NCBI GenBank assembly: GCA_964016885.1
Contig: OZ024741.1
Coordinates: 63,674,001 to 63,738,000, forward strand
From: Eledone cirrhosa
Taxonomy: Eukaryota
Direction of reading: 5' to 3'
Length of the DNA: 64,000 nt
This document shows positions 1 to 64,000 of this stretch, in pieces (the stretch's first letter is position 1; the number at the start of each line of letters is the position of its first letter). Under the pieces are notes generated by a model. That model did no database searches and was not told the origin of the DNA. It saw nothing but the letters and a program-made list of their open reading frames with translations. The position numbers and the translations under genes were made by a program.

Positions 1-100
1 GTTTCAAATTGGCAATTTTATCAAAAATTTTGCAAGGTTCCTTCTTTAAAAGTTTATATTACTAAACGCTAATTTTACTAATACGTAACATGTAATATAA

Positions 101-223
101 ATAATTGTTTCTACTTTTGGCACAAGGCCAGCAATTAACCAGTGCATTACTGGTACTTTATTTTATCGACCCCGTAAGGATGAAAGGCAAAGTTAGCCTC
201 GGCGGGATTTGAATATGTAATTC
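101..223 (-). mobile_element. 5'-truncated tRNA-derived SINE (Deu/Nin-domain core) with 19-bp target-site duplication
   Basis: Minus strand reads TTCAAATCCCGCCGAGG..CTTTGCCTTTCATCCTTACGGGGTCGATAAAATAAAGTACCAG..GGCCTTGTGCCAAAAGTAGAAACAATTATT; AACATGTAATATAAATAAT occurs at 87-105 and 224-242. Confidence 0.85.
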
Positions 224-798
224 AACATGTAATATAAATAATGTTATCTCTTAATATTGGAAAAGCAAACATTACAAATTCCGTTAATTCTTTTACAAAT
301 TACCACGTCTGCCATATCTCTTTATTTTAAGTACACATATAATTTGGCATTATACCATTTTCTATTTATTTGTACCAGTTATTTTTCACCGACATTTTGT
401 AACCTATTTGCCACGCTAGTGCAAATGGATATTTTCTCTTTCTAACAATATATAGTAGGTGTTATATCAACTAATACTAAATAGAAATAGTGATTAGTGT
501 ATATGTTCTGGTGTTGGTATATACCTAATATCATTTTATGTCGAAAATCGTAGCATTCATAGTCCTAGAGTTATTGTGCAGATACTAATTGTTTCGAGAT
601 TTCATCACTATTCAGTGTTTAATTATCAAATTTATTATATTTTGCGGTTTCTTTAATTATCTTCATGATTATATGTTTCATTGGTCAAAGTTACAAGGGA
701 AACTCTGTGCAACTTGGACTGAGTAAATCCATAATGTATTTTTGTTCAGTACTCAGGTTTATTGATTTTCTCATTGATACATACATGCATACACTTAC

Positions 799-1226
<428 letters not shown>

Positions 1227-1839
1227 GTGGGAAAGTAAGAAATCGGAGAATAGACTGTTAAAACATGTTTATTTAAAACACCACCTACGTACGTTTCGCC
1301 CAGTTGGGCTTCTCAAGGGCATAAGTAATTAAAAGTGTTCCTTACATTGCTCGGAAAGAGTTTTTGGGCTTAAATCCACGTCAAGGTTCATTGCTCGCAA
1401 AAATAGCCGGTTTTGATTTTGCAGCAGGTCAAGGGAGGTAACTCTGGCTGGTGTTAGGGCAGTCTTTCCCGGACAAATTTTTTTATCCGCTACAAGATGA
1501 GGTTACAACCTTACCATTGTCGATACGCATGTAATCAACGCTTATTTTGAGAGTTTTTTTTCCGCATCTGTTTGTCTGAGTCGTTTGAGGCTGGGTCTGG
1601 TATGCAAGAATAGCTTCCTGGGTGTTATTTTGCAGCGCCTGCTCGGCGGGTGTTAAGACTTGTTGATCCTTAACCATCTGAAGAAGGATATTTTTAAGCG
1701 ATGTGTACAACTTATCGCTGTTTCAGCTCTGCTGTTGATGAGCTCGTGGGGTGCAGTTATGATGTGGTAGAGCTCCATGAGGCAAAGATCGCATTTCCTC
1801 TTGAAGTTGTACGGTGCAGCCCTGCCGACAATATCCCAG

Positions 1840-2423
1840 ATAGGGTTATATATAGATGCACTGTAACTAGCCACAATAGCGTTAAACATTTTATAGGGGC
1901 TACCTCCGGCCCGTTCAAAATCAGGTTTCGAACACATCTCCACTCTTTCACAAATAAAAAACTAAGACACTCCACTTCGCTCGCGGATTACATCACATCA
2001 CTAAGGGACTTAAACATCAGCTTTTCCACGCACTGGGATATTGTCGGCAGGGCTGCACCGTACAACTTCAAGAGGAAATGCGATCTTTGCCTCATGGAGC
2101 TCTACCACATCATAACTGCACCCCACGAGCTCATCAACAGCAGAGCTGAAACAGCGATAAGTTGAACACATCGCTTTAAAATATCCTTCTTCAGATGGTT
2201 AAGGATCAGGAGTGAAACCGTGCACCGGATCTCCCTGCAACAAGTCTTAACACCCGGCGGGCAGGCGCTGCAAAATAACACCCAGGAAGCTATCCTTGCA
2301 TACCAGACCCAGCCTGAAACGACTCAGACAAACAGATGCGGAATAAAAAAAACTCTCAAAATAAGCGTTGATTACATGCGTATCGACAATGGTAAGGTTG
2401 TAACCTCATCTCGTAGCGGATAA
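1840..2423 (+). pseudogene. PLE GIY-YIG endonuclease C-terminal fragment
   Basis: VIYRC..HFIGATSGPFKIRFRTHLHSF..STSLADYI..WDIV..CDLCLME..LINSRAE..(C/stop)TH; in-frame TGA at 2163-2165, same frame continues to 2423. Confidence 0.88.
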
Positions 2424-2585
2424 AAAAATTTGTCCGGGAAAGACTGCTCTAACACCGGCCAGAGTTACCTCCCTTGACCTGCTGCAAAATCGAAACAAGC
2501 TATTTTTGCGAGCAATGAACCTTGACGTGGATTTAAGCCCCAAAACTCTTTCCGGGCAATGTAAGGAACACTTTTGATTATTTAT

Positions 2586-2623
2586 GCCCTTGAGAAGCCC
2601 AACTGGGCGAAACGTACGTAGGT
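2586..2623 (+). ncRNA. Minimal type-I hammerhead ribozyme, U3-A8 core variant (inverted copy 1283-1320, minus strand)
   Basis: cc-TTGAGAA-GCCC(aact)GGGC-GAAA-cgtacg-TA^gg; helix I is weak. Confidence 0.7.
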
Positions 2624-2840
2624 GGTGTTTTAAATAAACATGTCTTAACAGTCTATTCTCCGATTTCTTACTTTCCCACGTGCTTGCGCTCTGCTAACTC
2701 TCTAGCTCACTAAATATTAACATTTCGAATATTTAATACTGCCGGCACTAGTATCGAGCACCTTTGGCATACGCTACTTGGCAAATAACTATATGTATCA
2801 CCTATCCTCCCCTGTTTTTCTCTCTCTCGATACGTAAATA

Positions 2841-3176
<336 letters not shown>

Positions 3177-3493
3177 GTGTGGCTATGTGTATGTATGTGT
3201 TTGCGTTTGTGTGATTGTGTGCTAGTATGTTTCGTTATTAAATACCAGTTTTCATTTATCTCGCATTATGTAAACTTATTTACCCTAGTAAGTGTTTGTT
3301 TACGTTTTTCATATGAATATATTTCATTTGGAGGGCTGGGAATTAGAGGAATCGTTAGACCGTTGTATAAAATGGCTTGCTGTATATAGCCAGGGTTTCT
3401 GGTCCAATCCTGCCAAGTTTATCTCAGCCTCTTACCATTATGGATTCAATATCAAAAGTACCAGTCTGGAAACGATTCTATTTCTTATCCCCT

Positions 3494-3533
<40 letters not shown>

Positions 3534-3913
3534 TCTCTCTCTCTCTCCCTCTCTCTCTCTCTCTCTATTCCCCTCAATCCGCAGTGGTCAGACGTAGATA
3601 TGAATAGGTTCCTCAGGGTTTAGATACAAAAGACACGTTGTATGTAAAACAAATGTCCTTAGCACTTCATTATGGTCAGTTGAGGCAAAACTCAATAAAA
3701 TTACCTCTTTGAGTATTTTGAGATGCTTTATAAGTCAGAATCGGTCGTTCACAACATATATTTTCTGCCCAGCTCAATGAATCCTGCAAGTCTACATTTC
3801 CACCTGCATGTTATCTTCGATCACTACTTGATTTCTATGTATTGATCCTTAACTTATAATGGTGAGGTAATCTCTGGCACTTTAAACGTGCCGGGAGGAC
3901 TCAACATTCTCCG

Positions 3914-4020
<107 letters not shown>

Positions 4021-4399
4021 TGTGTGTGTGTATATGTGATAAAGCGGAAGTGACAAAAAGACATAAAAGAAAGAATCCCAGTATTAAACCGGTAGTTTAT
4101 CAACCAACTTCGAAAGGATATGAGGCAAACTTAACATCAGGGATATGCGGTATTTGTTCTGCCTCTTTACATTGAGATGAAGTCCAACCAACGGCAATTT
4201 TGTCTTTAGTCCATCCGGAATCGCCCCAATGAAGTACCAGTAAAGTACTGTAGTTGATTTAAACAACTTTGCTTTTCTCCCGAATCTGTTGGCCTAAATT
4301 AGAAATCAAATTATATATAAGAATATGTTGTAGTTTCCTTGAACCATTGTGTTGGTGTATAACGGAGTATGCTACGACAATACACAATGGACGGTAGAT

Positions 4400-5145
4400 T
4401 TTGGAATAAATTGAAGGTAACGAAAATGTTAGTGTGCCTATTATTTCCTTTATCCGCCCTAATATTTCGGGTCTAATAACCCTTTATCAGAAGGCTATAA
4501 TAAAATAAAAACTGGCTCAGAGTTCGTACTTTCCTTATTATAGATTCACCAATTTCCTCCCTTTGTTTGTAAGTGGTGGTCTATTGATTGCCGCTAAGAG
4601 GATGACGTCGTCAATGGACTGAAATGTATATACTGTCGTGTAGGGACTATGCGCGTGTTCCTTGTCAAATACTGTGTGCTTTTGTTTGTTTTTATGTTAA
4701 CTGTTTGCGATGCAAACGCTGTGGCGAGTTGCAATAGTTTGGATAATTTAGCTATTCTGGAGTGGCTTATGTTTGGGCTGTGTGTGCGTGCGTGTTTATG
4801 TCAAATGTTGTGTCTAGTTGTAATTGTCTGTTTGAGTTGGTTATTATACGTGTACGAAAAGTTACATGTGTGCACTTTTACGTTATGTATGGCGTGCCGA
4901 GTTCTAATCTGTCTGTGGTTTAAGCTTAGCTGCTAGTATTCCTTCTTCAATATTAATTATTATGTTGTTCTTGTTGTTTCTGCCACTTGTTTAAGTATTT
5001 CCGAGGAGTGATGCGTGTGTATTAAGATAATGTGGATATGAAGAAGTCTAACGGTACTACCGATGTAAAAATCTATGCATTGAATGCGGTATACAATGTA
5101 TGCTCGATGACATATACCTGTGTCAATAATGAGACCGTTTGCCAA
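4400..5145 (-). mobile_element. Degenerate PLE 3' remnant (GIY-YIG fragment plus pLTR with decayed HHR)
   Basis: ORF 4960-5145 has IVYRIQC..FYIGSTVRLL; minus-strand CTGATAA-aGGGT(tattag)ACCC-GAAA-tat-TA^gggc at 4456-4495. Confidence 0.6.
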
Positions 5146-5227
5146 TGTGCTTTGTTTGTTGTTGTCCCTGGGTCCCTTTTTCGGTAGGGATCCTCACAGG
5201 GAAGGGCCAGAGTGGGTTAACATTTCA

Positions 5228-5372
5228 TTAACGCGGTGAATTAGCAAAGAGCATCGAACAGAATATTTTGAGGCAGTCGTTCAGGCTCTTTGTTTTCTAA
5301 GTTGAAATCCCAACTTAGTCAACTTTGCCTTTCATCATTTCAAAGTTGAAAATAAAGTACCACTCCCGCACG
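5228..5372 (+). mobile_element. Diverged Deu/Nin-core SINE
   Basis: GTTGAAATCCC..GTCAACTTTGCCTTTCATC..AAAATAAAGTACCA. Confidence 0.6.
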
Positions 5373-5910
5373 GAGATGGATTCTTCTTCCTCTATATCTT
5401 TTTCTCACACTCTTCTCTGTCACTCTCAGTTCTTCATTTGAAGGAATCGGTTGTGTTAAGACCTAGAGAGGGAATAGGTTACGCCAGGTTCTAAATGCCA
5501 CTACAGCACCTCTACGACTGCACCATGACTTACGGGTCCGTGATATAAACATGAAACCTTTCATTAATTTATTTTAAAGATCATTAGTAATTCTTTCAAT
5601 TTATTTATTTATGTTTGTGGCAAATGAGGCTAAACATTCGGAAATTTTGTAGTACATGATAGATTTTATATATGATTGTGTCAATGCGTGAGTTTATGTC
5701 TGTTTGTATTTGTGTTTGTGTTTGTATGTGTGAATGCTTGTGTTTGTGTATTTCTGTATGTGCGTGTTTGTCTGTGTGTGTATATTTGTGTATGCGTTTA
5801 TGTGTTTGTGTTTGTGTATGTGAGTGTATCTACAAGTACATTTGTGCATAGGCGTATGTGTGAGAGAGAGAGAAAGAGAGAGAGAGAGGTGGGGAGAAAG
5901 AAAGAGGGGG

Positions 5911-5953
<43 letters not shown>

Positions 5954-6189
5954 GATAGAGAGAGAGGGTAGGCATTTTTATATCCTTTATTTTCTAAGAT
6001 GCACTGCCTGAATAAGATCAGCTGTATTCAAAGAATTGTTGTACTGGTGATTGTCATGGTAACTTTCTTCCAGTGAACCGAGGAATAGAGATAAAGAAGA
6101 GGAGAGAGAGAGAGATGGGAAGAGATAGGAGAAGGCGAGAGAGAAAGAGAGATGAAAAGATATGAGGAGATAGAGAAATTAACGAAAGT

Positions 6190-6212
6190 AATAATGATTA
6201 TGACAATAATAG

Positions 6213-6261
<49 letters not shown>

Positions 6262-6505
6262 AGAGGAGAAAGTGGTGATAATGATGGTAAGGGGTGAAGA
6301 CGACGGTAATGAAGTTGATAATGATGATGGTGATGATTATAGAGGTAATGTTTATAGTGTTGTTGATGATGATACTGGTGGTGGTGGTGGTGGTGGTGGT
6401 GGTGGTGGTTATAGAAATGACGGTTATAGTGATGATGGTGGTGATTATAATGATGATGATTGTTATTATAATGGTGATGATTATAATGATGATGGTGATT
6501 ATTAT
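6190..6505. repeat. (GAT)n/(GGT)n low-complexity tract
   Basis: Direct inspection; source of the poly-M/poly-G ORFs. Confidence 0.9.
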
Positions 6506-6508
6506 AGA

Positions 6509-7805
6509 AGGATACAAGTATTTGGGTGTTCTGGAGGCTGATGACATCAAGAACAAAAAAAAATGAAGGAATTGATAAGATCTGAATACATTCGTATTAA
6601 AGTCACATCTGAACAGTAGGAATGCCATAAGTGCAGTAAATTCCCGAGCTGTGTCTATTATTAGGTACAGTGCGGGAATTCTGAGATGGAATGTTGCTGA
6701 ACAAAAAGAAATGGATAGGAAGACTAGGAAGCTATTGACTATCTACAACATGTTCCACAAGAGGAGTGATGTCGATAGACTCTACTTAAGGAGATCTGAA
6801 GGTGGAAGAGGTCTTATCAGCATAGAGGACTGTGTTCAGATGGAGAAAAGCAACCTACACATATACGTGACTGATAGTAAGGAGCCAATGCTCAGAATTG
6901 TACTGAAGGAGAGGACAATAGACCAGGCGATGTCCAAGGAGGAAATAACAACAAGGAGAAAGAGCAGCCTTCATGAAAAATCCCTTCATAGTACCTTCTT
7001 TGAGAAAACTGAATTCAGATATCCACAGACATGGAACTGGTTGAAAAGAGGAGACCTTAAAAAGGCTACAGAAGGAATGTTAATGGCTGCGCAAGAGAAG
7101 GCCCCCAAAACGAAATGGTTGAAACACCATATTTACAAGGAGGAGGCTAGCCCACTGTGCAGGATCTGTGGAGAGAGAGAGGAGACTGTGGCTCACATTG
7201 TATCCGAGTGTAAACACCTAGCCCAGACTCACTATAAGGGCTGGAGACATGATGTGATGGGCAGGGTGATCCACTGGCACCTATGCAAAGTAAACAATTT
7301 ACCACATTCTGAGAAGTAGTATGAGCATAAGCCAGAGTCGGTGATAGAAAACGATCAGGTGAAGGTGCTGTGGGATTTTAGGATACAGACGGACAAGAAA
7401 CTGGAACACAATGACGTGACCTGGTGGTTTTGGACAAGGAAAAAAGATCGTGCCTGATTGTGGATGTGGCCTGCCCATTCGACACGAGAGTGCAAAAGAA
7501 GGAGAGGGAGAAAATTAACCGATACCAGGACTTAAAGTGGGAGGTAAAAAGGATTTGGAACTGCCATGAAGTCAAAGTGGTCCCGATTGTCATAGGCGCA
7601 CTAGGTACTATCTCAAAAAGTTTCCAGGGATGATTAAAGAAAATTGGCCCCGCCACGCTTTTTGGAACGCTTCAAAAGGCATGCTTGCTGGGAACAGCAA
7701 GAACCCTCCGATACGTCCTGAATATCTGAGGCTGCAGGTAGTGGCTTGATATTCATTTCACAAACTTTCCAGTTAACTAACATCAATGACTGAGACTCAA
7801 AGAAC
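6509..7805 (+). mobile_element. 5'-truncated R4/Dong-type non-LTR retrotransposon (subfamily A) ending in (AAT)n
   Basis: YKYLG thumb, GGRGL, CRICG..ETVAHIVSEC, RHD and restriction-like endonuclease region; near-identical to 16689-17985; followed by (AAT)n 7805-7876. Confidence 0.92.
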
Positions 7806-7878
<73 letters not shown>

Positions 7879-8129
7879 TTTTCTTTATTAACCACAAGGG
7901 TTTACATAAAGTAGACATTAACGACAGTACAGGACAATACAGGACAGTACAAATGGGCATTTCTGCGTGTAAAAAAAACAGAGGATGCAATAAAATAACA
8001 AAGAAAAATTCCCCAATAGGAGGGAGACTTCCGAGGGACATTTGTGGAGAAAGCCCATTAAAAGACCACAGTGACCCTGACCACCAGTGCAAGTGCCCTC
8101 TCCCAGTTTTCCACCTTTACTTTACAGAC

Positions 8130-11100
8130 ACATACTCAGAGAAGGCCCATTCATTCGGGCCATACTTGCTTCTCTCACCCATCTTTCAACAAAATGCTGG
8201 GAAGAGAGCACTTCCCTCCCTACCCTCATTTTCCTTTTCAAATGAAATTTGAAAAGGTTAATCAGGGCATCACCGAAGAGGTAAGTGCTCGTCTTCAGCC
8301 CTTTCAAACGTGTCCACCATACTATCTATTTCGTCATGGCCACCAGACAGATAAGAACTGCCTGCCCTTCCCGGCTAAATGAAGAGGGCGGGGCAATCCT
8401 CACGATGGACTCAGCTGATAGCTGGATCCGTCCTACACGTGACAGCAGGTGTTCGACATAAACCCACAAGTCAGCAATGCTCGGACACTGGACGAGTGCG
8501 TGCAGGACAGTTTCGTCGCCCTGTGCGCATCTCGGTAATTCCCGGCTGACGGCACCTACATGCCTGTAGAGTTTATCCGAAACTGGCAAAGCTCCCAAGT
8601 AGCACTGCCAGGTCAGGGATTTCTGGAAGTTGTCCATAGGCCCCGGCCCGAAAGTCCTTCCGAAGAGATTGGCTAGTTGATTTTCGTCGACGCCTAGAGT
8701 TTCTCCAAGTACGTCGTCGCTCTTCCCCTCCACTAATCCTCTATAGAACGCCAAGGTGGAGTTTCCACCGATCACATTGCCCGATTGGTCGAGGGCTGTG
8801 AGCGCCTGAAGACATTCCAGTCTTCAAGCGCTCCCTCTCGGTCTTCGCTTGACCCAGGACTGCAGCTCCGTCAAGCAGACGAGCTGGGGAAAGACGTGTC
8901 TAGCAAAGGGCACCACACCTGATCACCGTCGAGGAAGAGGTGGAGATGTCGTAGCCTGAGCGCGTGTCTGCGCATCATCAGCCACGGCATGCCCAGCCCT
9001 CCACGTAGCGGGTGTTGACAGCAGATGGACCCCCTGACCATCGGAGCGCGTCCCTTCCACAAAAAGCGAAAGACCAAACGCTCCAGCGCAGTCAGGCGGG
9101 GCTTAGGGCAAGGTACGACGGTCAGGCGGTAGTAGTTGACGGACGCGATGTACGCGTTAGCCACCTCCGCTCGACCTTTCAGGGATAGCTTCCTCTCGGC
9201 CCATTTCTGGGTGAGAGAAGCCACCCTGCTCGTCACCTCGTCCCAGTTTTTGTCCGTCTGGAGGTCTGGACCGAACCAGACCCCTAGCAATTTAACCGAT
9301 CCGTCCGTCCAGCGCCCGACGACGCTGTTGGACGGCATGGACCTGCCTCTCCAGGTGCCGAGCTGCAGGCCCACTGACTTTTCCTGGTTGATCATTGCTC
9401 CTGTCACCGCTTCGTATTCTCTTAGTGTAGTGCCGATCGCCTCGATGTGTTTGGCGTTCGACACCACTACGGTGACATCGTCCGCATATGCTGACACGGA
9501 TCTTCCGCATCATAGTTCGCGCGGGACCCCCCTCTACGTCTCCAGTTTGTGCAGTAATGGCTCGAGAGTCAATACGTACAAGAGGGACGAGAGGGGACAT
9601 CCTTGGCGCACCGAGCGCATGATGTTGAACGGTTCCGAAAGGTGACCGTTCACTCTCACTACAGAGCAGATGTCGCTGTGTATGGCAGCGATCCAGCCTC
9701 TGAAGACGGGCCCAAAGCCAGCCGCCTTCAGGACTGCCGCTAGGTAACGATGGTCGACCCTATCGAAAGCTTTCGACTGATCTAAATTGATCAAAGACCC
9801 ACCTGTGCCAGGTTCCCTAGCTACCCTCTCTACGATGTATCGCATGAGGTGGAGATTGTCGTGGATGGATCTGTCGGGAATGGCGCATGTCTGCGCCTCT
9901 CCCAGCCGGCCACCAACGACAAGCACCAACCTCTTTGCTAGCACCTTGGCCAAAATCTTGAACTCTGTGTTTAGCAGAGTTATGGGCCTAAAATGATCTA
10001 TGTTATCCCCCTTGTTCGGATCCTTTCTCAGCAGCCCCACAGCTCCTCGGCTCACAGAGCTGGGAATTCTCCCGTTCTGTTGCCAGTTGCAGTAGATGTC
10101 CGCCAAGAGGCCTCCGAACAAGTCTGGCATCTGTACATAAAGTTCATAGGGCAGACCATCCAAACCAGGCGATTTACCCCTTGTGCAGCCAGTCATTGCC
10201 TCCCGTACTTCAGCGGCTGTTATCGGCTTTTCGCAACACTCCGCCTCAGTGGCCGAGAGCCGCGGCAGTCCGTCGAGGTAGACACTAAAGTCCATCCCTC
10301 GATCCGACCCGCCGCTGCCCCCGAACAGCTGAGCGAAGTGTCGCTGAAAAGCGTCACACATTTGCCCGGGATCGAGTAGCATGCGCCCGTCGTGTTCCAC
10401 CAAAGACCGGATCGTGGCTTTGTTGCCACGACGCGCCTCCGCCACTCAGGCCCATTGAACGGCTTTCGTCCCCTCGTGTCTGAGAGCACGCACCCTAGCT
10501 CTGACAACGCAGCCTTCGTGCTTTGCATTGAAGAATTGGTCAAGGGCCAATTTCGCCGCAAGTACGTCGGTCGCGACTGCTCTATTTTTGTCTATTCCTA
10601 AAGCCTTACTAAACCTAATGGACTCTATTCTATTTGCTCTTTTCAGAGCAAACCACCACTTGTTGTTGACGATAGCCCCCGTCAACGCCCGCTTAACTAG
10701 TTCGCTAATCCGGTCTCTATAGGCCTTGCGCGCTGGTAAGGACGCGTTTAGCTTCCAGTAGCCGGGTCCTCGTCTATGAAGCCTATCTAAGTCAAGCACA
10801 CAGATCACGAATTTGTGGTCCGTGTAGCTGAATATCTTGAATTGTGGACAGCCTATGCTAGACCTATCTATTTCTCTACAAAATACTCTATCTAGATATG
10901 ATCTGGATGACCCTATGCGATTTGTCCAAGTCCACATTGGCACATTCGGGAAATCCAATCGGTACCTGTCAGACAGTTCAAAACGCCTGAGTAGGTTGGT
11001 GAGGCTCTTGCACCCTCCACCCCTATCCGCTAATCCCACACAGTCCCAGCGTGCATCTAAGATTCCGTTCCAGTCGCCCACTAACACTAAAGAGCGGGAC

Positions 11101-11497
11101 GTTCCAAGAAAGGTCTCCAGACGCCGGAAGAAATCAGGCCGCCCTGCTCCTGTCGGGGCATAGACGGCCACTAGCCTGAAAGCTTGCCCGTCTCCGCTGG
11201 TCCCGTCTAGCACCACCAACTTACCTTCTGGGTCCAGGAAGATGGCCCGTATGGCGAGATCCAAACCTCTCTCCGAAAAAGCACAGCTACTCCTCCCCCC
11301 GATCCCGGACGGCTGGGAGATGCGTACACATCGTAGCCGCCGAAGATCGGTGCGAAGGCCCGTGCTTCGGAGATTCTGGTCTCGCTGATGGCCACTACAT
11401 CTATGTTTAGTGACCTGAGGTCGTTGAGCAGGTGGCCCTGCTTCCATGACGACCCCAAGCCACGCGCATTTATGCTGCCTATTCTGAGAATGGTCAT
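8130..11497 (-). pseudogene. Tx1/L1 ORF2 (APE endonuclease-RT-zinc finger), frameshifted with stops
   Basis: SINARGL, VAVYAP, GDWN, SYLDRVF, TDH, KSPGLDG, FRPITLLN, LDQSKAFDRVDH, RQGCPLS, YADD, GGLG, RC..ETVLHALVQC. Confidence 0.93.
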
Positions 11498-11531
11498 GTT
11501 GAAATGGAGTGGAAAAGATGGGAAAGACCAC

Positions 11532-13376
11532 CTACCTTACTTCTCGTAGAGGAAGGATGGTTTGGCCATCCTTTTCACTGCTTGTGGCCTCCTCCGGAAG
11601 GATGTCCTTATAAATCCTCCTGGAGAGTGTTTGTCGGAAATCTCCGATGTCTTTGGGGAATTTTTGTTTTAGTGTCGTGTACGTTTTCTGAGTGATGCGA
11701 GTGATTTGTATGTGTGGACGTGGTGTGAACTTTTGGGTTGTTGTGTAGTCTTTTTCTGTGATGCTGGTGTTGTGTTGGATGTAGTGTAATAATTGGTTGT
11801 TGTTCAAATTTAATGCTGTGTAGTGTGTATCGTTTTGGTTGTTTTGTTTTGTTTGTGTTTGTTGTGTGTTTGTTTCTGTTACGCTTTTTGGTGACTTTTG
11901 TGGTGTTGGTGATGGTGGTGTTGGGGTTAATGATGGTGATGGTGTGGGTGTTTGTGGTGATGGATTTGGTGATGCTGGTGTGGATGGTGGCATATCTGTC
12001 CTAACTTTTTTGTTTGTTAATTTATTTGTTTCCCTCTGTATTTTGTTTTTGGAGGGGGAAGGAAGAGAATTTTTTTCTTTTTTGGTTTCTTTTTTTTTTT
12101 TTTCCTGATACCGTTTCCCACTCCTCGTCGTCACAATCTGTCTCCAGTTGCCATTAGCCGGGGAGTGGAAAATCCTCCACAGGCGTTGGTTTTGGTTGTG
12201 GCGTGGTGGATGGCGTAGGCGCTGGTGCTAGTTCTGGAGCGTTGGGTGGTGGTGGTGGTGGTTTTGCTACTGTTGCTGGGGTTGTTGCTGTTACAGTTGC
12301 TTCTGTTGTTGCTGCCATTTCTGCTGCTGGTGGTGTTGATGGTTGAGTCACTGGGATGGGTAAGAGAGGTGGCCTCAACCTTTAAGCCTGAGGGCAGAAA
12401 TCCCTTAGGTGGGTTATTCCACCACAAACGACACACCTAGGACTTCTGCCCTCGACGATTACGGTGAGGTGGCTGCCGTCAGTGAGGTCTATTACCTTTG
12501 GGATCTCCTCAATGCTTTTATGGTCCGCTTGGTTCAGGAGCTCCATCCCAGATCCGGATCAGTTCTCCTGCTTTTCTTTTGCTATTTCTATTATTTTGGT
12601 GTTGGCCTTGATGCCTTGGGACGATTGTGAAGTCGTCACTTCTTAATGGGGCCATGGAGTGTTCTCTGGCCTCCTGTGGTGTTTCAAAGAACACGTCCAC
12701 AGTTCCATACTTCTGCCCACGTCTGATGTGCTTTTTTTTTGCCCACACATGTCCCAAAGCTTTTGGGATTTGGGACTCGGATGCCCGTTCCACTCGGCGG
12801 AATTTTTTGTTAATTGTCCGATAGGACACGGTGCATAGGCGACGTTGCTCCATTTTATTAGGTGGGTGGGGGGTGGGGGTGACCCTGTACCCATCTTTCT
12901 TTACCATTCCTTTGGCTTCTTCTAATTCCTCCTGAGTTACCTGGATCGCTTCGCACGTTTTTGCTACTCTGGCAAAACTCAGGGTAGTTTTCTTAATTTC
13001 ATTGTTGCTGTTGTTGTTATCGTTATTTTTGCTATTGTTAATTTTAGTTTCAGTTGTGGTGGTGGTGGCGTCAGTGGTGTTCGGTGTGGAAGAGTTCATT
13101 TTGGTTGAATTCATTTCGATATGACGAGTTAATTTTTTTTGTTTCTGTTGTCGCTGTGGTGGTGGTGAGGGTGGTGGTTGTCGCGGTGGTGGTGGTGGTG
13201 GCACCTTTAACACCTGCAGTCATTGGTAATGGCGGGAAATAAACGTCTGCCTGAGACAAATTTAAATTATCGGTACTGCTTACATTTCCAGTGTTGGCAA
13301 ACGTAGCAATATTTACAAGGGTGGTGTCGGTGTGAGGTGTTAGAGTGTGAGGAAGGCGTGACTCTGAGATATCCAT
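11532..13376 (-). pseudogene. Tx1/L1 ORF1 (gag-like) with CCHC knuckle, frameshifted
   Basis: SFARVA motif; minus strand ~12388-12440 translates SPRCVVCGGITHLRDFCP (CX2CX4HX4C); Pro/Thr-rich linkers; lies immediately upstream of ORF2. Confidence 0.8.
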
Positions 13377-14399
13377 GATTTTTCAAAGAAAAATTTTTGT
13401 TTGATAATTATAAAAAGTTTAAATTTTGGGCTCAAGGCCCCAATATTTTTGAGTGTTCTTTTCAGAAATCAATGTATGTGCACTTATATACAGTTAACAA
13501 TAAAATTTTTCCATAAATGGCAATTTTAAACAACTGAAAATAACAAACCTTTGCGGAGCTCACGATGTTACGATTTTCTACGTAGGTCGCCAATAATAAT
13601 AATAATAATAATAATGATTTCTTTATTGGCCACAATGGCCAATAATAATAATAATAATAATTTTGATTTTTACTTATTTAAAACAACTGTGATAGAATAA
13701 TTCTTATTACAAATGAAGTATAAGATTACAGTTTTAACGCTCAGCAAGCATTACGGCATAGGGCCCCAATATTTAATATTTAATTTTGGATCAGAAATGT
13801 TATAGTCGAAAAGAGAAAAATGGCAAAATGGCTAAGTGGACAGACAGGCAAATAATTTCACCACCAACACCACCACCGCCACCATCACCACTACCACGCC
13901 AAAAACTCTAGTCAAGTTACCTCAAATTCTATTTCTACTTCAACTTCAACACCATCACTACAGTACTACGATCACATCACCACTACCACTGCCTCATTAT
14001 CGCTACCGCCGCTATTCTCTCCCACTACCTCCTGCTAAGTACTACTAGCACAGCACCACCACCACCATTGGCTCATTATCGCTACCGCCGCTATTCTCTC
14101 CCACTACCTCCTCTTAAGACAGGCATCGTAGTTACCCCACTAAAAGAGGAAGGCATCAAAAGATATAAATAGACTGATTTGATGACCCGGTCAAAAATTC
14201 AAAAACCCACAAATCAAAATCAAAACAGCACAGCAGCAACGAAAAACGTAAAGAAAAGAAAAAAGAAAAGAAAAACAAACAGACAGAGAAGAAAAAAAAA
14301 GAAAAAAACTAAGTCAGACATTCAAACATTACATTACAATGAAACTTATGCTTATTCTTTTTTGGGGGGTTTTACCTATTTGTTTGTTTGTTTATTTAT

Positions 14400-17300
14400 G
14401 TTCGTCTACAGCGTGATAGTGCCACACTAAAATTACCGGGGGTGATGAAATCACCGGTGATTATGTAACCATACATTCACCAATCTTCGATAGGAGTGTT
14501 TAAATGTCGAACCTAAACAGTTCGAATAACGGTGAAGGGGAGACTGGAATGTCATGTGACAGACTCTCACCCAGCAGGTGCTCCCTGGCTCAGCAGCAGG
14601 GACGCTGTCAACCAAATAATGCTGGTGTCGGAGGAAGAAGAAGAAGGAAAGGGACCAGAACCAACTGGACGAAAGAATTGAATAGAACTGTTATGCAATG
14701 TTACCTGAAGAGTAACCCCAAGGAGAAAGGCTATAGGAAACGGATGCATAACATCTGGAACGAGATTGGTCTATTTAAATTAGTGGAACAAAAATTGGCC
14801 GGGCAGGCTCGGGTAATAAGAACTAATGGGTGGATAAGCGAGCTGGAACTGGAGGAACTGAGCATAGAGATTAGGTTGAAAATGGAGAGTGGAGTATGCC
14901 AGGCAAACGAGCCAGTGGGAAATGAAGGTGAAGGGGTTGAGAGAACGGAGAAACCATCCGAAGCAGACAATGATCTGAATGCTGAAATAAATAATTCCTG
15001 GAACAAAGATACGGTCATTGAGGAGATGAATGCTGACGGGCTAGGACAAGATTTGGTTGATATCCTAAACTTAGTGATAGATGAATTGAACAATGATAGT
15101 GGGAAACCTATGAACCTAAGATTTGTAGACAGGAAAAAGTTAAAAGAAACAACAGCTAAGGTAAGCAAAGTCATCCCATACCTTGAGGCGAGGAGCCTTC
15201 ACCAGTGCAACAATATCCTCAAAGCAACAGCAAATGCGGTGAGGAAATTACTTGGCATAAAAGGGAGAGGAAACAACAAACAAGAAAGATCAGAACCTTC
15301 GTGGAAGGAACGACTGAATTGTCAAATCAGGGAAATGAGAAATGACATTGGAAAGCTTGAGTCCCTATTGAATGGGACACTAAAAAACATAGACACTAAA
15401 AATAGACTGGAAATAAAGTACAAAACTAGGAGGAAAAAGCTAAATATTATCATAGAGGAAATGAAGCAACGCATTGTAGCAAAGAGTGCAAAAATTAGGC
15501 GATACGAGAGCAGAGTCAGTCAGTATAGACAGAACCGCATGTTTGACAACAACCAGAAGATGTTGTTTGGACAGCTTGTAGGGAAAGAAAGAGGCAACGA
15601 CTTGATCCCTGAGGCAGAACAAACTAAGACATTCTGGAGAGGAATATGGGAGCAGGATGTTAAATATGACCGGGCAGTGTGGATTGAGACGGTACAAAAG
15701 GAGATTAGTGAACAGGCACACCAACAAACTGATTTGAGTATCACAGGTGAAACTCTTAAGGGGCAGGCCAAAAAACTAACCAACTGGAAATCACCAGGCC
15801 CAGATGGTGTGCAGGGGTATTGGATTAAAAATATAACATCCCTCCACCCGAAACTGACAACCATGTTCAATGACTGCTTGATGTCAGGTGAGGTACCAGA
15901 GTGATTGACAAAAGGTACCACAGTTCTGGTAATGAAAGACCGAATCAAGGGTAATGATGTTACCAACTATAGACCTATCACATGTCTGTCCGTAATGTGG
16001 AAACAGTTGACAAGCATTGTGTCTGAGGAAATCTACCATCACCTCCACACAAACAACTTGTTACCGGACGAACAGAAAGGATGCCGAAAGAAGTCCCGTG
16101 GTACAAAGGACCAGTTACTTATTGATAAGATGGTAATGAGGAATTGCAAGAGGAGACACACTGGTCTTGCCATGGAATGGATAGATTTCAAAAAAGCATT
16201 TGACATGGTACCTCATTCTTGGATCACCAAAAGCCTAGAGATCTTCAAGGTGGCAGATAACATCAGACAGTTGTTGGGCAAAAGTATGAAGTCCTGGAAA
16301 ACAGAGTTAACGTCAGCTGGAGAATCCTTGGGAGGCGTGAAGATCAAGAGAGGTATCTTCCAGGGAGATAGTCTGTCCCCTCTGTTGTTTGTCCTTGCCC
16401 TGATGCGCCTGACCATTATACTGCGAAAAGTGAGAGCAGGATACAAGTTGGGAAAGGGAGTGCTTGCCATCAATCAGCTCCTCTTCATGGACGATCTTAA
16501 GCTCTTCGGGAAGAGTGAGAAGGAGTTGGATGTGCTTGTTGACACTGTCCGTATTTTCAGCAATGATATATGTATGCAATTTGATATTAGTAAGTGTGGA
16601 GTCCTTGTGATGAAGAGGGGTAAATTGAGCAGAAGCAACGGAATCCAGGTACCAACAGGTGAGATGATAAAGGAAATTGACACTGAATAAGGATACAAGT
16701 ATTTGGGTGTTCTGGAGGCTGATGACATCAAGAACAAAAAAATGAAGGAGTTGATAAGATCTGAATACATTCGGAGAGTAAGGAGCGTATTAAAGTCACA
16801 TCTTAACAGTAGGAATGCCATAAGTGCAGTAAATTCCCAAGCTGTGTCTATTATTAGGTACAGTGCGGGAATTCTGAGATGGAATGTTGCTGAACAAAAA
16901 GAAATGGATAGGATGACTAGGAAGCTATTGACTATCTACAACATGTTCCACAAGAGGAGTGATGTCGATAGACTCTACTTAAGGAGATCTGAAGGTGGAA
17001 GAGGTCTTATCAGCATAGAGGACTGTGTTCAGATGGAGAAAAACAACCTACACAAATACGTGACTGATAGTAAGGAGCCAATTCTCAGAATTGTACTGAA
17101 GGAGAGGACAATAGACCAGGCGATGTCCAAGGAGGAAATAACAACAAGGAGAAAGAGCAGCCTTCATGAAAAATCGCTTCATAGTACCTTCTTTGAGAAA
17201 ACTGAATTCAGATATCCACAGACATGGAACTGGTTGAAAAGAGGAGACCTTTAAAAGGCTACAGAAGGAATGCTAATGGCTGCGCAAGGGCAGGCCCTCA

Positions 17301-17985
17301 AAACGAAGTGGTTGAAACACCATATTTACCCTGTGCAGGATCTGTGGAGAGAGAGAGGAGACTGTGGCTCACATTGTATCCGAGTGTAAACACCTAGCCC
17401 AGACTCACTATAAAGGCTGGAGACATGATGTGATGGGCAGGGTGATCCACTGGCATCTATGCAAAGTAAACAATTTACCACATTCTGAGAAGTGGTATGA
17501 GCATAAGCCAGAGTCGGTGATAGAAAACGATCAGGTGATGGTGCTGTGGGATTTTAGGATACAGACGGACAAGAAACTGGAACACAATAGACGTGACCTG
17601 GTGGTTTTGGACAAGGAAAAAAGATCGTGCCTGATTGTGGATGTGGCCTGCCCATTCGACACGAGAGTGCAAGAGAAGGAGAGGGAGAAAATTAACCGAT
17701 ACCAGGACTTAAAGTGGGAGAAAAAAAAGGATTTGGAACTGCCATTGAGTCAAAGTGGGCCCGATTGTCATAGGCGCACTAGGAACTATCTCAAGGAGTT
17801 TCCAGGGATGGTTAAATAAGATTAGTCCAGCCCCGCTTTTTGGAATACTTCTAAAGGCATGCTTGCTGGGAACAGCAAGAACCCTCCGATACGTCCTGAA
17901 TATCTGAGGTTGCAGGTAGCAGCTTGATATTCATTTCAACAAACTTTCCAGTTAAATAACATCAATGACTGAGACTCAAAGAACA
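14400..17985 (+). mobile_element. Near full-length R4/Dong-type RLE non-LTR retrotransposon (subfamily A)
   Basis: Single long ORF with stops and frameshifts, short 3' UTR, ends in (AAT)n. Confidence 0.93.
14504..17907 (+). pseudogene. R4/Dong polyprotein (N-terminal WT..LN domain, RT, CCHC, restriction-like endonuclease)
   Basis: [65 protein letters not shown]; stops at 15902, 16688, 17252. Confidence 0.93.
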
Positions 17986-17989
17986 ATAA

Positions 17990-18383
17990 TAATAATGATT
18001 GTTTATACTTTTGGCACACGACCAGCAATTATCAAGTATATTACTGGTACTTTACTTTATCGACCCCGTAAGGATGAAAGGCAAAGTTAACCTCGGCTGG
18101 ATATGAACTCAGAACGTAAAGGGACGTAACTATGTTGCAAAGCATGGCGTCCGACCCTCTACCGATACTGCTAATCGACCGCCCTTAATAATTGTTTCTA
18201 CTTTTGGCACAAGGCCAGCAATTACCCAGTGTATTACTGGTACTTTATTTTATCGACCCCGTAAGGATGAAAGGCAAAGTTAACCTCGGCGGGATTTGAA
18301 CTCAGAATGGCAAGGGACGTAACTCTATGCGTCAAAGTATTGCGTCTGACCCACTACCGATACTGCCAATCCACCGCCCTTAA
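17990..18383 (-). mobile_element. Two tandem full-length tRNA-derived Deu/Nin-core SINEs
   Basis: A box (TGGCAGTATCGG), B box (GAGTTCAAATCCC), core GCCTTTCATCCTTACGGGGTCGATAAA, (TTA)n tails. Confidence 0.9.
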
Positions 18384-18399
18384 TAATAATAATAATAAT

Positions 18400-21003
18400 A
18401 CAATTCTATAAGGACAATAATATGTTCAAAAACAACCAAAGAAACTTCTACAGAAAAATTGGTAAGTCAACAATAACTGCTAAATCAATACCACCCAAGG
18501 AGGAAGTGCAAGAATTCTGAGAAAATATCTGGACCGAAGAAAAAGTTCATAATATACATGCCCCATTGATAGACAGACAAATGAAAGATACAGCTCACCT
18601 TGAGGAACAAACATGGGAAAATATAACAGTTGAACAGTTGCGTTTGGCTCCTAGAAAAACCAGCAAATGGAAATCCCCAGGAAAAGACAAAATACAAAAC
18701 TTTTGGATAAATGCCTTCACAGAGTCTCATGAGCTGTTAGCCCAACTTTACAATGAAATAGTTAAGGAGCCAGAACAGATACCATCATGGCTAGTTAACG
18801 GCATTACATTCCTACTTCCGAAGAATGATGAGGCAAACAATCCCAAAAATTGCAGACCGATAACTTGCTTGACCACAATGTATACAATGTTAACATCAGT
18901 TCTAAATGAATATACATATGACCACCTGATAACAAATGATTTATTTCCCAAAGAGCAGAAAGGGTGTAAACGAGGTTCATATGGCTGTAAAGATCAGCTT
19001 TCGGTGAACAAAATGATACTGGAAGATTGTCATAATGGACACAAAAATCTATCAATTGCTTGGATAGATTATAAAAAAGCATTCGATAGTTTGCCAGACA
19101 GTTGGATTGAAAAATGTTTAGAGATTTTCAAAATATCTCCCGCTGTCAGGAGGTTCCTGTCATTCAGTATGAAGACATGGAAAACGACACTCCTTTTGTG
19201 AAAAAAAAATTACTAGAAGCTGGAGAAGTTAATATTAATTGTGGAATTTTTCAGGATGACTCTTTATCACCGCTTTTATTCTGCATCGCACTTATACCAT
19301 TAAGTAAAATGCTCAATGAAACAAAACATGGATATAAAGTCTATGACAAAACCACTAATCACTTGTTCTACATGGATGACCTGAAACTATTTGCAAAAAA
19401 TTATGAACAATTTCAAGGGCTAATATCCACTGTGAAGCAGTTCAGTGATGACATTAAAATGGAGTTTGGACTAGATAAATGCGCCAAAGCAACGTTCACC
19501 AGAGGAAAGCTGCTGAAAAGGGGAATGTGATAAGAGAACTTGATCAAGAGAAAACTTACAAATATCTAGGTGTTTGTGAAGGAGACGGAATCAAGCACTC
19601 GACAATGAGGGAAAGGATAAGGAAGGAATGTTACCGCAGAGTAAGAGCAATCTTAAGAACGGAATTGAATGCCAGGAATAGGATCGATGCCATAAACACG
19701 CTTGCCATAGCAGTAGTAACCTACAGTTACAATGTCATCAACTGGTCAAGCACAGAGATCCGTAGGCTCGATACAAAAATTAGAACATTCTTAACCATGC
19801 ACAGAATGCATCACCCTAAGGCAGATACAGATAGAATATATCTCCCTAGGAAAGAAGGAGGACGTGGGTTAATCCAGTTAGAGATTGCGTTGAAAACTGC
19901 AACAATTGGATTATCTACATATCTAAGGGAATCACATGATTGGATGATCAAACTCGTTTTGAAATACGAAAGCATCAAAAGATTATACTCCATTATAAAA
20001 GATGCACAAAGATACAGTAATGGACTACACATTTCAGAAGTCCCATTTACTGATCAAATGAAAAACACAGAAAAAGCAAAGCAGGTAAAAGTAACTGCAA
20101 AGAAAGAACTGCTACAGAAACTGGCTAAGAAATGGCAAGAAAAGCCTCTGTATGGAAAATACCCAGAAAAAGCTAACAATCCTGATGTTGACAAAACTTT
20201 AACCCATCAGTGGTTGGCATCCTCTGGACTGAAATCGGAGACTGAAGGACTGATTATATCAGCACAAGATCAGTGTCTGCCAACAAAAAATTACCAAGGC
20301 AACATAATTAAAAATGGATGCAACCCAGTATGCCGTGTATGTAAAAAACAACCAGAGACCATTGATCATATAATTTCAATGTGCAGTCCTATAGCTCCAA
20401 CCGAATACCTAAACAGGCATGACAGAGCTGCACAATATATACATTGGATAATGTGTAAGCATTTTGACCTGCCCCATCAAAAGAATTGGTGGGAGCATCA
20501 ACCACCTCCCATACTTGAAAAAGATCACATCTCAATCTTGTGGAACTTTAGCATCCAAACAGACCGAAAAATAGATGCAAATAGACCTGATATAATACTT
20601 TAAAAAGAGGGTAAGCCTGCTAATTGATATGTCCGTTCCAATAGACAAGAATGTATCTATAAAAACATTTGAAAAATTGAGCAAGTACCTGGAGATAGAA
20701 ATTAGAAAAATGTGGAAATTGAGAACTAAAAAATACCAGTGGTTGTAGGGTCTAATGATTACTTATCGCAAATCACAGGAAACCCGCGTATAGGAGAAAT
20801 ACAAAAGATAGTTCTAATGGGAACTGCCCATATACTAAGGAAGATTCTGTCAATATAAGTACATCACAAGTCTAAACACCTAAAGATGCATGTGTGTGTA
20901 TGTATGTTCTTTCTTGAACATGGCGGACCTTGTTGTCTTTTGAGGTCACTGGTTATGACTTGGTGATAACTCGTATGAACATAAAGCAAGATAAATGCAA
21001 CTG
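18400..21003 (+). mobile_element. 5'-truncated R4/Dong-type LINE (subfamily B), flanked by (AAT)n
   Basis: [67 protein letters not shown]. Confidence 0.92.
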
Positions 21004-21051
21004 TAATAATAATAATAATAATAATAATAATGATAATAATAATAATAATAA

Positions 21052-21469
21052 TAATGATTTCTATAAAAGGCACAAGGCCAGCAACTTTTAGAGAGGGGGA
21101 AACACGATTAAATCCACCCCAGTGCATTACTGGTGCTTTATTTTACCGATCTCAAAAGGAAGAAAGGCAAAGCTAACCTCGGTGGGATTTGAATTCAGTA
21201 CGTAAAGGGATCTTCTGAAACTAGTTTCAGAAGATCCCTTTAAGGGTGAAAGCAGCGATTATTTGCTTAAACTTTAATCTATTTTAATAAATATATGCTC
21301 TACGGTTTTATATGTTATATATATTATCCTTGTCGAGCCCTCTTCGAATTAGAGTCTTCACATTTGTTATTATTACTAACTTTGCCTTTCATCCTTACCG
21401 GGACGATAAAATAAAGTACCAGTAATGAACTGGGTATTTGCTGGCCTTGTGCCAAAATAGACAATTATT
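21052..21469. mobile_element. Head-to-head SINE fragments (21052-21203 minus; 21378-21469 plus) around an HHR-bearing fold-back element (21203-21377)
   Basis: SINE cores on opposite strands; central palindrome AAAGGGATCTTCTGAAACTAGTTTCAGAAGATCCCTTT; central element homologous to 45803-46018. Confidence 0.75.
21223..21273 (+). ncRNA. Type-I hammerhead-like motif with U4A core (second copy ~45870-45917)
   Basis: AGTTT-CAGAAGA-tCCC(tttaa)GGGt-GAAA-GCA(gcgattatt)TGC-TT^AAACT. Confidence 0.6.
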
Positions 21470-21524
21470 ACTATACATATATATATATAAGTCTGTCTTT
21501 ATATGGAAAAGAAAGCAAACCGAG

Positions 21525-22100
21525 CATGTGTGTGTGCATGTATGTATATATATATATATATACATACTATGTATATATATATATACATACTATGTATATA
21601 TATATATATATATATACATACTACTGTACGTCTGTACACATATATGTATGTACGTATACATACTTATATTTAGGTATCAGCCGTACTAAGAGTGAGAAAT
21701 GAAATTTCGTTTCATTATTTTCCATTTATCGTTTTCGGTTGCCCGGCCGACTAACTCACTCGATATGCAGATTAGGCTGCTCAGCCGTTAATATGCATAA
21801 GAAAAGTACATACTTTCAAACGTTCAATAATCTGACAGAAAGGTATAGGATGCTGACGATAGCTAATAAGCTTGAAACTAGTACATCGTTCCTGTGTCAG
21901 TGTTGAACAAAAGGGCGACGATGGTTGCCGAGCACTGTACGGCGTAAATCGGACTGTTTGTTTACAAGCAAACCGAGCATTATAATAAATCTTCGGTAAA
22001 CCCATACGTACGTATATATATGTGTGCATGTATGTATATATATATATACATACTACTGTACGTCTGTACACATATATGTATGTACGTACACATACTTATA
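21525..22100 (+). mobile_element. Retrozyme-like non-coding element, ~1.3 units of a ~432-bp repeat
   Basis: CTACTGTACGTCTGTACACA recurs at 21621 and 22053; contains an HHR; homologous to 33690-34130 and 58711-60020. Confidence 0.8.
21849..21887 (+). ncRNA. Minimal type-I hammerhead ribozyme, canonical core
   Basis: GATG-CTGACGA-tAGCT(aata)AGCTt-GAAA-ctag-TA^CATC. Confidence 0.88.
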
Positions 22101-22105
22101 TCTGT

Positions 22106-22156
<51 letters not shown>

Positions 22157-23159
22157 CAAGATGTATGGTAGGTCGTATGTGAATCGCGATGATCACGTCT
22201 GACCTACCAAATATGCGACGGTGGCTAGTTAAGCTCTATGCGTATAAGCAGAGCAGAAATATTAATGAAAAAGAACAAAGGAACTATTATGACATTATAA
22301 CAAGTTTATTGCCGACAGCCGTTTCGTCCGACCATATGGTGGGACTTTTCAAGGCATATAACATGTGATTGTAAGTTCATTATTTACATCAACGTATCAC
22401 TTAAGACTAGCAGTTTGAAATTGTGGTATACATCAGCAGCTCCGCTTGTATATTTGGGGTCTATATTCTAAGGGGGCTCTTTTATATTAGTTGTCGGAAT
22501 TGTAAAAGGGATGGGTTATGGCGAGTTAAGAGAATTTGAAAAGGGCCTAAGAGTCAGGGATTGAAGGTTAAAAATTAGATAATTTATAATTTACGCATTA
22601 AAAGTAAAAGACTTGGGATCTCGTAGAAGCACCTTAAAAAATCCCTCAATAAGTGCATAAAGCTTACAAGCCCCAATAAACTTAACAAACTAGAAGAGAT
22701 TAAGAGACTAATAAAATAAAATAAAAAAAATAAAGATATAAAGTTTCCCTAAAAAAATATATAAAGTTTCCTAAGAAGTTCCTTCGAGAGAAAAAAAAAA
22801 TTTTTTCGAAAGAAAAAAGCTTTCTTCCCCAGTGATCACGTTAAAAAATTTCAGAAAATTTACGAAGTTTTGATGATCCCTACTAAGTTGAAAGAAACTA
22901 ATCAATTAAAGGTTAATTCAAAAAGCCTTCAATAAACCCCTCAGAAAAGGCCCCTTTAATATTTTTAATAGGAACCTCCTCCGAGAGACTCTTCGAAGAA
23001 TTAAAATTTTAGAGAGCCGTTAAGGATATATATAAACGAATTGAGAAAAATTATAAATTAAAAGTTAAAAATTACGGTATTTGGAATATCCGAGGAATTT
23101 TCAACAGATACAACTTAGGTATAATAGATAAAATAATTTAGGGAACTTGCCCAGGGTAA

Positions 23160-23240
23160 CAGTAACAGAACACCCAATATGGCGGCCGCTCCCTGCCTAT
23201 AACCAATCACCCCCCGCCCTCCCCTAATAAATCCCCGCCT
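23160..23240. promoter_or_regulatory. Promoter-like motif cluster inside the fold-back element
   Basis: CCAAT twice, YY1-like AATATGGCGGC and two CCCCGCC GC boxes within 80 bp, beside AT-rich sequence. Confidence 0.4.
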
Positions 23241-24123
23241 TTTGAGTTAGTTCTTCTTTATTATTAGTGGTTCCTTTTGAGTTAGTTCTTTATTAATAGG
23301 GAGTTTTTGGTATATTACCACGGTTGACTTAATGGGCTTGGAGAGTTGACTCCCTTGATGTCTGACCATTCGATAAGTTAGGGGTTGTGCCCCTTGTGCA
23401 GGGGTCTGTCTAGCTGGTCTACCTGCTGTCTGCTACTACCCGAGACTGGACACGGTCGTAGCCACAGGCCAGCGCGTGCGCGATAGCATGGAATATATAT
23501 TTTCTGCTAGTCACCCCGTGTAATATGATACCCCAAGATTCCATGCATGAGATTCACCGAAGCATGCGCAGTCTTAACCGGGAGATGACAAACGAACTTG
23601 AAAATAACACAAGAGAGACCCTTTAGATAGCGTAGACGCCGGACCATACCCGCAAATATATACAGATCTGTCTTGAATATGCATGGCTGACGCAATATGG
23701 ATAACACGACCAACATCTAAGCTGGAACCGACCCCTACAACAAACAAAGAGGGGACAGCCCTTCGCATTTGACCAGTCGCGTGTGTGCTTGGAGTTCGTA
23801 ATATACCACCCCAGTCAAATCCACACTGGTTTTTTTTACCAATATAGCATGTAAACCAATACATCCTATGCAGCGAGACCTTGGATTTAGAACCGGCAGC
23901 GTGCAATCCCCGGAACTAAAAGATCGAACGGACCACACCCAGTAACCACCAGCTATTTGATCCACAAGTACATTTCCCAGAGAGTCCACGCAGCTGATAG
24001 TGAATCCCAGTTGATTCGTGAACTCTGAACTTTTAAACAAGACCAAATGTGCCTGGAGCTATGCAGATGACTACATACGCATAATGGATATCGCGCCCAC
24101 AAGGTCACCTCTATTGTTCATCC

Positions 24124-24490
24124 TGCTGTATGTGTGTAAAGTATCCGTGCGTGGGATATCCCTGAGTACATTTTCTTGACTATCAATTGTTAATTGATTG
24201 TTTGTTAATTAGGCAGGAGTATACCATTATGTCTTTGTTAATCATATGTGATGCTGTATGTGTGTAAAGTATCCGAGAGCGGGATATCCCTGAGCTAATT
24301 TTGCTTGACTGTTAATTGTTTATTGATGTTTTGTTAATTAGGCAGGAATATATTATTATGTCTTTGTTAATCCTGTATCAATAATTTTATAGTAATTTTT
24401 TAATCCTGTATCAATAGTTTTATGATAATTTTGTAATAATTTTATAATAATTTTATAATAATTTTGTGATAATTTTATAATAATTTTTTG
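24124..24490. repeat. Two ~128-bp direct repeats followed by ~11-bp AT-rich tandem repeats
   Basis: TGCTGTATGTGTGTAAAGTATCCG at 24124 and 24252; AATAATTTTAT-like units. Confidence 0.85.
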
Positions 24491-25311
24491 ATAGTACATT
24501 ATTAGATTACTGAAGCTACCTTATACCTTCTTAAAAATACATTTTTAATTATTGTCTTTTAAAAATACATTTTATAATTATTGTCTTTTTGCTTATGTAT
24601 TTTCTTACTTATCATTTTCTTTAATCTTGCCCTACTTGATAAGCTCTTTGAATTGCTCCCTAATTAAATTACTTAAATTACTTAAATTATTTTATCTATT
24701 ATACCTAAGTTGAATCTGTTGAAGCAGCCCTTTGAAAATTCCTCGGATATCCCAAATACCGTAATTTTTAACTTTTAATTTATAATTTTCCTCAATTCGT
24801 TTATATATATCCTTAACGGCTCTCTAAAATTTTAATTCTTCGAAGGGTCTCTCGGAGGAGGTTCCTATTAAAAATATTAAAGGGGCCTTTTCTGAGGGGT
24901 TTATTGAAGGCTTTTTGAATTAACCTTTAATTGATTAGTTTCTTTCAACTTAGTAGGGATTATCAAAACTTCGTAAATTTTCTGAAATTTTTTAACGTGA
25001 TCACTGGGGAAGAAAGCTTTTTTCTTTCGAAAAAATTTTTTTTTTCTCTCGAAGGAACTTCTTAGGAAACTTTATATATTTTTTTAGGGAAACTTTATAT
25101 CTTTATTTTTTTTATTTTATTTTATTAGTCTCTTAATCTCTTCTAGTTTGTTAAGTTTATTGGGGCTTGTAAGCTTTATGCACTTATTGAGGGATTTTTT
25201 AAGGTGCTTCTACGAGATCCCAAGTCTTTTACTTTTAATGCGTAAATTATAAATTATCTAATTTTTAACCTTCAATCCCTGACTCTTATGAACTTACAAT
25301 CACATGTTATA

Positions 25312-25358
25312 TGCCTTGAAAAGTCCCACCATATGGTCGGACGAAACGGCTGTCGGCA
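25312..25358 (+). ncRNA. Type-I hammerhead, U3-A8 variant (identical copy 22310-22356, minus strand)
   Basis: TGCC-TTGAAAA-GTCC(caccatatggtc)GGAC-GAAA-cggctg-TC^GGCA. Confidence 0.8.
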
Positions 25359-25402
25359 ATAAACTTGTTATAATGTCATAATAGTTCCTTTGTTCTTTTT
25401 CA

Positions 25403-25454
<52 letters not shown>

Positions 25455-25460
<6 letters not shown>

Positions 25461-25529
25461 GTTCCCGAAAAATATATACACTCTTCAACAGCATTCTAAT
25501 AAATGTGTATACATTTTTGGGACACCCTG
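25455..25529. mobile_element. ~75-bp Tc1/mariner-type MITE
   Basis: Imperfect TIRs (C/T)AGGGTGT(T)CCC(A/G)AAAAT(G/A)TATACAC, flanked by TA. Confidence 0.75.
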
Positions 25530-25569
25530 TATATATATATATATATACCTTTATATATATATATATATA

Positions 25570-25927
25570 TACCTTTTTAGTCAAAGTAATGCCTTTTTAG
25601 CTGCTTGGAATGGTGGACCTAGGTTTCATTGCTATTTAAGAATTCCTTAATACTTGTTCACTAAACCCGCTGAAACTGTCAATGATATTAACTGAAGGCT
25701 ACTTATTACAATGTAGACAAATATACTATTAGGTAGAGAGTTACATAATAGAACAAGGCTGGAGGCCAGAGAATAATAGCTATAAAACCGTGGAGTTGAC
25801 GAATGAATCGATAGCTTCTAACCAAGAAAATATATATATAGTCGATGTAGATTCCATTAGTTGCAGTTTTCAACTGGGGAGGCGTTCATTAGATGACATA
25901 TTTAGAAATCTGTTGCGCGTATGTACG

Positions 25928-25958
<31 letters not shown>

Positions 25959-26251
25959 AGCGTAAATGATTGAGAGATTAAATTTGTAAAAGTACGCCAA
26001 GAATATTAAAGCTGAATGTGTCTCACCAATCGAACAATGATCGTAACAGATACATTCATTTCATTTGTTGAAAAACATGTAAACATGTAAACATGAAAAA
26101 CATGTAAACATGTAAACGCTTTTATATTTACATGTTTTTCAACAAATGAAATGAATGTATCTGTTACGATCATTGTTCGATTGGTGAGACACATTCAGCT
26201 TTAATATTCTTGGTGTACTTTTACAAATTTAATCTCTCAACCGTTTACGCT

Positions 26252-26310
<59 letters not shown>

Positions 26311-26946
26311 GAGGAGTTATAGTTCACTTGAAGCATTGTGTAATGAGGTATAAACGTTTGTATATGTATAATAAAGCCAAAACAATGCAGGTGTGGACAT
26401 AGAATAAAGAATGCAAATGCAAAAGATATTGTTGACAATTAGTCTTTTACCTTAGATTTATTTAAATAAATCTAAGGTAAAACACTAATTGTCAACAATA
26501 TCTTTTGCATTTGCATTCTTTATTCTATGTCCATACCTGCATTGTTTTGGCTTTATTATACATATACAAACGTTTATATATATATGCGTACATACGCGCA
26601 ACAGATTTCTAAATATGTCATCTAATGAACGCCTCCCCAGTTGAAAACTGCAACTAATGGAATCTACATCGACTATATATATATATTTTCTTGGTTAGAA
26701 GCTATCGATTCATTCGTCAACTCCACGGTTTTATAGCTATTATTCTCTGGCCTCCAGCCTTGTTCTATTATGTAACTCTCTACCTAATAGTATATTTGTC
26801 TACATTGTAATAAGTAGCCTTCAGTTAATATCATTGACAGTTTCAGCGGGTTTAGTGAACAAGTATTAAGGAATTCTTAAATAGCAATGAAACCTAGGTC
26901 CACCATTCCAAGCAGCTAAATAGGCATTACTTTGACTAAAAAGGTA
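25570..26946. repeat. Nested inverted repeats: ~365-bp outer arms enclosing two independent palindromes
   Basis: 25570-25932 vs 26582-26946; inner palindromes 25958-26252 and 26349-26578. Confidence 0.92.
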
Positions 26947-26962
26947 TGGATATGTGTTCGTA

Positions 26963-28915
<1,953 letters not shown>

Positions 28916-29257
28916 GTTGAGTGAGATACTGCCGATACATGTGAATGAGAAAATGTCTCTGAAGCATGCCGGATAATTTGAAGATATGTGCGGAAATTGA
29001 GTAATAGTCTTTCTCTTTGGTATGTTGACAATGGATCTAATTAGTTCTTAGGCGCAAATAAATACGTCCGTGTTAATTCGTTGTTCTAATTCAATTTAAG
29101 TTAGAACAGCATTGCCTGTCCATTTCACAGATAATGGCCGTAGATGTATTTGCTTTTAGAATTATGTAATAGATTGAAACGTCCTCTATCTATTAAACAG
29201 CAGATCAAAATTGGGTTCATATTGGGTTTTCTGCAGCAAAACATTCATATATATATT

Positions 29258-29475
29258 GAATTTATGTTAGGCACAAGGCTAGCAAATTTGCTGCAGGGAG
29301 GGGCTAAGTTGATTATATCAACCCCTACTTTACTGTTGTTTTATTTTATTGAACCCAGAAGGATGAAAGGTAATTTGACCTCGGTTATATTTGAACAAAG
29401 AATGTGAAGAGCCAGAACACACTGCGTAATACCATTTTATAGGACGCTCTACCTATTCTGCCAATCCACCACCCT
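29258..29475 (-). mobile_element. Diverged Deu/Nin-core SINE
   Basis: GGCACAAGGC..TTTATTTTATTGAACCCAGAAGGATGAAAGG..TGCCAATCCACC on the plus strand. Confidence 0.75.
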
Positions 29476-29719
29476 CAAAGAACTCATGTATACTTAAAAT
29501 ATATATGGAAGGGGCGTGCACAAAAGTTTGTTTAACAACATATGTGATGTGTTAAGTTCACCTTTATATGACACTCAAACCTTCTTACCTTACAAAGTAA
29601 TTAAAGATGGTTGAAATGATCTGAGAATAGAAGTTTATAGAGTAGATTCATAAGATAAGTTATAGCAATGTATCAAATGATTTAGTTATGACACAAGGAA
29701 TGAAAAGTATCAGCATTTT

Positions 29720-30070
29720 CTTAAGTATCCTTGCCTTTTCCTGAAGTTGTCTGCCAGCAAAATCATCTCAGCCATGCTGCCTTGAGGACTGATACTGCAT
29801 TGTGATTTTCCAGATAGTTGGTCAAATCAGTTCAGAAGAATTCGAGTAATCCTACCAGATATATCATAACAATGGAAACACTCTGTCATCTTTTATCAAG
29901 ACAGGCACAATATTGACATGTTTAAAGACAGACTTTCTTCGCAGATTTTGAGAATTTTCTTTCAATGATCTTCCTCATTATGTGTAGAAGTCAACAGGAA
30001 TAGAGCCAGGGCAAAAAGCTTTATTGTCATATATTTGGCAGATGGTAATGTCTAGTTTCCCATGATGTGT
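29720..30070 (-). pseudogene. Old RTE-like RT remnant
   Basis: NKAFCPGSIPVDFY and KSQCSISPQGSMAEMI resemble KAxGPDxIPxE and ESQCGFRxxRSTxDMI. Confidence 0.55.
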
Positions 30071-30599
30071 TCAGTTCAGCAATTCAAAATTGTATCATCT
30101 GTTAAAATATCTCCGTTATCAGCGTTCCTTGTCGCTGATACTCCCATGACAGAAATAGATGAAACGATTATAAAACTAAGAAAATAACTATATAATTCGT
30201 AATTTCAAATATATAACACACACAGAAATTTAGTTTCAGAGAGACTAATAAGTTATTAGGAAAAAATAGGACTTAAAATATGATTTAATGTCGAACTACA
30301 TAAGGGGCCGCTGATGAAATATTTCGAGATAAAAAAAAAACGTTGACATAAAAATAATCCAGACAAATGTATAAAGGAAATTACGAATGTTATGTTTATC
30401 AAAATTAATTCATGATTTTGGCATACATATAGATAAAACAAATACCAGCATCAAACGCAATCGAATTAATAGTGTGTAACGTGCTTTCGGCTTTCGCTGA
30501 GGGTTTTAGGTGCACGTGCAGTCGCAAGCAGATCTCCCAACCCTGCCTGCTTTGATCCAGCAGAGCCACCATGACATCTGAAAGAAGAGGATGCTGAAC

Positions 30600-30740
30600 T
30601 AGCACTGGCTGCTACTTTCTTTATCACCCCCGAAAGAATGACGGACAGAGTGGATCTCGGTGGAATTTGAACTCAGAACGCAAAGAATCGGATAAAATAT
30701 GCACTGCTCTAACAATTTTCTTAAATCGACTGCCTTTCCG
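30600..30740 (-). mobile_element. Diverged SINE
   Basis: TTTATCACCCCCGAAAGAATGA..CTCGGTGGAATTTGAACTCAGAACG. Confidence 0.6.
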
Positions 30741-30775
30741 ATGAATATATATTACTATATATTTAATATTTATCT

Positions 30776-30900
<125 letters not shown>

Positions 30901-31844
30901 ATGACTTTCACCAAGCGTGAACCTAATATAACTGTGTACAATTGCCTCCTGTGTTTTGTTCGTTCATTTTCAACTATATATGTGTGTGTATGTGTGTGTG
31001 CATGCAGACCGTCATATAGGCATACATATATACGCACATACATTTGCACACACATATATATATATATATACATAAACACACACACACATATATATACACA
31101 CATACATACATATACACATACCGACAGACAGGCATATCTTCACACATGCATATCTATACATGTATTTAAAAAGAAATATACGATAGTTCGTCGTATCTAT
31201 GTCATGATTTAGAAGCAATCATCCCGTAGATATCAAATGTAAAATCAAGGTATTATTTCAAAAGGTACTATGTAAGAAAACTGATGATGGAGAAAAACGA
31301 TTTCTCCTTTGACATCCCTTGTTATCAAATTTAATCAATTTTTTTCTTTCAACCTAATTCTTTTGGAAGATATACTGTCATATATTTTCCATTTATTTCT
31401 ACTATAGATTATATTCAAACTACTTTCGGTTTCCGATTTAATTTATTTCTCAGAAATACTATATAGAAAATATTTTGTCCACGCTATTCCTTTTTTAATT
31501 TACCTTTCTTTACTTAATATCTCAGGTTTCCTTTTAATATCGTTTTAAGCTGAGCTTATGTTTTTATATACTTTCCTTTGAAATACTGGATTGTTTTTAG
31601 AGTTGTTCCATATGGCATGATTGCTTCTTAAATGTGTAACAGATACGATGAATTGCTGATTGATTCTCCTGTTTTGTTATGCGCTTTAATCTTCGTGGAA
31701 ATTCTTTAATATGGAATTAGATGCAGGCTTAGAATTTTCCTTCATTTCATTTTATTATTTCTATATATAATTGTGTAGATATGTACATATATATTTATAT
31801 ATTAACATACATTTGTACACATATATATATATATATAGATGCGC

Positions 31845-31907
<63 letters not shown>

Positions 31908-32056
31908 CGTGAGCGTGTGCGTATGTTTGTGTGTGTGTGTGTGTGTGACCAAAGCCCGATGGCAAGGCTCCTGCCGTTTCGATAGAAAATTCCACTATTC
32001 CAAGTATCGAGTACTGTGTTAAATAATGGTCTTACTAATTTAAAAGTGGTATGATC

Positions 32057-32096
<40 letters not shown>

Positions 32097-32100
<4 letters not shown>

Positions 32101-32555
32101 TAAATTTAGTCCTTCATCAGTGATCTTCCAACCTTCATTGGTATTTCATCGCTTTAAAGACCATATACCTCCGGTTGGTGCGAGCAACGGCTAAAGAAAG
32201 TCGTTGGGACACGTAAATAGGGGGAACGAGCGAGACAGTAAACAATCAAAGAGGGTAATGCAATGAAAAGTGAGGAAGAAGGAGTCAAGTCCCTGAAATC
32301 GATGAACATAAGTTCTGTGAAATCGTAGACGAGAGAGAATAAAGACCATCCGACCTGGTCAAAGTGTGCGTGAGGAAAGAATCTCGCACAGGTCAAACGG
32401 GAGGAAGTAGGAGAGGGAGTAGCAGAGAGTGAGTGAGTGAAAGTGTGAGGAAGAGGCTAACAGAGAGAGTGACTTTAGGAGGGGGTAAAAGGAAGTGAGA
32501 GATACAGAGAAAAGAGGAAACAGTAAGAAAGAAACAGACGGGTCACAGCGGAGGA
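32097..32555 (-). mobile_element. Unclassified interspersed repeat abutting (TA)n (homologue at ~58030-58662, plus strand)
   Basis: Shared TTAGCCGTTG.TCGCACCAACC.GAGGTATATGG..TAAAGCGATGAAA..CACTGATGAAGGACT in opposite orientations. Confidence 0.7.
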
Positions 32556-32796
32556 AATTATATATGAATATGAATATATGAATATGAAATTATATATATA
32601 TATATATATATATACAATACATAAACAGAGAAAGCCTTAAGCAATACTCTGACCAACTCCATCTCACTCAACAAACATTAGGATCTACCTAAGTATTTTC
32701 CCAATTTAGTGTTTGGGGTGCTAACTAATCAGTATTTCGTGGATAGCTGGTCGTATTATTTTATATGAGACATTATTAAATAAATATCTCTTTCCT

Positions 32797-32920
32797 TACA
32801 GACGGCCGTTTCGTTATAAGATTTCTACAATTTGGGATAAATAATTTCCAGGTTATGTAGAAACTTGTATATAATCCATAGTTTTATACACAAACGGGGT
32901 CTTATAAACTCATCAGTGGA
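32797..32920 (-). ncRNA. Type-I hammerhead with ~95-nt branched helix II
   Basis: CA-CTGATGA-GTTTATAAGA..TCTTATAAC-GAAA-cggccg-TC^TG; internal hairpins TGTATA/TATACA and TTTCTACA/TGTAGAAA. Confidence 0.75.
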
Positions 32921-33104
32921 TGCCCAAATAATATCTATATAAGAATTATATCGACATTAATAGATTGGTGATGGTCTCCCTCAGCGCTAAGAAGAGACTG
33001 GTAGATTAGAAAATCCAGCAGTCATCCCATATATATATATATATATATATAGTGAAATAAAATAACAAGGACGGTTGGTTACTCCTGCATTACTTTTATT
33101 GGCT

Positions 33105-33188
33105 GGTGACGCGCGTTTCGCCACTGACAGCTCAATGTTCGATCTGTATCGATCTATCCCGACTCTGTAATCTGCGGCTCGTCAGACC
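33105..33188 (-). ncRNA. Type-I hammerhead with extended helix II
   Basis: GGT-CTGACGA-GCCGC..GTGGC-GAAA-cgcgcg-TC^ACC. Confidence 0.82.
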
Positions 33189-33197
33189 CCTTACCCT

Positions 33198-33348
<151 letters not shown>

Positions 33349-33473
33349 GAAGATGTATACATATCTCTACACGAGTATAGATACAAATATAGATACATAC
33401 ATACAGGGAGTCCATATCAAATATGGAAAAAGCCAACAAGTGAAGAAAAAAATCTTTACTTACTCACTTTAAT

Positions 33474-33548
33474 GTCTCTACTGCAGTTTCATTAGGATAA
33501 AGATACTCTGAGTACAATATCGCGAGAAATCCTAAATCATCAGGAGAC
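33474..33548 (-). ncRNA. Type-I hammerhead with extended helix II
   Basis: GTCTC-CTGATGA-tTTAGGA..TCCTAAt-GAAA-ctgcag-TA^GAGAC. Confidence 0.85.
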
Positions 33549-33669
33549 TCTCTCTGACCAGAAATAGAATTCAAGACAAGAATTCCCAGCCGTTCGCTGT
33601 CAGTGAAGATTTCGAATAAAAGAACGTGACAAGTCACCAATCAGGAGGGTAGCACAGTGGACTATGGCA

Positions 33670-33697
<28 letters not shown>

Positions 33698-33703
<6 letters not shown>

Positions 33704-34130
33704 TATGTATGTATACGTACATACACATATGTATACAGACGTACAGTAGTATGTATATATATATAGATACATGCACATATATATATATGCACGTATCGGT
33801 TTACCGAACATTTACTATAATGCTCGGTTTGTTTGTTTGTAAACAAACAAACTGCCCGAATTACGCCGTACAGTGTTTAGGCAACCACGTCACCTTTTTG
33901 TTCAACACTGACACAGGAACGATGTACTAGTTTCAAGCTTATTAGCTATCGTCAGCATCGTATACCTTCCTGCCAGATGGTTGAACGTCTGAAAGTATAT
34001 ACTTTCCTTATGCATATTAACGGCTGAGCAGCCTAATTTGCATATCGAGTGGGTTCAGTCGGCTGGGTGCACCGAAAATGATAAATGGAATAGAATGAAA
34101 CGAAATTTCATTTCTCACTCTTAGTACGGC
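33698..34130 (-). mobile_element. Retrozyme-like element, ~1 unit, intact HHR at 33919-33961
   Basis: ACGATG-CTGACGA-tAGCT(aata)AGCTt-GAAA-ctag-TA^CATCGT; homologous to 21525-22100. Confidence 0.85.
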
Positions 34131-34505
34131 ATTAGACCACTGTTCACACATTAGACCATACAGACACCCATTATATATGCCTTTGTTAAAATATAGATTC
34201 TTTGGAATAACATTTTTCGCGGCGTTTTCTAGCATGACTGTAGTGTGACCCTTACGCTGACTTCTTTCTTTATTTTTTCTTCTTTCTTCCTTTCTTTCTT
34301 CCCCTTTTTCATTCTTTGACGGAGAGGTGGTAGTGCATTATAAGCCTTCGCCCCCTCACCAGATGGTCATTAGTAGACTAAGTTGCCATCACTTTGAGGG
34401 CGACTGGTCGAGATGAAAGCGGCTAGTTGGACAGTCGTCCTCTCTGTCTCTGTCTCTGATTTTTTGGACCCATGGTTTTGTTCATTTTCCTTTGTTATAT
34501 TTCGA

Positions 34506-34563
34506 ATAGCTGATGATATCACCGGATTCATATGGAACCCGGTCATTGAAATGATCATAGTAT
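34506..34563 (+). ncRNA. Type-I hammerhead in a pLTR-like element (~34130-34750)
   Basis: CTGATGA-tatcACCGG..CCGGTcatt-GAAA-tgatca-TA; helix I has a proximal mismatch. Confidence 0.7.
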
Positions 34564-34764
34564 AATAAACCTTTCAAGGATTTACACCAGTCCATCCTCC
34601 TGTTATTTTATTTTATTTATAATTAACTCCGTATTCGCACCACCAACTACACGGGTGAACTGCACTACGTTGAGTACTCTCCACAATATTACACCAAGAT
34701 TGACCATACGGAATGACCAATTCTATCCAGTGGTGAACCAACAATCCTAAATATATATATATAT

Positions 34765-35056
34765 ATAAAGAAAAAAGATGAAATCGAAAATGCAACTGGA
34801 GTCTTATTTTTTAAAAAATATATATATTTATTTGGTTCCTTTACCGTTTTCGCAGTTCTTCTGCTTTTCAAAAGTAGAGTTGAGATGGAAAAAAACAGAA
34901 GAACTGCGAAACCGGTAAAGGAACCAAATAAATATATATATATTTTTTTAAATAAGACTCCAGTTGCATTTTCGATTTCATCTTTTTTTCTTTATACATT
35001 CACTCGTGTAGGACACCTCGGTTATTTTTCATTTTGTAAAAAACCTCACTTTCTAA
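34765..35056 (+). mobile_element. Short fold-back HHR element in (TA)n (same family as 45497-45702)
   Basis: ~100-bp inverted arms plus ~60-bp tail; HHR at 34839-34874 (minus), 3' half at 34897-34921 (plus). Confidence 0.8.
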
Positions 35057-35099
35057 TATATATATATATATATAAGCAGAAGGGGTATTCAATTTGTTG

Positions 35100-38000
35100 T
35101 TAATTCAACAAATATAAGTGTTTATAACTGATTCAGAGCACTCGACAAGTTTCTGGAGTATAATATACAATGATACCAGGAGTACCTTAAAGTCCTCAAG
35201 AATAAAATAGACAATCTTGAAAAAAACTAAGAGGATCCTCGTAAAATCTGATAAAACTAATAATTTATATGCTATGGAAATGGACGAATATAATAACCTT
35301 ATATTGAAAGAACTCAGAAAAAAACTACAAAATAACATCAAATGAAGATCTTTCAACGTTAAATAGAGAAGCTTCTGGAATTATTTATAAATTAGGCATC
35401 CAAAATACGACTGAACCCTTTATACCTAGAAAATAGAAAATTAACCTGAAGGACCACAAAAGAAATTTTTAAATTGAACTACCAGTCAGACTCATCGCAC
35501 CACCTAAATAGGACTTAGGCATAATTAGCAAACATATATTAGATAGAATTATACCACTATTAAAGTAAAATCACACCTTAAACTATGGAACGGTACTAAT
35601 GAAGTTATAAATTGGTTCAATAACATAAAATTAAAACATAACAAAATATTCATTCAAATGGATAATGCAAATTACTACTCCTCCATTACCCCTAGTTTAC
35701 TTAATAAGGCACTTATCTACGCGTCTAAACATACAGACTTATCTAGTGATGAAAGGAATATAATTCTAACAGCACGTAAAACATTAATAGAATTTAATAA
35801 TCATCTCTGGACAAGAGCCGACAGAAAAAACAATTTTAATATCACTATGGAATCGCAACTAAGGGACCTCGTTGGATTATTTATTAATAATGTACTGCAT
35901 AGGAAAATTCCAGAGATGACCGGAGGTTTATATCGTGACGATATGTTGCTTTTAATTTAAAATCATAGCAATAGTGAAATTAATAGGAAAAGAAAATCCA
36001 TGATACAATTTTTCAACAACTACAATCTTAAGTTAGAAATAGAGAATAACTACAAAATCGTTAACTTCTTAGATGTAACGTTAAACCTTAGCACATGTCT
36101 TTACTATCCATTCCATAAAATTAACGAAAATCTAAATTATGTAAGTTTCAATTCTATTCATCCTAGAAGTATTAAAAACACTATTGTCAGTAGCGTCCAA
36201 CAACGGATTTCACGCATCTCCACTAATAAAAATATTTTTGATGATAAGGCTGAATATTATAATGAAGCTCTACATAGAGCAGGATACTCAAATAGAATTA
36301 AATACATAGATAACAATAACATGACATATCATCCTAGTATTAACTTAAACACTAAACCAAACAAAAAAACTGGAACTAGAAACATTATTCAGTACTCTCC
36401 CCCATTCTCATTAAGTGTTAAAACACCTTTACCAAAGCTATTCTTTAAAGCACGAGATAAATGTTTTCCCAAAGCCCACAGATATCACTCATTTTTAACA
36501 GACACACTATAAAACTATCCTACTCTGCTACTATGAAGATAGCACAAAATATAAATAGAATTAATAATAGAAACTTAAATTTAAACCCTAACCGAACTAA
36601 CCAAAATAGCAATAATAATATTTCTAACAACAATATTCAGAATAATAGTACCGTTCTTAACAGCAATAACTCCAGTAAATGTAACTGTAGAATCAAATAA
36701 ACTGCCCTTTACAAAATAATTGTTTAGACAAAAACTTAATTCATAAATACACAGTTAAAACTAGAGACAAAATGTTTAACTCTTTTGGTGCCACTTCAAC
36801 AAAATTTAAAGAACGCTGGAATAACCATAATCATACTTTTAAGAGATCTGATAAAAAAATCTTCTACTTCACTTTCACATCTAATTTTGAATTTAAAAGA
36901 CAACAATATAGACTATTCAATATCTTGGAGAACGATTTCAAAAGCACCTGCATACTGAAATATGGCTTTATCAAGATTCTGTAAATTGTGTATCGAATAA
37001 ATTTGTTATATAATTAACTGTCAAAACTCTATTAATCTCAGAACAGAATTATTTTAATCTTGCAGACATCGCCAAAATTCCACGTGCAGAACTATTTTTA
37101 ATTTATAATATTCCTATACACCTTCAAAATGATCCTACCCTTTTAAAAATTTATATGTAAATTTTTTAAATATTTTTAATATTTTTAATATTTTTTTTAT
37201 ATTTTTAATATTTCTAAATTTTTTAATATCTCTAATATTTATAATATTTTTAATATATATATTTAATATTTTAATTCCGAAATTATTTTAATTCTGACAT
37301 TAGTTTTAATTTGACATTATTTTTCTAAGTACACGCCTCTAAATATATTTTTTAGATGTAGATTGATAATCTTTAAATGATATTCTGAAAATTTATCCTA
37401 GTTACGATAGATCTTCGAAAAGCATATTACATTTTCCTCTCTCTTTTTGTTATTCAAACATTCACACATCTTTCGACTAAAATAATTGATCTCACACGAA
37501 ATAATATATAATTTTCTCTATATATTTTGGAGAAAATCACTCATCAAATTTAACGGTTAACAAACAAAATTGGAGTTATCTTTCCTTTCTCAATCGTGCA
37601 AACATAAACATATTATGTTTGATATTCTATATAACTTCGCTAAATTAACAATATTCTGAAAACATTTTCAATGTTGAACAAAATTTTGGAATCCACAAGT
37701 TATTCTACTCTCACAACTTGAACCACCTACTTTTAAGTAAAATACAAAATCAACACCTTCGTAACTCATATTTCATATATAAACAACTAATAATTGTAAA
37801 TTATCTCTATCTCTATAATACTAATACATACGCAATTATTAATCTATATAGATATTTATATACATATAACCTATCGTAATGTAATAAGATAAAAATACAA
37901 CCACCATTCTTCATATAATCTAATTGATTATATATACAATATTATAACTCATAATATAGGTAAATAAATTTAAATTTATGTCAAAAATGTCAAAATTTAT

Positions 38001-38108
38001 AAAACACACTTCGTATTTTATCTGATGATAGCGTACCAAAATTTTAGTACCCTTGAATAGAATAAATATGGTTTTATAAATATAGTTTCCATTTATTTAA
38101 TATCATTG

Positions 38109-38110
<2 letters not shown>
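35100..38110 (+). mobile_element. Long decayed Naiad-type Penelope-like element (RT + GIY-YIG + pLTR)
   Basis: KSDKTNNLY, LKDHK, GLYRDDML, VNFLDVTLNL, SIHP, YSPPFS, KLSYS, CNC..CPL..CL, FGATSTKFKERWNNH, CKLC, CRH; decayed HHR CTGATGA-tAGCGTAC..GTACCCTt-GAA at 38022-38057. Confidence 0.9.
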
Positions 38111-38151
<41 letters not shown>

Positions 38152-38153
<2 letters not shown>

Positions 38154-38356
38154 CGAAGGAGGTGTGGTAAGGAACCAGATGGACCATAACGCACCAGAGT
38201 ACTCAATACTTAGGGTAGTAGAGTGGGAAAATAGTAGATAGGAAAATGTTTGACCCCGACGGCAGAGCTCAAGACGTTTCGACGGCTATTTCTGGACTCC
38301 AAAAATAGCCGTCGAAACGGCTTGAGCTCTGCCGTCGGGGTCAAACATTTTCCTAT
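38152..38356 (-). mobile_element. Family A fold-back element
   Basis: Reverse complement of 2941-3129; palindrome 38239-38356; (TA)n flanks. Confidence 0.82.
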
Positions 38357-38359
38357 ATA

Positions 38360-38433
<74 letters not shown>

Positions 38434-38439
38434 CATATA

Positions 38440-38713
38440 TATAAACGTTTGGAGTTGGAAGGCCAAGACAATGCAGCATGACTTGGCAAGCTAATTAGAA
38501 CACTGAATTAACCCCTTTACTTCCCCCTGAATAAGAGATATTATCTCCAAAATTAAGGATATTTAAATAAATTTAAGGTAAAAGACTAATTGTGAACAAT
38601 ATCTTTTGCATTTGCATTTATATTCTATATCCATACCTGCATTGTCTTGGTCTTCAAACTCCAAACGTTTATACCTCATTACGTAATGCTTCAAGTAAAC
38701 TACAACTTCCTCC
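38440..38713 (+). mobile_element. Fold-back pLTR-like element, same family as 26311-26578
   Basis: Shared AAGGTAAAA..CAATATCTTTTGCATTTGCATT..CCATACCTGCATTGT and tail AATGCTTCAAGT; inverted arm starts TATAAACG; decayed HHR-like CTGAATA-aGAGAT(att)ATCTC near 38527. Confidence 0.7.
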
Positions 38714-38995
38714 ATACATATATATGTATGTATGTATGTATATACCAATAGATTTACGAAATTACATTACCACAAGATACATTATGCATCTATGGCAGTA
38801 TTAACCAGGTGCCACACACTATCTTAAGCAATAATAACTGAAATATATTTCAGAAACAGAGTATGCTTACAGATATAGTGGTGTGGTAGCAATAATCGAA
38901 GAAGTCGATTAGGGTTATCAATAAAAGTAATACAACAAATATCTACCAATTAATAAATATATATCAAAGATATCGATGAATATATACATATATTT

Positions 38996-39062
<67 letters not shown>

Positions 39063-39526
39063 GGAAGATTTGACTCCGTTTAAGCTGCTGACATCTTTTC
39101 ACGTTGCGATAATATCTCCATCGTGAGTATATCTAAAGGCCACATACTCATACTTTCCTTCTGTCTAGTAGCTGTCTCTTGCAAATGAAAACCCATTGTC
39201 CTTCCTCAACCTAACGGGAATCAATGTGTTGGTTTGGATTTAATGATCGGAAATCTTTACTTCAAAAGCTATATTTTGATTGGTTCTTTCAAATTATCTT
39301 CGGAAGGCAAAGACAAGTACAATTGCAGTATTTCATGCGATTCTCCGGTCACGAACACCACCGTTTGACTCTAGAATCATATTTATTCTAAATCTCATCA
39401 TTTATTTTTTAGTAACGAAGGTAATAAATAATCATAAGATTTTAATCATAGATGCATTCCTGTGGCACACGGCGTCTTCAGAATAAAGTGATAACATTGG
39501 ATTTCTTACTTTTAAAGTAAAGATTG

Positions 39527-39574
<48 letters not shown>

Positions 39575-40223
39575 CAATCCGCAATCCGGCTGTGTGGTTA
39601 ATGAGTTCGCTTCACAATCACGTGATTTTCTGACTACACCCTAAGTTTAACAATGTCATATAATGCAGAAGCTCATCGTGTATATATATTTGAATGTGTA
39701 TCTATGTTTACGTTTGTATTTGTTTGTAGTTCGATGAAAATGGATATAAACCATACATGGCTGGAATCAATACGTACTTTGGTGAATAAACTAGACTAAA
39801 TTCAAGTGTTTACTCAAGCCATTAATCTAATAAAAAACATATAGCTTTCAATATCTAAATTCTGTTGAGTTGTGACTACTAAATAAATTATTATCATATA
39901 CTCTGTAGTCTTATATCCTCTATAATGCACTTAATATTTAAGCCTATCATCAACAATAGACCCTTAGTACCGGAGACCTTTCAACAAAGATCTTACATTA
40001 TAAAGTATCAGAGGTATAGTTCACTAAATATAATATTTTCCTTACACATCTCTACCCATCAACAAAATACATCAAACCAAAATAGCCCCAAAACACATCA
40101 CACAAAATATTAATACAACGTTAATTATAATTAAAACTAAAACCACAACACAATAAAACTGCTTTTGACATTTACAATGTAACATATATTTTGTTCTGTG
40201 TGTATGTGTGAGAGAGAGAGAGA

Positions 40224-40280
<57 letters not shown>

Positions 40281-40304
40281 TGCGTGTGTATGTGTGTGTG
40301 TGTC

Positions 40305-40486
40305 CCAGGTTCAATCGGGGGCCACCACAGTTAGTAAAGTACTCAATACATTAGTAGAGTGTAAACATCAAGTTTAATATAGAAATAACTTCTACAGGAC
40401 TAGAACTGTTTCATTCAGGAAAGCCTGATGATTTCTTTCGAACGAAACAGTATTGTCCTGGGGAAGCCATTTTCTATTAAACTTGA

Positions 40487-40487
<1 letters not shown>
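40305..40487 (-). mobile_element. Diverged fold-back element with HHR-like motif
   Basis: Imperfect inverted repeat ATCAAGTTTAATA..CAGGAC / GTCCTG..TATTAAACTTGAT; CTGATGA-tTTC(tttc)GAAc-GAAA-cagtattg-TC at 40425-40457. Confidence 0.55.
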
Positions 40488-40577
<90 letters not shown>

Positions 40578-41704
40578 CCAGTAGATAAGCCGTATACTCT
40601 TTTTACGTCGTATTTTCTTTGAAAAAACATTACGACTTATATACGGTTATATACAGTAGTTACGGTTATATACGGTAGTTACGAATATGCTATTATATTT
40701 GCTGTTGTGAGCGGAATATAGTGATTATGATTGAAGTTGTAATGAGAATATAAGTCATTAGAGTTAATGAAAACTGATTCCCACAAAGCAAAAGCAAACT
40801 AACTCCCAAAACTCCAGTTGTCCAATAATTGAGCTATAGTGTGCACGATTGTGCTTTGGAGAGTCTGATATTTCTTCATTGTGGCGAATTTAGTCGGTGT
40901 TATTACTCATCATAGGCGAAGCATTGTCGACATAAACATACAAGATCAAAGGGTTAATCATTTTGCCATCAAAATTGTTCATTGATTTGCCAATTTAAAA
41001 TAATTGTTTCTACTTTAGGCACAAGGCCAGCAATTACCCAGTGCATTACTGGTATAGTGGAACACAACTTAGTTGTCCACGCACTAAAATATAAAATATA
41101 AAGGATATTTACGCTATAAAACATAAAGTAATTTGACTCTGTAAAACAATTTTAAAGTTCAATTCAAGTAAATAACGCTTATTTAAACAATTATTATATC
41201 TTCAGCAATAGTTTGTTTTTTTATATCTCTTATTATAACATTTATTTTAGTTTCGAATATATTTAGTTTCGTAAGATATTTAAACATTTTTATTTAGTTC
41301 ATGAAAACAATGAAACATTTTCAAGATTCAATAACACATTTCAAAGATGAAAACCATTTGAATGTGAGAACATAACATATTTGCCATCGAAATTATAACC
41401 GAAAATTAACTAGGATGACGGTTACACAATGGAAGAAATTTCCACATGTTTTTGTCTGGTATATAAAAAATGAGAATAGTAATATTTCCTAATGAATGGT
41501 AGACGAAGAGCATCTCAAATAAAGTTGTCATGAAATATTACATTTGCGTATTGACCTCGTGACTGGCATATTTTCGTGGTATTTATTGTCCTAGATTTTC
41601 ATCAAATTATCAATAAATGCTGTTAAAATCAGATATGTAGTGAAATATAGGTAATGCATATTCTGTAATCTCATGTTGTCCAAAATTGTATCTATCATTA
41701 TTAT

Positions 41705-41902
41705 TAACCCTTATGGATTGACAGTATCGGTAGAGAGTCGGACGCCATGCTTTGCAGCAGAGAGTTACGGCCCTTTATGATCTGAGTTCAACTCCCGCCG
41801 TGGTTAACTTTGCCTTTTATCCTTACGGGATCGATAAAATAAAGCACCAGTAATGCATTGAGGAAATTGCTGGCCTTGTGCAAAAAGTAGAAACAATTAT
41901 TA
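41705..41902 (+). mobile_element. Full-length Deu/Nin-core SINE
   Basis: A/B boxes, core and GTAGAAACAATTATT tail. Confidence 0.85.
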
Positions 41903-42885
41903 ACCCTTGTAATGCAGATACCACTACTATCTAAAAATATCTGAGTTCCCCTCTCCACGTCAATCAGGAACTTTCAATATTTTCAAAATTTAATCAATAT
42001 TTTCTTTGCACAAACTTTTACTAGTTTCTTTGAACGCTCCTTCGTCTTTATTTTTTCTTTCTCTATTTTTTTTTTCGTTGACCACTTCATGAGGGACGCC
42101 GGTCATGTGAACATAATTAATTTTAGTCAGAGCATATTCTTTTTTAATTGAAATGAAAATCAGAATACATTGTTACATGTGTAGAAATCAATCTCATACT
42201 ACATATGTGTCTGTACGCACGCACATGACCAGTCTTTCTATAGATAGTTCTAGAAGATCACAGCAAGAAGCACGATTAAGAAACATGCATGAAATGAATC
42301 ATAATGTTTTGTTTGAGCCTGAATAATTTGGTAGAATTAAAATTCTGCGTTGTTATAAAAAATCTTTCGAAAAGAGAGATTCCTTAATTATTGTTGAAAA
42401 CTTTTTGTCAAAATTGAGACGGGAAAGAAAATTGGATTATAGAACCTAACAGGAAATGTAAGCACCTATGAAGTTAGACATTTTAAATTTTCCAAATCCA
42501 CAGGTGTGCATGCGATCACTATAAAGATTATTAATTAAAATGTTAATCCAATAATTAACCAAATAGTTATAATAATTTAAATACCGAAACATCAAAGATG
42601 TCAGAATATAATCCTTCGAAGTTAATCAAGCTTCTTATCGTGTATGTTATTGGGACAATGTGCTATGTGTTGTCTTACTTTGGAAACGTTAAGGATATAA
42701 AATGGGATTAATAATGCGATAATTGTTTGTTGTTTTGTAAAGTTATGGTCTGTAGGACGAGTACGCAAGGGGCTCTGTCAACAACGAACCAACGTTCGAT
42801 GTTGACAGAATCTATTCACATCTTTAAATTGTAGGAATCAGTGGTGAAAACTTTAATTTTTGATTCCTTAAAAGTGTATATTATT

Positions 42886-43310
42886 CACAAATCCCGCTGA
42901 GGTTAACTTTGCCTTTTATCCTTACGGGGTCGATAAAATAAAGTACCAGTACTGCACTGGGTAATTGCTGGCCTTGTGCCAAAAGTAGAAACAATTATTC
43001 AGTATCTACACAGGAGTTGTAAAATTTGGAAATAAATAATAAACTAAATTTGGCTGTGTCAAACGATTGAATGGAATGAAATAATGTATTAACTGATCAG
43101 ATAATGAATCAAGTGAATTTTCAGTATAATAACTGTTTCTACATTTGGCACAAGGCCAGCAATTCACCAGTGTATTACTGGTACTTTATTTTATCGACCC
43201 CGTAAGGATGAAAGGCAAAGTCAACCTCGGCGGGATTTGAACTCAGATCATAAAGGGAGGTAACTCTATGCTTCAAAGAATGGCGCCCGACCCTCTACCG
43301 ATACTGCCAT
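42886..43310. mobile_element. Tail-to-tail SINE pair (42886-42999 plus; 43127-43310 minus)
   Basis: SINE cores on opposite strands, about 130 bp apart. Confidence 0.85.
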
Positions 43311-44297
43311 CTTTGCTTGTATTGACCTACATACCTCATACTTCATAAATTGTTTGCGTTTCAGAGGTATTTCTACGATTATGGCTTTTGAAAACATTAT
43401 CTTAGCGCAATCATTTCTCTAATTTTGTATTATTTCTTTGAAAAATGTTCAAAATTTTAATTTCTATAAACGACCTCCGTCGTTTACAAAGAACAGCGGA
43501 AAAACAAGGGATATGCAAACAAACAAAAAAGATGGTTTTAGCGTATTTAATAGCGTAAGACAAAGATATTATTTAATTAAGATTACATTTGAATTGATGG
43601 GGAAGAAACATTCGCCTCGTAATTAATTATGGTCAACAAATATACTTAAAAAAATTGAATGTGAGCAATGGAGTGGAGAGTCAGTCTGCACACATATAAA
43701 TTTGTCAACAAATAAAATAATATTTTAGTCGAATAAAGAAGCATAGACGTCCTCTCATGTTCTCCTATTATTACTAACCAACGATAAAACGCAGTTTTAT
43801 GTATTAAAAGACAGATAAGTTTCAAAAAGCCATTACAACGCGGTAGAAAAATACAAAGAGGAAATTATGATAAATAAAGCAAAACAAAGTAATGTTTTAC
43901 CCAATATATTTCAACACTATATTTCAAATGTTGAGCTAAAACAATTCAAAACAAAACGAAAGATTAATGTGTTCTTCCTTAACTGGCCTACGTTTCTGAA
44001 CTACCCTTGCGAAAGTCGTTATAGTAACCAGTGTACCTCGTGCATTTCCAAGCTATTATTTATCTGTGATTTTTTCTGGTTGATGATAATGTCCTCTTTA
44101 ATTCTTAAATTACCTATATTCCTTTCAGTCGCCTCAATGATGACCTCAATCTCATGGCTCCGGCATCTGCCAAGTTGATTTTAACAGAAAAAGCTCTCAT
44201 CGCCATGTGCCCCTAGAGCCGTATATGCAGCATCCGGATAGCACTTCCGATGTAGATCACATAGGCTCTCATGAGCACATACATATATATATATAAT

Positions 44298-44490
44298 TAT
44301 TAATTATTTCTACTTTTGGCACAAGGCCAGCAATTATCCCAGTGTATTACTGGTACTTTATTTTATCGACCCCGTAAGGATGAAAGGCAAAGTTAACCTC
44401 GGCAGGATTTGAACTCAGACCATAAAGGGACGTAACACTATGCTGCAAAGCATGTCATCCGACCCTCTAGTGATACTGCCAATCCACTGT
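44298..44490 (-). mobile_element. Full-length Deu/Nin-core SINE
   Basis: Same motifs as 18190-18383. Confidence 0.88.
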
Positions 44491-44663
44491 CCAAGTTAGC
44501 GATCAACCGAAACGGTTGATCGCTAACTTAGGACTGCTTTTCATTAGACGTGTTTATAAGATGACTTACGTTACTTCGTATGAGATGACATGGGATCAAA
44601 TGGGGTAAAGACGCTAGGCATACTATGCTTATTCAAGGGGAGTATATATATATATATATGTAT

Positions 44664-45475
44664 ATATAGAAAGGATGAATATAAAATGAAAGTGCTTTTG
44701 TTAAAAAAGGAATTTATTAGGTATTGACATATGTTTCTGTAACAGACCGAATACCTATGTATCGCTGCTTGCGTAATCATATAATGTTAGCAAGTATTCG
44801 AAAGCAAATGTATAATCAGTTGTCACTTCTTCAGAGATTTTGGATAAACTGGATAAAATCAGAAAAATTGAAGTATTTATATTAGTAAAAGAGGAAGGAA
44901 CAGAGGGGATAGAATATGACAGATGGTAAAATAATTTACTGCTAAACAAGTATATAATGGGTTTTTAATGAGAATACCATGAGTAAATCTAAATAAGAAT
45001 TTTGGGAGTGCCAATTTTAATCTCTACTTGACCAACTGGACAGTGGACAGGGCTGGTCATTTGGTGCAGTAGTATTAATTATAAAGTGTCAATTGGGGAA
45101 GGGGGAGATTTCGATTGCTACAAAATAACATCAATGCTAGTAGCCAGCTGGTATATGCACTAGGGAATTGAATCAAGAAATCAGAAATCTCATTTTATCT
45201 ATAGCAGTTTGTATTAAAAGGTAAATAATAGAAGAGTTGATAGAATTAAGACTAATAAAGAATGTTCATATCTATTTTGACAATCAAACGGGGATAGAGA
45301 CAGGCGTTCAATCCTGGTAGTATCCTTTTTTAACAAAAGCACTTTCATTTTATATTCATCCTTTCTATATTTCTCCCGAATATAATTTATACTCGTTGAG
45401 CAAACCTGCACGTACGCTGTTCATCTCTAACGTAACGATATATTATCACTACATTATTGATAACCTGAAATTTTA
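44664..45475. mobile_element. Fold-back Naiad pLTR (long inverted arm 44664-45315, short sense arm and tail 45322-45475)
   Basis: 44753-45315 is the reverse complement of 63436-64000; ~47-bp terminal inverted repeat AGAAAGGATGAATATAAAATGAAAGTGCTTTTGTTAAAAAAGGA. Confidence 0.88.
44722..44838 (-). ncRNA. Type-I hammerhead with ~90-nt helix II (copy starting at 63919, plus strand, runs off the window)
   Basis: CTGAAGA-aGTGACAactga..tcggtcTGTTACa-GAAA-catatg-TC; helix I is weak. Confidence 0.62.
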
Positions 45476-45529
45476 TATATATATATATATATATATGAGA
45501 AAAACCACAGACCCTCCATCTCAACTCTA

Positions 45530-45565
45530 CTTTTGAAAAGCAGAAGAACTGCGAAACCGGTAAAG
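45530..45565 (+). ncRNA. Minimal type-I hammerhead, U3-A8 variant
   Basis: CTT-TTGAAAA-GCAG(aagaa)CTGC-GAAA-ccgg-TA^AAG. Confidence 0.78.
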
Positions 45566-45729
45566 GAACCAAATAAATATATATATTTTTTTAAAAATAA
45601 GACTCCAGTTGCATTTTAGATTTCATCTTTTTTTCTTTATACATTCACTCGTGTTGGACATCTTGGTTATTTATCATTTTGTAAAAAAAACCTCACTTTC
45701 TAATATATATATATATATATAATATATAT

Positions 45730-45802
<73 letters not shown>

Positions 45803-45804
<2 letters not shown>

Positions 45805-46014
45805 TAAAATAACAGATTAAAGTTTAAGCAAAGAATCGCTGCTTTAACCCTTAACGAGATCTTTTGAAACCCAGAAGATCCCGTTAAGGGTGAAAGCAGC
45901 AATTCTTTGCTTAAACTTTAATCTGTTATTTTAATAAATATTTGCTCTACGGTTCTTATATATTTGATATATATCGAGCCTTCTTCGGATTTTAGTCTTC
46001 AAATTTATTATTAT

Positions 46015-46018
<4 letters not shown>
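45803..46018 (+). mobile_element. Short fold-back element with U4A HHR-like motif in (TA)n
   Basis: ~60-bp inverted arms plus ~85-bp tail; homologous to 21203-21377. Confidence 0.78.
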
Positions 46019-46072
<54 letters not shown>

Positions 46073-46178
46073 TGACTTGAAATATGGCTAAAGAGATATC
46101 TCATGTTTTCAGTTTACAGGGAAAAACGCGTTTCACATCTACGCAGTTTTGGTTACGTCTATTCTGTATATATACATG

Positions 46179-46293
<115 letters not shown>

Positions 46294-47829
46294 GTATATA
46301 TACGTTCCATACCTCTCTTCATTTAGCCTTGCTCATCCCACCCCTACAAACCAACCCACACTTCACCTTTTCACTAACACAACCTATAGAGACAAATACG
46401 AAAATCCAAACCTACCCAGACATATAGGAAAGGAAATGGACATTAAGATATACAAAAAAAACTCACATATTCAGGCATACATATAGGGAAAATATGCATA
46501 CACAGAATAAAGTATACAAACATAGATTCACGGACCCACGAATTACAGATACGCATACACGTTGAGATACACATGTTCACAACCGGATTCATAAAGACAG
46601 ACAGGCGCATCTACGCATAGGAACATATATGGTGGCTGCCAACTCGTTTACGAGTACAGCCACTACTTTATATCCATGTAGGAGAACCCCTACTGATGCG
46701 CTGAACGAGTGTGACTTTTTAGTCCAGCCAGCGACTTGAAAACTTTGGTACAAACACTACATTTGTGACAATTACTGACACATAGTGCTGGGCCCATGGT
46801 ACCATGTGATGACAAGTGCAGAGAGATCTCCAGATATAAAGCAATGCCTGTGCCGTGAAGCTTTTATAGTGAGCAAAGGCACTGCACAAAGCCAGTCCCA
46901 CTCTCTTAACCAAGATGATATTTACCAAAAGGAAGAACAAGTCAACATCATTGGATACCATCAGGGTTGCAGGTGTTATATCAGAGTTTTCCTTCTCCTA
47001 GAATTCTGCCTTGACAAAGGCTAAAGGGTCATCTCTCCCGGTGATTTTGGATGGCCATTGACTCTTAAGAGCTCCTTTGTCTTTGACAGGTTTTGTTTTT
47101 AGTCCTGCAGGATGTCCAAAGTCACCCTCCTCTCCAAGAGACCTTGGTGGGGTTGCCAGTTTAGTCGCCAATGACCCGACCATGAGACAGGAACATGTAC
47201 ATACACATTTCAATGAAAATTAAACAGATACTATATTTACACACTAAATCAAGCATAGAAACGTTCAATTACATACTTGGATGAATACGCGTACAAATAG
47301 TCAGACATTTAAAGTAAACGCATGAATCCATAAAGGTATATGATGCACATCAATAAAGCGAAACCTAGAAACTTCAAAGTATCCAGTGGCATGAACTGAG
47401 ACAATTAAATTAAAGAGTGAGATACCGAATTCAGTAAATTATTGAAATTTCAGTCGTGTAACTAATTTTCAAAATCCTTGAAATTCGTTCGTTTCAGTTA
47501 TTTGTATTATGTCTCATAACTGTTTAAAAACGCAGAATAGAGTTAACTAAAATATAAGGAATTATTTTTTTCTAAATTAAAAAATGAAGCTACCCACTGG
47601 TCTAAAAGGTTCAGAAGATTACACATGTGTATTAGACTACATATATTAAGAGTTGCCAATGGTCGACAAACAAATATCAGAGCTTTACCTTGTAAAATGA
47701 ATTCTTAATTTCTTGACATTATCTAGACTCTACCTTGGGAATGGCTAACAACCGCTGTTCGTTTATTTTAATTAACTTTCCTCGATTTTTAAGCATATTC
47801 CAATACACTCTTCTTTGCCCATATATTCC

Positions 47830-49385
47830 TGGAAATATCGTGAGGGCAGAGTCCTCAAACACGCCATCTAGTGGGTTCTGTCAGAGTCAACTGTCTCCAA
47901 TTGATCCGGCTGGATCCCCAAGGGTGACCAGCCGAGCTCATGGATGTTATGCAATCATCTTGCTCGGCGTCTACCTCTGGGTGTCCTGCCTGTTAGTTTT
48001 GCCCGTAAAATCTGTCCAGCGATTCTTTCCTGAGAAATCCTAACCACATGCCCATAGTGTCGGAGCTGTGACCTCTCAATTTGTAGAAATAGTGGCTCTA
48101 CTTGGAGTGACTCTGTGATCTTCGCGCTACATACTTTATCGAGTAACGTTACACCGAAAACCCTTTGGGGGAATCTAATTGCAGCCGCTTGTATTAGGAG
48201 TCGTATGCTTTCGGTCATTACCCAAGATTCAGGACCATTAGCTTAGCACGAATACCGAATTGAAGTTAACAACATCCATCTCCTTTCTCCTGATTACTAA
48301 TTGCTGAAGCTGGCGCATTACTGCAACAGCTTCTGCAATTCTTGCACTTAATTCCATCACTTGCAACCACGGCTCCGAGACAGTTGAACTTTTCCACATG
48401 ATTCAGTGGTACTCCACACACATTAGAGAGCATTGCACAGGCTTCCTTGAGAGGACGAGTGTCTCAGTCTTCAGAGCACTGATTTTCATTCCAGCCATGC
48501 AGCACTTGGCATCATGTGAATATGGGAGACCACCTTCTGATGAATTAAATAATTGTTTCTACTTTAGGCACAAAGCCAGCAATTATCCAGTACTTTATTT
48601 TATCGACCCCGTAAGGATGAAAGGCAAAGTCAACCTCGGCGGGATTTGAACTCAGATCGTAAAGGGACGTAACTATGCTGGAAAGCATGGTGTCCGACCC
48701 TCTACCGATATTGCCAATCCACCGCCCTCTGATGAATTAAATCATACTATGTCGTCTGCAAATTCCAGTCGACTGATCCTACACCTGCCACTCGCCATAC
48801 CACTTCCAATCTGGCTGCACATATTAATCATATTCTTAAAGATTATGAACAGGAGAGTTGACAGTACGCACCTTTGGTGTAATTTGACTCGCACATTGAA
48901 TGGTTTCGATTTAGCAGCATTCAACTGAATACACATACTAGGACATTCGTATAGGGACATCGAGGTAACAAGAAGCCAACCATCTATCCCATACTCTTAC
49001 AACACCTTTCACAGCTGGTCACGTGGGACGCGGTCGTTTGTCTTTCCGGGGTCTACGAAGCAAACATATACCTCTTGGCAGTACTCCTACGGTTTCTCGA
49101 AGACTTACTTCAGTGTGAATATTTGGTCGGCTGTTCTGCGTCCGTGGCGAAAACCACATTGTTCATCTGCTAGCTTCGACTCGACAATCTCCTTACACGT
49201 CTTTGTCACACATTTAGCATAGACTTTACCTAGGAATATTAACAAGCAGATCCCTCTATAATTGGAGCAATCCCACTTGCCTTTCCAGAGATCCAGGCTA
49301 CCAGACACATACGAGTCAGCCCGAGAATACATTAAAGCTGTTAACATCTCGGATCGAATCCAATTTATACGATTATACAACATCT
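47830..49385 (-). mobile_element. RTE-clade LINE fragment (RT and C-terminus), interrupted by a SINE
   Basis: KGKWDCSNYRGI, EQCGFRHGRRTADQIF, HQRCVLSTLLF, LEFADD, SQLRHYGHVVRI, RGRRRAR. Confidence 0.88.
48551..48727 (-). mobile_element. SINE inserted in the RTE with 15-bp TSD
   Basis: TCTGATGAATTAAAT at 48536-48550 and 48728-48742. Confidence 0.9.
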
Positions 49386-49460
49386 GTTTTAACGTTGATT
49401 TTATATATATATATGTGTGTGCGCGCGCGCGCGTGCATGTGTGTGTGTGTGTGTGTATGT

Positions 49461-49499
<39 letters not shown>

Positions 49500-50707
49500 T
49501 GTTTCTATGTGTGTGTGTGTTTCTGTGTGTGTGTGTTTGTGTGTATGTGCGTATTATTCACAAATACATATGTATGTGTGTGTGTGTGTAATCCTCACAA
49601 ACTGTTACCGTTATTCCGAGTTTCACGTCTCCGATTTTCAAAATGTTGGGAAGATTACAGCAAGAACAATCTGTATCAATATGTTATCGTAGGAAGAGGG
49701 ACCACCTCAGCTCTTTTCATTTCCATAGAATAAATACACAAACAAAATTGAAAAAAATATCACCGAAAAACTCTTTCCGGATAATGTTCAACAATATGTT
49801 TGACTTTTATGTTGGGCTTTGATTGGATGCTGACACATAATATTATCATTTTGTTTTGCCTGCTTAATTGAGCATAATGAATGGAGCAGATGGAAGCTGT
49901 GGATGTGTATGTTCCTCGTTCGTTATAATGAGAGAACATAGAAAAACAAAATATAATAAATCTTATATAGAATTGACATGTTCACATTTGTTAGGGTACA
50001 ATTCTTTTCTCGGGGAAGGCGAGGTGTGATGTTTCGAGCTGTATGATAAAGCCAATCAATATTATATTAATATGGAAGATATAATAAAATCGATCGATAT
50101 TACATTAATATGGAAAATACTGCATAAAGGTTCCGTGAAATGAGATATTTTAACATATTAATATATATACAACTCATTGACTTTCTCATACAACTTCTTT
50201 ACGAAGAAAAACATAACGATTTACACAATAATCTCCATTCATGTTTTCATGTATACTTTAAAGAGAGTTTCTGTTTTTCATTTGGTTTTAAGTTCTCTCA
50301 TTATAACGCAATGCTCCCACTCCACATCTCTGGCTGAAATATTCTTCTCTCAGAATAGAGAAGCGGAGTTGTCAAGGGGATTTCAATAGCAGGTGTGTAT
50401 TTTTCTATTACACTATATTTCGATTCACAGTTGGTACATAAGAGATTCCGTCAGTCTACGCATTTGTAACAGATTACAATACATAGATTGTTCATTAAAG
50501 AAATTTCAATAAACTTAAGTGAAATTTTACGAAATTCTTAATTATACATTTGAAATGTTCAGTAAATTTATTAATGTAATTAAGAGTTTTATTAGTTCTG
50601 CAGTAAAGATAGACTAGTCAGTACACAGATAATGAGATATAGAAAATTAATTATTCATTTATTATTTATTAGACTGCGGTCATGCTGGAGTACCGTTTTG
50701 ATGTGAA

Positions 50708-50850
50708 GGCGCATGGCTTAGTGGTTAGAGCATTGGGCTTGCAATCGAAAGGTTGTGAGTTCAATTCTCGGACCGGGCGATGTGTTGTTTCCTTGAGAAA
50801 GACACTTTATTTCACGTTCCTCCAGTTTACTCAGCTGTAGAAATGAGATG
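50708..50850 (+). mobile_element. Second tRNA-derived SINE family
   Basis: A box TGGCTTAGTGG, B box GAGTTCAATTC, then CCTTGAGAAAGACACTTT-type core. Confidence 0.75.
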
Positions 50851-51198
50851 ATAGGACTAAGGCCCTTATCATTAGATTACCCAAGACACATCCAACGAGA
50901 TATACCTTGGGAGAGGCCATCTAAACCTGCATAGGTGCGAGCTGTCGCACATACACACACCGTCTTGATTTAACAGATCACATCGAACTAATAGTTATTG
51001 TTTCATGTTTCATAATTACTTTATATTTCGCTTTTGATAAACCACTAAGTTCATAAACACACACATGTACACAAACCTAAATATAGACCCACATATGCAC
51101 GCACATTCATAGACCCCCCCCCCCCATAAGCATACACACGTATTTATATACATACACATATGTGTGTGTATGGGGATGTATAATTGTGCGTGCGTATG

Positions 51199-51230
<32 letters not shown>

Positions 51231-51397
51231 AAGAAAATGTTCGCTCTACATGGCTGAATACAATAAATGTAATCTGAGTTTTTCGAATATTAATAATAAC
51301 ATTCGATTCGTTTGCAATTATGCAAACAAGCCTCAATTGTATAGCCATGTCAGTAGAATGAACCCTTCATTCTTGCTCTTGTGTTGGCATGCGAACC

Positions 51398-51447
51398 GAA
51401 CTGCAGACACTAATGTTTCTGGATATCACCCTTCATCAGTACAGCTC
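51398..51447 (-). ncRNA. Type-I hammerhead ribozyme with 8-bp helix I
   Basis: GAGCTGTA-CTGATGA-aGGGT(gat)ATCCa-GAAA-cattagtg-TC^TGCAGTTC; lies in an element (~51230-51700) whose tail recurs at 56020-56075. Confidence 0.87.
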
Positions 51448-51510
51448 ACTGGTCACCTGCCAAACTGTCAGAGCTAGTGAAAATATATGCTATTTTCAAA
51501 AATACACAGT

Positions 51511-51612
51511 GACTAATCGGCCTGATTTGCATATTAGAGGACTGGCTGATCAGTCAGATCTGCATATTGGCAGATTCACTGATCCGCCAGATTTGCATAT
51601 CAGCAGACTGGC
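51511..51612. repeat. Three imperfect ~33-bp tandem repeats, each with GAT(T/C)TGCATAT
   Basis: Direct inspection. Confidence 0.8.
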
Positions 51613-52270
51613 AAAAAATAGCTCACTCACAAGCCACAAAGCAACACTACCAATATATTGAAAAATCAGGAGTGGAAATATTCAAAGGATTTATATCGAT
51701 ATAGAATATACTGTATGCGGTTTCAGTCTACCAAATTTTACTCACTAAAGTTTTTTTGTCCAATGTACTGTGTAGTAAAATCCTTACCCATACAGGCTTG
51801 CCTGCGCCTCTGTAGTGTCGTTAGTATCTGAATCAGTAGGTGAACTAGTTTCTGTAAAAAGAAGAGGGCATTTTTAATCATTTTAGTTTATTGTAGGTTG
51901 TGATTGGTTTTAGCAAACAATTGTCGCTGTTTATGCTTCCGTCAACAATAGGAAATACAGATTGCTCTAAAGTAGCGATAGATTTGACGAACACAATAAC
52001 TTTTATCTGCATATGCAAAGTGATAGATGGATAATCTATATACAACTAAAACTCTGTGATTGTGTGCTTGTCTCTTATTTAATACAGCCAAAACGGCGCA
52101 TAATGGGAAAAGACTTTGAAAGGAACTTGCCTTTGAAATGGGAATACAAATGGAATAAAATAATTTTCGCATAAATCGGAGGACGGGCTCCCGAGAGAGA
52201 GAGAAAGATATAGAGAAAGAGATAGTGGTTGTGAGAGAGTAGATTGAAAGACACCCGCATATACACACAT

Positions 52271-52349
<79 letters not shown>

Positions 52350-53175
52350 TATATATATATACACACACACATATATATATACACACACACATATATATGG
52401 GCCTTCCAATTTCATTTTACATTATATAAATGTATGTATATATTTTGATTATTTAAAAATGATTTTTAAGTGAACATGGTTTTTTAAATATTTTTAAGTG
52501 AACTGGTTACGTGTGGTCTAGTAATTATTAATATCAAACTCCGAAAGCTGAGGAATTACTTCATTAGGTATACGATTAAATATATAATTGGACATTATTC
52601 TTAACTCTAAATAGGATATTTTCTAAAATAATATTATTTACACAATTTATAGTTTAGTAGGGTTAAAACAGGAAGACGTTATTTGATGATTGCAGATATC
52701 GTTCAGGGCATTCCATGAAATTTTCATAAAATCTTTATTCAGTTTATTCAAATTGCAGTGAATATATATTACTTTATCCATCTGGTATAAGTTAGTATTT
52801 TTATAAGATGTATTTAGATTAAGAAAAGTTAAATCTCATACCTACGTAGGTTTAGTTCTCCCCCTATGATGTTGCATCTCTTAGCATGCTTCTCGGTTAT
52901 TTTAATCATAGGAATCACAATGTTATCATGAAAAGGCTACGTGAAATGAAGTGTTTCACAACGCAACACTCGCTCCGGGAATTGAACCCTTTATTTATGA
53001 TCGTGAGTCCACAAATGTTCTCAAACTTCCTTCAAACTGTTGCTAACGTATATTTCTTAAATCTAAAACGACTGATTAAATTGAAGAGAAATATATCATC
53101 TATATATAATATAAAAGAGAGATGTTTATTGATTGGTTGCACCACATGAAAACTACAAACACAAACACACGTGCC

Positions 53176-53230
<55 letters not shown>

Positions 53231-53323
53231 CTAAAGAGAGAGACACACACAGAAGGAGAAGCAGAAAGAGAAAGATAGTCCGTTATACAGAGAGAGATAC
53301 AATTAAAGTATTAAATATTGAGA

Positions 53324-53366
<43 letters not shown>

Positions 53367-53852
53367 ACGTCCCACAAAAGTTTAGAATCGGCTTAAACTA
53401 TAGATCCATTGATCTATAGGAAGGTTTAAAAATATGGCATTAGCTTTTAAGGCGTTTTACAGTCTTTGATTTTACAGAACAAAGAAAAATTGATGTTATT
53501 TGAAATTAATCTACCTTCCAGTTTTTAGCCATACTACATAGAGGCCATACTAACGAAGCTAAACACTTCAGAAGCAATGTTACGCGGTATATTGCTGCGT
53601 CTCCGAGGAGGTACTTTGGAGCTGAAAAAGATCATACTGACTATGGTTATTTCACAACATTTAAAATCTAAGACCAACGCTATAGTTTAATCGGCAGTGT
53701 ACTCCGCCCCAGCCTAATAAGAAAGTTTTATGATTGTTCTTTATGTCTCTCTCACACACACTCACGCACACACATTACGGTATCACATCACACTAGACAA
53801 CACATCCAATACAGTCGTTTTCTCATTTATCGATCTTCTCATTTATCGATCT

Positions 53853-53881
53853 CACGGTTGAAGCCGGGTACCTCAGCTAGT
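53853..53881 (+). mobile_element. Helitron-like 3' terminus
   Basis: Short hairpin CGGT(tgaa)GCCG about 10 nt upstream of CTAG followed by T. Confidence 0.55.
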
Positions 53882-54559
53882 AATATGTAAATGTGAATAT
53901 ATGTATGTGTCTGATTCAAGCAATAAGTTGCAGGTTTGCAATTAAGTAATTGTAAATATGCATATATCTTTAAAATGGGATGGGGGAAATGTAGCTTTTA
54001 CTGAAATTTGTTATTTTTAGTAACTAACCGAAAAAAAAAATTCTGTATTCCCCGAAGACATTAAAAATTATCCTCATAAGAAAAATTGTATGGGTAATAG
54101 AAATTATACGTTTAGAGTAATCATCTAAATTATTATATCATGTTTTCCCAGAAACATTTTTTAATATTTGCAAAATTATATTTTTGTATGTATGTATGTT
54201 TGTTTGTTATTTTTATAAAGCTCAAGCTAAACTTTCTTCTAAAATACCGGAATGCGATAATTGAAGGTAAATCAAAATTTTCCTGACCAAGTAAAATATT
54301 GTCGTTAGCTTTAGAACGCAAAGTATGCAAAACATATTGAATTTATATAATTGTCTTTTTTTATATATTTGTTCACTCTATATATAGTGGAAAAAAGGAA
54401 GTGAGGACGTTACCATACTTTATATACAGATCACGTCAAATAAGAAAAATGATTGAAAAAAGGATTTGAAAATGACATCTGGTATAAATATAAAAAAGAT
54501 CTTTATAACGTGCATAAAAATTGATGTTAGTTAAGCCTACTTTCTCCGTTTTGGATCTT

Positions 54560-55500
54560 CAAAACATTTCTTATTAGGCCATGCTGGGGCAACTCCCTTG
54601 TTGCGGCACATTCTATCTCCAGCCTGAGGAAGGTCGTTGCTGTTGCTCTTAGGTTACCTTCGTACCGTGCTGTGGGCTCATCCGGGATCCTGAATAGCAG
54701 AGTGTCAAGATGTTTCTTGAAGACATCCACGTCCACACCATGCAGATCTCTCAAATTTCTTGACAGCTTGTTGAAGAGTTGAGGGCCTTTGAACCCCAGG
54801 CTATTACAAAATCTGCTCCTTATTCTAGATGTGAAAGACGAGACGTCCTGTTCGGTGGTTGGTCCATTCAGCTCTCAATGCAAAAGTTCGGTGCTAGTCC
54901 CTCGAGGATTTTCCATATGTATATCATTGCGTATCTCTCCCGTCTTCGTTCCATGGAGTAGAGTTTCAGTTCTTTTAGCCTATCTGAGTGGCTCATCTCC
55001 TTCATCGGTGGCAATCCTCTTGGTGCAGCTTCGTTGGATTGCCTCAAGCTCCGTGGTTAGTTTGATATTATAGGCTGGCCACAGCTGGGAGCAGTAGTCC
55101 AGGCGAATTAGAATAAATGTCGTCCTTAGTATCGACATGGTCTCTCGGTCTCTTGTCCGGAAAGTTCTCAGGATCCAGCCAGTGAGTCGTCTGCACATTG
55201 TCGTCACACTCATGACGTGTGAAGAAAGAAATGCATCGTAGCTCATGTTAATCCCCAGTCTCGTATCGATTTCGACATGGGGATTTCGATCCCTCCTCGT
55301 CCGGTGTAGCTGTTATGTATTGTCTTTGTGTTTGCAGGTTAGTATTGTAGGGCTTGACATTTTCCAGCATTAAACTGCATGTTCTTGTCCTCGGCCCATT
55401 TATATATGGCATCCAGATCTTGCAGTAAAAGGGCAGCATCAGCCGGGTCTTTGATTGCCTATGCTACCCTTGTGTCATCAGCATAGCTAGTGAGGGATGT
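54560..55500 (-). pseudogene. CR1-group LINE 3' fragment (RT C-terminus)
   Basis: SYADDT, TGWILRTFRTRD, RLDYCSQLW, LEAIQR, FKKHLD..IPDEP. Confidence 0.85.
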
Positions 55501-55519
55501 TGTATGTACTACAGAGGGC

Positions 55520-56020
<501 letters not shown>

Positions 56021-56391
56021 TGCAAACGAATCGAATATTATTATTAATATTCGAAAAACTCAGATTACATTTATATCTATATATATCTATATATAAACTT
56101 ATTTAATTATACATTCTAACACGTGCCTCATTATCGAGTTGCGGATGATTCAATATCGAATATGATGGAGGTGAAATCCGAAAATAGGGATTATTAAATC
56201 GCTTCCAAGGTAACTCTATCTCGTGTTATTTTGTTTACACTTTCGTACGCTCTCTACGTTTATTTCTACACTTCCTCATACATCTCTCTCTCAATACCAC
56301 CTGATTTTGTTATCCGGAGATTTATCCATCTGCATTGTTGAGGCTTCCAAAACGACTAATTTCATTTATATAAATAGTATATTTACTATTT

Positions 56392-56454
<63 letters not shown>

Positions 56455-56493
56455 AAAATGTATGACCCCGACGGCAGAGCTCAAGCCGTTTCG

Positions 56494-56795
56494 ATACTGC
56501 CAATCCATCGCCCTATAATAATTGTTTCTACTTTTGGCACAAGGCCATTAATTATCGCAGTGCACTGTTGGTACTTTATTTTATCGACCCCGTAAGGATG
56601 AAAGGCAAAGTTAACCTCGGCGGGATTTGAACTCAGATCTTAAAAGCATAGTTACGTTCCTTTAAGGTGTGAGTTCAAATCCCGCCGAGGTTAACTTTGC
56701 CTTTCATCCTTACGGGTCGATAAAATAAAGTACCAGTAATGCACTGGTTCGATTTAATCGACTTTACCCTCTCTCAAATTGATGGCCTTGTTCCT
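56494..56795. mobile_element. Head-to-head SINE pair
   Basis: Minus-strand copy 56518-56640 and plus-strand copy 56650-56795 form a near-perfect inverted repeat of the core. Confidence 0.82.
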
Positions 56796-57545
56796 ATAGT
56801 AGCCATTATAGTTATCTGCATTGTGCCATTATAGTTATCTGCATTAATACAACTTCCTCGTTTTTTTCTAAGATATATATATATATGGGAGTGTGTGTGT
56901 GTCTGTGTATGTATGTGTGTGCATATGTGTGTGCGTGTGTGTGTTTGTGTTTGTGCATTTGTGAATCTATATGTGTGTATGGTCACATGTGTATATATAA
57001 TTGTATGTGAGCGTGTATACGTATGAATGTATATTTGCATATGAATTGATGTATGTATGTACGCACATATGTATATGTGAGTAATTGTGCATACTTCCCA
57101 CTGACACATATATTTATATGCTAACATATACACAGTAAGATTCTCCCACATTCAAACATAACGTTAGATGCAGTATTCCGTTTTCAGATACTATATATAG
57201 AAATGTGCATTGAAATTTTCGGACGAACACGTGACCAAATCATCATTTTTAGGTGGGCGATCAAGTCTGCCAACGAGACACGTGATCACACCACCCTCAC
57301 ACATAAATATTTGAAAACAGCGTTTTTACGCCACCCTCCATATATTTATGTAATCTTGCTACCTGTGAATAAATATTCAGGTAATTGTTGTCGTTATTAT
57401 TATTGTTGTTATTATTATTATTATTGTTATTAATATATATGTGTGTATATATATGTATATATATATGTATGTGTATGTATATATATATATATATATTTTT
57501 TTTTTTTCTCGTGCAATGGCCATACTCGATAAGGAGGGGGCAGCC

Positions 57546-57634
<89 letters not shown>

Positions 57635-57675
57635 GATATTAAACAAATGGAAACTATATTTATAAAACCATATTT

Positions 57676-57739
57676 ATTTCATTATATATATTTCAGGGAT
57701 ACCATATTACAAATATGGTATGCCTTCCTCAGACAAAAT
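57676..57739 (-). ncRNA. Type-I hammerhead in a solo pLTR related to the Naiad at 35100-38110
   Basis: ATTTTGT-CTGAGGA-aGGcATACCATATT(tgt)AATATGGTATcCCt-GAAA-tatata-TA^ATGAAAT; downstream AATAAATATGGTTTTATAAATATAGTTTCCATTT matches 38061-38094. Confidence 0.82.
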
Positions 57740-57856
57740 ACAATATATAAACCGTTTATTAAATAAATTTGACATACCTAGAACAGTGCAACTTCCATTT
57801 AAAAAGTTGATTTGGTAGTGAAAATGTTGAGGACAGTTAAAAAGAAGGACGAAGAG

Positions 57857-57888
<32 letters not shown>

Positions 57889-58226
57889 GAAGAAAGAAAG
57901 TGTATAATGCTAAGGACAGTTAGAGAAGAAGATGAAGAGATGTATGTAAAGAAAACAACAGAGCGAGATAGAGAGAAAGAGATATGGGAGAGAGAAATAT
58001 ATTGAGGAAGTGAAAAATGATAGGCAGCTGCCACCCGTCTGTTTCGTTCTTTGTATCTTTACCCTTTCTAGCAGTCTCTCTCTCTGTTAGCCTCCTCTTC
58101 AACTTTCACTCACTCATTCTCTGTCACTACCTCTCCTCCTCCTCCTCCTCTTTCCTCCTCTTTCTTCCCGCTTGACCTTTCCGATTTCTTTTCTCGCGCG
58201 TTCTTGGTCAAGCCGGTATGACATTT

Positions 58227-58291
<65 letters not shown>

Positions 58292-58656
58292 CTCTCTCTC
58301 TCTCTCTCTCGTCTGCGACTTCACAGAACTTATGTTTACCGAATTCGTAGACCAGACGCCTTCTTCTTCCCCCCGTTAGACCTGTGCGAAATTCCTTCCT
58401 TGCTCACATTTCAACCAGGTTTGATGGTCTCTTGTTCACGATTTCACCGAGTTTATATTCATAGAAATCTGGGACTTGTCTCTTTCTTCTCACTTTCCGT
58501 TGCTTAAACCATTTTGTTTGTTCACCCTAACGTCCCCTTTATTTACGTGTCCTAACGACTTTTTTTAGCCGTTGTTCGCACCAACCTGAGGTATATGGCC
58601 CTTAAAGCGATGAAATGCCTGGGACGGTTGGAGGGTCACTGATGAAGGACTTACTT

Positions 58657-58710
<54 letters not shown>

Positions 58711-58714
<4 letters not shown>

Positions 58715-60020
58715 GGAAAAAATGAAACGAAATTTCATTTCCCACTTTTAGTACGGCTGTTACTTAAATATAAGTATGTACACGTACATACATATATGTA
58801 TACAGACGTACAGTAATATGTATATATATATACATACATGCACACATATATATATGTACGTATGGATTCACCGAACATTTATTATAATGCTCGGTGTGTT
58901 TGTAAACAAACATCCCTTATTAAGCCGTAGTGTCTAGCAACCATCGTTGCTCATTTGTTCAACACTGACAAAGGAACGCTATACTAGTTTCAAGCTTATT
59001 AGCTATCGTCACCAACGTATACCTTCCTGCCAGATTGTTGAACGTATATACTTACCTTATGCATATTAACGGCTGAGTAGCCCAATTTGCATATCGAGTG
59101 GGTTAATCGGCCGGGTGCAACGAAAACGATAAACGGGAAAAATGAAACGAAATTTCATTTCCCACTCTTAGTATGGCTGTTACTTAAATATAAGTATGTA
59201 CACGTGCATACATATATATATACAGACGTACAGTAGTATGTATATATATATACATACATGCACACATATATATATGTACGTATGGATTCACCGAACATTT
59301 ATTATAATGCTCGGTGTGTTTGTAAACAAACATCCCGTATTAAGCCGTAGTGTCTAACAACCATCGTTGTTCGTTTGTTCAACACTGACAAAGGAACGCT
59401 GTACTAGTTTCAAGCTTATTAGCTATCGTCAGCAACGTATACCTTCCTGCCAGATTGTTGAACGTATATACTTACCTTATGTACGTATACATACATAAAT
59501 ACTTACATTTAAGTATCAGCCGTACTAAGAGTGAGAAATAAAATTTAGTTTCATTCTATTCCATTTATCGTTTTCGGTGTGCCCGGCCGACTGAACTCAC
59601 TCGATATGCAAATTAGGCTGCTCAGCCGTTAATATGCATAAGGAAAATATATACTTTCAGACGTTCAACCATCTGGCAGAAAGGTATACTATGCTGGCGA
59701 TAGCTAATAAGCTTGAAACTAGTACATCGTTCCTGTGTTAGTGTTGAACAAAAAGGTGACGTGGTTGCCTAAACACTGTACGGCGTAATTCGGGCTGTTT
59801 GTTTACAAACGAACAAACCGAGCATTATAATAAATGTTCGGTAAACCGATACGTGCATATATATATATGTGTGCATGTATGTATATATATACATACTACT
59901 GTACGTCTGTATACATATATGTATGTACGTATACATACATACATACTTACATTTAAGTAAGTGCCGTACTAAGAGTGAGAAATGAAATTTCGTTTCATTC
60001 TATTCCATTTATCGTTTCGG
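58711..60020. mobile_element. Tandem and inverted array of the retrozyme-like unit (about 1.8 units minus, then 1.2 units plus)
   Basis: 420-bp period (58711/59131); inversion at ~59480; 444-bp period (59521/59965); HHRs at 58976-59018 (-, C3G), 59396-59438 (-, intact) and 59691-59727 (+, A6G). Confidence 0.9.
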
Positions 60021-60371
60021 TGTGCGCGTGTGTAGTAAGTAGTTAACGAAAGGAAAACCTCGGTTCTTACAGTTCAACATCTTTATGCATGGACGGATTA
60101 ATAGAAACATCTATATAAACAAGACATGTTCATAGCGCACCACTTTAATTTGGTGCTTAGGCAAATATTATTACACAGATATGATGGTATGCGATATCCA
60201 AAAAGAAAGAGTTTAATATCAATATCACAATTATACATTCATGGAACGTACTTAAGTGGTTCCTTGTAATCATTTCACAAACCTTATTATCAATAAATAA
60301 AATGGAAGGTTACAATTATATTTATCCCAAAATTGTTTCCACGGTGCAAATTTCCTTTTCCTTGAACGAGT

Positions 60372-60592
60372 GAATAATTTCCAAGGACTTGTGAGTGAAA
60401 ATATTCCTTCAGAAACTTGCTACAAAAAATATTTCCAAAGACTAGTGAGTGAAAATATTCCTTCTGAAACTTGCTACAAAAAATATTTCCAAGGACTAGT
60501 GAGTGAAAATATTCCTTCAGAAACTTGCTACAAAAAATATTTCCAAGGACTAGCGAGTGAAAATATTCCTTCAAAAACTTGCTATAAAAAAT
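60372..60592. repeat. 54-bp minisatellite, four copies
   Basis: CCAA(G/A)GACT.G.GAGTGAAAATATTCCTTC at 60381, 60435, 60489 and 60543. Confidence 0.92.
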
Positions 60593-61292
60593 ATAAAATG
60601 CATTCGAATGAATTATTACATATTTTTTATATATGTACCAAGGATAAAAAAAAAATACAAAATTATACATGACAAAATATAAGTAGAAAATATAAGGAAA
60701 GGGCAAAGAGACAAAAATATAATTAAAATAAATAAATAAGTGAAAGCAAAATATGAAAAGGGGAAATTTTGGACGAGAAACAGGGTTAGGGTATGAAAAA
60801 ATAAGGACACAAATAATGGGCGAACATTTTCGCGTATTTCAAGTTTCGTTAATGTCTGTAAGATTCACACCACTGGTACTGACAGAGAAAGACTGAGAGC
60901 TCAAAATATAAGACTCTACATGATTTTACTGTGTTTAAATGACTTGTTCTTTATGCATCATTATTCAAATGTCATATTTTACAACGCTTCCAATCGGAAC
61001 AATATATTTTTATATAGTATACAAAATCTATCCAAAACTATCTTCTTAGTGAAAAAAAATGGAAAATTAAATAATGAGAAAATGGGGTAGAGGGAAAGAT
61101 GAGCAGATCTGGATGTATGGGAAACAAGAACCTATATGGATTTCGCATAATGAACATTTACTGGAAATCTCGTTTGTATATACCAAATAGAAAACATCGG
61201 CTGGAAATGCTCATTTGCATATAATGTGAACATGGCTGGTTATAATTAATTGACAGTAGAAATAAGTGAGCGTCAATAGCACACACACACAG

Positions 61293-61389
<97 letters not shown>

Positions 61390-61489
61390 AGAAAGTATGA
61401 CCCCGACGGCAGAATATTCAAAACAACGAACAGCGGAGGACACGTTTCGCACCTTTCCGACAGACAACCTTTCCCCCACCCCGGAAAAA

Positions 61490-61774
61490 ACCCCAGTTGA
61501 TGGATGTGAATCCGAAATATATAGGGACAATTAAATCTCTCCCAAGGTAACTCTCTCTCGTGTTGTTATTTTTATTTTTATCCTTTACGCTCTTTCCTTC
61601 ATTCCTCTACACGTCTTATACACGCCACGCATCTCAACGTACACCCACTTACATCTCTCTCTCCACCACCGGATCTTGTTACCCGGAGATTTACCCATTT
61701 GCATTGTCGAGGCTTCCAAACGACTTAAAGAAATTTACCTTATTATTCCACAATGCTTCAAGCAAACTTCAATA

Positions 61775-61780
<6 letters not shown>
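61490..61780 (+). mobile_element. pLTR-like repeat with decayed HHR (homologue at 56160-56360)
   Basis: GGAT(gtga)ATCC-GAAA-tata-TA^GGG followed by shared CCAAGGTAACTCT..CGTGTT..CCGGAGATTTA..GCATTGT.GAGGCTTCCAAA. Confidence 0.6.
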
Positions 61781-61871
<91 letters not shown>

Positions 61872-62207
61872 GGCGAGAGAGAATTAACAAGAATCAAAGC
61901 TATGTTCAAAGCATTTATTCACTTACAATTGTTACATCCAAACCTAGGCTTGGAGTCTTCGGAGCATTTTTCAATGTTTGTACACATGATTGACCTCCTT
62001 TCCAACGCAAGAGACATACAGATACATATGTATATATTGATGTACAGTGGAGTGACATATATTATATTATATTTCTGTATAGTAATTCAAATTCAAAATC
62101 AAAATCACATTAGAACAAAATCAAAGCAAAACTGACCTTCACTGTTTAGGGTTTAAAATATATAAATATAAAAAGTTTTAGTATATACATAACCATAAAT
62201 AGTATCC

Positions 62208-62247
<40 letters not shown>

Positions 62248-62301
62248 TTATATTTATATACACACTCACACAAACACACTCATACCTCTAAACCCATATT
62301 C

Positions 62302-62390
<89 letters not shown>

Positions 62391-62456
62391 TTATATTTAT
62401 ATATTTATATTTATATACACACTCACACATACACACTCATACCTTCTAAACCCATA

Positions 62457-62518
<62 letters not shown>

Positions 62519-62544
62519 TATATAGATAATATAGAGTATATAGT

Positions 62545-64000
62545 CAAAGATCACCAAAACACCCAAAATAAATCACATAGGAGTAGAAATAGCACAGAAT
62601 CACCACCATACATACACTACCGCAATAGACACAATAATAGTCGCACACCACCAAACAGAAGGCGATGTAGGGAGTATATCTGGTACAACCCGGTCTATAA
62701 CAAATCTATTAAAACCAATCTACCCTCAAAATTCTTTCGATTAGTTAGAAAACACTTTCCAACATCACATAAATATAATAAAATCTTAAACCCTAACACT
62801 ATTCGACTTTCATATTCAACCGCCCCTAATATTGAACAACATATAAAAAAGCTTAACGCAAAACGGTTGTATAAACGCCTTCCAACACATAACAATACAC
62901 GTAAAACATTAGCTATAACATCACAAAACAACAAACAACATCCTGTCCTACATAAGCAACCTCATCAACCCATCCATGGCAATACAACAACGCAAGATTA
63001 TAATTGCAACTGTGTCCAACCAGGAATGTGTCCGTTGAACAATCAGTGTCTTGAACGCAACATCGTATACAAATGTACTATCGAATCGAATAGACAGAAG
63101 TGGTACTATGTGGGATCTACAGCCACCTCCTTCAAATCACGCCTTTATAGACATCGTTATTCGATAAAACATGAAAACCAGCGTTATGTAACAACACTCG
63201 CAGACAAGGCTTGGCAGCTGCGTGAAAATAACCAACAATTTCACCTAAAATGGGATATAATAGCGGCTGCCCCTTCCCCCCCCCCATATTCCAATGGACA
63301 GGAATTTTGTAAATTATGTAATGTAGAATTATTTTGTATTATGAAATCCAAAAACATTTTATTAAATAACAGAATAGAGCGATCGTTATACTGTAACCAT
63401 CGCTTAAAATCTACATTTTCATATTATAAATACTACCAGGATTGAACGCCTGTCTCTATCCCCGTTTGATTGTTAAAATAGATATGAACATTCTTTATTA
63501 GTCTTAATTCTATCAACTCTTCTATTATTTACCTTTTAATACAAACTGCTATAGATAAAATGAGATTTCTGATTTCTTGATTCAATTCCCTAATGCATAT
63601 ACCAGCTGGCTACTAGCATTGATGTTATTTAGTAGCAATCGAAATCTCCCCCTTCCCCAATTGACACTTTATAATTAATACTACTGCACCAAATGACCAG
63701 CCCTGTCCACTGTCCAGTTGGTCAAGTAGAGATTAAAATTGGCACTCCCAAAATTCTTATTTAGATTTACTCATGGTATTCTCATTAAAAACCCATTATA
63801 TACTTGTTTAGCAGTAAATTATTTTACCATCTGTCATATTCTATCCCCTCTGTTCCTTCCTCTTTTACTAATATAAATACTTCAATTTTTCTGATTTTAT
63901 CCAGTTTATCCAAAATCTCTGAAGAAGTGACAACTGATTATACATTTGCTATCGAATACTTGCTAACATTATATGATTACGCAAGCAGCGGTACATAGGT
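62545..64000 (+). mobile_element. 5'-truncated Naiad-type PLE running off the window
   Basis: IWYNPVYN..IKTNL..FF, IRLSYST, then GIY-YIG and a pLTR with an HHR. Confidence 0.9.
62867..63445 (+). pseudogene. PLE GIY-YIG endonuclease (open frame, N-terminally truncated)
   Basis: CNC..CPLNNQCL..IVYKC..YVGST..FKSRL..H..WDII..CKLC..E..LLN.R.E..CNH. Confidence 0.9.

Follow-up and report, generated by a model that had tools for sequence, protein, structure and literature searches.

A probable non-LTR retrozyme of Eledone cirrhosa with the insertion anatomy of Penelope-like elements

Introduction

How does a short non-coding repeat that carries a hammerhead ribozyme (HHR) motif return to DNA? The question is raised by positions 58711–60020 of a 64,000-nt stretch of Eledone cirrhosa DNA (the window), which an initial annotation had described as a tandem, circularly permuted unit and a candidate source of circular RNA. 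For retrozymes, a route through Penelope-like element (PLE) machinery and a circular template has been proposed in the literature, and related non-LTR retrozymes form circular RNA (PMC7229834). For this step, the family described here points to reverse transcription starting at unit positions 214 and 273, to (TA)n as the target and to candidate enzymes in the same genome. Our reading, to which we give a probability of roughly 0.6, is that the unit is a high-copy non-LTR retrozyme, inserted in trans by the reverse transcriptase (RT) and endonuclease of a PLE from ribozyme-cut, circularised unit RNA. Searching the octopus and cephalopod retrozyme, hammerhead and Penelope literature, largely the openly accessible part of it, by title and abstract, we found no paper describing the family.

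Results

The locus and its repeat unit

All three loci named in the initial annotation hold a non-coding unit of 420–445 nt, the longest ATG frame in the 58.7-kb locus being 53 aa (Table 1). As claimed, a type I HHR motif occurs once per unit (n = 5 in the window), and the unit contains a TA-rich inner segment and the octamer ATGCAAAT. We number the unit from the first base after the predicted HHR cut. The natural monomer delimited in this way (59401–58982, 420 nt) has a GC content of 36.9%, and its predicted fold has a z-score of -7.2. The retrozyme identity agrees with every feature that can be checked in sequence, namely a type I HHR, a short, low-GC unit with neither ORF nor LTR, and tandem organisation. 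The size of the unit, which the initial annotation placed at or above the upper end of the known range, falls inside the ranges given in two published accounts, 150–450 bp (PMC7229834) and 51–972 bp (10.64898/2026.07.22.740005).

The reading of 58711–60020 as one tandem had to be abandoned, since the locus consists of two head-to-head arms that belong to two subfamilies. These arms differ at 84 of 701 compared sites (12%), and unrelated alpha–beta pairs differ at 11.6%. Arm 1 begins at unit position 341 and ends at a fixed site, site B, at unit position 273; it has a period of 420, and its units are identical at 337 of 349 positions. Arm 2 begins near unit position 190 and ends ~10–17 nt beyond site B, outside (TA)n. 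The joint between the arms lies at 59478–59481. As subfamily labels are discordant in just 3 of 34 comparable head-to-head pairs, the locus (58709–60020) is an atypical composite, stemming either from two different RNAs in one event or from two neighbouring insertions.

Table 1. Coordinates of the unit copies in the window and of their parts (positions are those of the window)
Feature	Position	Strand
(TA)n tract, target site entered by the 3' end of the minus arm	58661..58708	.
Arm 1: alpha subfamily (420 nt), 1.84 units	58709..59481	-
Arm 1, intact type I HHR motif (cut predicted at 59402/59401)	59396..59438	-
Arm 1, second HHR motif, with C3G in the core; predicted inactive	58976..59018	-
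59-nt "tail" between 3' end A (unit 214) and 3' end B (unit 273)	59129..59187	-
"Tail", second copy in arm 1	58709..58767	-
Candidate promoter block of the U6 type just 5' of the HHR: octamer at 59092-59085, TATA-like box 42 nt further downstream	59045..59092	-
Arm 2: beta subfamily (445 nt), ~1.25 units, joined head-to-head to arm 1	59478..60020	+
Arm 2, HHR motif with A6G in the core and mismatches in helix I	59687..59730	+
Octamer ATGCAAAT of arm 2	59606..59613	+
Beta copy with one arm (1.2 units), ending 3' at site A; (TA)n ~10 nt beyond	21581..22098	+
HHR motif of the 21581-22098 copy; core intact, one helix I mismatch	21846..21889	+
Beta copy with one arm (1.0 unit), ending 3' at site A within (TA)n	33694..34131	-
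Intact HHR motif of the 33694-34131 copy	33919..33962	-

The hammerhead motif

The motif comprises a 6-bp helix I, CUGANGA, a U-U pair plus a 4-bp helix II, GAAA, and a palindromic minimal helix III. An Rfam search returned no HHR hits at gathering scores in the window, so the assignment rests on motif anatomy. Two of the five motifs in the window are fully intact and three carry lesions (C3G in the motif at 59019, A6G at 59687 and the helix I mismatch at 21846); C3G abolishes HHR cleavage (PMC11167929). Across the family, the core is intact in 130 of 151 distinct motifs, a set partly selected by the core, and in 6 of 10 motifs of the random sample. The reported change in helix I (ACGATG/CATCGT versus ACGTTG/CAGCGT), in which pairing is kept, was confirmed. 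One helix I pair varies in particular (U-G 72, A-U 46, G-U 24, C-G 3 and U-A 1) and is matched in 146 of 151 motifs against 75 if its two sides were independent, a figure that reflects a few inherited events and not 146.

Variation was also distributed unevenly along the unit. None of the 11 HHR core positions is among the 62 columns diagnostic of the three subfamilies. Recurrent variants are rarer in the HHR than elsewhere (5 in 88 HHR columns versus 76 in 558 other columns, p = 0.037), and singleton variants show no difference (p = 0.15); constraint therefore acts on templates and not on inserted copies. This pattern suggests that the HHR is kept under selection among templates, in which case the predicted cutting would matter.

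The HHR appears to be of a weak type, as helix II starts from a U-U pair in 148 of 151 distinct motifs and helix III is minimal. The same U-U is found in axolotl HHR_Amex2, and for a similar axolotl motif a monomer cleavage of 22% per hour is given (PMC7229834). Two of the palindromic helices III pair at a computed -6.8 kcal/mol, HHR dimers pairing through such a helix III have been described (PMC4209133), and predicted circular folds of the unit retain helices I and II. Cleavage was seen in 1 of 9 dimers tested in another study (10.64898/2026.07.22.740005), which calls for caution with the present predicted motif.

Family size and subfamilies

Exact matches to the HHR core number 24,001 genome-wide against 0 for a reversed control, which places the motif far beyond chance. 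In 100 evenly spaced 10-kb pieces of the 3.0-Gb genome, we found 13 loci covering 6,608 bp, two of them being one inverted duplicate; by extrapolation, the genome would hold ~39,000 loci, that is 13 per Mb and ~0.66% of its length. Units are ~420 nt long in the alpha subfamily, ~445 nt in beta and 473–538 nt in gamma. We recovered 51 monomers running from cut to cut, and alpha and beta monomers span 418–446 nt. A 467-nt sister family (L065:5000-6300, L131:6051-6340), ~70% alike across the whole unit, shows compensatory changes in helices I and II, has G-C in place of U-U at the base of helix II and keeps the octamer. Arrays reach 7–10 units, yet just 15 of 204 arms exceed 2 units. Related sequence was also present in the sequencing run of another organism (X8), in 1,593 contigs, most of them less than 95% alike.

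Copy ends and target sites

We mapped the ends of 204 arms at 131 loci drawn from best-hit, pattern, PLE-neighbour and random samples. Before ends were counted, hits with less than 80% identity and less than 250 nt, or shorter than 45 nt (microsatellite noise), were excluded. Among 196 uncensored 3' ends, 163 fell at two sites, 80 at A and 83 at B, with 33 elsewhere; in the random sample alone, 15 of 18 3' ends were at A or B. The counting intervals (205–225 for A, with the true end at ~214, and 255–280 for B, with the true end at 273) together make up 11% of the unit and were set only once the clustering of 3' ends had been seen. The two sites are 59 nt apart, 214 and 273 nt downstream of the predicted cut. 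(TA)4 follows 131 of the 163 canonical 3' ends, compared with 5.6% at random positions. In contrast, 5' ends are scattered across the unit. The circular permutation claimed for the copies therefore holds at their variable 5' ends and fails at their 3' ends, which are fixed at two sites.

Two or more arms were present at 65 of the 131 loci. Where both outer ends of a join were visible, 55 joins were head-to-head versus 2 tail-to-tail. The 35 head-to-head pairs with both ends canonical comprise 32 of A with B, 2 of B with B and 1 of A with A (p = 2e-7), and a further 20 pairs have a non-canonical end.

PLE insertions have been described as partly tandem and truncated at the 5' end, in many cases with a 30–40 bp tail at one end and an inverted 5' copy (10.1101/2021.04.23.441226). 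Reverse transcription by the purified PAc protein, which cuts both strands of AT-rich DNA, begins at two internal sites that delimit this tail (PMC11167929). The features of a PLE insertion that we looked for are found here: twin fixed 3' ends, variable 5' truncation, partial tandems, inverted copies and a (TA)n target. The tail of the unit, at 59 nt, is longer than the usual 30–40 bp of PLEs. Because the ends match those of PLE insertions and of PAc, the best reading of A and B is as two RT start sites, each serving one side of the break. The initial annotation had offered fixed termini as grounds for refuting the retrozyme reading; the 3' termini did prove fixed, but in the twin arrangement that is a PLE signature, which is no refutation. 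Its suggestion that a PLE enzyme mobilises the unit gains support from the twin fixed 3' ends, one per arm, and from the (TA)n targets. We consider it highly probable, on the pattern of these ends, that a PLE enzyme working in trans inserts the unit.

A circular or a linear template

For read-through and 5'-end counts, one inverted duplicate locus and one mis-split piece were also left out. The predicted cut site was read through in 31 of 37 passes in the sets not selected by HHR, and in 36 of 40 second passes in all sets. Such read-through is compatible with a circle and also with an uncut multimer. Since just 1 of 202 5' ends can be matched to the cut position itself, the main template is something other than a linear cut monomer.

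The alternative that survives best retains the same PLE enzyme and the twin starts, and has them act on a linear multimer of a source array, uncut or partly cut, with the HHR trimming 5' ends or regulating the RNA level. A partly cut linear template would give an excess of 5' ends at unit positions 1–17, and a mild one is seen. The enrichment is 2–4 times (6 versus 1.5 expected, P = 0.004, and 7 versus 3.2, P = 0.04), with 4 versus 1.9 expected for second-pass 5' ends (P = 0.12); the peaks at the hairpin at 69–85 and at the microsatellite edge at 120–136 equal or exceed it. The apparently weak type of the HHR also suits a linear template, as does PAc, which, as tested in vitro, copies uncut RNA and does so without need of HHR activity (PMC11167929). 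Neighbouring units, moreover, often differ by 2–6%, as much as units of unrelated loci do. However, an origin in linear multimers fits poorly with the single 5' end that matches the exact cut, with the shortness of most loci as multimeric sources (more than 2 units in 1 of 18 random arms), with the HHR constraint among templates, and with arrays such as L303, in which all units, partial ends included, share 11 private variants.

Sharing of private variants was more general. Adjacent units have 4.9 such variants per kb in common (3.8 in short arms), the two arms of a locus 2.4 per kb and unrelated loci 0.62 per kb, a sharing that could stem from gene conversion; the units of L215 are near-uniform, with 0–3 differences per 323 sites. 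Given insertion by a PLE, we lean towards circular unit RNA as the template, and regard the linear multimer as a possible but less probable one.

Two long arrays have an 842-nt dimer period. In L301, units of 420 and 422 nt alternate and a helix II lesion is found in 4 of 5 short units; in L302, a helix I lesion is found in every second unit. A dimer circle made through one crippled ribozyme was considered for both arrays and dropped, as lag-842 mismatches cluster in the way that a later DNA duplication would predict: L302 has 4 at one end in the first 178 positions and 0 in the following 899, and L301 has none across 1,900 nt. Since these two arrays look like later DNA duplications, array length alone is no evidence for rolling circles. 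Possible scars of RNA editing were left unused; A>G exceeded T>C 1.3 times per locus (p = 0.05), with 1.7 times in alpha and 0.9 times in beta, and C>A versus G>T was as asymmetric (p = 0.0045).

Coding PLEs of the same genome

PLEs with RT plus GIY-YIG are abundant in this genome, with matches in 10 of 100 random 10-kb pieces. In 4 of 5 coding PLE families examined, there are two (TA)n-anchored ends, ~65, 40, 55–60 and 38 nt apart, the 38-nt spacing being based on two copies; the L126/L130 and L124 families are those with spacings of ~55–65 nt. Four PLE proteins examined carry a Cys linker of the Neptune/Nematis type, a feature described for that clade (10.1101/2021.04.23.441226). Separately, we noted three stop-free PLE ORFs with RT plus GIY-YIG and the Cys linker (L121, L122 and L123; 938, 844 and 1096 aa), and some PLE families may therefore be recently active.

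The insertion anatomy that the unit shares with PLEs could also mean that it is the pLTR, or the truncated 3' end, of an undiscovered coding PLE, so that its copies would be ordinary PLE remnants. Xenopus retrozymes resemble pLTRs (10.64898/2026.07.22.740005), and we examined just 50 PLE loci out of more than 10,000 candidates. However, no PLE in our sample (20 loci with long ORFs, 30 with GIY-YIG) carried the unit as its pLTR, and no RT plus GIY-YIG ORF was attached to it at any of 131 unit loci, a small sample relative to the genome. Attachment to a coding PLE as an ordinary pLTR, the other refuting case put forward in the initial annotation, was accordingly seen at 0 of 131 unit loci and 0 of 50 PLE loci. 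The sole case of a neighbouring PLE (L132) is an insertion of the unit into (TA)n beyond the end of that element. Furthermore, arms run into a preceding unit and not into an ORF: 141 of 204 cross the cut site, 99 are longer than one unit, and there are the arrays of 7–10 units.

A search for a coding partner, using word-7 blastn and local alignment of 3 unit segments against 13 PLE 3' regions, gave weak matches only, the best of 39 alignment tests having z-scores of 3.0–3.8 (the L126/L130 family and L135). One match with a z-score of 5.2 was rejected as a coding partner, as it is a copy of the 467-nt sister family. We regard an origin of the unit as part of a coding PLE as very improbable. Least probable of all is a DNA-level minisatellite or a fold-back/MITE-like repeat with no RNA step and the HHR as a passenger, which can draw on the DNA-level duplication evident in L301 and L302 and on the weakness of the A>G over T>C editing mark (1.3 times, p = 0.05), but is largely refuted for dispersal by the strand-polar anatomy, the A with B pairing, the (TA)n targeting, the HHR constraint and the compensatory change; duplication at the DNA level accounts for the growth of some arrays.

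A candidate promoter block

The octamer is kept in the alpha, beta and gamma subfamilies, in the sister family and in another HHR family of the window, 80–100 nt before the core, and in those families a TATA-like box lies 42–45 nt past it. Transcription from this octamer–TATA block would start just 5' of helix I. In the host genome, the octamer word is found at -76 to -78, with TATA near -30, in the three top U6 loci, the top U6atac locus and the single RNase MRP gene (L341-L344 and L350), being exact in 3 of these five and with one mismatch in 2. It was missing from that position in 7 lower-scoring U6 and 5 lower U6atac hits, which are probably retrocopies. No similarity to U2 promoters was found, the two U2 upstream types being without the octamer.

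The octamer–TATA spacing is 42 nt in the unit versus 46–48 nt in host genes, as counted by eye, and alignments of the whole region of the unit with host promoters were not significant (z 0.5–1.0). In alpha, a T6 run at 260–265, ahead of site B, would terminate Pol III there. Internal promoters are active in the HHR satellites of newt and schistosome (PMC2220036).

Two observations concern the host genes themselves. Pol III type 3 genes of this genome have an octamer-like word where the proximal element usually sits, and U2 genes do not. Low-scoring U6 and U6atac copies (L346, L355 and L356) lie directly 3' of (TA)n tracts, which suggests retrocopies into the same kind of target.

Discussion

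Under our preferred reading of a PLE enzyme acting on a circular unit RNA, adjacent units would be transcribed, possibly from the octamer–TATA block, and the RNA would be cleaved by dimeric HHRs paired through the palindromic helix III and ligated to a circle of 420–500 nt. A PLE enzyme would then nick both (TA)n strands and start reverse transcription internally, at A on one side and at B on the other. Both cDNAs would extend back through the HHR for differing lengths before being joined at their 5' ends. A more detailed version, in which unit RNA driven by the octamer–TATA block gives monomer circles through paired HHRs, and a dimeric PLE of the Neptune type reads them from both sides of one (TA)n break, sometimes two circles at once, is speculative and, taken whole, rather unlikely; the idea of two different circles comes from the window locus, which pairs two subfamilies. 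If it were true, the copy ends would preserve in the genome, to the nucleotide, the traces of a telomerase-like enzyme at work in rolling-circle reverse transcription. With predicted starts, a target and enzymes from the same genome, the step is open to the published in vitro PLE assay, comparing a circle with a linear dimer.

By sequence, the Eledone unit would be a further member of the known non-LTR retrozymes that behaves as a non-autonomous PLE. Like the metazoan non-LTR retrozymes described in PMC7229834, it is non-coding, close to their 150–450 bp, highly self-paired and below 50% GC, with one type I HHR per unit and with PLEs in the same genome. In contrast to the loci as presented in that account, in which we saw no such ends, Eledone loci mostly hold 0.3–2 units, half have an inverted second arm, and their twin 3' ends lie in (TA)n. 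PLEs were proposed there as candidates; circles and cleavage were experimental in that work and are predictions in Eledone. The study of Li, Clavereau and Pollet (2026; 10.64898/2026.07.22.740005) shares the conclusion that retrozymes are non-autonomous PLE derivatives and reports monomers, dimers and multimers side by side, as in Eledone, with sizes of 51–972 bp. The grounds given there are co-occurrence and pLTR similarity in vertebrates, whereas ours are insertion ends, with no homologous pLTR found in our sample. The value of the family lies in these copy ends, as direct genomic evidence for PLE mobilisation.

The closest parallel in enzymology is PAc, the Poseidon element of Anolis, in which two internal RT starts also delimit a tail 3' of the HHR and AT-rich targets are cut, and then extended, on both strands (PMC11167929). 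However, PAc is autonomous, and its starts lie ~85–90 nt past the cut compared with 214 and 273 nt in the Eledone unit (PMC11167929); it belongs to Poseidon, whereas the sampled Eledone PLE proteins have the Cys linker of the Neptune/Nematis type. Newt satellite 2 and the schistosome HHR satellites are HHR repeats with an internal promoter of the small-RNA type (PMC2220036, PMC7229834). Promoter activity has been demonstrated in newt and schistosome (PMC2220036), whereas the Eledone block is a candidate whose octamer–TATA spacing is ~5 nt off that of host U6-type genes.

Other repeats in the window

Several further repeats were noted in the window. A different HHR family at 51380-51700 on the minus strand (core at 51439) has repeated octamers, a TATA-like box 45 nt past the last of them and the word TGGCAGG 5' of the HHR, in which it resembles the unit described above. 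Another type I HHR, at 57732 on the minus strand, has a long helix II and a TATATA helix III and belongs to an abundant family with many copies in random genome pieces. At ~34470-34535 on the plus strand, 350 nt from the 33.7-kb copy, lies a further HHR-like motif; its helix II is long, and it matches motifs in L126. Large inverted arms of 289–564 nt, 97–99% complementary, are found at 1225-2681, 22541-25295 and 25552-26964, two of these structures being flanked by (TA)n; they may be other two-armed insertions of the PLE type. Finally, a dispersed short repeat is present in 9 copies in the window (e.g. 99-281, 17993-18368, 43127-43309 and 44299-44481) and presumably resembles an octopus SINE.
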